DNA of 64,000 nucleotides from an uncultured Nitrososphaerota archaeon (GTDB taxonomy: Archaea > Thermoproteota > Nitrososphaeria > Nitrososphaerales > Gagatemarchaeaceae). Both the position numbers and the translations under genes were made by a program. Shown in pieces: positions 1-64,000 of the stretch. How positions within the stretch are numbered: the stretch's first letter is position 1; each line of letters starts with the position of its first letter. The stretch spans positions 64,001-128,000 of the forward strand of contig CAVRAG010000008.1 of assembly GCA_963718895.1 (NCBI GenBank). Direction: 5' to 3'. The notes under the pieces are model-generated. The model was not told the origin of the DNA, did not search any database, and saw nothing but the letters and a program-made list of their open reading frames with translations.

Positions 1-557
1 ACAGGGCAGACAAGATCCTGCTCTCGGGGCTCGTCGCGTTGGTCTTCCTCAAGTCCAAGGGCAAGTACAGGGGTTCGCTGCAGGTCGAGAACGAGCAGAA
101 GATGCTGGTCAAGGCCCGAACGCTCCTCGACGACCATCCCGGGAGCTTCGAGCTGCCCATCGACGTGGCGGTGAGGCTCGACGGGTCGAGAAAGGAGCTG
201 GACGTCTCGGAGGTGACCGAGAAGATGGCGGTCCTCGACGTCGGGAGCAAGACCGTGGACAGGTACTCGCGTTTCATCAAGGGAGCGGGGACCGTCTTCA
301 TGAGCGGCCCTCCTGGGGCGTTCGAGTACGAGGAGTTCGCCTTCGGCACCGAGATGCTCCTCAAGGCGATGGCGGACTCGTTCGGCACGACGATAGTCAG
401 CGGAGGGCACCTCACGGCCGCGCTTCACAGGTTCGGGGTCCACGACTCGATCGACCACGTCAGCACGGCGGGAGGGGCGCTGGTCCAGTACCTCGCGGGC
501 AAACGATTGCCTCTTATGGACGCGCTCGAGAGGGCAGCCGCGAAGTGGAGCGAATGA
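1..557 (+). CDS. pgk: phosphoglycerate kinase, C-terminal part (5' end outside window)
   Basis: Motifs LDVG, SGPPGAFE, GGHL, HVSTAGGA; stop overlaps the gap start (ATGA). Confidence 0.93.
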   Translation, partial: RADKILLSGLVALVFLKSKGKYRGSLQVENEQKMLVKARTLLDDHPGSFELPIDVAVRLDGSRKELDVSEVTEKMAVLDVGSKTVDRYSRFIKGAGTVFMSGPPGAFEYEEFAFGTEMLLKAMADSFGTTIVSGGHLTAALHRFGVHDSIDHVSTAGGALVQYLAGKRLPLMDALERAAAKWSE

Positions 558-1571
558 TCAGAGTTGGCATAAACGGCTACGGAACAATCGGAAGGCGAGT
601 AGCTGACGCTGTGGGGCTCCAGGAAGACATGGAACTCGTCGGCGTCACGAAGGCGAAGCCCGACTACAGGGCCACCATGGCGATCGAGAAGGGCATTCCC
701 GTCTACGTCGCCAACAGCGAGCACGGCGCGGCCTTCGACAAGGCGAAGGTCCCCTACGCGGGCGCCCTCGGCGACCTGCTCAAGCTGGTCGACGTAGTGA
801 TCGACGCGACGCCCGAGCTGGGAGCGGAGTACAAGCCCGTCTACGAGATGGCGGGTGTGAAGGCGCTCTTCCAGGGAGGAGAGGAGCACGAGCTGACCGG
901 GTCGTCCTTCGTCGCCCAGTGCAACTTCGATTCGGTGCGTGGGAGGAACATGACCCGCGTCGTGAGCTGCAACACGACGGGCCTGTGCAGGGTGCTTCAC
1001 GCGCTCGACGAGCAGTTCGGCATAGTCAAGGCGCGGGCGGTGCTGGTGCGGAGGGCCGCCGACCCGGACGAGATCTCAAAGGGACCGATCGACGCGATCG
1101 TCCCCGACCCGACCACCCTGCCGTCGCACCACGGCCCCGACGTCCAGACGGTCCTCAACGGGCTCAAGATAACGACGATGGCGGTCAAGGTCCCCGTCAC
1201 GCACATGCACCTGCACAGCCTGATGGTCACGCTCAAGAACCCCCCGACCAGGGAGCAGGCGGTACAGGCCCTGCGCGACGCTCCGAGGACCCTACTCGTC
1301 ACCGGCAAGTCGGGGTTCAAGTCGACCGCACAGGTCGTAGATTGGGCGAGGGAGAAGGGACGGCCCCGCAACGACGTCTACGAGGCGGTGGTCTGGTCCG
1401 ACTCGGTCTCGATGGTCGACGATGAGGTCTGCCTCTTCCTCGGCGTCCAGCAGGAGGCGATAGTGGTCCCCGAGAACGTCGACGCGGTGCGCGCGCTCGC
1501 CAGCGACGTCGCGGCCGCAGACTCGATCAGGACGACCGACCTCTCGATGGGGATAGCCCACCGCGGGCTAG
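554..1571 (+). CDS. gap: archaeal type II glyceraldehyde-3-phosphate dehydrogenase
   Basis: INGYGTIGRRVADA, catalytic VVSCNTTG, PSHHGPDV, ENVDAVRA. The ORF runs on to 1747, but removing one G from cgcgggctag restores TAG at 1569-1571 and the normal length. Confidence 0.93.
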
Positions 1572-2548
1572 AAGTGCCCTTCGATGGCCCGCGGCCTGTA
1601 GGGAGCCTCGAGCCTCTTCACCTCGTCCGCCGAGAGCTTGATCTCGAGCGCCGCGACGAGCTCCTCGAGCTGCGCGGGCCTGCTCGTCCCGATGATGGGC
1701 GAGACCACGCCAGGCTTGCTCAGTATCCACGCCAGGGCCACCTGTGAAGGCGTGGCGCCCTTCTCCTTCGCCACGTCCCTCAGCACGTCGAGGATGTCGA
1801 AGTCCTGGGGCTTGAAGAACCGCTCCTTCAGGAGCCTGTCGCCCTCGTACCTCCTGCCCACAGGCTTCTTGTTCCGGCGGTACTTGCCGCTGAGGAATCC
1901 CCGCGCCAGGGGGCTCCACGGGATTATGCCGACCCCGCGGCTCCTGCAGAGCGGGATCATCTCCCTCTCCTCCTCGCGGTAGGCCAGGTTGTAGTGGTCC
2001 TGCATCGAGACGAACCGCTCGAGCCCGAGCCTCTCGCTCATGTCGAGCGCCTCGGCGAACTGCCACGCCCACATGCTCGAGGCGCCGATGTAGTTCACGC
2101 TCCCGTCCCTGACCAGGTCGTTCAGCGACCGGAGGGTCTCCTCGATGGGCGATTCGTAGTCCCATCTGTGGATCTGGTAGAGGTCGATGTACTCGGTCCC
2201 CAGCCGCTCGAGCGAGCGCCTCGCCTCGTGCCTGATGTGCTTCCTCGAGAGCCCCTTGTCGTTCGGGCCGGGGCCCATGGGGTTGTAGACCTTGGTCGCT
2301 ATCACGAGGTCCTCCCTCCTCCCCTTGATGGCCCTTCCCAGGATCTCCTCGGACCTGCCTTCGGAGTACATGTCAGCCGTGTCGAAGAAGTTGATCCCGA
2401 GGTCGATGGCCCGGTCGATTATGGGCTTGGATTGACTGTAGTCGAGGGTCCAGGAGAAGTATCCTGACTTCATCCCCCCGAAGCTCATGCAGCCTATGCA
2501 GAGGCGAGAGACCTTGAGCCCGCTGCCGCCGAGTCTGACATAATCCAT
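1568..2548 (-). CDS. aldo/keto reductase
   Basis: GINFFDTADMYS, ATKV, IDLYQIHRWD, IPWSPLARG, QVALAW motifs. Confidence 0.93.
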   Translation of the reverse strand: MDYVRLGGSGLKVSRLCIGCMSFGGMKSGYFSWTLDYSQSKPIIDRAIDLGINFFDTADMYSEGRSEEILGRAIKGRREDLVIATKVYNPMGPGPNDKGLSRKHIRHEARRSLERLGTEYIDLYQIHRWDYESPIEETLRSLNDLVRDGSVNYIGASSMWAWQFAEALDMSERLGLERFVSMQDHYNLAYREEEREMIPLCRSRGVGIIPWSPLARGFLSGKYRRNKKPVGRRYEGDRLLKERFFKPQDFDILDVLRDVAKEKGATPSQVALAWILSKPGVVSPIIGTSRPAQLEELVAALEIKLSADEVKRLEAPYRPRAIEGHF

Positions 2549-2619
2549 GACGGCGCCCTCCCTGCAGCGGCGACCTAATCAGAGTTGCGCCGGCGCTTCG
2601 ACGTGCCGAATGCTGGCAA

Positions 2620-3432
2620 TCAGGGTCTGATATCGACTCGGGCGATCGTCCGCCTTCTCACAAGGGCGAGTGCCAGCAGCCCGGCCGCCGCGACAAGCGG
2701 TAGCGCAAGCCCGAACTGGGGCACTGAGGAGGTCGGAGGTGCGTTGGACCCAATCTGGGCGGGCGTGAATGCCGTCGTCGGTATGATCGCCATGTTGGCG
2801 GGCGAGCCGGTCGACCAGGCCAGGTCGATTCCGGACTGCGAGTCGCAGGTCTCAAAGTAGTCGACCTCGATTGCGTAGTTGCCAGAGGAGGCAACCGTGA
2901 CTGCGCCCGACGTCGCAGAGGTCGGAGCGTGGACTCCGCCATCGTCTACCACAAGGTTAGCCGCGGAGATGGTCGAACTCCCCGGCGTCGTGTTGATGTA
3001 GAGCCAGGAGCCGTCGTCGCTGGTCAGCTGGAAGTAGTACGTCGTGCCGGCAACCAGGAAGATGTACCCGGTCCACTCGGTGCTGAACTCCGTGTTAAGG
3101 AACGAGGTGCTGCCCACGGTGAATCCGGTCCCAGTCCCAGGTCCCGAGGCCGTGGTGCTCTCAACCCAGTAGAAGCCCGTGGAAGCGCCGTGGGCCACGT
3201 TGGGGTCGATCTCTGTGGCGGTCGGCGGTGCAGCGGAAGGAGTCCCGGCAGGGGGCGATGTCTCTGTCGTGCAGGTGGGCCAAGCCGCCATCGGGCTTCC
3301 GAAGAAAGTGCCCTTCCAGAACGCGGCGTACAGCCCGGTTGTGGGCGGTGCTGCGACCGGAAGCACAGCAAGAGCAGGCGTAGCGAAGAGGATCGAGATT
3401 GCAACCGCCGTGAGCATTGTCTTTCGGTTCAT
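2620..3432 (-). CDS. secreted PA14-domain surface protein with PEFG-CTERM-like (VPQFG) sorting signal
   Basis: Signal peptide; PA14 motifs FSTEWTGYI, FQLTSDDGSWLYI, IEVDYFE; C-terminal VPQFG + TM + RRR. Confidence 0.75.
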   Translation of the reverse strand: MNRKTMLTAVAISILFATPALAVLPVAAPPTTGLYAAFWKGTFFGSPMAAWPTCTTETSPPAGTPSAAPPTATEIDPNVAHGASTGFYWVESTTASGPGTGTGFTVGSTSFLNTEFSTEWTGYIFLVAGTTYYFQLTSDDGSWLYINTTPGSSTISAANLVVDDGGVHAPTSATSGAVTVASSGNYAIEVDYFETCDSQSGIDLAWSTGSPANMAIIPTTAFTPAQIGSNAPPTSSVPQFGLALPLVAAAGLLALALVRRRTIARVDIRP

Positions 3433-3561
3433 AGGACGTACAGCGACACGGCTCTGTGTTAATAAGCTTCATGAAGTGCAGAGAAAGGCGGATGAATCTG
3501 AAATTCATGCATGAATGGTCGGGCTGGGACCATAACTTGGACACGCGCCCGATGGTCTGAG

Positions 3562-4773
3562 TTAGACCCTTGCAGCTGCCTCGGCTGCGCTCCTAAGCAC
3601 GTACCTCGGCGTCTTGAAGTCCTTGATGAGCGACTTCACCCTCTTCTTGACGACGTCCGAGGGCTTCTTGCCGTGGACCACGATCCCGATGAGCTCGCCT
3701 ATCTCCTCCATCTGGGCGGGGCCCATCCCCATCCGCGTCACCTCGTTGGTCCCTATCCTGCAGAGGTTGTCGATGATGATGTTGGACTCCTCGAGGCGCT
3801 TGGCGATGAACCCGCTCTTGGTCTTGTCGTAGCCGAGCAGGACCTGGTGCGACTTTGAGTACCCGTGGGAAGCGCCCCTGACGCTGACCTCGTGCTCCTG
3901 CAGGGACTTGCCGAGCGCCTGCGAGTTCTTGATGACCGCCTGGGCGTAGCTCTTCCCGAACTGAAGGAGCTCTGTCAGCGTGAGCGCGAGCGATGCCACC
4001 CTGTTCCAGTGGATGTTGTCGACAATCATAGGGTAGAGGTCCGCGGCCACCCTCTTGAAGACCTCCTCGTTGTTCCCGAGGATGATGCCGCCCTGGGGCC
4101 CCGGGAAGGTCTTGTGCGTCGAACCCATCAGCAGGGAGCAGCCCTCCCTGAGGGGGTCCTGGAACTCCCCGCCGGCGAGGAGGCCCATGACGTGGGACCC
4201 GTCGTAGACGCAGAGGGCTTCCTCCGCCGACCCGCATATCTCCTTGACCGGGTGTGGAAACGGTATGAAACTGGACCCGAAGATTATCAGGTTGGGCCTC
4301 TCGGCCTCGAGGAGCTTCTTCGTCTCCTTGGCGTCGATGTTCACGGCGTCCTTGTCGTAGGGGAAGTAGATGTCCTTCAGGCCGAAGAGCCTTCCAAGGC
4401 TGTCCTGGGTGAACCCCTGGTATCCGCCGTCGCTGGGGTTGACCGAGAGTATCTTGTCCCCTCGCTTGGTGAGGCCCTGGAGCACCGCCATGTCCGCGAT
4501 GTGGCCGGAGAGAGGGCGGACGTCCGCGAACCTCGCGTTGAAGACCTTCCTCGCCACCTCCTCTGCGAGAGCCTGGACCTCGTCGGTGAACCTCGAGCCG
4601 CGGTAGAACTTGTCCGAAGCCGTGTACCTGTTGCAGAAGTCGGTCGTGAGCATCCTCCTCGCCTCGGGGCTGGCGAAGTTCTCCGAGGCGATCAGGTTGA
4701 GGCACTCGGTGTTCCGCCACTGCTCGTGGAGGGTGACGGCGTTTTCGAGCCTCTCAAGATAGTGATAAGACAA
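3562..4773 (-). CDS. glyA: serine hydroxymethyltransferase (archaeal type)
   Basis: LNLIASENF, YDGSHV, STHKTFPGPQGG (PLP Lys), RIGTNEVTR; probable TTG start at 4773. Confidence 0.93.
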   Translation of the reverse strand: MSYHYLERLENAVTLHEQWRNTECLNLIASENFASPEARRMLTTDFCNRYTASDKFYRGSRFTDEVQALAEEVARKVFNARFADVRPLSGHIADMAVLQGLTKRGDKILSVNPSDGGYQGFTQDSLGRLFGLKDIYFPYDKDAVNIDAKETKKLLEAERPNLIIFGSSFIPFPHPVKEICGSAEEALCVYDGSHVMGLLAGGEFQDPLREGCSLLMGSTHKTFPGPQGGIILGNNEEVFKRVAADLYPMIVDNIHWNRVASLALTLTELLQFGKSYAQAVIKNSQALGKSLQEHEVSVRGASHGYSKSHQVLLGYDKTKSGFIAKRLEESNIIIDNLCRIGTNEVTRMGMGPAQMEEIGELIGIVVHGKKPSDVVKKRVKSLIKDFKTPRYVLRSAAEAAARV

Positions 4774-4861
4774 GTTTTTGCGCTGTGGCCGCCAGAACAT
4801 CGTTATTTAAGATTGGGATTGCCGGAGCACGGCGAAAACTGCCCGAATTCCAAAGCCTCAA

Positions 4862-5901
4862 ATGGCGGAGCGGCCGCCGGTCCCCTGTGAGGCTGGTCCT
4901 TGCGGGCTTCGGGGTCGTCGGACAGAGCTTTGCGGAGCTGCTCGCGCTCAAGCAGAGGGAGCTCGCCAGCGCCTACGGGCTCGTACCGAGGGTCGTCGCC
5001 ATAGTCGACAGCACCGGCTCCGTCACCGACGAGCGCGGCCTGGACGTCAGGAAGATGATAAGGTCAAAGAGGCGACGTGGCTCGGTCCGGACCCGCGGCG
5101 ACGGGAGGACGACCGCCGAGATAATCAAGCAGACGGAGGCGGACGTCATGGTCGAGACGACGCCCACCGACTTCAGGACGGGGGAACCGGGCCTCGGGCA
5201 CATCAGGGCGGCGTTCATCTCGAAGAAGAGCGTCATCACGTGCAACAAGGGGCCGCTGGGGGTCGCGTTCCACGCCCTGGCAGAGCTCGCGAGCCACAAC
5301 TCGGTGCAGTTCAGGTACAGCGGCGCCGTGGGGGGCGGGACGCCCATCCTGGACTTCGGGAGGACCTGCTCGATCGGGGACGAGATAACGAGGGTCACCG
5401 GGATACTCAACGGGACCTGCAACTTCATCCTGACCAAGATGGAGCAGGGCCACCTGAGCTTCGCGAGACGCCCTGGCCCTGGCGCAGAAGGAGGGGTACG
5501 CGGAGACGGACCCCTCGCTCGACATAAACGGGTTCGACACTGCCGTAAAGCTCGTGATCATCGCGAACCACCTGAGCCTGAGCAGGGGCACCATCAGGGA
5601 CGTCGCCGTGAAGGGGATTGCGGATATCTCGCCCGGGGAGGTAGCCCGCGCGGCCTCGAAAGGCAGGGCTCTGAGGCTCATCGCGACCGCGGGCGAGAGG
5701 CTCTCGGTCGCCCCCGCCATGATAGCCAGGGACGACCCCCTCTGCATCAGCGGCCCCCTCAACGCCGTCAAGTTCCACTGCCGGTATTCCGGGCCAAAGG
5801 TGATCGTCGGGAAGGGCGCCGGCGGGCCCGAGACTGCGTCCTCTCTCCTCAGAGACCTGATTGAAATACGCGGCTCGATGGGCGGGGGGCGTACGCCATG
5901 A
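4862..5901 (+). CDS. hom: homoserine dehydrogenase (frameshift near 5466; start uncertain, 4862 or 4887)
   Basis: GFGVVG, CNKGP, AVGGGTP, GILNGTCNFIL; continues in the other frame as AQKEGYAETDP...GKGAGGPETAS. Confidence 0.9.
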
Positions 5902-7344
5902 AGATCGTGATGAAGTTCGGCGGGACTTCGGTCGCCGACGGGAAGAGGATAAGGCACGTGGCGGCCCTGGCCGGACGGTTCTCGCCTGGGAACCAGCTGG
6001 TCGTCGTCTGCTCGGCCATGGGGGACGTGACGGACCAGCTCGTCGCGCTCACCGAGGAGGCCAGGAGCGGGGCTGAGAAGGCGGTCGAGGCCAGGCTCGT
6101 AGCGATCAGGGAGAGCCACGCAGCGGCGCTGAAGGAGGCGGTGAAGTCGCCCGAGATCGCGACGAAGGTCAGGCGTAGAATGGCCGAGACTCTCAACCAG
6201 CTGGAGCAGCTTGCCCGCGGGTCGACGATCCTCAGGGAGCTCACCCCGAGGTCGAGGGACGGGATACTCTCCTGCGGGAGAGAGGCTCTCGAACCCCATA
6301 GTCTGGGGCGCGCTCCTCGAGCAGGGGCTGGACTCGGTCTACCTGACGGGGGGCGAGGCCGGGATAATGACCGACGACAACTTCGGCGACGCCGCGCCCC
6401 TGATGGAGGTGACGGGCTACCAGGTCAAGGAGACCCTGGGCCAGGTCTTGGCCGAAGGGAAGGTCCCGGTCGTGACCGGCTACATCGGCGCGACCCAGGG
6501 GGGCGAGACCACGACGTTCGGCCGCGGGGGCTCGGACCTCACGGCCACGGTGATCGCTTCCTCCATCGGCGCCGACGAGGTGTGGATCTGGACCGACGTC
6601 GACGGCCTCATGACCGCAGACCCAAAGACCGTGCCCGAGGCGCGGGTCCTGACCGAGGTCTCGTACGCCGAGGCAGGCGAGATGGCCGTCTTCGGCGCCA
6701 AGGCGCTTCACCCCCGCACCCTCGAGCCTGTCGCCGAGAAGGGGATACCCGTCCGATTCAGGAACACGTTCAAGCCCGACCACCCCGGGACCGTGGTAAA
6801 GCGCGACCCGAGGGCCTACGCGAAGAACATAGTGAAGTCGGTCGCGCTGGTCAAGGGGGTCGCGATCATCACGTTGACCGGGGCGAGCATGGTGGGCCGC
6901 CCGGGGAGCGCGGCGAGGATCTTCGAAGTGGTGGCCAGGAGCGGTACCAACATCCTGATGATCTCGCAGAGCGTCTCGGAGTCGAACATCAGCATGGTCG
7001 TGAACCGCCCGTCCATGCAGAGGGCGGTGAACGCGCTGGAGCTCATGATGCTGGGGCCGGGAGGGCTCAGGCAGGTCAACTACGAGGACGACGTCAGCGC
7101 GGTCGCGGTCGTCGGCGGCGGGATGAGGGGCGCCAGGGGGATAGCGGCCAAGGTCTTCGGCGCCGTCGCCTCGAGCGGGATCAACGTGAGGATGATCGCC
7201 CAGGGCTCCTCCGAGCAGAACATATCGTTCGTCGTCCATGAGGCCGACGCCAAGGAGGCGGTAAGGGCGGTCCACAGGGCGTTCCGGCTGGACAGGCTAA
7301 ATAGTGGAAAGCTCGCTCCGTCGAAGCCGCAGAGCAACGATTGA
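5898..7344 (+). CDS. lysC: aspartate kinase (frameshift near 6275)
   Basis: MKFGGTSV, VVCSAMG; second frame has GERLS, FGRGGSDLTA, WTDVDG and two ACT domains. Confidence 0.92.
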
Positions 7345-9150
7345 AGATTCACTACACCGTCTCGATGGGTCAGCCCGCGACGCACTACTTCCGGGTGGCC
7401 ATGAGGCTAGAGGGGCTGAGGGGCGCGCTCCCGAGCGACCTCCTCAGGCTCGCCATGCCGGTCTGGACTCCGGGTTCCTACTCGGTCAGGGACTTCTCGA
7501 GGAACGTCCTCGACCTCGAGGCGGTCGACGCCTCGGGCAAGAGGCTGCAGGTGGAGAGGGACGCCAAGGACAGCTGGGTCGTCTCGCTCGCGGGTTCGGA
7601 CGCGCTCGAAGTCACCTACCGGGTCTACGCCTTCAGGCACGACACGAGCCAGAGCTATCTCGACTCGGACCACGCGATAATCAACGGCGCGAGCGTGTTT
7701 CTTTACGTCGACGGCGAGCAGAGCCACCCGCTCACCCTTGAGGTCGTCCCCCACGAAGGCTGGTCGGTCGTCGCCACGGGGTTGGAGCCCCTGGTTCCCG
7801 GCGGCTGGACGTTCGCCGCCCCGAACTACGACGTCCTGGTCGACTCGCCGGTCGAGGTCGGCGCACAGCTCGTCCACTCGTTCGAGGTGCGGGGCGTGAC
7901 GCATCAGGTCTCGATATTCGCGGCGAAGCCCATCGATGAAGCGACGTTCGTGGCCGACATCAAGAGAATCGTCGAGCACACCATCCCCATCTTCGGTGAG
8001 GTCCCGTACTCCAGGTACGTCTTCCTGGTCGACTTCACCGACCAGGGGTACGGCGGGCTCGAGCACCTGAACAGCACCCACTGCATAGCAGGGTACCTCA
8101 TGATGGAGCCCCCCTCGGAGTACAGGCGGCTCCTCGCGCTCTTCAGCCACGAGTTCTTCCACACTTGGAACGTGAAGCGGATGAGGCCCGTCGCTCTCGG
8201 ACCGTTCGACTACTCGCGAGAGAACTACACGAAGTCGCTCTGGATATCCGAGGGCATCACCAGCTACTTCGAGAACGTCATCCTCAGGAGGGCCGAGATC
8301 GTCACGGCCCCCGAGTACCTCGACTTCATCTGCGATGACATCAGCGAGGTCAAGTCCCTTCCGTCGAGCCGGTCGCAGACCCCCGAAGAGTCGAGCTTCG
8401 ACACCTGGATCAAGCTGTACAGAGAAGACGAGAACTCGCCGAACGTCTCACCCTCGTACTACCGGCAGGGCGCCGTCCTCGGCACGCTGCTCGACCTGGA
8501 GATCAGGAGGTCTACTGGGGGCGCGAAGGCGCTCGACGACGTGATGCGCAGGGTGTACTCCGAGACGTACAAGGCAGGGAGGGGGTTCACCGACGACGAG
8601 TTCGAGCGAGCGTGCACGGAGGTCTCCGGAGGGGCCGCCGAAGAGATCTTCAAGCGATACGTCAGGGGGAGGGAGGAGTTCGATCTCGACCGTTATCTGG
8701 GGTACGCGGGGCTCAGGCTCCTCCCCAAGTCCGCTCCCTGCGTTCCCGAAGGGTTCCTGGGGATCAGGATGAAGCCGGGGCAGGGGCTCACGGTCCAGAA
8801 CAGGCTCTTTGGGACCCCTGCAGAACTCGCCGACATCTCCGCAGGAGACGAGATAATCGCGCTCGACGGACTGAGGATGGACGGGCAGAGGCTGCCCTTC
8901 TACATCTCAACCAAGAAGCCGGGGACCGAGGTGGAGGTCCTGTCTTCGAGGGAGGGGATCGATCCGGCACACGAAGGCCCGAGTCGCGGAGAAACGGCCG
9001 CTCGAGTTCAGGGCGCAGAAGAAGGAGGGCGCAGGAGCCGAGGAGAGGCAGCTCTTCCGCTCGTGGACGCTCTCAGACTGGGACGCGCCCCTGCAGTACG
9101 AGGACCACAAAGTGTCGCCGGGCCGCTCTAGGCGGCTGGACTACTTCTGA
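7341..9150 (+). CDS. M61 family glycyl aminopeptidase with PDZ domain (frameshift near 8960)
   Basis: MPVWTPGSY, GGLEH, HEFFHTWN zinc motif, LWISEG, PDZ motif GDEIIALDG; the corrected frame ends at TGA 9150. Confidence 0.9.
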
Positions 9151-9155
9151 GCCGC

Positions 9156-9554
9156 TCAGGGACCGTCGGCCGGAAGCGTGTCCTTGATGAAGTCCCGGCG
9201 GATCGGAGTGAAGAACTCGACTAGCGTCGTGTCGGCTCCCGCGTCGATCTTGAGTCCGTGCGTGACGGAAGGGGGGATATAGTAGGAGTCCCCTTTCTTC
9301 ATCTTCCACGATTTCTCTCCCACCCTGAAGACCCCGCTCCCCTCGAGGCAGACTCCGTACTGCGCCTGGGGATGAGAGTGCAGAGGCACTTCGGAACCGC
9401 CATTGAGCTTGTACAGGGCTGCGGTCGCCCCGGAGTTGTTGACGAGGATCCTTCTCCGGACCCCCGGCATGAAGTCGTGCCATGACTCGGTCTTGTCGCT
9501 CCAGAATCCCGCCGCGTTGTAATCGTTTTCAGTCCCTTTCGTTGTGTTGGACAA
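9156..9554 (-). CDS. cupin domain protein
   Basis: PLHSHPQAQ...GDSYYIPPSVTHG...FTPIR cupin_2 motifs. Confidence 0.85.
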   Translation of the reverse strand: MSNTTKGTENDYNAAGFWSDKTESWHDFMPGVRRRILVNNSGATAALYKLNGGSEVPLHSHPQAQYGVCLEGSGVFRVGEKSWKMKKGDSYYIPPSVTHGLKIDAGADTTLVEFFTPIRRDFIKDTLPADGP

Positions 9555-9716
9555 TCGCGGACTGCGACTTTGGCTCAGCCTATATAAATTTCAGGCCGAG
9601 AAAGTGAGGGGGAGGCTCGGCGGCAGAGGCCGTCGGGACAGGGCCCATACCTCACGGTGGGCGATAATCGTAAAGAAGAAGCACTATCGGACCGCGTGGG
9701 TTAGACGAGTCGTCCT

Positions 9717-10034
9717 CTAGTGGCTTGCCTTTGATACGATTTCGGATGAGATCTCGTCGCGGGTCTTTCCCTCGGTGGAGATACCCAGCCGCTTTGCCGT
9801 GTCTATGAGGGTATCGCCTGTGCCGGGAATTGCGGGAGCAGACGCGACCGCTGGCGCAGGAGCGCCCGCCACGAGGGGGACGTCGCCAGACGCAACCTTG
9901 GATGCGTCGTTGAACTCCTTTCTCGCTAGGCCAATCGACTTTGCCAGTTCTGGAATCTTCTTCGGACCGTACATCAGGAAGACGATTGCCACAACTGCGA
10001 TCACTACCCATTGCAGTGGATCAGTTAGTGCCAT
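9717..10034 (-). CDS. tatA: twin-arginine translocase subunit TatA
   Basis: TM helix followed by YGPKKIPELAKSIGLARKEF; archaeal tail AKRLGISTEGKT. Confidence 0.9.
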   Translation of the reverse strand: MALTDPLQWVVIAVVAIVFLMYGPKKIPELAKSIGLARKEFNDASKVASGDVPLVAGAPAPAVASAPAIPGTGDTLIDTAKRLGISTEGKTRDEISSEIVSKASH

Positions 10035-10211
10035 GCTTGAAACGGCGTTGCGAGGAGTTATTTAAGCGTTAGCGGGTCCGATGGGACCTGTGCTAAGTTG
10101 ACGGGTGATAAACAAAGGTGTTAAGCATTGGGCGATGAGAAAACGACAACTGACCACAAGCATGGACATATCCATGTACAATCGTCGCTGGTCAAGAGAT
10201 GACCGAGCACA

Positions 10212-10715
10212 TTGAGTAAGTCTCAACCTATTCTCGTTGCGCTTCTCACATCTTCGATCACATTTCTCCAAGGTGCTTACGTTTGGGTAATCACAGACAA
10301 TCCCATACTTGACATGTTCTACGGTGAACATGGGATAAATGGCATTGCAATTGCGTTAAGGGACGCTACCATCTCAATGACATGGCTTCCAAGTATGTCA
10401 AGGTTCCTCGACTATGTTTGTATGACAGTGCTGATTGTGGTATTTTCATCCGTGTATCTTCTCTCAAAAGGTTCGAGGCTTTTGGCTCTCCTCAATTCAT
10501 TCGCAGTATCAACATTCTTGTTGGTCGAACTTTCACTACTCGTGTACTTTTTCGATAACACCGACTTCTACGTTCACTTCACAGACTCCTCTCCGCAATG
10601 GTTCACCAATGAATTCGTCTTGGTGGTGTGCGGCGCTGCGCTCATGGTGTCTGTCTCTTTTGAGTTCTATGTTCGCAGAGTCAATCCTGAAATCTTGCGG
10701 AGGTTTTCAAGATGA
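10212..10715 (+). CDS. hypothetical membrane protein (AT-rich, ~4 TM)
   Basis: 167-aa ORF with four hydrophobic stretches, in a locally low-GC patch. Confidence 0.55.
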   Translation: MSKSQPILVALLTSSITFLQGAYVWVITDNPILDMFYGEHGINGIAIALRDATISMTWLPSMSRFLDYVCMTVLIVVFSSVYLLSKGSRLLALLNSFAVSTFLLVELSLLVYFFDNTDFYVHFTDSSPQWFTNEFVLVVCGAALMVSVSFEFYVRRVNPEILRRFSR

Positions 10716-10829
10716 GGTGCACCACCCGAAGGTCAACAGGCCTTGCCATCCCCCAGACACCTAACAGGACCTCCGAGGGACAGGGAAGTGGCGCGGCGCC
10801 GCGACCGGCTCCGAAAGCTGACCCTCCAC

Positions 10830-12366
10830 TCAGAGATACTCCCACACCTTCTTCCCCTTGTAGTTGTAGACGATCGACTTCGGCGCAGTCACGTAGTTGA
10901 TCGTGTAGCTGATGCCGGACTCCCCGATCCCCGAGTCCTTTCTCCCGCCGTAGGGGTAGTAGCCTATGCCGTGTCGTGGCTGGTCGTTGATGTAGATCGC
11001 TCCGACCTCCAGGGTGCGGATCAGCCGCCGGATGCGGTTCATGTCCCGCCCGAAGACCGCCGCATCGAGGCCGTACCTCCTGCCGTTCGCCAGCTCGATG
11101 GCCTGTCTCAGGTCTGAGAACGGCGTGATGGTCGCGATGGGGGCGAAGACCTCACCTCTGTAGAGCTCGGTGGTCACGAGGACCTCGCCCGAGACCTCGA
11201 GCAGGGTGGGCTCGACGTAGTTCGTCTCGAAGGCCCGGCCACCGGTCAGGACCAGGGCGCCCTTCGCCTCGGCGTCGCGAGTGGCTTCGCGCATCGTGGC
11301 CGCCGCATCCATGTCCAGGAGTGGGCCCATGGTCGTCTCGGGCTCCCTGGGGTCCCCCACCCTTATCTTGCCCAGCTCTCCGACGACGAGGCGCTTGAGT
11401 TCGTCGTAGACCCTCTGCTCCACGAAGACGTGCTTGATGGCGTCGCACCTCTGTCCCGCGAAGCTGGTCATCCCACCCACGATCTTCTGGGCGCTTGCCG
11501 GAAGGTCTGCATCGTCTAGCACGATTGCAGGGTCGCCGCCGCCAAGCTCGAGCACGTACCTCTTTATCCCCGCGAGCTTCAGGATCTCCCTGCCGCTCTG
11601 GGTGCTCCCCGTCAGCGTTATCCCCGCGACCCTCTCGTCGCTAGCGATCTTTGCAAGCTGCGAACCCCTCATCGTGAGGACGGCCAGTGCCTTCTTCGGG
11701 AACCCCGCAACCTCGAGCACCCTCGCCAGGAGGAGCGACGCGATAGGCGTGGAAGAGGCTGGTTTGATCGATTATCGCGTTGCCCGCTATCGTCGAGTAG
11801 ACGAGCTTGTTCACGGCGTCGAAGAGCGGATAGTTGAAGGGGTTTATGGCGAGCACGACCCCGATGGGCTCCCTCCGCACGAGTCCCTCGGTCTCGATTG
11901 TCTCGCCGCTCCAGTCGCCGGGGATGTAGTCGCCGATCAGCTTCCTGGTGTCGAAGTCAGATTTCCTCAGCCGTTCCACCGCTGCCCGTACCTCGCCCAG
12001 CGCGCCGGCTCCGGTCTTCCCGGCGTTGACAGTCAGGACGGCCGCAAAGTCCTCAGTGTACTCCTCCATCAGGTCGGCGGCCCTGTGGTAGACGTCCAAC
12101 CTCCTAGTTCCCGGCATCTCCCTCAGTGCCGCGCGGCCCTCCTGGAAGACCTGGGCGAAGGCGCCGGAGGCTATCTTCTCACTTAGTACGGGGACCTGCG
12201 CGACGACGGAGAGGTCGATGGGAGACCTGACGTCAGACCAGTCCTCGCCCGAGTACCAGCTCCCTGCGAGGAACGTCTTGAACCTAGGGAGCACGCCGTC
12301 CTCCAGGGTGTCACAAATGGGGTCAAACGCATCCGATTTCAGTTTGATTTCCGGCTGGGTCACCAT
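10830..12366 (-). CDS. gapN: non-phosphorylating glyceraldehyde-3-phosphate dehydrogenase GAPN (frameshift near 11769)
   Basis: ALDH motifs INPFNYP, TGST, LELGGGDP, GQRC; archaeal GAPN-type GDYIPGDWS, RHGIGYYPYGGRKDSG and YNYKGKKVWEY. Confidence 0.85.
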
Positions 12367-12606
12367 GATGCACTCAGTGGTGGCGCGAGCCTTGTTAACC
12401 TATTCGCCCGGCGTGCACGGGCCAGATGGAGTGCGGAGACTGGTACGCGGCGAGCAGCTTTTGACCAGCATCAGATTGCATACAGATTGCGGACCTGAAC
12501 GAGCTTTGGGGCCAATCCGGTCCTTTCGAGAGATATGGAGCCCAAATTCATGTCTCCTAATTTCTGCTTCATATCGCTTAAATTAGAAGCTCGAATCGAA
12601 TACCCG

Positions 12607-13458
12607 ATGAAGAAAACTCTATCGACAGTACTACTCGGCTTCCTCCTCGTCACAACCTCGTTCATCATCTTCGCCCCCGCGGTTCGTGCCAACGTGGCGT
12701 ACACGGTCCAAGTCGGCTATGCCGACGACCTCAGAGCCGCGCCCAACTTCCCCAGTCCATGGTGCGGCTCACCCAACGTTGCGCTCTTCGCCAGTGTTGG
12801 CGATAGTGTCTGCGCAGGTAGCGGGCCGACCTGGGACGACGGTGCCATCCTCATCACCAACACAGGATCGAGTTCGTTCACCATCAACAGCCTAACGGTT
12901 CTTGAACCAAACGACTGGTGCGGCTCCGGTGGTTGTACCATCTGGGGCGGCTACCTCCCGTTCATTCTAGCACCGGGCAAGCAGGCAATATTCGCCCAAA
13001 CGAGCGGACAGAACTTCGACACCAGCGACTTCGGACTTCCTGGGATCGGACCTTCACTGACTGACAACTGCAATGCAGGCGCAGAGCAGGGCTCAGCAAC
13101 TTGTGTCAACAACATTCCCACCGTCGAATTCACGGTAAACGGCGTCCAGTCCAACTTCAAGGACGTCGGATTCACTCTGGACACCGGCGGATTCGACGCG
13201 GTCAACTCCAACCCATGTCCTGACAACGGCAACCCCAACAGCAGCAACGACCAACCAGGCGCATGCAACGAATCTCTCCAGTGGAGAGATATCTCCTCAA
13301 CCTGCGGTATCACATGCCCCGGCGGAAACCCAACACCCACAGTGCCTGAATTCGGATTCCCAATCGTCCTCGTCGCGGCCTTAGGCCTCCTAGCCCTGGT
13401 CCTCGTCAGGAAAGCCGTACTGCCACGCAGAATCGTTCCAGCAAGAACGTTAACGTAA
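12607..13458 (+). CDS. Cys-rich secreted surface protein with PEFG-CTERM sorting signal
   Basis: Signal peptide, ~10 Cys, C-terminal VPEFG + TM + RK/RR. Confidence 0.75.
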   Translation: MKKTLSTVLLGFLLVTTSFIIFAPAVRANVAYTVQVGYADDLRAAPNFPSPWCGSPNVALFASVGDSVCAGSGPTWDDGAILITNTGSSSFTINSLTVLEPNDWCGSGGCTIWGGYLPFILAPGKQAIFAQTSGQNFDTSDFGLPGIGPSLTDNCNAGAEQGSATCVNNIPTVEFTVNGVQSNFKDVGFTLDTGGFDAVNSNPCPDNGNPNSSNDQPGACNESLQWRDISSTCGITCPGGNPTPTVPEFGFPIVLVAALGLLALVLVRKAVLPRRIVPARTLT

Positions 13459-13594
13459 GCAATCTGAAGAACCTAGTTGGTCAACCGACCACTAGGCCCC
13501 TCCTGTTTTCGGGAGGCGCGACCGGTCTTTCACGGGTACTGGATTCGAGCCCAGGAACCAAACCGATATCTACCGGCGCGCACAACAATCGCCG

Positions 13595-13729
13595 ATGCCG
13601 ATCTGTCCCAAGTGCAAGAAGCTGATAAGCGCGAACAACTATTCACGACACCTCAGGAGGTGCGGCACCCAGCACAAGCACGGGCCGGCCACCCTCGACC
13701 ACCCCGAGAACTTCTACATGAAGATCTGA
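13595..13729 (+). CDS. small C2HC zinc-finger protein (44 aa, below the ORF-track cutoff)
   Basis: Hand translation MPICPKCKKLISANNYSRHLRRCGTQHKHGPATLDHPENFYMKI; host-like codon usage. Confidence 0.65.
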   Translation: MPICPKCKKLISANNYSRHLRRCGTQHKHGPATLDHPENFYMKI

Positions 13730-13846
13730 GACGGCCGAGGGACGAGATGGGGCCTCTTCGGAGGTTCCAGGCCCCCGGTTCGACGCCGGGCCTTTCCCCG
13801 GGTGTGGCGAGAGAGTTATTAGCCACCAAAAACGCGGCCTCCGAAC

Positions 13847-14170
13847 ATGTCTTCATCCAAGCCCTTTCGCAAGGAAGAAATCGCAGGCAAGATCGTGATC
13901 GACTCGACCGGTAGGAACACCGGCAAGGTCAGCGACGTCACCTTCACACTCGATGGCAAGATAACCCTGATTGTCGAGAAGAACGACGGCGGCGAGCTCC
14001 AGATACCCATGACGAGGGTCATGGGCGTCTCCGACAACGTCATCGTCAGGGACGAATCCACCCCAAGGATGGGCCCCGTCACCCCGGGGATGGTCGCCTG
14101 CAGGTCCTGCGGACGCGAAGCGCCCATCGGGACTCTCTGGTGCCCGTCGTGCGGTAAGTCACTCGCCTAG
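13847..14170 (+). CDS. PRC-barrel protein with C-terminal zinc ribbon
   Basis: GKIVIDSTGRNTGKVSDV...IPMTRVMGVSDNVIV; CRSC...CPSCG. Confidence 0.8.
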   Translation: MSSSKPFRKEEIAGKIVIDSTGRNTGKVSDVTFTLDGKITLIVEKNDGGELQIPMTRVMGVSDNVIVRDESTPRMGPVTPGMVACRSCGREAPIGTLWCPSCGKSLA

Positions 14171-14290
14171 GCCTCCGGTCTCGGCCTCCCTTATCCGGGG
14201 AGGCCTCACCCTACCACCGAAACTGGACTTTCCGACTAGGCAAGACTATGCAGAAGCTTTATCATGCGGCACTCTGGCGCGAATTCTGTT

Positions 14291-15166
14291 ATGACGCTCT
14301 CAGCTAGCATAGGGAACTACTGGGAGCTGATCAAGCCCAAGATCGTGCTTCTCCTGGTCTTCACCGGGGTCGCCGGGATGCTCGTCGCCTACAAGGAGGC
14401 GGGAGTCCCCATCTCGGGCGTCCAGCTCATAGTCGGGTTCGCGGCGATATTCCTCGGCTCCGCGGGCGCCGAGGTGCTGACGAACTACCACGACAGGGAC
14501 ATCGACGGCATCATGAAGCGGACGAACCACCGACCGATACCAAGCGGCAGGATCACGGAGAGGAGGGCCCTCATCTTTGGGTTCGCGACATCCATACTCT
14601 CGGTCGTGCTCGCCTACTGGTTCAACGCGCTGGCAGCCGCCTTCATGGTCATCGGCCTCGTCGACAACGTGGTGGTCTACTCGCTCTGGCTGAAGCGCAG
14701 GTCCTGGCTCAACATAATCCTCGGAGGGATCTCGGGCGGTATGCCCGTGCTCGTGGGCTACGCCGCCATCGCAGGAACGGTCTCCGCCCTGGCGATATTC
14801 ATGAGCGCGCTGGTCATAGTATGGATCCCGACCCACATCTGGTCCCTCGCCATAAGGACCAGGCAGGACTACGTCAACGCAAAGATCCCGATGCTCCCGG
14901 TGGTGGTGAGCATGAGGGTCGCGACGGTCTGCATCGCGATCACGAGCAGCCTGCTGGCGGTCTTCTCGCTCTCGATCTTCTTCGTCGCGACGGTCAGCCT
15001 CTTCTACGTCGTCTCGGCCGTCGCATGCGGTGCGGCGATCCTCGGATACAGCGTCAAGCTGGTCATCGACAGGACCGAGAAGACGGCCTGGACGCTCTTC
15101 AAGATCTCGAGCCCCTACCTCGCCATCATCTTCACGGTGCTCGTGATGAACTTCTGGGTATTCTAG
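14291..15166 (+). CDS. cyoE: protoheme IX farnesyltransferase (heme o synthase)
   Basis: ELIKPKIV, DRDIDGIMKRTNHRPIPSG, YSLWLKRR, WIPTHIWSLA, DY...IPMLP. Confidence 0.92.
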   Translation: MTLSASIGNYWELIKPKIVLLLVFTGVAGMLVAYKEAGVPISGVQLIVGFAAIFLGSAGAEVLTNYHDRDIDGIMKRTNHRPIPSGRITERRALIFGFATSILSVVLAYWFNALAAAFMVIGLVDNVVVYSLWLKRRSWLNIILGGISGGMPVLVGYAAIAGTVSALAIFMSALVIVWIPTHIWSLAIRTRQDYVNAKIPMLPVVVSMRVATVCIAITSSLLAVFSLSIFFVATVSLFYVVSAVACGAAILGYSVKLVIDRTEKTAWTLFKISSPYLAIIFTVLVMNFWVF

Positions 15167-15174
15167 GCGCCGTC

Positions 15175-16767
15175 TCAGATCTGCTTGTGGACCATGGCCA
15201 CTTCCCTCACGTAGAAGTACTCGTCCACGCGGACAAGCAGCGTCGTGACGTCGTAGGCTCTGCGGATCGCCGCCCTCGCGGTCGAGGCCAGCTCCCTGAC
15301 CCCCAGCTTGTCCATGTCGACGCAGCCGCCCTGCGCTATGCCCATGGTGTGCATCCCCTTCGCGTGGTAGCTCCGGAGCTCGGGGAGCGTCTTCGACCAG
15401 CTGAGTCCGTAGTTCCTGATCAGACTGCCCGCGATCGTCTCGAGGACGCCCGCGTAGGCCTCGATGGCCACCTGTTCCTTGCCCGGAAAGCCCACCGCGT
15501 ACTCCTTGAGGTGTGCGGCTATCTGCATGTAGATTGCCGCGCCGCCCGGCACCGTCCTGGGGTCCTTCTTGGCGTTCCTGAAGAGGCGGACGACGTTCTT
15601 GACCACCCGCTCGGTCTCGTCGACGTGCTCGAGCGAGCTCCCACGGATCAGTATCGTCGACCCCTTGGGCGCCTCGATGATGACGTACTCGAGCCCCTCT
15701 ATCTTCTCCACCTTGAGCGCGTCAACCTGGCCGAGGTCCTTGGCCTCGATGTTCTTCACGTCGCCGACGGTCGTGGCTCCCGTCGCCTCGGCGACCGCGT
15801 CCATGTCCTCCTGGCCGATGAGCTCGAAGGCCGTGATTCCCCGCCTGGCCATCTCGTCGGCCACGGGCTGAACGATCTTCGCCCTGCAGAAGACCACCTT
15901 GGCGCCCGCCCTGTCGACCGCGTCGACCAGCGCGTCGTTCATGCGGCGCTCCTCCTTCTTGAACTTCCCGACCTGCTGCGCCTCTGTGATGTCGAGCTTG
16001 ATGTGGAAGGCCCCCTGTCCTTTCATCAGTATCTCGAGAGGCTTGTTGTCGAAGGTCTTGTTGACCACGGCGACCTTGACGTTGTGAAGCTCCTCCGGCA
16101 TGCTGGGATGGAGCCTCTCCTTCTTGACCATCACGCCCTTTATGAGACGGCTGTCGGCCACCGAGCCACCGCTCTTGGTGACAACGCGGATGCGCTTCAG
16201 GTCGATCCCGCCCTGCGACTCGGCCCTCGCGGCGGCCTCCAGGAGCGAGGCGCGGAGACCGGGCGTGAGCAGCTTCCTGCCGCACTCGGCTACGTCGAGG
16301 ATCTGGTTCCTGGAGTCACCCTTCTCGGCCGCGGCCTTCTCTATCACGACGAGCGCTTCCTTCGTGGCGGCCAGGTAGCCCCTCAGTATGACGTTGGGGT
16401 GGACCTTCTTGTCCATGAGCCTCTCGGACTCCCTGAGCAATCCGGCGATGATTATGACCATCGTCGAGACCCCGTCGCCCACCTCCTCCCGGTGCAGCTT
16501 AGCCGCCTCCGAGAGGGTCTTGACTGCGGGGTACTGGACCTCGAGCTCCTTCAGCATCTCCACCGAGTCCTTCGTGACCTTGATGATCCGCTCAGGACCC
16601 CTGTTGAAGGTCACCATCTTGTATGCGCCCCGGGGTCCGAGCGCGCTCTCGACCTTCTGGGCCGACATCGCGGCGAGGTTGAGGTTCTGCCTCCACGCGC
16701 GCTTCCCCCTCAGCCGCCCGAAGTTGGGAGAGATGACGTCTTTGTTCGACGTTGTGTCCTTCTCCCC
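15175..16767 (-). CDS. divergent group II chaperonin (thermosome) paralogue; true start uncertain
   Basis: LGPRGAYKM, EVGDGVST, VHPNVILRGY, STILIRG, VPGGAA, LLVRVDE; the frame is open upstream of the ATG at 16668 to ~16767. Confidence 0.85.
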   Translation of the reverse strand, partial: GEKDTTSNKDVISPNFGRLRGKRAWRQNLNLAAMSAQKVESALGPRGAYKMVTFNRGPERIIKVTKDSVEMLKELEVQYPAVKTLSEAAKLHREEVGDGVSTMVIIIAGLLRESERLMDKKVHPNVILRGYLAATKEALVVIEKAAAEKGDSRNQILDVAECGRKLLTPGLRASLLEAAARAESQGGIDLKRIRVVTKSGGSVADSRLIKGVMVKKERLHPSMPEELHNVKVAVVNKTFDNKPLEILMKGQGAFHIKLDITEAQQVGKFKKEERRMNDALVDAVDRAGAKVVFCRAKIVQPVADEMARRGITAFELIGQEDMDAVAEATGATTVGDVKNIEAKDLGQVDALKVEKIEGLEYVIIEAPKGSTILIRGSSLEHVDETERVVKNVVRLFRNAKKDPRTVPGGAAIYMQIAAHLKEYAVGFPGKEQVAIEAYAGVLETIAGSLIRNYGLSWSKTLPELRSYHAKGMHTMGIAQGGCVDMDKLGVRELASTARAAIRRAYDVTTLLVRVDEYFYVREVAMVHKQI

Positions 16768-16774
16768 CTAACGC

Positions 16775-17375
16775 TCAGTGACGGTGCTGAGAGCGAATGA
16801 CGGCGTCGGATATCAGCTCGACGCGGTCAAGCCAGCCGAGGCCCAGGTCCAGTTCGCTCATGAGCCGCAGGGGCACGAGGGGGACCTTTGTGCCGATCGA
16901 CATAGACCTCGTCGGGAGTGAAGTCGAGCGGGTCTCCCCACTCCCACTCGGCGACCTTGATCTGCTCATCGCCGAGGATTTTGACCTTGACGTCGTTCAG
17001 CGTCAGCTCCGCGTAGTTGCTCTTGATGTAAACCGGGAGCATCTTTCCCTCGACGTCCGCCTCCCTCTGGAGCTTCTGCTCGACCACGGCCGGCGAGAGG
17101 GTCTGGTACCCCGCCATGATCGTGCAGATCTCCTTGGTGCCTTCCCTGGTCGTGAGAATCTCGATGAAGTCTGCCTGGACGTTCACCCCGTGCATGATCT
17201 CGCCAGCGTCGCCGCCTATCGCCCACTTGGCGTGGACGTCTTTCAGGCTCTCGCCGATCTTGATGACCGCCTTGAGGACCGGCTGACTGAGCATGACGAT
17301 CTCCTCAGGCTTGGGAACCTTGCTCCCCAGCATCGGGATGTCTGGCAGGGGCCTCCCACCGGGGATGTTGAGCAA
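16775..17375 (-). CDS. nucleotidyltransferase-fold protein, degenerate motif (frameshift near 16897)
   Basis: WAIGG..G..HGVNV resembles the Pol-beta NTase N-terminus; the corrected C-terminus VIGTKVPLVPLRL...QHRH ends at 16775. Confidence 0.55.
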
Positions 17376-17477
17376 CCACAGACCTCCACCGGACGCCTAA
17401 AACACGTGCGATATTACCTCTTCTGTCGACGCCAAATCGAGCATTCGCCTATATGCCCGCTTCTCCGAAGGACGGCC

Positions 17478-17699
17478 ATGATCTGCCCTAGTTGCAAGGA
17501 GTATGTCTTTGTCAATAATCCGCTGGAGTGTCCGAAATGTCACTTTGGAGTTCGCCTGTGTAAGCCCTGTTTCGGCACGGGCGAGGTCGAGTTCTGGGCC
17601 TCAGGGTTAACCTATCACGGGAAACGCGAGATGAGAAAGTGCGATGCCTGTTCAGGTCTGGGCCTGGTAGAAGCAGCCGAAACAAAGAAGCCGGCGTAA
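17478..17699 (+). CDS. small stand-alone zinc-finger protein with DnaJ-type CxxCxGxG repeats (73 aa)
   Basis: MICPSC...CPKC...CKPCFGTG...CDACSGLG. Confidence 0.65.
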   Translation: MICPSCKEYVFVNNPLECPKCHFGVRLCKPCFGTGEVEFWASGLTYHGKREMRKCDACSGLGLVEAAETKKPA

Positions 17700-17753
17700 G
17701 AAAACACCTGGGATGGCCCGTCCCCGAAGGACGGACCATGGTCAGTTTGCTGC

Positions 17754-19557
17754 CTAGATGCCGCCTGTCCCCGCGGACAGAGGCCCTGGGTTCTTCAGGT
17801 ACTGGATGATCCCATCGGCCACGACAAGCGCCGAGGCGCCTGCCGGGTGCGTCCCTCCGGTAGTCGTATTGCTTCCGACGGGAAGGGTCGATCTCGCCCG
17901 CCGCGAAGAGGTTCTGTGCGGTCCAGTGCTGTCCCCATTTGTTGAACACGGAGACTGTGGGGTCGACGCCGATTCTGGCGCCGCCCCGCGTGTGTGCCGA
18001 CCAGTTCGTAATGTGACCGGTCAGAGGGGTGGCCGCCGCACCAATAGTGACGTTTGTTGCACCCATCTTGGTCAAGATGGCCGCATACTGAGGTGCCTGT
18101 GCGTTGGAACAGTTCGTCCCGTTCGCCACTATGTCCATGGTTTGTCTGGCCAATGGATCTCCGTAGGCGTCGTTGTAGTGGGGGTCGAGGTCCACGAAAT
18201 TGTCTGTCGTAGCCGGGAAGGTCCCAGAGCCGGCGAAGCTGAGATTCTGCTTCGTGACAAGGAACTTGTTCGCGAGGCTCGCCTTGTAGTTGCTGCCGAT
18301 GTTGTTAGCGCTCGCGGACCCTGCAATTCCGAGGTTGCCTGGGCCTGAGCCCATGTACGAGCCTACCATGAGCCTGCTGCCGCCTATGAAGTTCATGCCC
18401 GTATGGTCGAAATTGTCGTCAGCAAGGTCCAGTATCTGTGTCCCACCTCCCTGGCCGTTGCCAGCCGAATATGCGTTTCCTCCGATCGCAAGTGTACCTG
18501 TCGCTGACCTCGATGGCCCACCGGCAGGCTGCGCAATTCCCCTGCCCAGTGTCCCGGTTATGGTCGTGGGGTTGTAGTTCGTGCCTATCCCGGACAACAT
18601 CATGAGTCGCACGATGTTGAACCCCCAGAGGCAGTTCGCGAATATCTTCGCGGGCTGGACGTGGATGTTGCCCATGAAATCGTAGTATCGGACGGCCGTA
18701 ATCTGTCCGTTGCTGTTCGAGTCGAGCCTGAAGATGTAGTTGTTTACCCTGAGATCCAGATTGCCGCTCTTCAGCGCGGCAGGGATTGTTCTGTAGGCGG
18801 AGTTCGCCTTGGCTCCTGTCTCGCATACGTAGTTACAGCCCTCGCCACACCAACCGTCGTAGACGCACGCGTTCACCTGCACTCCATATTGGTTCATGTA
18901 CGGTTGAGTTGCAAGCGAGACCGGCACGGGGTGGGGACTGTAGCCCAGGGCTTCGCAGGCGTTCGCATAGGCCGTTCCGGTCGGCGTGGCTGGGCACGGA
19001 GGCATGGGAAAGTTGGAGTTCGGCTGGAACGGCGATTGGTTGGTGCCGCAGACCCCCCAGGCCTGCTCCCAGTCCGCGTAGTAGGGGACGAGGTCGTTAT
19101 ACTCGTACGGATAGTCGAAGACGTCATGGTTGGGGACGGCCGCGTCCAGGTACGCCTTGCCGTATCTGCTGACCGTCGACGAGTACATCGAATATACCCA
19201 GTTGCTGTATCGGCCCATCTGGCCTCCGTAGTGCTGAGTGGCACCACCAACCCCATGACCCGCCGTATGGACCTGGCCCGATGTGTTGCGACGGACGGGA
19301 AGTGCCATCTGGGTGGTGTTGTTCCTCATGGTGAAGGTCGAGAGCGAAAGGGGATGGTCGAACTTCCTGTTCCAGGCAATTCCCCACTCGTCATATTTGA
19401 TTGGCGCGAAGTCGGTCTGGTAGTTCCAGTACGGGCCCTTTTCCAACCCTACCACCTTGTAGCCCGCGAGGGCTAGCTTGACAGTTACGTCTCCTCCCAT
19501 TGCTCCCTGGCCAAGTACGACCGCGTCCACCGGCTGATGCTGAATTACTTGAGACAT
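17754..19557 (-). CDS. GMC flavoprotein, gluconate 2-dehydrogenase alpha-subunit-like, copy 1 (frameshift near 17889)
   Basis: VVLGQGAMGG, LEKGP, GHGVGGATQHYGG, Cys cluster CVYDGWCGEGCNYVC, DLDPHYNDAYGDP, HTRGGARIG; the corrected C-terminus matches copy 2. Confidence 0.85.
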
Positions 19558-19559
19558 CT

Positions 19560-20786
19560 CTAGTCGCCTCCCGCCCCAGCGGTGTACCCAAACGCCGCTT
19601 GGAACTGTGCGAGGCTCACAGGCTTCAGCTTGGTAGGTGTCGTCGCTACCATGAGCGCCTGCGGCGTTAGCCCCTCGTTGTAGAAGTTGCCTGTGTTGAC
19701 TCCGTTGAATCCCACGTATTCCCAACCTACCATGCCTCTGTTGCCTCCGTGCATGGGGTCCATCAGGAAGCCGCAGTAGGTCATGAAGAAGAGCTCAGAG
19801 AAGAAATCCGCAGGATTGATGTTGTTGAACGACGACGCGCCGGGTTTTCCCCCCGCAAGGTCGGTGAGCACCTGAGCCCTCACGGTTGGACTGAGTGTCT
19901 CGAATGCTCCGCCATAGGCGCTGCTTGAGTAGCTCTCCAGACCAAGCACTCCGAAGCGCCAGAACGCGCGAAAGTTGAAGGAGTACTGGTATCCGTAGCC
20001 CGCCGAGATCGACCCTGCCACCGTGCCTCCTTGGTACGTCACGCCATCGACGGTGATTGGTCCTTTCGTTCCTGGTGGTACGAATGGGCCTTGGGCGTAC
20101 ATGTTGCCAGCTTTGCCGTACTCTCCGGCAAGTTGCCTGTCGATGAAGAAGAGAGCTCCTGCCTCCTTCCCACCAGGGCCGTTGCTGTCTGACGGAATGA
20201 TTGTCTCGATCGCCGCTTCTATTGCCGCGGCCTCCTGGGACCCGAGCGTCTGCAACCCGTCGGCCACACTCATGAGGCTCTGCGTCTCATTCTGAAGTGC
20301 ACTGACCTGTGAGTTCGCGCTCGTCACAGCCGAGTTAAGCGAGGTGACCTGGCCGTTCAGGCTGGTAATCTGTCCGTTGGCGCTCGTGAGCGCCTGTTGG
20401 GTCGCCGTGAGCTGCGAGCTTGCAGTGTTAAGCTGCGCGCTCACCCCGCTCAACTGAGAGTTCGCGCTCGAGAGCTGGGCCTGGGTCGAGGTCAGCTGGT
20501 TGTTCAGCGAGGAGACCTGGCCCTGGGCCGAGCTGAGCTGAGATGCGGTCGAGTTGAGCTGGTTCTGCGTTGAAGAGAGCTGATTTTGGGTAGAGCTGAG
20601 CTCGTTCTGGAGGGAGGCCAATGTGCTGCTCGAGTTGCTATTATTCGTACCTATCAGGCTGTTGTAATATGCGACACTTGCAACGCCTGCCACTGCGGCA
20701 CCTGCAACTACGCCGGCGCCGATCTTTAGAAACGATCTGCGGTCAGCTGGTTTTTGCTGCCCGCTGGACTGGCTGCTATCGGCCAT
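19560..20786 (-). CDS. gluconate 2-dehydrogenase subunit 3 (gamma)-like protein with Tat signal and long coiled coil, copy 1
   Basis: DRRSFLK + TM; heptad S/Q/N-rich region; ETIIPSD..PGGKEAG..FIDRQL, GFLMDPMHGGNRGMVGWEYVGF. Confidence 0.85.
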   Translation of the reverse strand: MADSSQSSGQQKPADRRSFLKIGAGVVAGAAVAGVASVAYYNSLIGTNNSNSSSTLASLQNELSSTQNQLSSTQNQLNSTASQLSSAQGQVSSLNNQLTSTQAQLSSANSQLSGVSAQLNTASSQLTATQQALTSANGQITSLNGQVTSLNSAVTSANSQVSALQNETQSLMSVADGLQTLGSQEAAAIEAAIETIIPSDSNGPGGKEAGALFFIDRQLAGEYGKAGNMYAQGPFVPPGTKGPITVDGVTYQGGTVAGSISAGYGYQYSFNFRAFWRFGVLGLESYSSSAYGGAFETLSPTVRAQVLTDLAGGKPGASSFNNINPADFFSELFFMTYCGFLMDPMHGGNRGMVGWEYVGFNGVNTGNFYNEGLTPQALMVATTPTKLKPVSLAQFQAAFGYTAGAGGD

Positions 20787-20799
20787 CCCTAATACGTAT

Positions 20800-20817
20800 G
20801 TTATATTCCTATATAAC
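20800..20817 (-). promoter_or_regulatory. palindromic operator overlapping the TATA box of operon copy 1
   Basis: GTTATAT-tcct-ATATAAC, a perfect 7-bp inverted repeat 14 nt from the ATG; identical to 24203-24220. Confidence 0.65.
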
Positions 20818-21226
20818 GTTACTCTGGTCTACGGTCCTGAGATTTGCATCCTCTGGTCGCGAGGACCTAGGCCGGTCTGCGCTTACGCAAAAGGCCGTCC
20901 CGGCCGAATCACTGACGACAGAAGGTCGGCGAAAATCGGCGCATCGGACCCGGGCGCGTTTCACGCACCAATCTGAGTGACTCTCGTGGGAACCATTGGT
21001 AGGATTCTGGGGGAGTCGGGCCTTGTGCGGGCAACCTATGGCTGACAGCACGTGCGCGCGCCACTACGCTATAAGACGCCGTTAACTAGGTCCCAGAAAG
21101 GTCGCCCCTCTCGGCCCTCATTCTCTTTCCCCACACGAACCCGCCTTGCTGATGACTCGCCTTACCCAAAGAGGGAAAAGATTCCCTGGAGCAACGGGCG
21201 AGGCTCTCCGCACACTACTCACGCGC

Positions 21227-23023
21227 CTACACCAACGGACCTGGGTTCAGAAGGTACTTCTTGATGCCTTCCGCCCCGACGTAGGTGGTCGGGCCGATGG
21301 CGTGGGTTCCGGCGGTCACGCTGCTGCCGTGGGTGTTGGTGATCTCGCCTCCGGCGAAGAGGTTTGGCGTGGTCCATGCCTGCTGGTACTTGTTGAAGAC
21401 CGAGGACGTCGCGCTGCTCCCTATCCTGCAGCCGCCTCTGGTGTGCGCCTGCCAGTTATCCATGTGGGTGGTGCCCGCGGCGGTACCCTTGTTGAGGGTC
21501 ACGTTAGACGCGCCAAGTTTTGTCAGGATCGGCTCCATCAAGGGAGCCAGGTAGGTCGCCCCATTGATGGCGTTGTTAGCCCAGTCCATGGTTATCCTCT
21601 CCAGAGGGTCACCATAGATGTCGTTGTGGTGGGGGTCTAGGTCGAGATGCCATCGGGTGTCTGCGAGCTCCGCGGGAGCCGGTCCCATACCAACCGTCAG
21701 CTTCGTGGGGAGGTAGCGGTTCTTCAGGGAAGCCTTGTAGGCGCTTCCCATGCTGTTGATGGTGGCCGCGCCTGCGATCCCTGAGAAGTTCGCCGGTCCG
21801 CCTCCCTGATATCCCCCGACGCTCACAACTCCGCCTCCAATGAAGTTCAGGCCTGTATGGTCGAAGTTGTCGTCGGCGAAGTCGTAGATGGAGACTCCAC
21901 CGGCGCTCGCGTTCCCTGCGCTGTAGGAGTTGCCTCCTATCGGGAGGGTGCCGCTGGCGCTGGCGCCGCCCACGGTGCCGGTGGCGGTGACCCCTCGCCC
22001 GATTGTCCCGGTGCCGTTCGTCGGGTTGTATGTCTGGCCGATACCCGACAGCTGCATCATCCTCGGGATGTTGAAGCCCCAGAGGCCGTCCCAGAACACA
22101 GTGCCCGGCTGGATGTGGACGTTCCCAGACGCATCATAGTATCTAGCCTGGGTCACCTTCCCCGAAGAGTCCGTATCGAGCCTGAACGCGTAGCTGTTCG
22201 TCTTCATGGTGAAGTTCCCGGTCTTGAGCGCCGCAGGGATGACCCTGAATGCCGAGTTCGCCTTCGCCCCCACCTCGCAGACGTAGTTGCAGGCTGCCCC
22301 GCACCACCCGTCGTAGACGCAACCGTTGACCGGGACTCCGTACTGGTTCATGTAGGCCTGCGACGCCAGCGAGGTCGGGGTCGGGTAGGGCGTGTACCCC
22401 AGAGTCTCGGCGGTGTTCATCCATTCCGTCCCCTGCTGGGTCTGAGGGTGAGGGGGCATCGGGAAGTTCTTGCTCATCGGGACCAGCGAACCCATGTTGG
22501 TGCCCGCGAGACCCCAAGCCTGTTCCCACTGGACGTAGAAGGGCTCGTATTCCTCGTACGTCATCGGCCAGTCCTGGACGTCGTTGGTGGGGTCGATGGT
22601 GCTAAGGAAGTTCGGGCCATACCTGCTAGCCGTCATCGATGCCATCTGGTAGTTCCAGGGACCGTACCTGCCCATTGCTCCGGCGTAGTGTTGCGCCATG
22701 CCTCCGACACCGTGTCCCTGCACGATGATCTGGAGAGACGTGTTCCTCCGCGCCGGAAGCGCATACTGGCTGTCGTTGTTCCTTATGGTGTAGGTGGACA
22801 TGGGCAGAGGGTGGTCGAACTTTCTGTGGAACCCGATCCCCCACTCATCGTACTTCACCGGGGCGAAGTCGGAGTTGAAGTCCCAGTACGGGCCCTTCTC
22901 GATTCCTACGACCTTGTATCCGGCCTGCGCCAGCTCGGTCGCGACGATCCCGCCCGTCACGCCGAGGCCAAGAACCACTACGTCGGCCGCGGGGTCCTGG
23001 ATCACATTGGTTGACGAAGACAT
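21227..23023 (-). CDS. GMC flavoprotein, gluconate 2-dehydrogenase alpha-subunit-like, copy 2
   Basis: VVLGLGVTGG, GHGVGGMAQHYAG, CVYDGWCGAACNYVC, HTRGGCRIG; paralogue of copy 1. Confidence 0.87.
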   Translation of the reverse strand: MSSSTNVIQDPAADVVVLGLGVTGGIVATELAQAGYKVVGIEKGPYWDFNSDFAPVKYDEWGIGFHRKFDHPLPMSTYTIRNNDSQYALPARRNTSLQIIVQGHGVGGMAQHYAGAMGRYGPWNYQMASMTASRYGPNFLSTIDPTNDVQDWPMTYEEYEPFYVQWEQAWGLAGTNMGSLVPMSKNFPMPPHPQTQQGTEWMNTAETLGYTPYPTPTSLASQAYMNQYGVPVNGCVYDGWCGAACNYVCEVGAKANSAFRVIPAALKTGNFTMKTNSYAFRLDTDSSGKVTQARYYDASGNVHIQPGTVFWDGLWGFNIPRMMQLSGIGQTYNPTNGTGTIGRGVTATGTVGGASASGTLPIGGNSYSAGNASAGGVSIYDFADDNFDHTGLNFIGGGVVSVGGYQGGGPANFSGIAGAATINSMGSAYKASLKNRYLPTKLTVGMGPAPAELADTRWHLDLDPHHNDIYGDPLERITMDWANNAINGATYLAPLMEPILTKLGASNVTLNKGTAAGTTHMDNWQAHTRGGCRIGSSATSSVFNKYQQAWTTPNLFAGGEITNTHGSSVTAGTHAIGPTTYVGAEGIKKYLLNPGPLV

Positions 23024-23025
23024 CT

Positions 23026-24189
23026 CTAGGCGCTCCCCTTCTGGAACTGGGCGAGGCTCGCCGGTTTCAGCGGTACCGGGGTCGTCGAGACCATCAGCTG
23101 CTTGGGAGTGTAGCCTTCACCGTAGAAGTTCCCCGTGTTCACGCCGTTGAACCCCACATACTCCCAGCCGACCATGTTCCGGTTGCCGCCGTAGATGGGG
23201 TCCATGAGGAACCCGCACCAAACCAGCATCGTCAGCTCGTAGGCAAAATCGACGGGGTTTATGCTGGCGAAGGAGGTCGGCTTGCCGTTCCAAAGGTCCT
23301 GCAGTGCAGCAAGTTGGTTCGCCGCCGAGAGAGTCTCGAAGTTCCCACCGTAGGCGCTGTTCGCGTACGCCTCGAACGCGGCTAGGCCATATCTGAAGAA
23401 CTCCCGCATGTTCATCTGGTACTGGTATCTCGTACCCGCCGTGACTCGTTGGACCGGGGTGCCGCTCGAGTAGGTCACGCCCTGCACCGTGACGGGGCCC
23501 TTCAGTCCGGACATGATGAACGGCCCCTGCATGTAGACGTTCCCGTTCTTTCCGTAGTCACCGGCCAGGACGCGGTCCATGAAGTATATCGCCCCGGCCT
23601 CCTTTGCGCCAGGACCGTTGCTGTCAGAGGGGATTATCGTTTCCGCTATCGCCGCGAGGACGGATTGCTCGCTGTTCGACAAAGTGAGGAACCCCATCGT
23701 CGTGTCTATCTGGACTTGGAGGGCTGCAGCGCTGGCGTTCGCGCCCGACACGGCTGAGTTGAGCGAGGTCACCTGGCCGTTCAGGCTTGTGATCTGCCCG
23801 TTCGCGCTCGTCAGAGCCTGCTGGGTCGCCGTGAGCTGACTGTTCACGCCGCTCAGCTGAGAGTTCGCGCTGCTGAGCTGGGCCTGGGTCGAGGTAAGCT
23901 GGTTGTTCAGCGAGGAGACCTGCCCCTGCGCCGAGGAGAGCTGGGACGCCGTCGAGTTGAGCTGGTTCTGCGTGGAACTGAGCTGCTCCTGGGTAGAGGA
24001 GAGCTGGTTCTGAAGCGCGGCCACCGAGCTGCTCGAGCTGTTGTTGTTTCCGCCTACGACGCTGTTGTAGTATGGTACTTCTACAACGGTAGCTATTGCG
24101 GCGCCCGCGACCACGCCAGCGCCGATCTTTAGGAACGTCCTGCGGTCAGCAGGTTTTGGCTGCCCGCCAGACTGGCTGCTGTCTGCCAT
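23026..24189 (-). CDS. gluconate 2-dehydrogenase subunit 3-like protein with Tat signal and coiled coil, copy 2
   Basis: DRRTFLK + TM + heptads; GFLMDPIYGGNRNMVGWEYVGF; start MADSSQS set by homology to copy 1. Confidence 0.85.
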   Translation of the reverse strand: MADSSQSGGQPKPADRRTFLKIGAGVVAGAAIATVVEVPYYNSVVGGNNNSSSSSVAALQNQLSSTQEQLSSTQNQLNSTASQLSSAQGQVSSLNNQLTSTQAQLSSANSQLSGVNSQLTATQQALTSANGQITSLNGQVTSLNSAVSGANASAAALQVQIDTTMGFLTLSNSEQSVLAAIAETIIPSDSNGPGAKEAGAIYFMDRVLAGDYGKNGNVYMQGPFIMSGLKGPVTVQGVTYSSGTPVQRVTAGTRYQYQMNMREFFRYGLAAFEAYANSAYGGNFETLSAANQLAALQDLWNGKPTSFASINPVDFAYELTMLVWCGFLMDPIYGGNRNMVGWEYVGFNGVNTGNFYGEGYTPKQLMVSTTPVPLKPASLAQFQKGSA

Positions 24190-24202
24190 TCGCAATACAT
24201 AT

Positions 24203-24220
24203 GTTATATTCCTATATAAC
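24203..24220 (-). promoter_or_regulatory. palindromic operator/TATA box of operon copy 2
   Basis: GTTATATTCCTATATAAC, same sequence and same spacing to the ATG as in copy 1. Confidence 0.65.
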
Positions 24221-24401
24221 TTATGTGTTGCATCTTCAGCGGACACGTTACAAATTCCCCCGAAGAGCTGTTCTATTTCTGCGAAATCTTCACGATTCCC
24301 AGGGAAAAAGCCAGAACTGCCCCTGATAATTCCTCTAGACTCATTGTTCGAAACTCTTAAAAGAACTATGACGGGCCCCTCGTTTTGGAGAACCTGAAGG
24401 A

Positions 24402-25032
24402 ATGCAAATAGAGCAAAAGAGAAACGGTATCGGTACTGGAGCTGTTGTAGCAGCGGTGGTTGTCGTCGTATTGATAGCCGCGGCGGGCTACTTCATCTTC
24501 TTCCCGGGCTCCTCCTCCACTACTACTAGGCAACACTATGACGACCACAACGACCACAACGACAACTCCAACGACCTCCACCACGACCACGTCCACAACT
24601 AGCCCGACGACGACTTCCACGACCAGCACCACCACGACATCGACGACTAGCACCACTACGACCACTAGCACGACGAGCACTACGAGTACTACGTCAACTC
24701 AGACCACGTCGACAACCTCAACGACCTCGCAGGCCGCCCCGGTAAAGATCAGCATGCCGAGCGGCGTTGGTGGCAACCAGCAACTGAACTTCGCGCCTCC
24801 AAGCGTGACGGTATCAGCCGGGACGACGATAATCTTCACCAACAACGACACGGTTACGCATAACGTCGACTGGCAGTCCGTCCCAAGCGGGTCGACCATA
24901 ACCGCAGGCACGACCTCGCCGAACATGAAAGGGGGCCAGACCTACACAGTAACCCTCACGGTTCCTGGTACCTACAACTACGTCTGCGACTTCCACTCCT
25001 GGATGAAGGGCACCATCACCGTGACGCCGTAG
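24402..25032 (+). CDS. membrane-anchored type 1 blue copper protein (cupredoxin) with long Thr/Ser linker (frameshift near 24530)
   Basis: N-terminal TM, ~70-aa Thr-rich tract, plastocyanin motifs THNV and YVCDFHSWMKG (His/Cys/His/Met ligands). Confidence 0.85.
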
Positions 25033-25073
25033 CCGAAGACCGAGAGGCACGATAAGCCAATCACGAAAGACGC

Positions 25074-25128
25074 GCAAGCGAGGGCCCCATGGAGCTCGCT
25101 CGCGCTCCCTTTTTTTCCTCTCCTTTTT
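25074..25128 (+). terminator. probable terminator of the cupredoxin gene
   Basis: Imperfect GC hairpin (agcgag...ctcgct) followed by T7 and T5 tracts. Confidence 0.45.
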
Positions 25129-25129
25129 C

Positions 25130-27094
25130 CTAGATCAACCGCACCGATTCGAAGGATTCCGAGATAACCTCACCCATCTCCCTCCCGGCCAGGTTGCAAT
25201 CACCAACCGTCACCACCGAGCCCACCCTTCCGATGAAGAACGAATACGGCCCATTGTTGGGGAGCCGGCCGGTGTTGAGGACGACCGTCACCCGCCCTCT
25301 TCTCGTCGTCTTGACACCTGTGTAGACGTTGAAGAGTTCGACGGAATCTTCTCTCACCTCGCTGATGAAGGCGTTGGGAGTGAAGACGACGCCGGCCCTG
25401 AGGGCCCTCTCGTAAAGATAGGGCAGCTGGAGCGACCACTGCGTCTCGAGGCCCGGTGCAGGGTCGCGGGTGACCAGCTCCACTTGCGAACCCCCTTTCG
25501 AGAGCATCTCCGAGAGCGCGAGCCCCACTACGAACCCGGGCTCGTCGAGTATCATGACCTCGCTCCCGACCTCGGCCCCGGAGAGAACCTGGTCGACGGT
25601 CAGCGCGAGCTCGTTACCCTTGATCGTGCAGTAGTCATATTGCTGCAGGCCGTCCCTTATCGGTCTCGATCCGGTGGCTATTACGACCGCGTCGGGCCGC
25701 TCTTCTGCGACGACGTAGCCGGCCACCTCGGGCGACCCTATCTCCTTCCGCAGCTCTATTCTGACCCCGAGAAGGCGGAGCTGGCCCTCGTACCACTTGA
25801 GCACCGTGCCGAAGTCGTCCCTTCCGGGGAGCCTCTTCGCTAGGTTGACCTGTCCCCCAATCGTCGAGCTCCCCTCATAGATGACTACTTCGTGGCCCGC
25901 CGCGGCTGCGGTGCGCGCCGCCTCGAGTCCGGCCACTCCCGCGCCCACAACCAGCACCTTCTTCCTCACGGAGGCGATGGGCAGATTCTCGAGCCCATCC
26001 TCCGACTCGCGGCCGACGAGAGGGTTGACGGTGCACCTCATGGGCACGTTACGCAGCATGTTGCCAATGCACTTCTGATTGTCTCCCAGGCAGAAACGAA
26101 TCTGGTCGAGGCGCCCCTCCCTGGTCTTGTTCGGCAGGTCCGGATCGGCGATGAGCGCCCGCGTCATCCCGACGAGGTCGGCTGTCCCGTCCTCGAGTAT
26201 CGATTCGGCGAGCACGGGGTCGACGATCCTGCCGGCGGCCCCGACGACCGTCTCGGGCAACGCACGCTTGAACGCGCCCACCGACTCGAGCAGGTAGCCG
26301 GGAGCCTCGTACATCGGCGCAATGGCGACGTGCATCCGCTGGTGCTCGAACCCCGCGTCGACGTTGAGGAAGTCGAGCTCGGCCCGGAGAGAGACCGCGA
26401 CGGCGACTTCGTCGGAGAGCGAGTTCCCCGACGGGAACCCGTCACCCGCGTCGACCCGCATCCCGACAGCCAGCCGCCCACGGGTCTCGGCGCGTATGCC
26501 CGTGATGATCTCCGACAGGAGCCTCGTGCGGTTGGCGAGCGAACCGCCGTATTGGTCTTCCCTGCGATTGGTCGCGCTGGAGTAGAACTCCTCGAGGAGC
26601 ATCCCGTGGGTGGCGTGCAGGTCTACGCCGTCGAAACCCCCTCTCGCGATGTATCCCGCGGCTTTCACGTGGTCCTCCACCAGAGTCCTGATCCCCCGGG
26701 CGTCGTAGGCCTGGGGAGTCACTCGCTTGATCCCGCCTGGGACGCTCGAGGCGCTCCTGGTCGCGCTCCGGTTTCCTCCCGCCGCCGAGAGCTCCATGAA
26801 CGCCTTGGCGCCGTGCCTGTGAATTGCTTCGCAAAGGCCCGAATAGTGCGGGATCACTCGTTCGTCGAACCCCTTGTACGGCCAGGCGTCGACGGGCCCC
26901 TCCGGGAACTCTCCGAGGTCCCTGATCGCGGTCGCCATAGAGACCTCGACGAGCCCGACGCCGCCCTTGGCGCGCCGCTCGAGATAGCTCGTCAGGGTCT
27001 TCATGTCGTAGAGGGTGTTGTGTGGGAGGAGCTGGAGCCTGTTCTTGAGCTGGATCGGTCCGACCCGCAGGGGTTCGAAGAGCTTCTCGAACAT
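25130..27094 (-). CDS. NADH:flavin oxidoreductase (Old Yellow Enzyme/TMADH-like FMN-FeS-FAD enzyme)
   Basis: LFEPLRVG..LKNR, GFDGVDLHATHG, NRREDQYGGSLANR, RALIADPD, CLGDNQKC...CTVNP, VVGAGVAGLEAA, GDC. Confidence 0.88.
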   Translation of the reverse strand: MFEKLFEPLRVGPIQLKNRLQLLPHNTLYDMKTLTSYLERRAKGGVGLVEVSMATAIRDLGEFPEGPVDAWPYKGFDERVIPHYSGLCEAIHRHGAKAFMELSAAGGNRSATRSASSVPGGIKRVTPQAYDARGIRTLVEDHVKAAGYIARGGFDGVDLHATHGMLLEEFYSSATNRREDQYGGSLANRTRLLSEIITGIRAETRGRLAVGMRVDAGDGFPSGNSLSDEVAVAVSLRAELDFLNVDAGFEHQRMHVAIAPMYEAPGYLLESVGAFKRALPETVVGAAGRIVDPVLAESILEDGTADLVGMTRALIADPDLPNKTREGRLDQIRFCLGDNQKCIGNMLRNVPMRCTVNPLVGRESEDGLENLPIASVRKKVLVVGAGVAGLEAARTAAAAGHEVVIYEGSSTIGGQVNLAKRLPGRDDFGTVLKWYEGQLRLLGVRIELRKEIGSPEVAGYVVAEERPDAVVIATGSRPIRDGLQQYDYCTIKGNELALTVDQVLSGAEVGSEVMILDEPGFVVGLALSEMLSKGGSQVELVTRDPAPGLETQWSLQLPYLYERALRAGVVFTPNAFISEVREDSVELFNVYTGVKTTRRGRVTVVLNTGRLPNNGPYSFFIGRVGSVVTVGDCNLAGREMGEVISESFESVRLI

Positions 27095-27220
27095 CCTTCT
27101 TGCGGTCCCGCCCGATGTCTAATAACGGTTGCACAGAGGGAGCCCAGATCGACTGGCGCAACCCGATAGGATACGTCATCCCGTTTATATCTCACCGGAC
27201 TCCCAGAGAACCGAACAGAG

Positions 27221-27616
27221 TTGTTCTCAAAGCCCGAGGTCGACTACCTGAAATCCCAGCACCTGGCCCGCATCGCCACTGCCTCGAGGAAGGGCGTCCC
27301 GGAGGTCTCTCCGGTGGGGTTCCAGTACGACGGGAAGTACATCTTTGTCGGGAGTCATGACCAGAAGATCTTCTTCACGACCCAGAGGTACAACAACATC
27401 AAGAACGGAAACCCCCACGTCTCGATAGTCGTCGACGACCAGGTCTCGATCGACCCATGGAGAGTCCGCGGGATAAAGATATCCGGAGAGGCAGAGGTCG
27501 TCGAGCACAATGGGATGTTCGGCCCGGGCAGATATCTGCGAATCACCCCCAAGACCTCGAGGAGCTGGGGGATAGAACCCGGCGACGGCTCCTTTGGCAA
27601 GAAGAAGGCTCACTGA
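27221..27616 (+). CDS. PPOX-class (probably F420-dependent) split beta-barrel oxidoreductase
   Basis: LARIATA..G.PEVSPVGF, NPHVSIVVDD, PWRVRGIKISGEAE, RITP.TSRSWG. Confidence 0.8.
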   Translation: MFSKPEVDYLKSQHLARIATASRKGVPEVSPVGFQYDGKYIFVGSHDQKIFFTTQRYNNIKNGNPHVSIVVDDQVSIDPWRVRGIKISGEAEVVEHNGMFGPGRYLRITPKTSRSWGIEPGDGSFGKKKAH

Positions 27617-27707
27617 AGCGCGTGGGGCCACGGCGCCAACACTCCCGCAAGATAGAGCGGAGGGACAAGGAAAGAGTATATAGTGAGCGCCAGACCCGCA
27701 GAATGAA

Positions 27708-28094
27708 ATGGCCAACTTCGTCTACAAACCTTACAAGGAGATAATCATCCACGAGATAAGGGAGCTCGATATTCAAGCCTTCATGGAGGGATATGTCTCA
27801 CAATTGCTTTCACAGGGACAGACCGGGATCACGCCGATCGCATCCTGGGTCGATGGGATAGCGTTCTATCTGGGCAACTTCATGGAGACGCCCGACCTCG
27901 TGAAGGAGAAGCTCGACGGGCGGATCCACTGGGCGGCCGTCTACTTCGCCCGGACCAGTTTCCAACCCGAGAAGAAGGTCGTCGTGAGCGGACGCGACTA
28001 CGTCGTCAAGTTCGTCAAGGCGGACGCCAACCCCGACTTCGTGGGACTGGGCGAGTTTCTCAACAAGCGCCCGGCGCCCGAAGCCCCGTCCTAG
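27708..28094 (+). CDS. hypothetical protein
   Basis: 128-aa ORF with host-like codon usage and an upstream TATA-like element (gtatatag). Confidence 0.7.
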   Translation: MANFVYKPYKEIIIHEIRELDIQAFMEGYVSQLLSQGQTGITPIASWVDGIAFYLGNFMETPDLVKEKLDGRIHWAAVYFARTSFQPEKKVVVSGRDYVVKFVKADANPDFVGLGEFLNKRPAPEAPS

Positions 28095-28357
28095 AGATAG
28101 TCGCGGACCTCCTTGCCGTCTTGGTCTGCCTTCAGGACGAGCGTGAGCTGCTCCTTGTCGTTCAGACTACGCCAGTGGGCGGCCTGCTGCTCGGTGACTT
28201 CGTATTCAACGTAGTCGAACTCCGACCGCGAACCCGCCTTGGCGTCCTGGGCCGCGGCCGGCCTACCAATGTCTGGCACCTTGATCGTCGGCAAAGGGCG
28301 AGACCCTATGGCCATCCCGACTTTATCAACGCTTCCGGGCTGCCATGCATGGGACAT
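28091..28357 (-). CDS. hypothetical protein
   Basis: Short ORF sharing a CTAG stop overlap with the convergent gene; start uncertain. Confidence 0.45.
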   Translation of the reverse strand: MSHAWQPGSVDKVGMAIGSRPLPTIKVPDIGRPAAAQDAKAGSRSEFDYVEYEVTEQQAAHWRSLNDKEQLTLVLKADQDGKEVRDYL

Positions 28358-28523
28358 CTGCTATGTCAGGGGAGGAACCAGGAAGCCGCGCGACGTGCTC
28401 CCGAGGCTCCTAGAGCATCGCGGCGCTGCGACATGTTAGGAGACCCTGAGCCGCTAGCCAAACTACAGCAACACACGCCGATAACTTATGTTATTCCTAT
28501 GTGACTTAAATAGCCGATTCGGA

Positions 28524-29624
28524 ATGCGCCGCCCTATGCGAACTAGGGGAGGCCTCGCGACCCGAGCTTTGGCTATAATCGTCATCGTCATTGTGGCAGT
28601 GGTTGGTGTCGCCGGATACATGGCCATGGCAACGCCGGGTTCCAGTTCTCCCAGCTCTTCCAGTTCTTCGAGCTTTTCGAGCCTGCCGACGACCACGACT
28701 ACGTCCTCTTCCTTCTCGAGCCTGGTGACGACCACATCCTCGCCTACGACGTCTAGTACCTCGACCCCCACGACTAGCTCTACACTGTCCACAACCTCGA
28801 CGCAGACGACCATCAGCAGCCTGCCACCTACGACTTCGAGCACGACCACGACCAGTTCGACACCAACGACTACCAGTTCGACGAAGACCACAACCAGCAG
28901 CACGACCACCACAACAAGCACGACCGCCACAACGACCTCGTCACTTTCCAGCACCTCTTCAGCCACGGCGACGACGTCTTGCTTGCCGTCTATCAGCTTC
29001 ACAAGTCAGCCTGCGAGCGTCTTTGTGCCGATGTTCAATGCCTACTCAGCCATGAGTGGGACTTTCTCGGTCACAATGAACCAACAGACTTTCAGCTACA
29101 CCGCTGGTTACACAGTGGTGTACGCAAGCGCGACGACCTACAAAGTCAGCGTCGACTCATCGGCATACGCGAGTTCCACGACGATGTGGCTTCTCAAGAA
29201 CGGGACCATCGCGGGAATAGACTACGCCACCATGAACTACACGGGCGCGGCAGCGCAGTCGTACTACCAGAGTTCTCGACTCTTCACCGCCTGGAGCACA
29301 GAGACAGCCTTCGGGCAGCAGCTAGCAACCGTGTACCCATTGGCGACGGCATACTTCCACTCCACGGGGACCTCGACAGTGACGGTTGGATCCACCACGG
29401 TCGCCGAAACGAACTACGCTGCAAACTCGCTTCCGGAAGTCGCTCCGACCTGTGATGGCGGAAGCGTTACCCTGACAACCGCCGGCATGTCCTTGGGGAT
29501 ACCAAGCGGGGCGAGCTACTTGTTCCCGATCGGAGTAAGTGTCGCGGGCAGCGCTATAACGCCTGGGAACGTTGCAGTCAGCTTCAGCATCTCATCCCAG
29601 ATAACCTCGATCAAGGTAGCCTGA
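28524..29624 (+). CDS. Ser/Thr-rich membrane-anchored surface (glyco)protein
   Basis: N-terminal TM, ~115-aa S/T tract, low-charge beta-rich C-terminal domain. Confidence 0.75.
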   Translation: MRRPMRTRGGLATRALAIIVIVIVAVVGVAGYMAMATPGSSSPSSSSSSSFSSLPTTTTTSSSFSSLVTTTSSPTTSSTSTPTTSSTLSTTSTQTTISSLPPTTSSTTTTSSTPTTTSSTKTTTSSTTTTTSTTATTTSSLSSTSSATATTSCLPSISFTSQPASVFVPMFNAYSAMSGTFSVTMNQQTFSYTAGYTVVYASATTYKVSVDSSAYASSTTMWLLKNGTIAGIDYATMNYTGAAAQSYYQSSRLFTAWSTETAFGQQLATVYPLATAYFHSTGTSTVTVGSTTVAETNYAANSLPEVAPTCDGGSVTLTTAGMSLGIPSGASYLFPIGVSVAGSAITPGNVAVSFSISSQITSIKVA

Positions 29625-29980
29625 GAGCGATTATGGCGAGCCGGGCATCACCCGGTCCGTCTCAATCCTGTCTCCTCTCGAAAGAATCAGGAGGCCCTTC
29701 GACTTTCTTGCGGCATCTGCGAATCCTGTTTGCTGGGCGTTCGCATCTCCCGTTCTCGTCAAATCAGAGTTGGTGTCGTCCCTAACCGTGCTCCACCGAG
29801 TCCTCTGGTATTGCTATGAGCTCTCGGCTGAAGGTCCACGCTTCTGTCTGCTTCCCGCCTACCGAAAGCGACTTCTCTGCTTCGACCATACCCGCGGGTC
29901 AAATCGAATTTACAGAGACAAGAACTGTAATTGAGCAGCCTCCTTCTAAGCGGGAATCAGGAAACAGCGTGCAATTCGCG

Positions 29981-30706
29981 ATGGAGAGCTTGGAGACCGA
30001 GGTCAGAGGACTTTCTAGATTGCTCGACCAAGCGCAAGCTCCCCTGATGGCGATACTTCCCCACAACACCCTGGAATATGCTGAGGCAGCGCAGCAGGCC
30101 GGTGCCGATGCGTTGATCCTCGGCATCGACAAGACCGAGTCGATGTTCCCGGGGCTCTTCGGCAGCTACGAGCTCCAGGAGGACTCCATACTCGGCATCG
30201 TCTCGACCTCCTCGATCCCGGTCGGCATCTCCATAGGAGACTCCCGCCCCCTGACGCCAGAGGGGTGGGAGAGGATAGTGGGCAGGTCCTTCAGCTTCGT
30301 GAACATGTTCGCCCACCACATGCCGCCGTTCGTCCTCACGGACGAGAGGATCGACAAGCTCGTCTCCATAGGCGCTGGTTACATGGTGGAACAGATCAAG
30401 AGCCTCTCCGAGATGAGCCAGGTGAAGGCACTCGAGGCGGCCATCGTCTCCCCCCAGGGGCAGACGCACGTCTTCAGCGTACTGGACCTCTCCACGCTCC
30501 GGATGATCTCGAAGCTCTCGTCCAAGCCTGTCATCCTGAGGGCGCAGAAGAGGCTCGAGGCAGGAGATTTCAGGAGCATAGCCGAGGCCGGCCTGAAGGG
30601 GCTGAGCCTCGATCCGTCGGCTCTGGAGCCGGGTGTGGAAGCATATAGGGATGCGATAACAACCTTCAGGTCTAGAGTGACGAGTTCTGTCCAAACGAGC
30701 GGGTAA
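29981..30706 (+). CDS. hypothetical protein, probable TIM barrel
   Basis: Alternating beta/alpha pattern (AAQQAGADALIL, IPVGISIG, KPVIL, AEAGLKGLSL); first gene of a sugar-nucleotide operon. Confidence 0.6.
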   Translation: MESLETEVRGLSRLLDQAQAPLMAILPHNTLEYAEAAQQAGADALILGIDKTESMFPGLFGSYELQEDSILGIVSTSSIPVGISIGDSRPLTPEGWERIVGRSFSFVNMFAHHMPPFVLTDERIDKLVSIGAGYMVEQIKSLSEMSQVKALEAAIVSPQGQTHVFSVLDLSTLRMISKLSSKPVILRAQKRLEAGDFRSIAEAGLKGLSLDPSALEPGVEAYRDAITTFRSRVTSSVQTSG

Positions 30707-31412
30707 CATCAAAGCGGTCATCCTCGCCGGCGGGCTGGGGACGCGTCTTCGGCCGTACACCCTGTTCCTCCCGAAGCCCATGCTCCCGGTGGGGCACAGG
30801 CCGATCCTCGAGCACATAGTGGAGTGGCTGAAGCAGAACGGCATCGAGGACCTGATCATCTCGACCGGGTATCTCGGGAAGGCCATCGAGGACTACTTCG
30901 GCGACGGCGGAGAGTTCGGGGTGAGGATAGAATACGCCCGCTCAAGAAGGCCCCTCGGCATAGCGGGGCAGCTGCGCAACGCGGAGAGCATGCTCGGCGA
31001 CCGGTTCGTCTGTCTCTACGGCGACGCCATCCTCGAGTTCGACCTCAGGAGACTGGTAAAGTTCCACGCCGAGAAGCGCGCCATGCTCACGATGGCGCTC
31101 ATGGAGGAGAGGATTCAGGGGAAGTACGGGGTCATAGAGCTCGAGGGCAGCGGCCGGATCAAGCGGTGGAAGGAGAAGCCGGTGATCCAGAACGACATTA
31201 ACATCGGGTGCTACGTGATGCAAAAGTCCTACCTCGGGTACATTCCCGCCGGCTCGACCTATGGGATGAAGGAGGCGTTCGAGGACGCGATGAATCACCA
31301 CGAACCTCTGTTCGGGCTGAAGGTCGAGGGCACCTTCAGGGACATCGGCGACAGGGCCGCCTTCAGAGAGGCCGACGAGTACTACTCGAAGCTCTACGGG
31401 AAGGTCCCCTAG
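30687..31412 (+). CDS. sugar-phosphate nucleotidyltransferase
   Basis: KAVILAGGLGTRLRPYTLFLPKPM lies in frame upstream of the ATG at 30780; PLGIAG, YGD, DIG motifs; probable CTG start. Confidence 0.9.
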   Translation: MSKRAGNIKAVILAGGLGTRLRPYTLFLPKPMLPVGHRPILEHIVEWLKQNGIEDLIISTGYLGKAIEDYFGDGGEFGVRIEYARSRRPLGIAGQLRNAESMLGDRFVCLYGDAILEFDLRRLVKFHAEKRAMLTMALMEERIQGKYGVIELEGSGRIKRWKEKPVIQNDINIGCYVMQKSYLGYIPAGSTYGMKEAFEDAMNHHEPLFGLKVEGTFRDIGDRAAFREADEYYSKLYGKVP

Positions 31413-31427
31413 TCAGGGCGAATCCAG

Positions 31428-32627
31428 ATGAGCGTGGTCATCTTCGAGGACGACCGTTGGTCAGACTTCCAGCCCCTCAGCTCTACGAGGCACGTCGGAC
31501 AGCAGATACTCGGCAGAGGATCGATAATCGAAGAGGTCAAGGGGCGCGTGGACGACGAGGTCTCGCTGTCGGGCAGGAGCTATCTGGCCAAGAGTGTGGA
31601 GGAGGATACGAACCTGTCCTACAACGAGCGGGTCGACGGGAGCGTCCTGGCTGTGAACGCGAGGATCAACCCCCTCAAAGAGTTCGAGGAGATGGTCGCC
31701 GGGAAGTCGAACTTCGCCCTGCTCGACAGGGGGGAGGTCGCGATCGCACTGCTCACAAAGAAGAGCTTCGAGTCGGCCTCCGCCGCCGACGGGACGCTTG
31801 CGCAGAGGAAGCTCGCCTCGGCCGCGAAGAGCCTCGAGCGGATCGAGACCGTCGAGCCAATCTTGTTCAGGTACCCCTGGGAGATGCTCGCGGCCAACGG
31901 CCTCGCGCTGGAGACCAAGGCTGCAGGGACGGGAGACAAGAGGCTCGCCATCAGCCCGGACGCGGAGGTCGAGGAGTTCGTCACCTTCGACCCCACCACG
32001 GGGCCCATCGTCGTCGCCGAGAAGGCGAGGGTGGAAGCGTTCTCCCGCGTCTCGGGTCCCTGCTACGTGGGCCCCAAGACCGTCGTGCGCTCGGCCCTGG
32101 TCAGGGGAGGGACGACGATAGGCACGGACTGTAGGGTGGGCGGGGAGGTGGAGCACTCCATAGTCTACCCCCACTCGAACAAAGCCCACTTCGGCTACCT
32201 TGGTCACTCGATCGTGGGGGAGTGGGTGAACATCGGTGCCGGGAGCGCCACGAGCGATCTGAAGAACACTTACGGGACCGTCAGGGTCGAACGCGCCTCG
32301 GGAAGGGTCGACAGCGGGACGGTGAAGCTCGGCGCGATGATCGGGGACATGGCCAAGGTCTCCATAGGTTGCATGATCTACGCGGGGAAGACCATCGGCG
32401 TGGGCGCGCACTGCTCCGGGCTGGTCGATCAGGACGTCCCCGACTTCACGAGCCACGATGGGTACAGGCAGAGATCTTCGGCCCTCAAGCTCGAGTCCGT
32501 GACGCGGACGCTCGCCAGGATGATGGGGAGGCGGGAGGTCACACTTACGAGAAACAGGGTCGCCCTGATAGACCACCTCTACGGAGGGAGAGCGCGTCTG
32601 GGCAGCCCGGCGCGAGCAGGCCGCTGA
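31428..32627 (+). CDS. GlmU-related putative sugar nucleotidyltransferase/acetyltransferase
   Basis: FED...FQPLS.TR N-terminus, YPWE, hexapeptide repeats, SNKAHFGYLGHS..GEWVNIGAG..SDLKNTYG. Confidence 0.82.
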   Translation: MSVVIFEDDRWSDFQPLSSTRHVGQQILGRGSIIEEVKGRVDDEVSLSGRSYLAKSVEEDTNLSYNERVDGSVLAVNARINPLKEFEEMVAGKSNFALLDRGEVAIALLTKKSFESASAADGTLAQRKLASAAKSLERIETVEPILFRYPWEMLAANGLALETKAAGTGDKRLAISPDAEVEEFVTFDPTTGPIVVAEKARVEAFSRVSGPCYVGPKTVVRSALVRGGTTIGTDCRVGGEVEHSIVYPHSNKAHFGYLGHSIVGEWVNIGAGSATSDLKNTYGTVRVERASGRVDSGTVKLGAMIGDMAKVSIGCMIYAGKTIGVGAHCSGLVDQDVPDFTSHDGYRQRSSALKLESVTRTLARMMGRREVTLTRNRVALIDHLYGGRARLGSPARAGR

Positions 32628-32825
32628 AGACCCCCAGGCCGAGGATTCGGCCAGAGCCAAGGGCCGACCGATGTCGAGGTTGGGATTTCCATCTCCGACG
32701 TGGGGGATCATCCAAGGCGAAATAGCAAGAACTGCGACCTAAAGAACGGAACGGAACCTTCGGCGGCCCTGAGCAGCTTAAAAGGGGGCGCTTCGCGTCC
32801 CGTGCCATCAAGATCGAGCAATGCC

Positions 32826-33860
32826 ATGATGGGACAAGACAAACTCTCTCCTGAAGAGGTTGTCAGGGTCGACCCGAGAAGGGTCTACGAGCTCTACGAT
32901 CGCTGGCCCGCCGATGTCGAGGACGCCCTCAAGATACAGGTGGAGGTGCCTAGAAAGAAGTACAGTCGGGTGATCTACCTCGCCGTGGGAGGATCGGCGA
33001 CCGCTGGAGACATAATCTCCGACTGGTTCCTTTCATCTGGAGGGGTCGAGGTCTCGGTCTACCGGGGCAATCTGCCGAGGGTAAGTCTGAAGAACGCGCT
33101 CGTCATCGTCTGCAGCACATCGGGGGACACCGAGGAGACGCTGGAGATGGCCCGCACCGTCAGCAAGGAACACCCCGACATGGTCACGATATCCTCCGGG
33201 GGCAAGCTCGCGGAGTTGGCCGCCAAGGAAGGTATAGTCCACGTCGGGATACGCCTCTCGAAGGCCCCGCGCTTCACCCTGCCCTACAGCCTCTTCGCGG
33301 CCGTCGCGACGCTGAGGTCCGCCTCGCTCCTCGACGGCATCGAGTGGGAGCTCGACGAGACGGTCTCGAACCTTAAGAAGACCTCGACGGAGATAGGGAT
33401 TACGGTCCCGACAGCGAAGAACGCCTCGAAGCAGATAGCCGAGGTCGCAGCCAGGGGAGAACCCTGCATCTACGCGACGTCGGTCACCCGGAGCGTCGCG
33501 AGGAGGTTCAAGACCTCCCTGAACGAGAACGCGAAGATGCACGCGACCTACAACACCTCACCGGACGTCATGCACAATGAAGTGGAGGAGTGGGAGGTGC
33601 CGGACAGCAGGCTGCAGCCCATCTTCATCCAGAGGGCCGGCGACCCCGCGTCCGAGGTCCGGTCTCGGGAGGCCTTCCTGCGCATCCTGGAGAAGAAGGG
33701 TGTGAAAGTAGGCCGAGTCCAGGCGAAGGGAAAGGGGAACCTCTCGCAGCTGATGAACCTGTGCTACACGCTCGACGTGGCTTCCTACTACACCGGGGTG
33801 TTGAGAGGCGTAGACATCTTCCCGATCCGACTCATCGAGGACCTGAAGCGGACTAGGTAA
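32826..33860 (+). CDS. bifunctional phosphoglucose/phosphomannose isomerase (SIS domains)
   Basis: VGGSATAGD, STSGDTEET, ISSGGKL, APRF, ARRFKTSLNENAK, HNEVE. Confidence 0.85.
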   Translation: MMGQDKLSPEEVVRVDPRRVYELYDRWPADVEDALKIQVEVPRKKYSRVIYLAVGGSATAGDIISDWFLSSGGVEVSVYRGNLPRVSLKNALVIVCSTSGDTEETLEMARTVSKEHPDMVTISSGGKLAELAAKEGIVHVGIRLSKAPRFTLPYSLFAAVATLRSASLLDGIEWELDETVSNLKKTSTEIGITVPTAKNASKQIAEVAARGEPCIYATSVTRSVARRFKTSLNENAKMHATYNTSPDVMHNEVEEWEVPDSRLQPIFIQRAGDPASEVRSREAFLRILEKKGVKVGRVQAKGKGNLSQLMNLCYTLDVASYYTGVLRGVDIFPIRLIEDLKRTR

Positions 33861-34884
33861 TCCCGACCATCTGCGCGAGCTCCTTCCTGCTCGCTGCGCC
33901 GAGCTGCTCGGCGGCCTTCTCCGGGGTCACCTCGTTGACGAAGACTCCGCCGCCAAGCTCGAGCCCTGCCCAGTTCGAGACCCGCGGATAGACCTCCACG
34001 TGCCAGTGGATCTGCTTCGTCGTCTTCTTCTCGGAGGAGCTGTGGAAGACCAGGTTGAAGCCGCAGTCGCCCAGCACCTTGGACATCCCGCCGAGGGTGG
34101 ACCGGAGAAGCAGCGAGAGGTCCATGAGCTCCTTCTGCGACAGCTTGAGGATGCTGGTCTGGTGGCGCTTGGGATAGATCCAGAACTCGTAGGAGTGGGC
34201 GGAGACCCAGGGCGTGAAGGCGATATAGAATTCTGTCGAGATGATCTGCCGCGGCCCTCCGCTCTCCGAGGCGATCACCTGGCACATCGGGCAGACCCCG
34301 AGCTCGTTGAGGGAGCTCTGGACCGTCACGGCTTCTAGCTCCACGACGGGGGGGAGCCTGGGTAGCGTCACTATCTGGACGTTGGGGTGGTCGATCGACT
34401 CGCCCGAACCCTTGCCGTGGTTGATGTACGTGAGAACGTAGCTGACGCCCCTCTGGGCATAGAGCCAGCGCACCTTGTCCTGCATGGTCGCCAGGAGGTT
34501 GGTCCACTGGTCGATGTCTATCTTGGCGAATGAGTCGCCGTGGTTGGGAGTCGCAACGACGACGTAGTGGTATCCGATCGCGGGCTCGCTGTAGTGGGGG
34601 TACTCGCCGTACGATGGCGGGGCGTTCAGCGTCACGACAGGGTTCTTGTTCTGGAAGACCCGCACGACCCACCCCTTGATTCGCTCCCCCTCCGTGTCGG
34701 TCTGCTTGACGAGCGTATTGCCCATCTTCACGAGGACGAGGTCGGCCGGTGGGGTCATGTCCTCGTTGCCAGGGCAGAACGGGCACTTCCCGTGGTCGAG
34801 GTGTTTCGTCGGGATGCGGGCGCTGCGCTCTGTGGCGACGATAGAAAGTTTCTCGGTGAAGTAGTCCTTTCTTATCTCGACCAT
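33853..34884 (-). CDS. galT: galactose-1-phosphate uridylyltransferase-like protein
   Basis: EIRKDY, CPFCPGNE, VRVFQNKNP, NHG..SG.SIDHPNVQ (HxH appears as HPN), HWHVE, AGLELG. Confidence 0.82.
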   Translation of the reverse strand: MVEIRKDYFTEKLSIVATERSARIPTKHLDHGKCPFCPGNEDMTPPADLVLVKMGNTLVKQTDTEGERIKGWVVRVFQNKNPVVTLNAPPSYGEYPHYSEPAIGYHYVVVATPNHGDSFAKIDIDQWTNLLATMQDKVRWLYAQRGVSYVLTYINHGKGSGESIDHPNVQIVTLPRLPPVVELEAVTVQSSLNELGVCPMCQVIASESGGPRQIISTEFYIAFTPWVSAHSYEFWIYPKRHQTSILKLSQKELMDLSLLLRSTLGGMSKVLGDCGFNLVFHSSSEKKTTKQIHWHVEVYPRVSNWAGLELGGGVFVNEVTPEKAAEQLGAASRKELAQMVGIT

Positions 34885-34974
34885 TGATGGCCGCTGGCTT
34901 TACTTCATCGAGATATATCGTTTCTCGGCCCCGCGCGAATATTGATATCCCCCTCGCGGGAGCGCGGGCAGACA

Positions 34975-36207
34975 ATGAAGTTCGGATACGTCCTGCTCGA
35001 CGGGTGCGGGGACAGGCCCGCTCCTTCACTCAACTTCACCACGCCTCTCGAGGCGGCGAACACGCCCAACCTTGACGCGGTGGCAAGGAGGAGCAAGATG
35101 GGCCGCGTGGTCACCGTGGGACGCGATGTGGCTCCCGAATCGGACATCGCGGTCTTCAACATGCTCGGATACGCGTTCCCCAGGGGTTACCCCGGCAGGG
35201 GAGTCGTCGAATCTGTGGGAGCCGGTGTGGCGTTCAATGACGGCGATCTCGCCCTCAGGGCAAACTTCGCGACGACCGAGAAAGGATACATCACCGACAG
35301 GAGGGCGGGCCGCGACCTGACCAAGGGCGAAGCCCTCTCGCTGCAGGAGGACCTCAAGGAGGTGAAGCTGAAAGGCGCGGAGTTCGAGTTCAAGAGCACC
35401 GTCGGCTACAGGGCGGTCCTGGTCATCAGGGCGGACAGGCCGCTCTCGGCCGAAATCACCAACACCGACCCGGCCTACGTTAGGACGCGCGGCTTCGGCG
35501 CCGCCCGGAACGTCAAGGGACCGGAGAAGGTGCAGGCCTGCAAGCCCCTCGTGAGAGCGGCGGGGGCGAAGAGGGCCACCGAGCTGGTCAACGAGTTCCT
35601 CGCCCGGGCCATGTCGGTGCTCGACGCCTCGGCGGTAAACGACCAGAGAAGGCGCGAGGGGAAGAAGCCGGCGAACCTCCTGCTTCTCAGGGATGCCAGC
35701 GACCACCTACCTTCGGTCGTGTCGTTCAAGGAGAAGTACGGCGTCAACGGGGTGGCCCTGGTCGAGATGCCAGCCGAGGTCGGGATCGCGCGGCTCCTCG
35801 GGATGAAGGAAGTTCTCCTGAAGGACCACAAGGACCTGGCCAGGAAGGCGGAGTTCTTCAAGAGGGAGCTGGTCGAGGGGACGGTCGTCTACGCCCACAT
35901 CAAGGGTCCCGACGAATACGGTCACGACGGGGACGCGGTAGGCAAGAAGAGTAACATCGAGACCATCGACAGAGCCTTCTTCGGGGCCATAGCCGAGAAG
36001 GCGACGGACGCACGGATGGCAGTGTCGTGCGACCACGCTACACCGTGTGTCCTCAAGAGCCATTCCAGCGACCCGGTCCCACTGATGATAACGACGGATG
36101 ACAGGGACACGGACTGCTGCAGGTTCACCGAGGGGGACGCGAAGCGCGGAAGCCTCGGCACCCTAAAGGGCGCAGAGGTCTTGAGTAGGGCCCTCTCGAC
36201 GCCCTAG
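34975..36207 (+). CDS. apgM: 2,3-bisphosphoglycerate-independent phosphoglycerate mutase
   Basis: LDGCGDRP, TPLEAANTPNLD, PESD, DRRAGR, HIKGPDEYGHDG, DHATP, HSSDPVP. Confidence 0.92.
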   Translation: MKFGYVLLDGCGDRPAPSLNFTTPLEAANTPNLDAVARRSKMGRVVTVGRDVAPESDIAVFNMLGYAFPRGYPGRGVVESVGAGVAFNDGDLALRANFATTEKGYITDRRAGRDLTKGEALSLQEDLKEVKLKGAEFEFKSTVGYRAVLVIRADRPLSAEITNTDPAYVRTRGFGAARNVKGPEKVQACKPLVRAAGAKRATELVNEFLARAMSVLDASAVNDQRRREGKKPANLLLLRDASDHLPSVVSFKEKYGVNGVALVEMPAEVGIARLLGMKEVLLKDHKDLARKAEFFKRELVEGTVVYAHIKGPDEYGHDGDAVGKKSNIETIDRAFFGAIAEKATDARMAVSCDHATPCVLKSHSSDPVPLMITTDDRDTDCCRFTEGDAKRGSLGTLKGAEVLSRALSTP

Positions 36208-36342
36208 AGGACATGCTAGGCCGTCTTGGGAGGCCAGCAGGTCATCGATACGACGTGCCCCACCGAGACGAGGGTGACTTTGGCCATCCTTGTGGGCACT
36301 GTCCCCCGGGGGAGCCTCTGGAAGAAGGCGGCGTAGCCCGTC

Positions 36343-37680
36343 CTATTCTTTCTGCTCGACCGTTTCCGGGAGGGCTCCGCCCTCCTCGTCGAAGAGCTCC
36401 TCGACGGTCTGTCCCTTCCGAACTATCGAGAAGCGCCCTTGGGCGTCCCTCATGTGGACGTATGGTTTGGGCTGACAGTGGAAGGGCGAACCGAGGACGA
36501 TCGAGTAAGCTCCCACACCCCTGAAGACCACTATCTTCCCGACCTCGGCGCCGCCCAGCTTCGACCTGCTGGAAGTGGCGAAGACGTCGAGGGAGTCGCA
36601 GAGCCGTCCGACCAGGATGGTCTTCTGCTGGGTGGCAGCGCCGCCCGGAACGACCTCGACGGGGTACTCATGTCTGAGGAGGGCCGTGTCAGCCAGGTCA
36701 TGGTAGCCGGCGTCTAGGTAGACGTACTTGTTCTCGTTGAACCTCTTCACGTTTACTATCTTCGAGACCATGATCATCGAGTTCGCCGACAGGAACCTCC
36801 CGCTCTCGACGATGAGCGTGAACTTGTTCCCGAAACTCTCTGCCAGGCTGCTCAGCTGCTCCATTATCCTCGCCGAGAAATCGGCCGGTGCAGGAACGCT
36901 CTTTCCGTAGGATGTCGGGAGCCCTCCGCCGATGTCCAGGGTGTTGACCGGGAACTCCCCGAGAGCTCGCCTGGCGCCGAGGATGAACGCTTCGAGCTTC
37001 TCGAGCGCCTCTGAATAGCAGGAGGGGTCCTCCACCTGGCTGCCGAGGTGGAAGTGGAAGCCGTCGAAATTGAGCGACGGCGTCTCCAGGATCTTCTTGA
37101 GCATGAACAGGGCGCTGTCCTCGCCCATCGAGTCTAGGGGCACGCCGAACTTCCCGTGCCTTATCGAGAACCTGAGCTCGGCCTTGACGTGGACCTCAGG
37201 GTTGACCCGAATGAGGACGTTGACCTGTGCCCCGACCTTGGCCGTGGCCTCTATCAGATTTAGGAGGCCGTTGTAGCTCGAGACCACGATCTTCCTCACG
37301 CCCCTCGCGATCAGGCTCTCGAACTCCGCGAAGGTCTCCGTGATGCTCGTGTAGATAACGTTCTCAGGTGACCCGCCGCACTTCAGCAGGAAGTAGAGCT
37401 CGTTGGCAGCTGTAAGATCGAACATTATGCCTTCGGAGACGAACGTCTTGATGACCGCTGGGTTGAAGTTCGCCTTGATAGAGTACGCGACCCTGAACGG
37501 GCCCTTGAAGCCCTGGTACGCTTGCTCTATCTCGCTCACGTTCCTCCTGAGTACTGCCTCATCGATGAGGAAGTATGGTGTGCCAAACTTCGCGGCCAGA
37601 TTGTAAAGCTCCTGGTCATCGAACTTTGGTGTCGTCGGATTCCGGGTCTTCGTCACCGGTTGAGCCCGAGGTTCAGGCAA
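36343..37680 (-). CDS. lysA: diaminopimelate decarboxylase family (fold III PLP decarboxylase)
   Basis: FGTPYF, YSIKAN, RVNP, KFG, HFHLGSQ, DIGGG, ESGRF, GRLCDSLD, GAYS. Confidence 0.8.
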   Translation of the reverse strand: MPEPRAQPVTKTRNPTTPKFDDQELYNLAAKFGTPYFLIDEAVLRRNVSEIEQAYQGFKGPFRVAYSIKANFNPAVIKTFVSEGIMFDLTAANELYFLLKCGGSPENVIYTSITETFAEFESLIARGVRKIVVSSYNGLLNLIEATAKVGAQVNVLIRVNPEVHVKAELRFSIRHGKFGVPLDSMGEDSALFMLKKILETPSLNFDGFHFHLGSQVEDPSCYSEALEKLEAFILGARRALGEFPVNTLDIGGGLPTSYGKSVPAPADFSARIMEQLSSLAESFGNKFTLIVESGRFLSANSMIMVSKIVNVKRFNENKYVYLDAGYHDLADTALLRHEYPVEVVPGGAATQQKTILVGRLCDSLDVFATSSRSKLGGAEVGKIVVFRGVGAYSIVLGSPFHCQPKPYVHMRDAQGRFSIVRKGQTVEELFDEEGGALPETVEQKE

Positions 37681-37944
37681 TTGTTTGTAACACGAGTGTC
37701 AGAAGATTCACTTAAAAATTTATCCCCGTTTGAAAAACTTCTCAGCGATCCGAGGCACGTCTCGCGTCGAGCAACGATTGGGATAGTTGGTGAGTCGAGC
37801 CGTATCGTCGACAGGGAAGCGAGAGCCCTAGCGAGCTAGCTGCGCGCAAAAAGCAAGGATTAGTTCTAGAGAAACCGCTCATCACGCTGCGCGTCCTAGT
37901 GACGCGGGATCCTTGTGAGGGTCCCGAGTCTCAGGCTTGGAGGG

Positions 37945-38307
37945 TCACCTGCCGACGAGTATCTCGATCGACGAGACGTTCCTCATCTCGCCTGTGTCGA
38001 CGCTCTTGACCTGCTCGGTGCTGATGGCGATGTTCTTCACCGCGAACGCGCCGTTGCCTAGCCTCTTGGTGACGATCTCAGCGACGTCGACCGCCCTTCC
38101 GATTGCGAGGCCTCTCGCCTTGATGACCACTTCGCCTGCCTGCGAAAGCTGTATGAGCGCAGACATCGCGTAGCTCATCACTGGCTTCTTGCCCACGTAG
38201 ATGTGGTTCTGTGCCATTCCTGTCGGTGGTGCCACCTCCTCTTCGGAGTGTTCTGCGCCGGCTGGTTGTTCCGCTGTTGGTGCCCGAATGTTTGGTTTGC
38301 TGGACAT
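37945..38307 (-). CDS. albA: DNA/RNA-binding protein Alba
   Basis: IYVGKKPVMSY, IKARGLAIGRAVDVAE, NVSSIEI. Confidence 0.95.
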   Translation of the reverse strand: MSSKPNIRAPTAEQPAGAEHSEEEVAPPTGMAQNHIYVGKKPVMSYAMSALIQLSQAGEVVIKARGLAIGRAVDVAEIVTKRLGNGAFAVKNIAISTEQVKSVDTGEMRNVSSIEILVGR

Positions 38308-38378
38308 AGTAGTTTCGGGCGACGGTTAATCCCTATTTATGCGTAACTGGACGATTCGTCCATCTGGACCGGCGGTGA

Positions 38379-38675
38379 TCAGAGCAGATATCGGACTGGT
38401 ATGTCCTGATACTCGCCATTCGGGAGCGACCGCCTTATGGAGAGCGGCAGCGCCTCGCTTGCGAGCTCGGACATGGCGAGGAAGATCGGGTCCTTCGTCG
38501 CCTCGTCGATCGGCACGAAGAAGGGAGCGCCCATCGCCAGCTGTAGAGAACGCGCCCCGATGATCCTTGCTCTCTCAAATCGGGTGAGCTTCGGCGGCCC
38601 TATCTTAATCTCAAAACCTTCCTCCACCGCGCGTCGAGGTTTTTTCTTATCGCGCGAAGCAACTGCTGGGGACAA
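38379..38675 (-). CDS. rpoK: DNA-directed RNA polymerase subunit K (Rpo6)
   Basis: LTRFERARIIGARSLQLAMGAP, LPLSIRR.LPNG. Confidence 0.95.
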   Translation of the reverse strand: MSPAVASRDKKKPRRAVEEGFEIKIGPPKLTRFERARIIGARSLQLAMGAPFFVPIDEATKDPIFLAMSELASEALPLSIRRSLPNGEYQDIPVRYLL

Positions 38676-38928
38676 TCAATGACCTCGAGAATGGTTGGGC
38701 CTTTTAAACCGCAACTATAAAGTTTGTGCTCCCTGTCCTTTTTGAGGAAATTTGTCTCTGGCTCGACGGAGAGCCCCCGGCCCTCGCCGTCAGGCAGCGC
38801 AGCATCGACGTCGATGTCCGGCCCCCGCCAGAGATATCCCGACCGTCAGCGATACACAATAATGAAATAGTGGACGCGAGCGGCTCCGAAATGTCGCTCA
38901 TGGAACGCCAGACCAGGGAAGATGGAAA

Positions 38929-39327
38929 TTGTCAGTCTCGAAAGTAGAGTGCAAGGCGGTAGTCAGAGGAAAGGGCGAAGTGAAGTTCGATATCTTCAAG
39001 CACCTGGCTCCCGTCACCGTGAGCGCAATCCTCAGGGAGCTCCCGATCAACGCGCGGGTCACGATCTATCCCAGGGCCATGATCTGTCTCCTGACGGGGA
39101 TAAAGGCCGGCGTCGAGAAGCAGAGATTCGAGTTCTCAAAGGGCGACGTGGCTTTCCTCCCCGCGAACGGCTCTCTCTGTTTCTTCCTGGCGAACGCCAA
39201 GAGTCAGAGCCCCCTGAACCCCATCGGAAAGGTGGACGTCGACATGGGACTCCTCGGCGGCCTCTCCGCCGGAGACACGATGGAGGTTGTTCAGGTGCGC
39301 GAGGTCAGCGAAGGCGCCCAGACGTAG
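38929..39327 (+). CDS. cyclophilin-like fold protein
   Basis: HLAPVTV.AI.R.LP, GDVAFLP.NGSLCFF, PLNPIGKV. Confidence 0.75.
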   Translation: MSVSKVECKAVVRGKGEVKFDIFKHLAPVTVSAILRELPINARVTIYPRAMICLLTGIKAGVEKQRFEFSKGDVAFLPANGSLCFFLANAKSQSPLNPIGKVDVDMGLLGGLSAGDTMEVVQVREVSEGAQT

Positions 39328-39641
39328 TGCCCGCTGTATCCGCCGACCTTGAAGAGCATACCCTTCGACTCGAGAGAGGCCAAGATCGACCTCGCGATCG
39401 AGGCGCTGACGTTGAAGCTCCTTGCCGCAGAGTAGACGGTGATGGCCTTCTGCGACCCCAGTGACTTCAGGAACTCCTGGTCGCCCAGTTTCGGCATTAG
39501 GACCTCTACCCTCTTCCTCTCGCCGACCGAGACCTTCGCCTTCTCCGTCTTCTTTATCTTCGATCCGTCGGCCTGCTGCTCTCCGTCCTCGTTCTGCGTC
39601 TTCTCCATCGAGGCCAGAGTCTTCTTCTTTGTTCCTCCCAT
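39291..39641 (-). CDS. rps25e: 30S ribosomal protein S25e
   Basis: MGGTKKKTLASMEK...KAITVYSAAR..NVSASIA..IL..LE.KG. Confidence 0.88.
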   Translation of the reverse strand: MGGTKKKTLASMEKTQNEDGEQQADGSKIKKTEKAKVSVGERKRVEVLMPKLGDQEFLKSLGSQKAITVYSAARSFNVSASIARSILASLESKGMLFKVGGYSGHYVWAPSLTSRT

Positions 39642-39761
39642 CTAATTCACGCAGATACCCGCGCTTCCGACCGAATAATTAAGGTTGCGCATCCGCTGCG
39701 GACCAGTGGCGACGACTCTTCGCCCGGTACCGACGCCTAGGACGATGCGCCAGACTGAGAG

Positions 39762-40763
39762 CTAGTTCTCGAAGTGGCGCGGCCCATCTGGCTGCTCGAG
39801 CGTCTCTTCTCTGCTCAGCTCCTGCAACAGCTTCAGGAGGGAGACCCCCAGCGGGGTCAGCTCGTACATCCTGACCTTCCCGTAGACCACCTTGTCGTCG
39901 ACGAACCCGTACTTCTTCATCAGCATGAGGTGCCTGTCGACGCCCTTCCAGTCGAGCCCCAGCTCCTGCGCCAGCTGGAGCCGGTCCTTGGGGAGCGAGA
40001 GCGCGTCGAGCAGCCTGATGCGCGTCTTACCGCCCCTCATCTTCACGAAGAGGCCGAAGACGTCCGCGTCGAACCCGAAGTCCGTCCATCTCGACCTCAT
40101 CCTGCCTCGCCAGATCCACATCCCCCCGACAGCGGCCCAGCTCCCCGGAGCGAGAGCCAGCGAATGAGTCTCGAAGAACAGCAGGAGCGAGAGGAGCGAC
40201 GTCCCTGGTTTGCTTCCAGTGGGCGTCGAGGTGGCCGCCGCTCCGAAGATGGACTGGGGAGAGGTCGTGCTGGCGAGCTGGCTTTGCGTCGCCGTCAGAT
40301 CGCTGACGAGCCCGCTCGAATTTGAGGAAGACGCCATACTCGAGGCCGACGTCGCAGAGGGCGCCGACGCGCCCGTCACGGTCCCGATTGCGACGCCCGA
40401 CATGTTTGCGGTTGTCGTGGTGGTCGTGGACATGGAGACCGTCCCCGTCGTCGTACTCAGAGTGTACGAAGGTGCCGTCGTAGAGGTCGCGGTGTTCGTC
40501 ACCGTGCTAACAGGAGAGGACGCAGTCGACGAAGAGACCCCCTGCGACGAGGACGCCCCGGGTGACGACTCCGACGAGCTCGCCGTCACTACGGTAGTCG
40601 CCATCGTCGTGCCAAGCGTCGTGGCGGAGGAAGTCACACCCTGCACAGGTCCCAGATTCGCTCCGCCGATCAATCCGGTCGACGAGACGAGGTAGGCACC
40701 GAGAAAGGCGGTGTTCAGGATGGCGAATCCCACCAGTGCCGTGAACACCACCGAGGACCTCAT
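39762..40763 (-). CDS. membrane protein with Ser/Thr-rich region and C-terminal ArsR-like winged HTH
   Basis: N-terminal TM, ~150-aa S/T/A tract, second hydrophobic segment, then RGGKTRIRLL..L..P....QLAQELGLDWKGVDRHL..M.K.G.V...YELT..G. Confidence 0.75.
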   Translation of the reverse strand: MRSSVVFTALVGFAILNTAFLGAYLVSSTGLIGGANLGPVQGVTSSATTLGTTMATTVVTASSSESSPGASSSQGVSSSTASSPVSTVTNTATSTTAPSYTLSTTTGTVSMSTTTTTTANMSGVAIGTVTGASAPSATSASSMASSSNSSGLVSDLTATQSQLASTTSPQSIFGAAATSTPTGSKPGTSLLSLLLFFETHSLALAPGSWAAVGGMWIWRGRMRSRWTDFGFDADVFGLFVKMRGGKTRIRLLDALSLPKDRLQLAQELGLDWKGVDRHLMLMKKYGFVDDKVVYGKVRMYELTPLGVSLLKLLQELSREETLEQPDGPRHFEN

Positions 40764-40890
40764 CGACGAGACGAAAAGACCGAATTTGTGTTAAATACTT
40801 TTGTCCGAACCGCGCGATGCGCGGAAGAGAGAGACCAGGTGTACGGTCGAGGCAACGAGGCCTTGCCCACCCCTCCAGGTCGCCCCGAGC

Positions 40891-41073
40891 CTACTTGAAG
40901 GTCCTCTGTAGCTTCCGGAGCATCACGCCGACAAGAAGGAAGAGAAGGCCGACCGCGATGAACGTCGCGGCGTTCTCGAGCGCGGTAATCGTGAGGCCTG
41001 AGTAATAGGGCGGAATCACGCCTATCAGGCATATCGCGGCTCCCGCGATGATGAGTCTGGTCGACCACCTCAT
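40891..41073 (-). CDS. small two-TM membrane protein
   Basis: 60-aa ORF with two hydrophobic helices and a basic C-terminus. Confidence 0.55.
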   Translation of the reverse strand: MRWSTRLIIAGAAICLIGVIPPYYSGLTITALENAATFIAVGLLFLLVGVMLRKLQRTFK

Positions 41074-41220
41074 GGTGGCCCCCACCCTCCGCTGGTCCGG
41101 GGGTTAAACCTAGCGCTGAACCAGGGGACCTGGACGAAGATCCCCCCGCATTCCCGGCACTCCTCGGGAGATGAACTCTGGGAATCAAGACTTATTCGGG
41201 GGGGTCCAGAGGGGGACCGC

Positions 41221-42780
41221 GTGACCTCGAAAGGGGTGCCGAGTTACGCTCGGAAGAGCACCGGGCTCATCAAGAACGTGTCCCTGTTCGACGCGATCGC
41301 GCTGAACGTGAGCTACATGTCCACCGGCGCAGCGCTCTCGCTGATCGGCTTCACCCTCGTCCTCCTCCCATCGGTGGCGGGAGTGAACCTCGTCTACGCT
41401 TCGCTGATAGGGTTCCTCATCGCGGTGCCCCAGGTCGTCGTCTACTCTATGATGTCGAAGAGGACATCGAGGACGGGAGGGGACTACGTGTGGATGTCTC
41501 GGTCCCTGGGAGGCCTGACCGGGAGCTCCATCACGTTCATGGGCATCACCATGGAGACGATGCCCTATCTCGCACTCATCGCGCTCTCCGCGGTCTTCGC
41601 CATCGGCTCGGTCGGACTCGCCATGGGCGACTCGGGCTTCCTCGGCCTCGCGCTCCCAGGAAACGTCTCGGGGTCGGATCCGAGCTCCCAGTTTGTGCTC
41701 GCCGCCGCGATCTTCGCTGCCCTCATCGCCCTCAACATCCTTCGGCCGAGGCTGGGCTTCAAGCTCATCTCGGTCCTCATGGTCGTAGGGTTGGTCTCGC
41801 TCGTCGTCTCGGTGGGGACGTTGCTAGCGGCTGGGCAGCCGGGCGTCGCCAGCTACATCAACGGGCTGAAACTCGTCGACGCCAGCAACAACCCGCTAAC
41901 CTACACATCCGTGGCCAACTCGGTGACCGGCACCGGCTTCGACCTAGGCGCCACGATCTCGATCCTCCCCTTCTTCGCGATCTTCGTCTACCCCTGGTTC
42001 AACGCCTCCGCGTCAGTGGGGTCAGAGCTCAAGGGCAAGAGCGCGGCCATCTGGAACGCCCCCATATCGGCGGTCTTGGCGTTCCTCATCGTGACGATAC
42101 CGCTGGCTGCGATGTACTACGTGGGAGGATTCGCCTTCACAAACGGCGCGCTCTCGAACCCAACGCTCGTCTACGACGCCTCGTTCAACTTCTGGACTTT
42201 GGCGATGGGAGTGACCCAGGTCACAGCGCTCAAGCTGCTCATCGGCCTCGGCTGGATACTCTGGGTCATCGCAATCTTGGCGTTCGGCATAATCACGATA
42301 TCGAGATATATGCTCGCGCAGTCGTTCGACAGGTTCCTGCCCTCGAAGCTCGGGTACGTCAGTGAGAGGTTCGGCTCGCCGGTCTACGCCCACCTGCTCG
42401 ACCTCGTGGTGACGGTCGTCCTGATCGGCCTCGCCGCCTTCATCTATGGGACGCTCTCCTCCCTCTACGGTGCCGTCCTCGCATCGATGTTCTACTTCCT
42501 CTTCGTGGGCGTGGCAGCTGCCGTCTTCGGCCTCAGGCGCGAGAAGGGTAGGGCAAGGAGCATCCTGGTCGTCGCGGGGTCGCTGATGGCTGCGGTCTTC
42601 CTCTTCCTGGCGTACGAGTTCCTCTCCGCGCCCCAGGTCTGGGGAGGGAACCCGCTCGCCTACGGGTACATCGCGACGACGCTTGTGGCAGGCGTGGCGA
42701 TCTACCTCGCGTCTAGTAGCTACCACCGCAGGCACGGGATGGACCTCGCGCTCCTCTTCAGAGAGATACCCCCCGAGTGA
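41221..42780 (+). CDS. APC family amino acid permease
   Basis: YARKSTGLIKNVS, RTGGDYVWMSRSL, GSELK, SRYMLAQSFDRFLP, FREIPPE; ~12-14 TM. Confidence 0.9.
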   Translation: MTSKGVPSYARKSTGLIKNVSLFDAIALNVSYMSTGAALSLIGFTLVLLPSVAGVNLVYASLIGFLIAVPQVVVYSMMSKRTSRTGGDYVWMSRSLGGLTGSSITFMGITMETMPYLALIALSAVFAIGSVGLAMGDSGFLGLALPGNVSGSDPSSQFVLAAAIFAALIALNILRPRLGFKLISVLMVVGLVSLVVSVGTLLAAGQPGVASYINGLKLVDASNNPLTYTSVANSVTGTGFDLGATISILPFFAIFVYPWFNASASVGSELKGKSAAIWNAPISAVLAFLIVTIPLAAMYYVGGFAFTNGALSNPTLVYDASFNFWTLAMGVTQVTALKLLIGLGWILWVIAILAFGIITISRYMLAQSFDRFLPSKLGYVSERFGSPVYAHLLDLVVTVVLIGLAAFIYGTLSSLYGAVLASMFYFLFVGVAAAVFGLRREKGRARSILVVAGSLMAAVFLFLAYEFLSAPQVWGGNPLAYGYIATTLVAGVAIYLASSSYHRRHGMDLALLFREIPPE

Positions 42781-42834
42781 CCGGTCCTCGGGCGAGCGCT
42801 ACCCTAAAAAGAAGAGTCCGCCCCGTTTCTGCGC

Positions 42835-44592
42835 TTGAAGTTCTCGACCGTCGTCGATGCCTACGGGAGACTCGAAGCCCTCAGCGGGAGACTCGCCATA
42901 ACCGAGGTCCTCGCTTCGCTCCTCCGCGAGACGCCCAAGTCCGAGCTCCCCATGCTGGTGTACCTCACCCAGGGCAAGCTAAGGCCGGACTACGAAGGGG
43001 TCGAGCTGGGGATAGCGGAGAAGTTCGCCCTGAGGGCGCTCACGACGGCGTCGGGAATCTCTGCGGAGGCTGTGAAGCGAGCCTACGTCGCGGCGGGGGA
43101 CATAGGGACCGCTGCCGAGAGGCTGCTCGAGGAGGGAAGTCAGCACCACCTCTCTGCAGAGCCGCTGACGCTGAAGCGCGTCTACGACGCGCTCTTCGAC
43201 ATCTCCAGGATCTCGGGGAGCGGCTCAATCGAGTCGAAGTTGAGGGAGTTCGTCAGCCTGCTGAGCGACGCCACGCCGAAGGAAGCGAAATACGTGCTGC
43301 GCACGGCGATGGGAGAGCTTAGGTTCGGCGTAGCAGACTATACGATCCTCGACGCGTGCGCCATCGCCATTCTGGGAGGGAAGGAGCACAGGAAAGCGCT
43401 CGAGAGGGCCTACAACGTCACTTCGGACCTGGGGTTCGTCGTCGAGCTCGCCGCCGAAGAAGGCCTGAAAGGCATCGAGGGAGTTCGCGTCCGGGTGGGG
43501 AAGCCGATCAGGCCGATGCTCGCCGAGAGGCTCAGCACGGCACAGGAGATCCTCGATAAGATGGGCGGGGACGTGGTCGCCGAGTACAAGCTCGACGGTG
43601 AGAGGGCCCAGCTCCACAAGGACGGGGCCAAGGTCGAGATATTCTCCAGACGTCTCGAGAAGATCACCGCGACGTACCCCGACGTGGCCGAGTACGCCCA
43701 GAAGTACGTGAAGAGCAGGAAGGCGATCCTTGAGGGCGAGGTCGTCGCGGTCAACACCGAGACGGGGGAGTACTACCCGTTCCAGGAGCTGATGCACAGG
43801 AGGAGGAAGCACGGCGTCCAGGAGGCGATGAAACAGTATCCCGTCGCGGTCAACTTCTTCGACGTGATGTTCTCCGACGGGGAAGACCTCACAGGCCTCG
43901 CCTACACGGAGAGGCGCTCGGTACTGGAGAGGGTCGTCCAGGTCACCGACTACACCCGACCCGTCCCGGCCCTGAGGACGAAGAGCGCCGAGGAGATCGA
44001 GCGCTACATGGAGGAATCGATATCCGAGGGAGGGGAGGGCCTCATGGTCAAGGACCCGAAGGCGAAGTACACCGCCGGTGCGAGGGGATTCGGCTGGATA
44101 AAGCTCAAGCGGGAGTACCGGAGCGAACTCACCGACACCATAGACCTCGCCGTCGTGGGTGCTTACCATGGAAGGGGCAGGAGAGCCGGGGCCTACGGGG
44201 CCTACCTGCTCGCGGCCCACGACCAGAAGAGGAACACCTTTCCAACGATAAGCAAGATTGGCACAGGCTTCTCTGACGAGGACCTCAAGAAATTCCCTGA
44301 ACTCCTGAAACCGTATGAAAGCACAGTGAAACCGCCCAACGTCGAGTCGACGCTGGTCCCGGACGTCTGGTTCCGGCCTAAGGTCGTCATCGAGACCATC
44401 GCCTCCGAGATCACCCTCTCGCCAATCCACCCCGCGGGCATGGACTCCGTGAGGATGGGGAGCGGCCTCGCCCTGAGATTCCCCAAGTTCACGGGAAAGA
44501 TAAGAGACGAGAAGAGCCCCGAGGACGCAACCTCGGTGAAGGAGATCGTGGAGATGTACAACCTGCAGAAGAAGCGCATAAAGGAGAACTGA
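42835..44592 (+). CDS. lig: ATP-dependent DNA ligase
   Basis: EYKLDGERAQ, EGLMVK, WIKLKREY, LRFP. Confidence 0.97.
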   Translation: MKFSTVVDAYGRLEALSGRLAITEVLASLLRETPKSELPMLVYLTQGKLRPDYEGVELGIAEKFALRALTTASGISAEAVKRAYVAAGDIGTAAERLLEEGSQHHLSAEPLTLKRVYDALFDISRISGSGSIESKLREFVSLLSDATPKEAKYVLRTAMGELRFGVADYTILDACAIAILGGKEHRKALERAYNVTSDLGFVVELAAEEGLKGIEGVRVRVGKPIRPMLAERLSTAQEILDKMGGDVVAEYKLDGERAQLHKDGAKVEIFSRRLEKITATYPDVAEYAQKYVKSRKAILEGEVVAVNTETGEYYPFQELMHRRRKHGVQEAMKQYPVAVNFFDVMFSDGEDLTGLAYTERRSVLERVVQVTDYTRPVPALRTKSAEEIERYMEESISEGGEGLMVKDPKAKYTAGARGFGWIKLKREYRSELTDTIDLAVVGAYHGRGRRAGAYGAYLLAAHDQKRNTFPTISKIGTGFSDEDLKKFPELLKPYESTVKPPNVESTLVPDVWFRPKVVIETIASEITLSPIHPAGMDSVRMGSGLALRFPKFTGKIRDEKSPEDATSVKEIVEMYNLQKKRIKEN

Positions 44593-45379
44593 TGCATGTG
44601 TCTTAGGTTCCCTTTTGGTATCTTCCCAGGCGATTGGGCCCAATCACATGAGGGTGTCCACCTTGTGTCTGATGCAAAGGAGCGCGGGCTGAGCGTCTGG
44701 AGGATCGTCAGGCCCGCCGTCAAGCCTCTCCTTCCGGCTTGATACAAGGTCTTCCCGGATCGAGGACCATCAAGCGCGACCGTGGCGCCTTCGGACGAAT
44801 GCGAACGTCATTCGCCCCTGGGAGGCTCAGCGAGGGAATCATATGCAAGAATCTGTTCGATAGGAGTCCTAAGCTGACGCTCTTCGCGGACGGACTGTTC
44901 GCGAGCGGCTTGCAAGGTCGAGGCTGGGCGACGATCGATGTCTGACCAGGCTGCATGGCGTTGTCGAATCCGCGGTGGAGATTGGCCAGCTCCATCTGCC
45001 CTCTAGGCTCTTGATGAAACCGAATCATGCATCCGGCTTTGTAAGGATAGTCACGGACTCGTCAAGCATTCTCCCCGACGAGCTGGAGAGTCTGGCCGCA
45101 AGTGATTGCAGATGAATCACTTCGACTACTTTCAAGAGGGGGCCCACAAGGACATCAGACCGTGAGTGATGTCTGAAGAGCCGCTTGAAGCCGACGGAGA
45201 CCTCCTCAACGACTAGAGGTTCTGTTGTTTTGTGGGCTCGGATGCGACCGTCGCCCTGGCTCTCGAGAGGAGGGCGTGCCCTATGCTCGTCCTCGACATG
45301 CTCTGGAGATGGCGAGCTCAGCAGGCATGAGCCCCCTTACGTGAGGGGAGCTCGACACGGGAGCCCCCTGCGCGAGAGC

Positions 45380-47173
45380 CTAGGACCACGGGTTCTCTGC
45401 AGCGGCGTTGTGACCGGCGATCCGGCCGAAGACTATGTTCTCGCTGTTGTTGCCCCTACCAGGGTACAGGAACCCCCAGACTGAACCGAACTCGCCGGCA
45501 CTGTACAATCGCGGGATGGGGTTGTTGTCCGGATCGCAAACTTGGCTCTGCGCGTTCCGGATCGCTCCGCCCAGGGTATTGGGTCCTCCCGGCCACAGTG
45601 CAATGGCGTAGTATGGAGGCGTCTTCAGTGCCGTCAGTGTGGTCGCGGCCCTTCCGAAGTCAGAGTCGACACCGGCTGCGCAGTAGTTGTTGAATGTGTT
45701 GATCGTGGTGGTGAGGACGTTAGGATCGATGTTGAAGATCATCTTACTGGCCAGAGTGTTGGGAGCCGCGCCTGATGGTACGCTCGTTACGGTGGCTGAG
45801 TTGATCGCGTTCGCCAGATCAGCTGGCGAGGTCGCGCCCTTGATGATCCATCCCTTCGCTATCTCGGCGCTGTTGTCGGCGCTCCAGAGGTATGCCGACC
45901 CTCCAAGTTGCACAGGAATCGAGGTCGCGCTGATGGTCGTGTTCCCAAGTGCGCCGGCCTTTCTGGTGGTCTCATCGAAGATCAGGAAGGTCGGTATTCG
46001 TGCGTACTGGGGCGCTGCGATGTTCACGTTGCCGAGTGCCATGTCCCAGTCGTCTCCTGAGGCGGTCGACTCGTTGTAGAATCTCTTGCCAGCTGTATCG
46101 ACGTAGATCCAGCCGTTGGCCTTGGCGGAGACGGTGAATCCCATGGGACCATGGTCAGGGAACCAAGCATTGAAACTGCCAGCCTGGGTGTTCATATGCC
46201 ACAGACCCGCTCCGACCTTCTGAGCCATCTTGATCCCGTCGCCCGTGTTGTACTGCCAACCATAGAAGTTCGTGGGATAGTCTCGGAGGTAGTTCGCCTT
46301 CATGGTCTCGTCGTATTCGTAGCCTCCGCAGGTCATGACCACGGCCCTGTTTGCCTTGATGTTCAGCATCTCACTGTTGTTGGCCAGGGCCTGGACGCCA
46401 AGTATCTCCCCCGTCTCGGGGTCTTGGATGAGATCCGTCGCCGAGGTGTTGAAGAGGACAGGAATCCCCCTTTTCTGGACGTTCGTGTCGTAGCCAAGGA
46501 AGAGACCAGCTCCGCTCCCTGCGGGCGCAATGTTGGTATAGGAGGCACCACCTGGAAGGTTCAGAAAACCTCCGGTCGCGGTCGGGGTCTTGGTCCAGGT
46601 GTACGGAATCCCCATACTGTCCAGCCAAGCGGCGTTGTCGACGGCAAGGTCTGCCCAGGCTTCGCAAACATCCATCGGAGTCGTCCCCCACGATGCCGCG
46701 TAAAGGAAGTTCGCGCCATCAATGGGGTTCAACGGTGTGCCGATGTTACCGCCACTCATGTGAGTGTTGCCGCCCCCTCCCGAGATCGTAAAGTTGAGGT
46801 TTGCTGGTGTGGACGGTTGCACTCCCAGACTTGCAAGGCTCGGCGTCTTCTCGAGAACGATCACCGAGGCTCCTTCATCGAAGGCCGTGATTGCGGCCAC
46901 CGCACCAGCGCCGCCATACCCGACCACGACCACGTCGGCCGACTTCGACCAGTTCGTGGGCACCGGGACGGGCGCGCCTTTGGCGACCACCCTGACCTTG
47001 GCCGCTCGCTGAAGACCCCGTCCTTGGCCAGCCGCGTCCAGCGGCATGACTGAGACCTTTGGCACCAGCGCTGTTGCTCCCGCGACGACGCCTAGGGCTG
47101 CTGCACCAGCAGCCGCCGTTCCCATGAACTGCCGCCTTGAAAGTTTCGCGTCCTTGATGGACTCTGTAGTCAT
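45380..47173 (-). CDS. Tat-exported FAD-binding oxidoreductase (fumarate reductase/3-ketosteroid dehydrogenase flavoprotein superfamily)
   Basis: SRRQFMG Tat signal; DVVVVGYGGAG, GGNTHMSGG, NTGDGI, GKRFYNE, PPYYA, NTLGG, IPRLYSAGE, FGRIAG. Confidence 0.85.
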   Translation of the reverse strand: MTTESIKDAKLSRRQFMGTAAAGAAALGVVAGATALVPKVSVMPLDAAGQGRGLQRAAKVRVVAKGAPVPVPTNWSKSADVVVVGYGGAGAVAAITAFDEGASVIVLEKTPSLASLGVQPSTPANLNFTISGGGGNTHMSGGNIGTPLNPIDGANFLYAASWGTTPMDVCEAWADLAVDNAAWLDSMGIPYTWTKTPTATGGFLNLPGGASYTNIAPAGSGAGLFLGYDTNVQKRGIPVLFNTSATDLIQDPETGEILGVQALANNSEMLNIKANRAVVMTCGGYEYDETMKANYLRDYPTNFYGWQYNTGDGIKMAQKVGAGLWHMNTQAGSFNAWFPDHGPMGFTVSAKANGWIYVDTAGKRFYNESTASGDDWDMALGNVNIAAPQYARIPTFLIFDETTRKAGALGNTTISATSIPVQLGGSAYLWSADNSAEIAKGWIIKGATSPADLANAINSATVTSVPSGAAPNTLASKMIFNIDPNVLTTTINTFNNYCAAGVDSDFGRAATTLTALKTPPYYAIALWPGGPNTLGGAIRNAQSQVCDPDNNPIPRLYSAGEFGSVWGFLYPGRGNNSENIVFGRIAGHNAAAENPWS

Positions 47174-47468
47174 TGTAATGTCTAAGGCGCCATCGTGGGA
47201 GCGGGTATTTACGCGGGTAGACGATTCTCAATCTTGAGAAGCATAGAGGCTCGCTTGGGACCTTCCGGCCTCACTTTTCCAAGTTCCAAGTCGAGCGGAA
47301 GAAAGTTCACGACATCGCGGGACTTGTCTCTTCGTCCCATCCCCGTCCTGAGGGATGGACTCCTCTCGGTCTCTTCGCTCATTCAACCCCGTCGTCCAGT
47401 AGGGTTCCTGTTCGTCTTCTCAGAGTCAAGAAAAAAACTTAGATAATTCGTGTCGAGACCGAGAGGCC

Positions 47469-47639
47469 ATGAGCCAGGTAAAAGCCCCCGCAAACACGAC
47501 GACACTCTACGTGTGCAGGTTCTGTGGCAAGGTTGGAGTCAGGACGCTCCCCACGTCTAGCGACCTAGGCGGGTGCGTGAAACCGCACGACGCCCACAAC
47601 TTCGAGTCGATCGAGGTCGCCATAAGACCAAAGGCCTGA
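47469..47639 (+). CDS. small putative zinc-binding protein (56 aa, below the ORF-track cutoff)
   Basis: MSQVKAPANTTTLYVCRFCGK...GGCVKPHDAHNF...; AT-rich promoter-like stretch ~25 nt upstream. Confidence 0.55.
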   Translation: MSQVKAPANTTTLYVCRFCGKVGVRTLPTSSDLGGCVKPHDAHNFESIEVAIRPKA

Positions 47640-47754
47640 CGAGCCAGCCGGGGATGGCCGCGTGGATCCCGGAGCGGGTCCCGCAGGTCCGCCCGAACCC
47701 GATGGACCCTGACAATCATCTTAATAACGCATGAACAGGTGCCGGATTTCTGCC

Positions 47755-48480
47755 TTGGAAGGTAGTCCTTCGGACGAGATAATCCTCGCAGAGGAGGAGG
47801 CGGTAATCAGCCGCGGCGTCGGCATGGTCCAGGAGGTGAAGTCGGACCTTGACGTGGGGAAGCAGACGGAGGGGAACTTGGTGCTGACCAACCTGAGGCT
47901 CGTCTACGTCCACGGCGCGGAGAAGGAGGTGGACCTTCCCGTGGGAACGCTCAGCAAGAAGAAGCTCTACGTCTCCGACGTCGAGGAGCTCGATAACATC
48001 CCCTGGGACCCCTCGAACATCACGATAAACCTCTCATCGATAGACCTGGTCAGGGGTCATCACACGCCCGGGCTCGCGCCCAAGCTCGAGGTGCACTGGA
48101 ACGATGGGGTCGCGAAGGCGACGGAGTTCGTCGAGCAGGAGACGGGCTCGTCGAGGCGCAGGAACCTGAACGACTGGGCGAAGGTGATCGAGAGACTGAA
48201 AGAAGGGAAGCAGAGGATCGTCGTGCTGCCCCCGCCTCCCGATCGCGACTCGCTCGAGGGGAAGGTCCTGCTCGACCTGGACGACATGCAGGAGAAGGGC
48301 CTGATGACGATCCAGGGCGAAATCGAGACCAAGTTCGGCGCCGAACTCGAGATGGACCAGGTGGAGGAGGCCTGCGAGGCGCTCGTCGCCCAGGGGTTCG
48401 TCAAGAGGACTACGACGAGTTCGGAGGCGCCCTTCTACGTCAAGGTCTCCCCCCTCGGAGACGACGACCTGAACCAGTGA
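47755..48480 (+). CDS. hypothetical protein with GRAM/PH-like N-terminal domain and winged-helix C-terminal domain
   Basis: EGNLVLTNLRLVYV...ITINLSSI..V; W..VI..L helix; PPPP linker; VEEACEALVAQGFVKR...FY. Confidence 0.6.
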   Translation: MEGSPSDEIILAEEEAVISRGVGMVQEVKSDLDVGKQTEGNLVLTNLRLVYVHGAEKEVDLPVGTLSKKKLYVSDVEELDNIPWDPSNITINLSSIDLVRGHHTPGLAPKLEVHWNDGVAKATEFVEQETGSSRRRNLNDWAKVIERLKEGKQRIVVLPPPPDRDSLEGKVLLDLDDMQEKGLMTIQGEIETKFGAELEMDQVEEACEALVAQGFVKRTTTSSEAPFYVKVSPLGDDDLNQ

Positions 48481-48545
48481 GATTCGCGCTCGAACCACTT
48501 CGAAGCTGCGCGAATATATCCACGCTGGCGCAGCAGAAAGGCCGC

Positions 48546-48893
48546 ATGCCCAGCCTTCACATGGGTGGCCAGGTGTACAGGTTCCAGGCAGAGGTCGTAG
48601 ACAGGGTTGTGGAGCCAGGCCAGCCCGGGAACTACGTCCTCGGCGACAAGGACGAGGCAGGGGAGTTCTATCCAAAATTCATCGGAAGGTCGGAGACGGA
48701 CGTGAAGAGGGAGCTCAGGTCCAGGGTCGGGGTCCTCAACTACCCGTTCTTCAAGGTCGCGACCTCCGGGCCCAACAACGCCTACGACCTGGAGTGCGCG
48801 CAGTACCACTCGTTCAGGGCTCAGCTCGACAACAAGACCCATCCTGCCGGCAGCCCCGCGTCGGGACGGACCTGTTTTCTCTGCGGGCTCTGA
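48546..48893 (+). CDS. hypothetical protein, GIY-YIG-like with C-terminal CxxC
   Basis: PGNYVLG...KFIGRS..DVKREL...AYDLEC...HP...CFLCG. Confidence 0.5.
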   Translation: MPSLHMGGQVYRFQAEVVDRVVEPGQPGNYVLGDKDEAGEFYPKFIGRSETDVKRELRSRVGVLNYPFFKVATSGPNNAYDLECAQYHSFRAQLDNKTHPAGSPASGRTCFLCGL

Positions 48894-48959
48894 GAGTGCA
48901 GGACAGCCCGGTAAGAAGATTAATTACGGGCGGGCGGGCCCGATTTCAGAGCGTTCCGG

Positions 48960-50286
48960 ATGAGAACCATGAGAGCCCTTGCGGTAACACTTCTCTTCGG
49001 CGCGTTCGTCCTTTCCGTAGTCCCAGCCGTGGCCCACTCACAGGCCACAGGCGGCTACTACTACGTGATCTCGCTTGACGCGAACATCGATCCAGGGAGC
49101 CAGAACTTCGTGACCTCATCCATAAGCGACGCCCAGTCGGCGGGAGCCAGCCACATCGTTCTCGTACTCAGCACGTTCGGCGGCGACGGTCAGAGCATGG
49201 ACAACATCATACAGGCGATATCCAGCTACGAGTCGAGCGGAGGGACGTTCATCACCCTGGTCGGGCCCTTCGGGGCACACGCCTACAGCGCCGGCTCCTA
49301 CATAGCCGAGTCCTCTGACAAGGTCTACATGATGAACGGCACCGTCATAGGGTCCGCGACCCCGATCGTGAGCGACATCCCCACGGGCGAGACCAACTCT
49401 ACCATGACCAAGGACATCGACGCGTTCACGGCCCTCATGCAGGCCCTCACGGCCAACTTCGGGAGGAACGGCACCGCGACGGGGCTGATGGTCAGCGGAG
49501 GCGTCTCCTACGGCGCGACGGACGCGCTCGAGGCTCCACGCAATCGACGGCATAGTGAACGCGACCTCCGTCTCCGGGGCGCTCTCGGAGCTCGGGGTCC
49601 CGGTGGACACCCCTGTCCACACGGAAGGGGTCAGCTCCCAGCTGATCAGCATCCTGAGCGACCCCAACCTCTCGACGGTCCTGTTCTTGGCGGGCGTCCT
49701 CGCCATCATGGTCGACCTGTTCCACCCGACGTTCATCCTCTCGGGTGCCGGCGCTGCAGCGATGGTGCTCGCGCTCATCGGTTTCGGCTACTTCGGGGCG
49801 CCTCTCTCGGCGATCCTGCTGATGTTCATAGGGGCCGCCTTCATATTCCTAGAGGTTAAGACCCACCACGGCGTGAGCGCCATAGGGGGAGTCGTCATCT
49901 TCATCATAGGAGTACTGCTGGTGTTCCAGAACACGGCGACGCCGGCCCCGCTGGCATCAGGCATAGTGCCCCCACCGAACGTCGTCAACCCGGACCCGGT
50001 CACGTTCGCCATTCTCGCCACGCTCGGGGTCCTGGTCGTGGTCGGGTCGATCTACCTGTACAAGCTGAGGAGGGACCTGGACAGGAGGAGGACCGGCCTC
50101 TTCGAGATGAAGCGGATGATAGGCAAGGAGGGGGTCATGACGTCAGACCTGAAGGCAGGCGCTCAGGGAACGGCGAACATCGAGTCCGAGGATTGGACGG
50201 TCACAGGCGACAAGGACCTTTCGAAGGGGACCCGTGTAAAGGTTAAAGAGACGGAAGGTTACAAGTTAATCGTAGAAGGCTTGTAG
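48960..50286 (+). CDS. nfeD: NfeD-type membrane-bound serine protease (frameshift near 49530)
   Basis: LSTFGG, AYSAGSYI, IGSATPI; TM bundle; C-terminal OB domain IGKEG...SEDW. Confidence 0.85.
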
Positions 50287-50290
50287 AAAG

Positions 50291-51199
50291 TTGTCGTTGA
50301 TTCCGCCGCTCGCGTCGGTCGACGTTACCACCATCACGTACGCGGTCATCGCGGTCTTTGCGGTCATAGTCGTCCTGGCCCTGATCGCCTCGACGATCAA
50401 GATAGTGCGGGAGTACGAGAGGCTCGTGCTCTTCACCCTGGGTCGGCTCATAGGGGCGAGGGGGCCGGGCATAGTCTTCGTCGTCCCCTTCATCAACAGG
50501 GTCAACAAGGTCGACCTCAGGGAGAGGTTCCTGGAGGTGCCCCACCAGACGTGCATCACCAAGGACAACGCGCCTACCGACATAGACTTCCTGATCTACT
50601 ACAAGGTCCTCGACGCGGCGCAGTCCATCGTGCAGGTGCAGAACTTCACGGGAGCATCGGTGGGCATAGCGACCACGACGCTGAGGGCCGTGGTCGGAGA
50701 CATCCCGCTCGACGAGCTGCTGGCCAAGAGGGAGCAGATCAACAGCATCCTGAGGACGAAGCTCGACGAGGTGACCGAGAGGTGGGGAGTCAAGGTCACG
50801 AACGTCGAGATTAGGGAGATCAAGCCTCCCAAGGACGTCCAGGAGTCGATGGTCAAGCAGATGAGCGCGGAGAGGACGAGGAGGGCGATGGTCCTCGAGG
50901 CGGACGGCAAGAGGGAGTCGACGATCCTCGTCGCCGAGGGAGACAAGAAGTCAGCTATCCTCAAGGCCGAGGGAGACAAGCAGGCGGTCATCCTCAGGGC
51001 GCAGGGCTACGCCGAGTCTCTCAGCCAGATCTTCGCCCAGGCCAAGCTCATAGACGGCAAGACGATGACCCTTCAGTACTTGGACACGCTCAAGACCATC
51101 GGGAACAGCCCCTCGACCAAGTACATCATCCCCGCCGAGTTCACCGAGCTCCTCAAGCCCCTCAGGGCGCTGATGGGCGACGAAGACACGAAGGGCTAG
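50291..51199 (+). CDS. SPFH/stomatin (slipin) family protein
   Basis: VREYERLVLFTLGR, GPG, ITKDN, TTLRAVVG, WGVKVTNVEIREI, QMSAER. Confidence 0.93.
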   Translation: MSLIPPLASVDVTTITYAVIAVFAVIVVLALIASTIKIVREYERLVLFTLGRLIGARGPGIVFVVPFINRVNKVDLRERFLEVPHQTCITKDNAPTDIDFLIYYKVLDAAQSIVQVQNFTGASVGIATTTLRAVVGDIPLDELLAKREQINSILRTKLDEVTERWGVKVTNVEIREIKPPKDVQESMVKQMSAERTRRAMVLEADGKRESTILVAEGDKKSAILKAEGDKQAVILRAQGYAESLSQIFAQAKLIDGKTMTLQYLDTLKTIGNSPSTKYIIPAEFTELLKPLRALMGDEDTKG

Positions 51200-51468
51200 T
51201 CTCTCCAGCGGTCGAGGCGGTAGACCGCCATCAGGTTCCGCTCGACGACAGGTTCTGGGACCCCGGCCGCGAGAAGCCGCGCTTGCACCTTCGAGATCAT
51301 CTCGTCCAGCGTGATGTCCGGCTCGGTGAACCTTCCGTTCCTGTAGCAGCTGGAGCAGTACTCGATCGACCTGGCGGTGCCGTCGGATTCGGTCCCTCCC
51401 CCGTTGCGATCGCGCCACATGGGCATCAGGCAGCTCTGACAGACCGGTCCGGGAGGCATGGGTTGCAT
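51196..51468 (-). CDS. zinc ribbon domain protein
   Basis: CQSCLMPM...GTESDG..S.EYCSSCY.NG.FT.PDITLDEM...L.RW. Confidence 0.85.
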   Translation of the reverse strand: MQPMPPGPVCQSCLMPMWRDRNGGGTESDGTARSIEYCSSCYRNGRFTEPDITLDEMISKVQARLLAAGVPEPVVERNLMAVYRLDRWRD

Positions 51469-51644
51469 GTTCCAGTTGCACGCTCGGCCGACTCCGACTG
51501 ATATTACGCATTTTAGCCCTCCGGCCGGACCGGACGTGTCCCTTCAGGGGTCAAGGCACCCCTAGGGTACGGGCGCCGGTGAAAGGAACGGCCATACCTC
51601 GGCCTTATATTGCATTATTTTTATCCCTCTGCGGGGAAATAATA

Positions 51645-52299
51645 CTGTCTGGTTCTGAAGCCGACCTCCAAGCCAGAAGGAGGACTCTGCTTGTGCTGGA
51701 GGACATGGCGAGAAGGAACACCGACGCCTGCAGGGTTCTCAACGAGGAGTTCCAGGCTCTGCTTAGCAACGACAAGGCGGGCATAAAGGCCTCGATGGAG
51801 AAGATCAAGAAGGCCGAGGAGGATGTGGTAGCGCTCAGGCGGATGCTCATAAGGGAGCTCGCCCAGGTCGGGACGCTCCTGCTGAACAAGGAAGACCTCC
51901 TCAGGCTCGCGTTCCTGATCGAGGCGATAGTAGGCTACCTCAACGGTACGGCCTTCAAGGTCTCGCACCTCAGGCGGCCGATAGTGAGGATGAAGAAGTA
52001 CAGGGAGCCGCTCACCGAGCTCTTCAACCTCCTGATAGAAGAGGTCTCCAAGCAGAACGAGTGCGTACGCGCCCTCTCCATGAACCCGGACCAGGCGATA
52101 GAGACGGCTGGGGCAGATCCAGAAGATCGAGAGCGAGATCGACGCGAAGCAGAGGGACCTGATGAATGAGGTCCTGAGGTCGATGAACGGTTACCGCGAC
52201 CTGATCGCCATGAAGGACGTGATCCAGTCCATCGAGGACGCCTCCGACGCCGCCCTCCACGCGGCGGACTCGACCACCATAGTGGCGCTGGGCGTCTAG
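51645..52299 (+). CDS. DUF47/PhoU-like phosphate transport regulator (frameshift near 52110)
   Basis: Helical repeats, NKEDLLRLAF; corrected C-terminus QIQKIESEID...IEDASD; probable CTG start. Confidence 0.75.
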
Positions 52300-52315
52300 G
52301 GCCGAGGCGAGGGGC

Positions 52316-52873
52316 TTGGCCGGCAAGATTCCCACGGGACGGCTGTTCGAGAACAGGATCGTCGTATGGGACATAGACTCGTCCCGCCGGCTCTTCAAGG
52401 AGGCCTACTACGGCAAGCCTCTCGGGATACCGAAGCCCAAGGACTTCGAGTTCGACGCACCGCTCATCCTCGACCTCATGGAAGGATACTACCTGGTCAA
52501 GAAGAAGAAGCTCAAGGTCGAGGACCGGGAGGGCAAGAACATCCCGGTGGAGAAGCTCGAAGAGGTGTGCGCGAGCTCGTACTCGGACTTCGCCGAGAAG
52601 TACCGCGTCTACAGCCTGCTCAAGGACGCCGGGTACATAGTGGCGCCCGGGATAAAGTTCGGGACCGACTTTGCTGTCTACGAGCATGGGCCGGGCATCG
52701 ACCACGCGCCCTTCATCGTGCAGGTGGAGAAGGCAGGGAACGAGATAAACGCCATGGACATGGTCAGGTCGGGAAGACTGGCTACCACGGTCAGGAAGCA
52801 GTTCATCATCGCGGTCGTGAGCGGGAGCAGGGAGAAGGTCGAGTTCCTAGCCTTCGACTGGTGGCGGGCCTGA
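52316..52873 (+). CDS. endA: tRNA-splicing endonuclease, catalytic subunit
   Basis: YYGKPLG, LDLMEGYYL, GIKFGTDFAVY, HAPF, RLATTVRK (catalytic Y/H/K). Confidence 0.93.
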   Translation: MAGKIPTGRLFENRIVVWDIDSSRRLFKEAYYGKPLGIPKPKDFEFDAPLILDLMEGYYLVKKKKLKVEDREGKNIPVEKLEEVCASSYSDFAEKYRVYSLLKDAGYIVAPGIKFGTDFAVYEHGPGIDHAPFIVQVEKAGNEINAMDMVRSGRLATTVRKQFIIAVVSGSREKVEFLAFDWWRA

Positions 52874-52930
52874 CCGGGCCGGCCTAGGGAAGCCCACTCA
52901 CGTTATAAAGCGACCGCGCGAGGGCGGCCC

Positions 52931-53701
52931 TTGATGGAGACGATAAAGGAGGACTCCTTCATCCTGGTCTACCGCGACAGGAGGAAGAAGTGGCTCGTGA
53001 GGCCTGTCGACACCCCCAAACTACACACCCACCTGGGGATCCTCGACTGCACCGCCCTTGTGGGACAGCCCTTCGGCATCGTCGCCAGGACGACCATGAA
53101 CGACTCGGTCTACGTCCTGAAGCCGACGCTGGAGGACATCGTCATGAAGTTCGCGAGGAGGACCCAGGTGATCTATCCGAAGGACCTTGCGATGATAGTC
53201 ATGCACTGCGGGATCCACTCGGGGAGCAGGGTCTTCGAGGCGGGGACGGGAAGCGGGGCGGCGACGGCCACCTTCGCGTACATGGTCGCCCCCGAGGGCC
53301 ACGTCTACAGCTATGACATGAACGCCGAGTTCCAGGAGGTCGCCAGGAAGAACCTGGAGAAGTTCGGGCTCATGGCCTCGGTCACGCTCAGGGGAAAGGA
53401 CGCCAAGGAAGGCATCGAGGAGGAGGGGTTGGACGCCGCGCTGGTCGACATGGGCGACCCGTGGGAGCTCGTCGCCAACGTGAAGAAAGCGCTCGCGCCG
53501 TCAGGGATGATGGCGGCGATCTGTCCCACGATGAACCAGGCCGAGAAGCTCACCGAGAGGATGAAGGAGGAGGGGTTCGCCACCGTCGAGACGATAGAGG
53601 TGCTGGTGCGCAACCTGGAAGCCAGGGTCGGCATGACCCGCCCTTCCCAGTTCATGGTCGCCCACACGTGCTACGTCACGTTCGGAAGGAAGACGACCTG
53701 A
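52931..53701 (+). CDS. trmI: tRNA (adenine-N1)-methyltransferase
   Basis: HTHLG, RRTQVIYPKD, EAGTGSGA, DMGDPW, PTMNQ, RP...MVAHT.Y. Confidence 0.93.
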   Translation: MMETIKEDSFILVYRDRRKKWLVRPVDTPKLHTHLGILDCTALVGQPFGIVARTTMNDSVYVLKPTLEDIVMKFARRTQVIYPKDLAMIVMHCGIHSGSRVFEAGTGSGAATATFAYMVAPEGHVYSYDMNAEFQEVARKNLEKFGLMASVTLRGKDAKEGIEEEGLDAALVDMGDPWELVANVKKALAPSGMMAAICPTMNQAEKLTERMKEEGFATVETIEVLVRNLEARVGMTRPSQFMVAHTCYVTFGRKTT

Positions 53702-53916
53702 TCTGAAGAGCGCCCGCGAAACCCGTCGTCGAAGAACACTGTTAAAGACGGCATTAACGGCGTGAATGATAAATATCACATAGGTTTTGGCCGGCGCATG
53801 GGAGCCCGGCTCAAACCCCGGCGGCGTGGTGAAGGCCCCATCGAGAGGCCTGCGATCGCCGCCCCGCTGCAGTGGTCGCCGGTCAGGGGAGGCTCCCCGG
53901 CGCGGTGCATCCACAG

Positions 53917-55074
53917 ATGACCAGCAGGCTCCGGGAATTCAGCCGTTCCTTCGGGCCCGCTTGGATAGTAATGATCGCCGACGTCGACGCCCCGAGCATC
54001 CTCACAGCGGCTACCGTCGGGGCAACCTACGGATACGGACTGATCTGGTTCTTCCTGCTGCTCACCATCCCCCTCTTCCTGATTCAGGAGGCGAGCGGAA
54101 GGATAGGAATCGCCACGGGCAAGGGCCTCGGCGAGGTCATCCGCACGTCCTACTCCAGGAGAATAGCAGTCTTGGCAGGCGTGCCGATGGCCACGGTGGA
54201 TGTCGTGAGCTACGTCGCCGAGTACACGGGAATCGCAGTCGGGATGGGGCTGGTCGGCGTCCCGCCGATCGTCTCGATGCCCGCGGCCTACGTCGCCCAC
54301 ATCGCGATAATCAGGAGGAGAAAATCGGTGCCGATCGAGAAGGTTCTGATCGCGATCTCCACCGTCCTAATCATCTCGTACGCCGGCTCGCTCCTGGCGA
54401 GAGGGGTCTCTCCCTCGAGCATACTATACTTCAGCGCCCAGCCGGGCTACCTCTTCCTGGTGGCCGCGAGCGCGGGGGCCGTCGTCATGCCGTTCATGCT
54501 GTTCTACCAGGCCTCGGCGACAGCGGAGAAGGGGGGCGTACGCCTGTGGGCGATGCGGACGGAGACTCTGGTCGGAGCGCTGGCGAGCGAGATAGGCATG
54601 GTGGTGATCGTCATGGCGACGGCGGGGATGAACTCCTCGGTCAACTTCGCAGACCCGAAGAATCTGGCGCTCGCCCTCTCCTCAATCGCCGGTGGGTACG
54701 CCCCCTACCTGTTCGCGGTTGGGCTGGTGGCAGCGGCCTTCCTGGCGCTGGTGGTAATATCTCTCGCCAGCTCCTGGGCGGTGGTGGAGGCCATGGGATG
54801 GCAGGACAGCAGGTTCTTCTGGGTCTACGTCGCCGAGTCCCTCCCCGCGGTCGCGATACCCATCTTCTACCCCGACCCGCTGGCACTCGTGCTGAACCTG
54901 ATGGTGGTCTTCGTCTTCATCCTCGTGGGTCCCGGGATTCTGATGGGCAAGCTGACCTCTGACAGGAGGATAATGGGAAAGTACGTCTCGAGCTCGCGGT
55001 GGAAGGTAGCGTACTGGCTAAGTCTCGCGGCGATACTGATGTTCGGGCTCGTCGCCCTTGCAGCCGCGCTGTAG
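53917..55074 (+). CDS. NRAMP-family divalent metal transporter (non-DPGN type)
   Basis: FGPAWIVMIADVDAPS, QEASGRIG.ATGKGLGE, GAVVMPFMLFYQ; ~11 TM. Confidence 0.85.
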   Translation: MTSRLREFSRSFGPAWIVMIADVDAPSILTAATVGATYGYGLIWFFLLLTIPLFLIQEASGRIGIATGKGLGEVIRTSYSRRIAVLAGVPMATVDVVSYVAEYTGIAVGMGLVGVPPIVSMPAAYVAHIAIIRRRKSVPIEKVLIAISTVLIISYAGSLLARGVSPSSILYFSAQPGYLFLVAASAGAVVMPFMLFYQASATAEKGGVRLWAMRTETLVGALASEIGMVVIVMATAGMNSSVNFADPKNLALALSSIAGGYAPYLFAVGLVAAAFLALVVISLASSWAVVEAMGWQDSRFFWVYVAESLPAVAIPIFYPDPLALVLNLMVVFVFILVGPGILMGKLTSDRRIMGKYVSSSRWKVAYWLSLAAILMFGLVALAAAL

Positions 55075-55173
55075 TCCTGCTCGAAGGCCCCACGGACCCG
55101 GAGCGCCTTGCAACGGCCCTTGCTCCTCTTCAGTAAGAGTTTTAATCCGTCTTCGAGAGCCGTGGCCCATTCG

Positions 55174-55782
55174 ATGAAGACCACCGACAGCAGGGAGGAC
55201 ATACCTTTCCTTCTCTTCCTTGTCCCGTTCGCGCTCCCGGGCGTGTACGCGATCTACCTCTGGGCTCAGGCGGGACTGTCCGCGACGCTCCCGCAGACTG
55301 TCTTCCTCCAGGTCACGGAGAACCCCTACGTCTTCCTCATCGGGTTCGCCGCCGTGATTTTCGGGGCGATAATGGATGTGCTCTACGCCGAGCCGGCCCT
55401 GAGGAGGGCCAAGGTACTCGAAGAGAGCGCCACAATCCAGAAGATTGCGCTGATCGCACTGGTCCTGGGCGCGCTCTCGGCCTGGTACGCCGCGGGCTTC
55501 GACCCGGGCACGGCAGCCTCAAACGTCCTGGCAGGTCGATACGTGGTGGTCTTCCCGGCGCTCCTGGTCGTGTTCAGCTTCGTCATGCTTCCCGCCGTGA
55601 GCATAAGGAAGGACCAGACGAACAACGTCCTGATCGCGGTCCTTCTTCTTGCGGTCCCCCTGGCGATCGACGAGGTGGGCAAGCGCTCGTTCTTCGGGGG
55701 GATGGGGATCGGGATAGTTCTGCTGGTCGCGGCGATCTACCTGTACCTCAGGAATCAGACGCCCAAGAAGCAGACCCCCTAG
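55174..55782 (+). CDS. hypothetical membrane protein (~6 TM)
   Basis: Six hydrophobic segments, host-like codon usage. Confidence 0.7.
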   Translation: MKTTDSREDIPFLLFLVPFALPGVYAIYLWAQAGLSATLPQTVFLQVTENPYVFLIGFAAVIFGAIMDVLYAEPALRRAKVLEESATIQKIALIALVLGALSAWYAAGFDPGTAASNVLAGRYVVVFPALLVVFSFVMLPAVSIRKDQTNNVLIAVLLLAVPLAIDEVGKRSFFGGMGIGIVLLVAAIYLYLRNQTPKKQTP

Positions 55783-56346
55783 CCGTCGGCAGATTCCCTG
55801 ACGAGGGCGCCAAGCTTCCGGAAGTCCTCCTTCACGACCTCCTTCAGCGCCGGATTGTAGATCACCGAGGCTGGATGGTACGTCGGGAAGAAGGTCACCG
55901 CTCCCCTTCTCACGGGGGCGCCGTGGGCGCGGCCAAGGGAGAGCTCAGGGAAGAACTCCCTCAGGGCGGTGTCACCAAGGAGCACAACGAACCGGGGCGA
56001 GATCGCCTCTAGTCTGTCGCCGGAGGTAGGGGTGGCACGAGTCCAGCTCTACCCTGGCGGGACGACGGTTCTCGGGCGGACGGCACTTCACGGCGTTCGT
56101 GATGAAGACGTCCCCACGCGAGAGCCCTGCCTCGGAGAGCAGGCCGTCGAGGTTCTGCCCTGCGGCCCCCACGAAGGGACGGCCCTGCTCATCCTCGTTT
56201 CGGCCCGGGCCCTCCCCCACAACTACCACCCGGGCCCCGGCGGGGCCTTCACCGGGGACGGCGTTCGTGCGCGACGAATGGAGTGGGCACTTGACGCAGA
56301 CCCTTATCTCCGCGGCGAGCTCTTCGACGGTGGTAGCCGGAGACAT
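55779..56346 (-). CDS. udg: uracil-DNA glycosylase family 4 (frameshift near 56012)
   Basis: CVKCPL, VGEGPG.NED..GRPFVGAAG, NAVKCRPPENR; second frame LLG..A, TYHPA. Confidence 0.92.
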
Positions 56347-56349
56347 GGT

Positions 56350-57183
56350 TCAGAGTAGCTCTTCCTTTGACTTCGGGTACGAGCCCAGGACCTTCAGGAA
56401 GATTGTCTTCGTCGCTATCTCGGCGAAGACCTTCGAGACGTCCCTGTCCTTGTGGTGCCCCTCGAAGTCCAGGAAGAGGTAGTACTCCCAGGGGCGCTGC
56501 CTCGTGGGGCGCGACTCTATCTTGGTAAGGTTAATCTGGGCGCGGGCGAAGACCTCGAGCACGTTGTAGAGCGAGCCGGGCGTGTTGGGCACCGAGAAGA
56601 TGAGCGAGGTCTTGCTGTCCCGGGTCCTCTTTCCCTCGCTCTTCGATATCACAAGGAACCTCGTGAAGTTGCGCCCGTAGTCCTCTATCCCCCTCTTGAG
56701 GACCTTCAGGCCGTAGATCTCGGCCGCCCTCTCGCTGGCGATGGCGGCAGCGCCGGCGAGTCTCTCGTCCTTGATCATCTTGACGCTGCCGGCCGTGTCG
56801 TAGGCGACCCTTGGCTCGGCCCGGAGCGCCGCTACGAAGTTCCTGCACTGTGCGAGAGCCTGCGGGTGGGAGTAGATGACCTTGATCTCGGAGAGCTTCG
56901 CCGACGGGAGCGCGATGAGGCAGTGCACCACCCTGACAGCGACCTCCCCGACTACCTTCACGCTGGAGGTGAGAAGCATATCGTAGGTCTCTGATACGCT
57001 GCCCTCTATCGAGTTCTCGACCGGGACCACCCCCGTGTCGATGCTCCCCACCTCAGTGAGGTTGAAGACCTCCCGGATCGACCTCGTCGGTACAGTCTCG
57101 ACAGAAGGGCCGAAGTGCTTGAAGACGGCCTGTTCGCTGAACGCGCCGTGCTCGCCCTGAAAACCGATTTTCAACTTCTTCAA
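56350..57183 (-). CDS. pheA: prephenate dehydratase
   Basis: FQGEHGAFSE, PVENSIEG, SHPQALAQC, NFTRF, NLTKIESRP, LGSY. Confidence 0.95.
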   Translation of the reverse strand: MKKLKIGFQGEHGAFSEQAVFKHFGPSVETVPTRSIREVFNLTEVGSIDTGVVPVENSIEGSVSETYDMLLTSSVKVVGEVAVRVVHCLIALPSAKLSEIKVIYSHPQALAQCRNFVAALRAEPRVAYDTAGSVKMIKDERLAGAAAIASERAAEIYGLKVLKRGIEDYGRNFTRFLVISKSEGKRTRDSKTSLIFSVPNTPGSLYNVLEVFARAQINLTKIESRPTRQRPWEYYLFLDFEGHHKDRDVSKVFAEIATKTIFLKVLGSYPKSKEELL

Positions 57184-57293
57184 GTGCTGCGGCCAGAAGC
57201 TCAGCCGTCCGCCGTTATCACCTTTCCGAGGAGACGCGGGCCACGGTCGGGACCGGGCGAAAGGGAATTAGGGGAGGGGCAATCGACCGGGCC

Positions 57294-59255
57294 ATGGGTC
57301 GGCGGATCAATCCGGAAGACCTCGGGGCTTACGCGGAACTCTCGAGCCCCAGCATCTCGCCCCGCAGCGGCGCGATGGCGATCTCGGTAAAGCAGGCTGA
57401 CATCGAAGGGGACACCTACAGGTCGGACATCTGGCTGGTCCCGTCCGCGGGCAAAGCCCGGAAGTTCACGAACACCGGGAAGGACGGCGGACCGCTCTGG
57501 TCGCCGGACGGAAGGACCATCCTCTTCTCCTCCAAGAGGGGTCTCGCAAAGGACGAGAAGGGGACTGAGCTCTACACCATAGCCGCCGACGGGGGCGAGG
57601 CCCGGCTAGTCGCCAAACGAAAGGAGGGCATAGAGCACTATGAATGGGGGGCGAACTCGAAGACCGTCTATTTCCTCTCCCCCGTGGTAGAGGAGGAGAA
57701 GAGCGACGTCAGAGTGGTCAAGAGACTGGAGGTCTGGTCCAACGGGAGGGGGTTCGTCTACAACCTCCGCAGGCACGTCTTCAGGACCGATGGATCGGGC
57801 AGCCCGGTCCAGGTCACCTCCGGCGAGTTCGACGTGACCGGCTTCGCGCTCTCTCACAGCGGCAAGAAGTTCGCCTACGCCTCTCGCACCAACGAACTGA
57901 GGCCGTTCATCGAGGACATCTTCGTCAGGGACCTCCCGTCGGGCCGGACGGTCAAGGTCACTCACGGGAACCTGGGGTTAGAATCTCTCGCGTGGAGCCC
58001 CGACGACAGCCTCATCGCGTTCTCGGGAAGCGCCTTCCCTAGAGGCTTCGCATCGCACCACAGACTGTGGACCGTGGGGGCCGACGGGAAGTCGAGACCG
58101 CGGAAGATCGACAAAACCGACAGGAACAAGGCAAACACGCTGAACAGCGACGTGCGAGCCGCAGGGCACGGTCCGGCCGGCCTCGTCTGGGATGGCCCGT
58201 GGATCTACCACCTCCAGCAGGATGGAGGCAGCGCGCACCTTCACCGGACGGATGTCAAGGGGAGGACCGAGCTGGTCCTCGGAGGTGAGAGGAGCATCGA
58301 GGGGGTCGACGTGAGCAAAGGGAGGATCGTCTTCGTCGCCATGGACGGAGCGAACCCCGAGGAGCTCTACCTGAAGGACGGGGCCGAGACCTCGCTCACT
58401 TCGTTCAACAGAATGGTCCGCTCCCGGCTCGCGAGCATCGAGCCCAAGGCATTCTCTTTCAGAGCGAGCGACGGGGTAAAGATCGAGGGATGGATCCTCG
58501 TCCCGGAGGGGGCGGGCAAGCACCCGGCGATCCTCTACGTGCACGGAGGGCCGAAGACGGCCTTCGGCCACGCCTACTCTCACGAGCTGCAGACCTTCGC
58601 TTCCGCAGGATACGCCGTCGTCTTCCTCAACCCCAGGGGCAGCGACGGGTACTCCGAGAAGTTCGCGGACATCAGGGGCGGCTACGGGACGAGGGATTTC
58701 AAGGACCTCATGGAGGGCCTCGACCACGCCATCGGCTCCTTCGCAATCGACGAGAAGAGGGTCGCGATAGCCGGCGGTTCGTACGGGGGGTTCATGACCA
58801 ACTGGGCGCTCGGTCACACGGACCGGTTCAGGGCAGGGGTGACCGACCGTTCCATAGCCAGCTGGTTCAGCATGTTCGGATGCTCGGACATCGGGATATG
58901 GTTCGCCAAGGACCAGACCGCAGCGGACCCGTGGGCGGACGAGGAGAAGCTGATGGCAGCCTCCCCGATCAGGTACGCCAAGGAGATCAGGGCGCCTCTG
59001 CTCATTGTCCACTCCTTCGAGGACTATCGCTGCCCATGGCCGGACGGGCTACAGCTCTTCACCGCCCTCAGGTACATGGGAAGACATCCGGAGATGATCC
59101 TGTTCCCGGGAGAGAACCACGACCTCTCGAGGACGGGAGGCCCGAAGCACCGCGTCGAGAGGCTGAACCACTACATCAGGTGGTTCGACAAGCATCTGAA
59201 GCCGCACGGCAAGGCCTCCGGACGGGCTCCTGCTAGACGGGGAAGACGCCAGTGA
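57294..59255 (+). CDS. S9 family (acylaminoacyl/dipeptidyl) peptidase
   Basis: Beta-propeller WSPDG repeats; HGGP, NPRGS, GGSYGG, DYRC, ENH catalytic triad. Confidence 0.93.
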   Translation: MGRRINPEDLGAYAELSSPSISPRSGAMAISVKQADIEGDTYRSDIWLVPSAGKARKFTNTGKDGGPLWSPDGRTILFSSKRGLAKDEKGTELYTIAADGGEARLVAKRKEGIEHYEWGANSKTVYFLSPVVEEEKSDVRVVKRLEVWSNGRGFVYNLRRHVFRTDGSGSPVQVTSGEFDVTGFALSHSGKKFAYASRTNELRPFIEDIFVRDLPSGRTVKVTHGNLGLESLAWSPDDSLIAFSGSAFPRGFASHHRLWTVGADGKSRPRKIDKTDRNKANTLNSDVRAAGHGPAGLVWDGPWIYHLQQDGGSAHLHRTDVKGRTELVLGGERSIEGVDVSKGRIVFVAMDGANPEELYLKDGAETSLTSFNRMVRSRLASIEPKAFSFRASDGVKIEGWILVPEGAGKHPAILYVHGGPKTAFGHAYSHELQTFASAGYAVVFLNPRGSDGYSEKFADIRGGYGTRDFKDLMEGLDHAIGSFAIDEKRVAIAGGSYGGFMTNWALGHTDRFRAGVTDRSIASWFSMFGCSDIGIWFAKDQTAADPWADEEKLMAASPIRYAKEIRAPLLIVHSFEDYRCPWPDGLQLFTALRYMGRHPEMILFPGENHDLSRTGGPKHRVERLNHYIRWFDKHLKPHGKASGRAPARRGRRQ

Positions 59256-59264
59256 AGGTCACCC

Positions 59265-59849
59265 ATGTCCTCTGATCTGGGAACAGCATTCTTGGGTTCG
59301 GCTTATCTCGTCCTGACGGTCTTTGTGGTCGTCGAGCGCCTGCTCAGGAAGACGTCCGACGCCAGGTCACTGCGCAGGGGGACCTCTGACCGCGGGACCA
59401 CCTCGCTCGTCGGCCTCGCGTTCGGGACGGGCATCATCCTCCCTCTGATCCTGGACTTCCTTTCCATCGGAGTCTTCCCCATAACTCTCGTGGAAGGATC
59501 GGTAGCTCTCGCAGCCATGATCCTTGGTCTAGGGCTTCGAGTATGGGCGGCGCGCACACTCGGCGCGTACTACACGAGGACGCTGCAGACGAGCGAGGGG
59601 CAAAAGGTGGTGGAGGACGGCCCCTACAAGGCGGTCCGACATCCGGGCTACCTCGGCGGCATCATCCTGTGGTCCGGCTTTGGCGTTCTCTCGGGCAACG
59701 CGATCGCCGCCCTTCTATTCCCTCCCTTGTTCATCCTGGCCTATCTCTACAGGATCAGCTTCGAAGAGAAGATGCTCGTGAAGCAGCTTGGACAGGGCTA
59801 TCTCGATTACCAGAAGAGATCCAAGAGACTAGTACCCGGCGTCTACTAA
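59265..59849 (+). CDS. isoprenylcysteine carboxyl methyltransferase (ICMT/PEMT) family protein
   Basis: LRVWA..TLG, GPYKAVRHPGYLG, RI..EE..L, Y.DY...KRLVP. Confidence 0.88.
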   Translation: MSSDLGTAFLGSAYLVLTVFVVVERLLRKTSDARSLRRGTSDRGTTSLVGLAFGTGIILPLILDFLSIGVFPITLVEGSVALAAMILGLGLRVWAARTLGAYYTRTLQTSEGQKVVEDGPYKAVRHPGYLGGIILWSGFGVLSGNAIAALLFPPLFILAYLYRISFEEKMLVKQLGQGYLDYQKRSKRLVPGVY

Positions 59850-59850
59850 T

Positions 59851-59883
59851 CGCTCGGTGCCCCGCCGCGGAGGGTACCGAGCG
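59851..59883. terminator. strong hairpin at the junction of the core genome and the low-GC element
   Basis: cgctcggtgccc-N9-gggtaccgagcg, a 12-bp stem directly after the ICMT stop. Confidence 0.45.
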
Positions 59884-60188
59884 CCACAGACTATGTTCAT
59901 AATTCGTATAAGATACGTCTACGTTTACGCTACTAGGCGTTTGAATTACGCCAGTGATGTTCTGCGTCGAATAGGCCTCCATCTGCCCGATGCCTTGTGT
60001 TCCGGTGGTCATGTCTGACAGGAGTATGAACGTTGGCGGGGCTAATAAATTTCAAATCATTGATTCCGATAGCCGCCGGGGTAACGATAGCGAAGCGATT
60101 GTAGGTGGCCCGATAGTAGTAGATTTTAGACCTGTGGCCGCGCTCTATAGCGTAGCGCTCATCGCCCCGACTTGACGGGGCGGCGGCC

Positions 60189-60278
60189 ACTGTGCGGTTA
60201 GACAGCCTTAGCTGATAGGGCCGCCGAAATGGAATGATAGGCGGAGCGGAAGCGGAGCCGGTAGTAGGCGGCGAAGTG
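60189..60278. repeat. ~90-bp diverged direct repeat, copy 1
   Basis: ACTGTGCGGTTAGACAGCCTTAG...GCGGAGCCGGTAGTAGGCGGCGAAGTG; about 72/90 identical to copy 2 by hand alignment. Confidence 0.85.
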
Positions 60279-60410
60279 GTTGGGCCTTACCAGTGTCTCT
60301 CTGATGTATCTGGTATGTGTTCTTGTAATCGCGATAGAGGTATTGAGTGCGGTAGGCCATGTGTCCCGCCTCGTTTGAAGGTTGATTCCGGTCGGAGAAA
60401 CTACTGAGAT

Positions 60411-60773
60411 TTACTCTATTATTCTCGGTGGTTCGTATTTTCCCCTTGTCAAGCGCTCGATATGACGGTTTACGCGGAGCGAGATGTACGCTATGACTGC
60501 CAAGAAAGGTAAATAGAGAACGAAGGCGGCAATGCTGGAGTAAATCCAGATGGTCTGCGTGTTGTAGATGATGGTGTATCCGGTATTGAGTCCGGAGACA
60601 TAGTTCGCGGTCAATATGAAAATGAGAAACGACGAGAAGAGACCAGCGGTGGCAATACCCATCATCGTTTTTCTAAGGCCGTCGATTTTCGCTAAAACAG
60701 CTTGAATCTTGGCGTATTCCTGCGCGGTCAGTGGGTGGTCTGGAACGGCGGCGGGAGGCGGTCCTTGGCTCAA
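60411..60773 (-). CDS. hypothetical two-TM membrane protein (passenger between the repeats)
   Basis: 120-aa ORF with two hydrophobic helices and an upstream TTAAATA box. Confidence 0.65.
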   Translation of the reverse strand: MSQGPPPAAVPDHPLTAQEYAKIQAVLAKIDGLRKTMMGIATAGLFSSFLIFILTANYVSGLNTGYTIIYNTQTIWIYSSIAAFVLYLPFLAVIAYISLRVNRHIERLTRGKYEPPRIIE

Positions 60774-60832
60774 GGGTTAACGATTCTGGAGGCCCTGGTT
60801 CCATATTTAACTCTGGTTTATCGGCGTCAGCG

Positions 60833-60921
60833 ACTGTGTGGTTGGACAGTCTTAGCAGATAGTGCTGCCGGTTTGAACGGTAGGCAGTGCGGGAGCGGAG
60901 CCGGTGATAGGCGGCGTAGTG
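60833..60921. repeat. ~90-bp diverged direct repeat, copy 2
   Basis: ACTGTGTGGTTGGACAGTCTTAG...GCGGAGCCGGTGATAGGCGGCGTAGTG. Confidence 0.85.
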
Positions 60922-60964
60922 AGCGGTCGTCAGACGCGTTTCCGTAATCCGTTGTTTCGTGGCG

Positions 60965-61296
60965 CTACTTCAGATCGGGTTCTTTTCGAACGGGTCTTAC
61001 GTCAGTCATGTGATAAATCAACTCCTTCTTGCAATGAGGGCATATGGCCTTGAAACCTGTTACTCCCATAAGTCTCTCCCAAACCGAGGTATCTCTGACG
61101 CCACCTTTTGGCTGGATTTCGGTCAGGTCGATGGTCTGAAACAACTCCGGCACACAACTCCGTTATGGGAGTAGACGTAATCTTCGATTAAGCCCTGAAT
61201 TATGTCGTTCTTCTTGCGCTCTCCCTGTTCTTCCATGACCGTGATGCTGAACTTCTTCCACAACTCGTCTGGAACGTCGATTGTGGTCTTGACCAA
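60965..61296 (-). CDS. ribbon-helix-helix (CopG/Arc-like) regulator, probably fused to a zinc ribbon (frame break near 61140)
   Basis: Hand translation from TTG 61296: MVKTTIDVPDELWKKF...KNDIIQGLIEDYV...VVCRSC; the adjacent frame supplies CPHCKKE. Confidence 0.65.
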
Positions 61297-61393
61297 GTCG
61301 GAGGCGGGATTTCAGGCCTAGGTATTAACCTTCTCCCCGTGGATACGGGTTTAAGGGAAGATTAAATATCGCCTTATCGACGGGGATACGGGC

Positions 61394-62620
61394 ATGATGT
61401 CCAAACTGGTCGCGGTGAGTGCTGAGGAGTATGCGGAGCGCCGCCTGAATCCACTGTGGAAGGACGCGGTGTTCCCTTTTCTGTCGGAGTCCAGAAGGGT
61501 TTCGCTCGAAGGTTGCGGTTCTCTCTACGCTATGGGGAAGTGCGACGACTGCGGAGCCAAGGGCGCGGTTCGGGTCGGCTGTAAGGACAACCTGTGCTAC
61601 CCATGCGACCTGGGAAGAAGGCGACTGCAGGTCGCGGACAAGATGGGGGTTCTTGATCGAATCTATGGTGAACTGCATGAACCTGTTGCCTGCTCAGGTA
61701 TCACCTTCACCAGTCCAAGCGATACATGGAAGCTGGTTCGGGAATACTGCCGAAAGTGGAATCGGACTATCTGGGAAGAGCTCAAGGTGATGGAAGGAAT
61801 GGTAAGAGACATCTTGGCAGAATACTACGGAGGGGAACATCTTCCTTCCAAGGGTCGCCAGAAGCGTCTCTGTCGGTACGTCATCGGCGGGGAAGTTGCA
61901 GCGCAAGCGTTTCACTCGTTCCATCCGGAGAAGAATGGGAATGTGTGGCGAGGATTTGACCCTCACGTTCATGCTAGCGTGTACTCGGTGATGTTTGACC
62001 GAGCATACGCGATTCAGGGTCTTGAAGGTGAGGAGTTGGGGGCGTTCGTGAAACGGAGGCTCGGTCTCTCCAACTCTGAGGTTCAGGCTCTTCGTCTTAA
62101 GCTTGCTTCCGAGTACAAAAGGCGCTTCGAGAATCGCTACGGGAAGTCGAAGTTTCAGACGGTGGGGAAGGGGCCGAAGGGTGAAGACTCATCCTGGGTT
62201 GTGAACTACCGGTACTATCCGCACCGCCATGACGTTGAGCGCTGGACATCGTACATGTTCAGGTCGGAGGTTCAGGAGTGTTACCGCGAGATAGTGTGGA
62301 ACAGTCGCGCTCCTTCGGCGGAGGGCGAGAAGGAGTGGTTCAAGGAACTTCTCTTGACGAGGGAAAGAGGGTCGCATCGTCATGTGGCCTTCGGGTGGGT
62401 CTCATCTCCAGTGCTGAACAGGTATGCGAAACGTCTGGGAGTGCAGTTTGAGCCCAAGGCGAAGCGGGACGCTGAAAGGCGGGTGGTTCCCTGCTTCAAG
62501 TGTGGTGTTGGAGTTCTTCGGTTCGAATGGTATGAGAGGAAGGTGACGCTGAGCGAGCTTGGAGCTTCGAGCATCCCGATCTTGGGCAGGGGGTATCAAG
62601 GGGGCGGGCCCCGTGGTTGA
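61394..62620 (+). CDS. IS91/ISCR-like HUH endonuclease (rolling-circle Rep or transposase)
   Basis: N-terminal Zn domain C..CDDC..CKDNLCYPC; motif I ITFTSP; HUH motif PHVH; Tyr motif YMFR; AFGWVS; C-terminal CFKCG. Confidence 0.75.
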   Translation: MMSKLVAVSAEEYAERRLNPLWKDAVFPFLSESRRVSLEGCGSLYAMGKCDDCGAKGAVRVGCKDNLCYPCDLGRRRLQVADKMGVLDRIYGELHEPVACSGITFTSPSDTWKLVREYCRKWNRTIWEELKVMEGMVRDILAEYYGGEHLPSKGRQKRLCRYVIGGEVAAQAFHSFHPEKNGNVWRGFDPHVHASVYSVMFDRAYAIQGLEGEELGAFVKRRLGLSNSEVQALRLKLASEYKRRFENRYGKSKFQTVGKGPKGEDSSWVVNYRYYPHRHDVERWTSYMFRSEVQECYREIVWNSRAPSAEGEKEWFKELLLTRERGSHRHVAFGWVSSPVLNRYAKRLGVQFEPKAKRDAERRVVPCFKCGVGVLRFEWYERKVTLSELGASSIPILGRGYQGGGPRG

Positions 62621-62864
62621 GTCCTTCGATGAGCGGTACGCGAAGGCGCTAGTGCTCAAGAAGGTGAAGCAGGGAGCCAAGTGGGTCGCGGAGACGCCGC
62701 TAGTTCCTCAATACATCTGGATGGTTGATACTAATCCCTATGCGAACGACTTTTGCGCTAATAGAATCTTCCAACTGAAGATGGCGGCTTGGCCAAATCG
62801 TGATCTTCAACTCTCTGGAGATGTCACGAGGCAGAAGAGGCTAAGCCCGTTGTTTAGGCCTTGA
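62613..62864 (+). CDS. hypothetical protein translationally coupled to the HUH gene
   Basis: GTG start overlapping the Rep stop; 83 aa. Confidence 0.45.
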   Translation: MVESFDERYAKALVLKKVKQGAKWVAETPLVPQYIWMVDTNPYANDFCANRIFQLKMAAWPNRDLQLSGDVTRQKRLSPLFRP

Positions 62865-62883
62865 GTCTTTGTTTGACGAGTTT

Positions 62884-64000
62884 CTAGTCTGGAAGCATAG
62901 CGTCCACGAGTTTTATCTCGCTGTCTGTCAGCCCGTAAGATTGGTAGACAATCTGGTCCAACTTGTGGTTCTTCAGGTCTATCTGCTCTCTTAGAGCCAT
63001 TCCTCTTTCGGATTCTTCGTCCACTTTGAACAGTTTCTGATTCAAATCCGTGAGTTCATCAACGTATTCCTTGATGAGCTTCGAGGTATTCGGGGACGGA
63101 GTCTTAATTGGAAGCAGGCGAATTTGTGGTGGTCCGACACGCATGAATCCGCCTGCAAGTGAGAGTGCCTGGAACATGTTCTTGTAACAGAATGAGAGCA
63201 ACTTGCTGTTGAGTAGCCCTAGAAGTATTTCATTAGGGATTTGCGACTTTGTTACTATGACAGTGGACTTTCCTGCAAGGTACTCACCCTTACTATCGAG
63301 GAAGCATTCAAGGCGCTTATTCATGCCACCGATGATGATTTTGGGAGTTTTGGCTTGCTCAGCTCTCTTTGGGAGGAGTTCACGGATGTCGTCCTTCTTC
63401 ACAATGGGGCGGTCGTACGTGCCCGCAATCCTTGTCTTCTTAACGCCCCAAAGGGAAGCATACCGGTCAATCGTGCCAGTATTGATGACTTTGAAGTAGT
63501 CTTGGTGGCTACCGAGTTCCTTCACAATTTCGATGGTGTCGTAGGCCTCTGAGACCGTGGCAGCGCCACCTACCTCTGCAAGGTTTTCAAGAGTTGTCGA
63601 GTGTTTGGAGATTTTTTCAAACAGGTCGTTTTCCTTTCTGCTGAAAAGGGGCGACCAAGTAGCGAGGTTGTGAAGGTTTGCTTGGTCGAACTCGTTAGTC
63701 TCCTGCACTGCGATTGTACCAACCTCATTTTGACTGGCTACCTGAAGAGAAATCTTGTCAGAGGGAACTTCCTTCTTCAGAATCACGACGATGGGATAAA
63801 CGGCAGCATTGAACACATGGATAGTCGAGTAATCTCGGATAGCCAAGATTTTGTAGCGTTGCAGCAGCCTCCGGGTTGCGGCAGCGTAGTCTGCCGAAAG
63901 AAGTTTGTTTGGTACAATCATTCCGAGGTATCCGCCCGGGCGGAGAAGCTTGAGCCCCCTTTCCAAAAAGAGGCAAAATATATCCCAGTTCCCTTCGGCG
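62884..64000 (-). CDS. Eco57I/TaqI-like N6-adenine DNA methyltransferase or type IIG RM enzyme, C-terminal part
   Basis: WDIFCLFLERGLKLLRPGGYLGMIVPNKLL, VF.AAVYP; TaqI_C-like KIII...LLGLLNSKL...IRLLPI...LDQIVYQSYGLT..EI. Confidence 0.85.
   Translation of the reverse strand, partial: AEGNWDIFCLFLERGLKLLRPGGYLGMIVPNKLLSADYAAATRRLLQRYKILAIRDYSTIHVFNAAVYPIVVILKKEVPSDKISLQVASQNEVGTIAVQETNEFDQANLHNLATWSPLFSRKENDLFEKISKHSTTLENLAEVGGAATVSEAYDTIEIVKELGSHQDYFKVINTGTIDRYASLWGVKKTRIAGTYDRPIVKKDDIRELLPKRAEQAKTPKIIIGGMNKRLECFLDSKGEYLAGKSTVIVTKSQIPNEILLGLLNSKLLSFCYKNMFQALSLAGGFMRVGPPQIRLLPIKTPSPNTSKLIKEYVDELTDLNQKLFKVDEESERGMALREQIDLKNHKLDQIVYQSYGLTDSEIKLVDAMLPD

Follow-up and report, generated by a model that had tools for sequence, protein, structure and literature searches.

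The window analysed here, a stretch of 64,000 nucleotides from a contig of an uncultured Nitrososphaerota archaeon, carries near its right end a 408-aa open reading frame (ORF) with a divergent small gene on one side and a coupled ORF on the other, and raises the question of what kind of mobile DNA these genes serve. A sequence-only reading had taken them for an IS91/ISCR-like rolling-circle module within an integrated plasmid, a virus or a gene-capturing transposon. We consider it likely that they form the module controlling replication of an integrative, plasmid-like element of 7.3 kb, a 'cryptic integrated element', whose copy in the window is probably immobile. All three ORFs are found as the earlier reading gave them, but their module is just one part of this element, which extends past the window end. 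The element is uncatalogued, yet it is an ordinary kind of archaeal integrated plasmid.

Limits of the element and its split integrase

At window position ~59900 the GC content drops from ~0.63 to ~0.50, and it goes back up ~7 kb further on; the intervening low-GC island comprises 7,313 bp (59892 to ~67213), with its right end beyond the window. Both edges of the GC drop bear an exact 9-bp direct repeat, TATGTTCAT. One copy, the attL core, occupies 59892..59900; the second, the attR core, lies at 10205-10213 of the extended locus L002 (equivalent to window 67205-67213), and the spacing between the two is 7,313 bp. On the element side, the left core adjoins an 11-nt arm, AATTCGTATAA (59901..59911), which is a perfect inverted copy of the attR arm TTATACGAATT (L002 10195-10205). 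The integrase and att sites that the sequence-only reading suggested looking for outside the window are found just past its end.

The insertion point is just upstream of the host gene for prolyl-tRNA synthetase (ProRS); a search for a tRNA gene as the integration target found none. The same site is unoccupied in two relatives, which bears out the view that the region is not core genome: in G007, peptidase and ProRS genes stand side by side, and in G005 ATTATGTTCATTAACC runs uninterrupted, without a low-GC island. Synteny judged by the ICMT gene gave no further comparison: the contig of G011 stops ~430 bp past ICMT, and the ICMT homologue of G007 is located elsewhere. The related element at locus L003 is inserted at the 3' end of RtcB, with the att core TAGCCTTTGAT.

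The left end of the window element holds the first ~40 codons of an integrase gene (intN; 59893..60012, minus strand), which run outwards through the att core. When the element is closed to a circle in silico, these 40 codons continue through the core in the reading frame of the right-end integrase segment, and the corresponding circle of L003 yields one uninterrupted ORF of ~437 aa across its core. Since a predicted tyrosine-recombinase gene reads across the att repeat, integration splits the gene, as in the SSV type. At L039 the frame is also open in the integrated state, so that the split geometry cannot be confirmed there, and a blind search for att repeats in L039-L041 gave an ambiguous result. 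SSV1-type ('suicidal') integrases, known from fuselloviruses and plasmids such as pT26-2, carry attP inside their gene, which is split on integration. The present element resembles them in having attP inside the integrase gene and N- and C-terminal pieces at its two ends; it differs in its target, which lies upstream of ProRS (the RtcB 3' end for L003) rather than in a tRNA gene, and in that its partner replication gene is a rolling-circle Rep. In the mechanism that we propose, an SSV-type tyrosine recombinase, and not Rep, would carry out integration; because attP is inside the integrase gene, recombination at TATGTTCAT upstream of ProRS would split that gene, so that the left end keeps ~40 codons and the right end the remainder.

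All five integrase copies examined share the family pattern AGER, SHYLRKRF (the HxxR box, where S replaces H in two of the five) and GH...Y, which we take to represent the tyrosine-recombinase catalytic residues (R, HxxR, H, Y). Profile matches are weak: those to Phage_integrase (E 0.098) and XerA NF040815 (24.5 bits against a cut-off of 220 bits) stay below the model cut-offs, and phrog_216 is matched at E 0.0011. BLASTP of two 40-aa intN peptides returned no alignment, and conservation of the left end among elements is mainly at the DNA level. Within this conserved DNA, a 16-nt box, AGGCGTTTGAATTACG (59935..59950, plus strand), recurs exactly, with A/T at one position, in four independent elements (the window, L003, L004 and L024) and is a candidate for an arm site of the integrase or for the site nicked by Rep. 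Fourteen viral-contig matches to the box are attributed to chance because none of the matched contigs encodes any element protein. Other left-end features are two direct repeat copies of ~88 nt and ~80% identity (60191..60278 and 60835..60921, both plus strand), with no further copies elsewhere in the genome. No Rfam family was matched in the island.

Rep and its neighbouring genes

The 408-aa ORF (61394-62620, plus strand) encodes a predicted initiator of rolling-circle replication of the HUH type (Rep), which carries a Zn-binding domain at its N-terminal end and CxxC at its C-terminal end. Judged by its relatives it is a real protein and not a chance ORF, because there are 13 of them in a set of 5.8 billion proteins and, by profile search, 101 cluster representatives at E<=1e-3. 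Contigs bearing these relatives in the protein set include element-sized ones of 6606, 6924 and 8047 bp, and a search of metagenome contigs yielded just five short loci, with these element-sized contigs not among them. Rep is present in a single copy in this genome, and the family is patchy, occurring in 9 of 201 genomes of the order and in none of the five other genomes of the genus. The motifs that the sequence-only reading had listed are all present: an N-terminus rich in Cys, then FTFT, HVH, YMFR with its one Tyr, and FGW, and lastly a terminal CxxC. Conservation, read from a 13-sequence family alignment and a wider 36-sequence alignment, is complete or at least 90% at C41, C63, C68, T106 (FTFT), H191 and H193 (HVH), Y287 and R290 (YMFR), G334 (FGW) and C367 (CxxC); in the 36-sequence alignment H191 and Y287 are invariant and H193 and R290 are conserved to at least 90%. 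Tyr is absent at +4 from Y287 (sequence YMFRS), and the proposal of a single catalytic Tyr is therefore correct.

The predicted structure of Rep (pLDDT 76, pTM 0.78) places H191 and H193 on a strand (191-197) and Y287 and R290 on a helix (278-288), with the catalytic Tyr C-terminal to HUH, which is the Rep-type order. The top rows of a structure search with this model are mostly HUH nickases: bocavirus NS1 (Z 7.6, rmsd 4.3, 170 aligned), MVM NS1 (7.0), SIRV1 ORF119 (5.4) and AAV5 Rep (5.3), followed by TrwC (5.0), Helitron (4.8) and IS200 transposase (4.7). Z-scores of this size (<=7.6) are rated as common by the tool, and Thg1-like palm proteins reach values similar to those of the HUH matches (Z 7.1-7.2). 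In Foldseek the best PDB matches are TrwC/TraI (E 5e-3). A search of viral structures gave 12 matches at E<=1e-3, and the few named rows just past that threshold (E ~2e-3 to 7e-3) are rolling-circle Reps. Motifs and model together support a rolling-circle protein of the HUH type that has one Tyr and a putative IS91-type Zn-binding N-terminus, and the matches to HUH nickases agree with the HUH fold on which the sequence-only reading depended.

Assignment to a named family is less direct. Against Pfam, Rep has no Y2_Tnp (PF04986) match at E<=1 and no Rep_1 match, and its Zn_Tnp_IS91 (PF14319) match reaches 14.2 bits (E 0.045) against a cut-off of 26.3 bits. Distant family members match Rep_1, REP_ORF2-G2P, Y2_Tnp and Zn_Tnp_IS91 weakly; Zn_Tnp_IS91 rises above its cut-off in P0042, P0083 and P0101, Y2_Tnp is marginal in 3 of the 69 distant relatives scanned, and the best distant relative scores 32.7 bits with Rep_1 against a cut-off of 33.2 bits. 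Among the language-model neighbours of Rep, 23 of 30 are Rep_1 clusters. The nearest named family thus appears to be Rep_1, a plasmid Rep family, although the window family itself has no curated model. Like Rep_1 (PF01446; pC194/pUB110-type plasmids), the window Rep has the order FTxT, HUH and single Tyr (YxxR/K); unlike Rep_1, it has extra Zn-binding modules at both ends and no CTTGATA-type site was found for it. Such sites, which we take to be the nick-site consensus of Rep_1 plasmids, number 0-1 per island, the chance expectation. A single-sequence search of the PDB gave no matches and a profile search gave chance-level rows; tblastn against deposited phages and plasmids gave one chance-level row each (E 0.3 and E 0.1).

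Divergent from Rep lies a regulator gene (60965-61296, minus strand) that combines RHH-like and Zn-ribbon parts and is broken by one frameshift into two ORFs, a 57-aa RHH-like piece (61123-61296, minus strand) and a 62-aa Zn-ribbon piece (60965-61153, minus strand). In L003 the regulator is a single uninterrupted ORF of 114 aa, and in tblastn its residues 1-54 and 53-107 align to two different frames of the window. Of the CopG-like RHH gene proposed earlier, the divergent 57-aa ORF stands, but it is a gene fragment, and the RHH assignment is tentative: there is no Pfam match, and the best PDB match is the RHH domain of NikR at E 0.44. Between regulator and Rep, a control region (61297..61393) contains a pair of TATA-like boxes and the short palindrome CCCGT-GGAT-ACGGG, which suggest promoter and operator roles; upstream of Rep, this DNA is alignable between the window and L003 only. 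The RHH-like/Zn-ribbon protein would probably repress this shared region.

As the sequence-only reading had it, a small ORF is coupled downstream of Rep: it spans 101 aa (62559-62864, plus strand), overlaps the end of the Rep ORF by 62 nt and probably starts at a GTG at 62613. A homologue directly follows the 3' end of the Rep gene in all six other loci that extend past Rep. The ORF matches nothing in Pfam, PHROG, NCBIfam or PADLOC; its model (pLDDT 71.6) has no fold match above Z 2.5 and Atlas scores <=0.84, and a complex prediction for Rep with the small ORF gave no verdict (score 0.00). We regard its product as a putative accessory. On the free circle, Rep would nick one strand at an origin and become linked to the 5' end by Tyr287, the metal being bound by the His191/His193 pair, and the nick would prime rolling-circle replication. 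A search for the origin or nick site identified none, and as ssDNA three non-coding stretches folded no better than their shuffles (z of -1.46, -0.16 and -1.75, the last, for 61297..61393, being not significant).

Restriction-modification cargo and probable gene decay

The sequence-only reading had also expected an integrated element with restriction-modification (RM) cargo, and a Type IIG gene indeed lies between the att repeats at the two edges. The cargo makes up ~1/3 of the island and consists of two overlapping ORFs, not of a single polypeptide as in Type IIG systems: a 629-aa methyltransferase/specificity piece (62884..64000 and on to window-equivalent 64773, minus strand) is followed by a 251-aa nuclease piece (L002 7751-8506). 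Both match PADLOC profile PDLC03604 (2.2e-79 and 6e-31), the 251-aa piece at profile positions 27-255 and the 629-aa piece at 276-740; Pfam matches are Eco57I, N6_Mtase, TaqI_C and HSDR_N.

In all, there are ~5 gene breaks in the 7.3 kb of the island, comprising three frameshifts in the right-end integrase part and one break each in the regulator and the RM gene; by comparison, ~60 kb of host DNA holds one clearly split gene and two suspected ones. We infer that these breaks reflect decay rather than assembly error, and the window copy is probably no longer mobile. That Rep is intact is statistically not meaningful given this break rate. The same element might instead be intact and active, with all five breaks arising as consensus errors of a long-read metagenome assembly; we judge this unlikely. 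The genome is a metagenome-assembled genome (MAG), 80.5% complete in 11 contigs, one of 1.6 Mb, and because its assembly holds at least one split host gene, an aldehyde dehydrogenase (10833-12366), errors of assembly may account for some of the breaks in the island. A host gene, RtcB, is likewise split at the related MAG locus L003, and what breaks the regulator is an indel of 1 nt at a short run. Against this reading, the density of breaks in the island exceeds that in the host DNA by a factor of at least ~14, and homopolymer runs of >=5 are no denser in the island (1.9 per kb, against 2.7 per kb in the host). Moreover, the relative G001 keeps at the same site just a truncated remnant of the right, integrase-bearing end, 90.6% identical, which suggests an old insertion. 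In one public read run, neither a free circular form nor an empty-site joint was seen; the run, with 0.05 of the words, gave four contigs of low depth, of which two match a flank and the attR junction identically.

Recurrence and relation to known elements

A Rep-like gene and the same integrase family occur together in a low-GC island in all five loci with enough flank (L002, L003, L039, L040 and L041). A provirus of a small archaeal virus, pleolipovirus-like in size, with a rolling-circle Rep and structural genes too divergent to detect, is very improbable. In its favour are the size of ~7 kb, a structural match of Rep to the viral protein HRPV-1 protein 1 (E 1.9e-3) and a predicted membrane protein of 120 aa in the island (60411..60773, minus strand; weak DUF2269 match). 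However, Pfam, PHROGs and PADLOC recognise no capsid, spike or packaging ATPase, the membrane protein has no homologue at the other loci, L003 included, RM cargo takes up ~1/3 of the island, and no relative of Rep was found in viral contigs; as neither a capsid gene nor any further virion gene could be recognised, the virus option of the sequence-only reading is without support.

An IS91/ISCR-like transposon, in which the HUH protein would move the island and capture neighbouring genes with the recombinase as a passenger, is scarcely credible: the weak Zn_Tnp_IS91 match, the marginal Y2_Tnp matches of three distant relatives and GTTC at the centre of the att core (an IS91 target tetranucleotide) speak for it, but the window protein is single-copy and has neither a Y2_Tnp match nor YxxxY, each end bears the direct repeat and an inverted arm within an integrase gene, which makes the ends a tyrosine-recombinase att site and not IS91-type ends, the L003 core contains neither GTTC nor CTTG, and the integrase accompanies the Rep-like gene at all five loci with enough flank. 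Rep resembles IS91 transposases (Y2_Tnp + Zn_Tnp_IS91) in having an N-terminal Zn-binding domain followed by the HUH core, and departs from them in its one Tyr, in giving no Y2_Tnp match, in its single copy and in the att-site ends of its element. For annotation, it is useful that what was suspected to be an IS91/ISCR transposon is reclassified here as an integrative rolling-circle plasmid, probably in decay.

In Nitrososphaeria-type archaea, most of the known mobilome consists of integrated plasmid-like elements. The closest published parallels are thaumarchaeal cryptic integrated elements (PMC6563490), which share with the present one the form of small integrase islands with MGE-type replication genes, RHH/HTH regulators and RM cargo. 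As described there, NitAQ6f-E2 has a rolling-circle Rep, and NitEve-E3 has an SSV1-like split integrase and replication by MCM. In that account, Rep and split integrase appear to belong to different elements, whereas here they are combined, and recur so in several genomes.

The analysis defines a recurrent 5-7-kb element type by its limits, att site, self-splitting integrase, Rep family and conserved partner ORF. It is possible, and we put it forward with some reserve, that the islands constitute an undescribed family of integrative rolling-circle replicons, 5-7 kb in size, from soil archaea of the Nitrososphaeria type that do not oxidise ammonia, made up of a Rep family without a curated model, a small partner coupled to it throughout, an SSV-type self-splitting integrase and a left-end 16-nt box that may be both arm site and nick site. 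A search for amoA gave no match, and neither did its control search. Small integrated elements have been proposed as candidate shuttle-vector backbones (PMC6563490). If the family is real, intact members, of which the L003 copy is apparently one, would be natural vector backbones for archaea now without genetic tools.

Among characterised archaeal initiators, RepA of the haloarchaeal sphaerolipovirus SNJ1 is described as IS91-like (Wang et al. 2018, J Gen Virol 99:416, as cited in PMC6563490). Unlike SNJ1, a virus with capsid genes that is maintained as an episome, the present element has an integrase and is without recognised virion genes. What its Rep shares with RepA is the predicted role of initiating rolling-circle replication in an archaeon and a Zn-binding domain at the N-terminus; RepA itself gives just a faint Zn_Tnp_IS91 signal. 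The Rep profiles did not align to RepA over the HUH and Tyr region, and the 13-sequence profile gave a probability of 1.3%; the 36-sequence profile aligned by hhalign with a probability of 77% (E 2e-5) over 93 N-terminal columns, covering the Zn domain and motif I.

Rep gene and its protein family

The three ORFs described in the sequence-only reading are present in the layout it gave: a 408-aa ORF on the forward strand (61394-62620), a divergent 57-aa ORF on the reverse strand (61123-61296) and a 101-aa ORF (62559-62864) that overlaps the end of the first. The 408-aa protein, here called Rep, is the product of a genuine conserved gene. It has 13 relatives in 5.8 billion proteins, none of which carries a Pfam domain, and a profile search with its family returned 101 cluster representatives at E<=1e-3. 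Across an alignment of 36 sequences, C41, C63, H191, Y287 and C367 are invariant, and C68, T106, H193, R290 and G334 are at least 90% conserved; motif conservation was also checked in a narrower family alignment. The motifs picked out previously are conserved residues of the family in the 36-sequence alignment, and the proposal of a single catalytic Tyr held as well, with one Tyr conserved and no Tyr four residues beyond.

The Rep family is without a curated model. Against Pfam, the sole match of Rep was a sub-threshold one to Zn_Tnp_IS91 (E 0.045; 14.2 bits versus a cut-off of 26.3 bits), and no match was obtained in PHROGs, NCBIfam or PADLOC. When 69 distant members of the family were scanned with Pfam, a handful weakly matched Rep_1, REP_ORF2-G2P, Y2_Tnp and Zn_Tnp_IS91, the best Rep_1 score being 32.7 bits versus a cut-off of 33.2 bits. 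Language-model neighbours of Rep fall in Rep_1 clusters in 23 of 30 cases. In a profile comparison with SNJ1 RepA, the match of a wide Rep profile was confined to the Zn domain and motif I, with a probability of 77%; for a narrow profile the probability was 1.3%.

AlphaFold, given the family alignment, yielded a model (mean pLDDT 76, pTM 0.78) in which HVH is part of a strand and Y287 belongs to a helix. In a search of this model against representative structures, parvoviral NS1 nickase domains ranked top, at Z 7.6 (rmsd 4.3, 170 aligned) and 7.0, and further matches comprised B19 NS1, SIRV1 ORF119, AAV5 Rep, vientovirus Rep, TrwC, Helitron, IS200/IS605 transposases and the MobM and MobA relaxases. 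Thg1-like proteins scored level with these HUH matches (Z 7.1-7.2), and all matches lie at or below Z 7.6, in a range (below 8) that the tool itself warns is common. Foldseek against the PDB placed TrwC and TraI on top (E 5e-3); against viral models, 12 matches reached E<=1e-3, and the few named entries came just past that cut (E ~2e-3 to 7e-3): HRPV-1 protein 1, microvirus initiators and the replication protein of a Vibrio phage. Searches with the predicted structure thus point to HUH nickases, and Rep reads as a predicted HUH rolling-circle initiator, intermediate between the Rep_1 proteins of plasmids and the transposases of IS91. An IS91/ISCR-like transposon, one of the options that the sequence-only reading had offered for the module, was rejected.

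Island ends and integrase

At window position ~59900, GC content drops from ~0.63 to 0.50, recovering ~7 kb further on, past the window end. Both GC edges carry a 9-bp direct repeat. In coordinates of L002, the locus that extends beyond the window (add 57000 for window positions), the left-end sequence is ACTATGTTCATAATTCGTATAA (2890-2911) and the right-end sequence TTATACGAATTATGTTCATTAACC (10195-10218); the element-side arms of the two ends are perfect 11-nt inverted copies of each other. A tyrosine-recombinase-like gene lies at the right end and reads inward from the repeat. The earlier interpretation as an integrated rolling-circle plasmid is supported, with the addition of element limits, an att site and a putative self-splitting integrase.

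By its sequence, the integrase belongs to the self-splitting (SSV) type. When the ends of L003, a related island in another archaeal MAG, are joined in silico, a single uninterrupted ORF of ~437 aa results, which starts ~40 codons within the left end and runs through the core into the right-end gene. Joining the window ends likewise brings the left-end 40 codons in frame with the right-end segment across the core. The pattern AGER, HxxR, GH...Y is kept in five integrase copies. The first ~60 nt within the left end are conserved at the DNA level in three elements, and a 16-nt box is exact in four, while the 40-aa left-end peptides give no BLASTP alignment to each other; the stretch is therefore probably a DNA site, a candidate that could serve as an integrase arm site or a replication nick site.

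Within the island, a ~88-nt direct repeat (~80% identical; 60191-60278 and 60835-60921) flanks a gene for a 120-aa membrane protein. The repeat is unique to the island within the genome, and a 36-nt piece of it also occurs in a remnant in the relative G001 (L015 84-120).

Distribution and related elements

In G007, a genome of the same genus assembled as one contig, a peptidase gene is followed directly by that for prolyl-tRNA synthetase (ProRS); in G005, ATTATGTTCATTAACC is uninterrupted upstream of ProRS and there is no low-GC island. G001 bears at the same site a right-end remnant with 90.6% identity to the window; its contig begins ~1 kb upstream. This remnant (L015 806-1063, G001:C44) holds no more than ~50 codons of the right-end integrase part and attR upstream of ProRS, and is either left over from this insertion or a sister one, or the result of a contig break. 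Every element gene is single-copy in the window's genome, which is 80.5% complete. Members of the Rep family are present in 9 of the 201 genomes that were sampled across the order, this one counted, and in none of the five other genomes of the genus. An ICMT-family methyltransferase gene (L002 2265-2849; window 59265-59849) sits between peptidase and island and is missing at that position in G007, so gene content upstream of ProRS varies within the genus even if the island is left out of account.

In L003, the copies of an 11-bp repeat that bound the island lie 6,596 bp apart, and the repeat overlaps the RtcB 3' end. Regulator, Rep gene, small ORF and recombinase are common to both islands; the cargo differs, the window element carrying a Type IIG restriction-modification gene and the L003 one N6/N4 methylases. 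Three more distant members have a Rep-like gene (21-25% identity) 2-4 kb from an integrase of the same family (31-46% identity), each pair within a low-GC island of 5.5-7 kb. With L002 and L003, the pairing is found at all five loci with enough flank, and the small ORF directly follows the Rep gene at all six other loci extending past it.

In the more distant element L024, the divergent neighbour of the Rep gene (1026-1658, reverse strand) has a winged-helix-like N-terminal part, unlike the window and L003 regulators, and a C-terminal Zn-ribbon similar to theirs; this Zn-ribbon may be the functional part that the regulators have conserved. L003 also has a further gene of the integrase family (1262-2533, forward strand; 36% identical), ~7 kb away from the first and beside another low-GC patch (L003 2500-4000); the L003 MAG is therefore likely to hold an additional, distinct element with an integrase of this type. 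Its host RtcB, beside the L003 island, is split by a frameshift into two overlapping ORFs (L003 15625-17083, reverse strand; profile positions 182-426 and 1-159).

PMC6563490, on thaumarchaeal cryptic integrated elements, describes in NitAQ6f-E2 a rolling-circle endonuclease homologous to SNJ1 RepA, itself IS91-like per Wang et al. 2018 as cited there, and in NitEve-E3 an SSV1-like split integrase, but with MCM. In keyword searches of the literature, one of which turned up work on Thermococcales plasmids that are not rolling-circle, we found no description of a rolling-circle Rep combined with an SSV-type integrase in archaea, a point on which the supplements of PMC6563490 may bear. Among archaeal integrated elements, the window element is of a known kind, within which it possibly forms a new family.

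State of the window copy and host genes

Set against L003, the window copy shows three frameshifts in the integrase part at the right end and one in the regulator, and its Type IIG gene is divided into two ORFs over consecutive parts of one profile. A Pfam survey of the host DNA in the window (~60 kb, 64 ORFs) identified a single gene that is clearly split and two further suspects, and homopolymer runs are no denser in the island. On balance we lean towards real decay rather than assembly error for the island breaks, and the window copy is probably inactive.

The clear host case, an aldehyde dehydrogenase (10833-12366, reverse strand), comprises two overlapping ORFs (Aldedh profile positions 176-461 and 9-162), a frameshift denoting either a pseudogene or an assembly error. 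At 4785-7238 (forward strand), the Pfam matches of two long ORFs cover no more than the beginning of Homoserine_dh (1-41 of 173) and AA_kinase (1-88 of 234); these ORFs may conceal frameshifts, since alternative reading frames can stay open in GC-rich DNA and mask them. A second low-GC patch (9500-11000; 0.50 in the 10001-11000 bin versus ~0.62 around) adjoins the split aldehyde dehydrogenase, contains ORFs without a Pfam match (9655-10011 and 10212-10712) and may be another small insertion.

The window's genome encodes a eukaryote-type topoisomerase IB, which among archaea is typical of Thaumarchaeota. A search for amoA gave no match in this 80.5% complete genome, and its control search gave none either. 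Two paralogous genes of ~407 aa (19563-20786 and 23029-24246, reverse strand) have a Gluconate_2-dh3 domain together with a long, coiled-coil-like N-terminal region.
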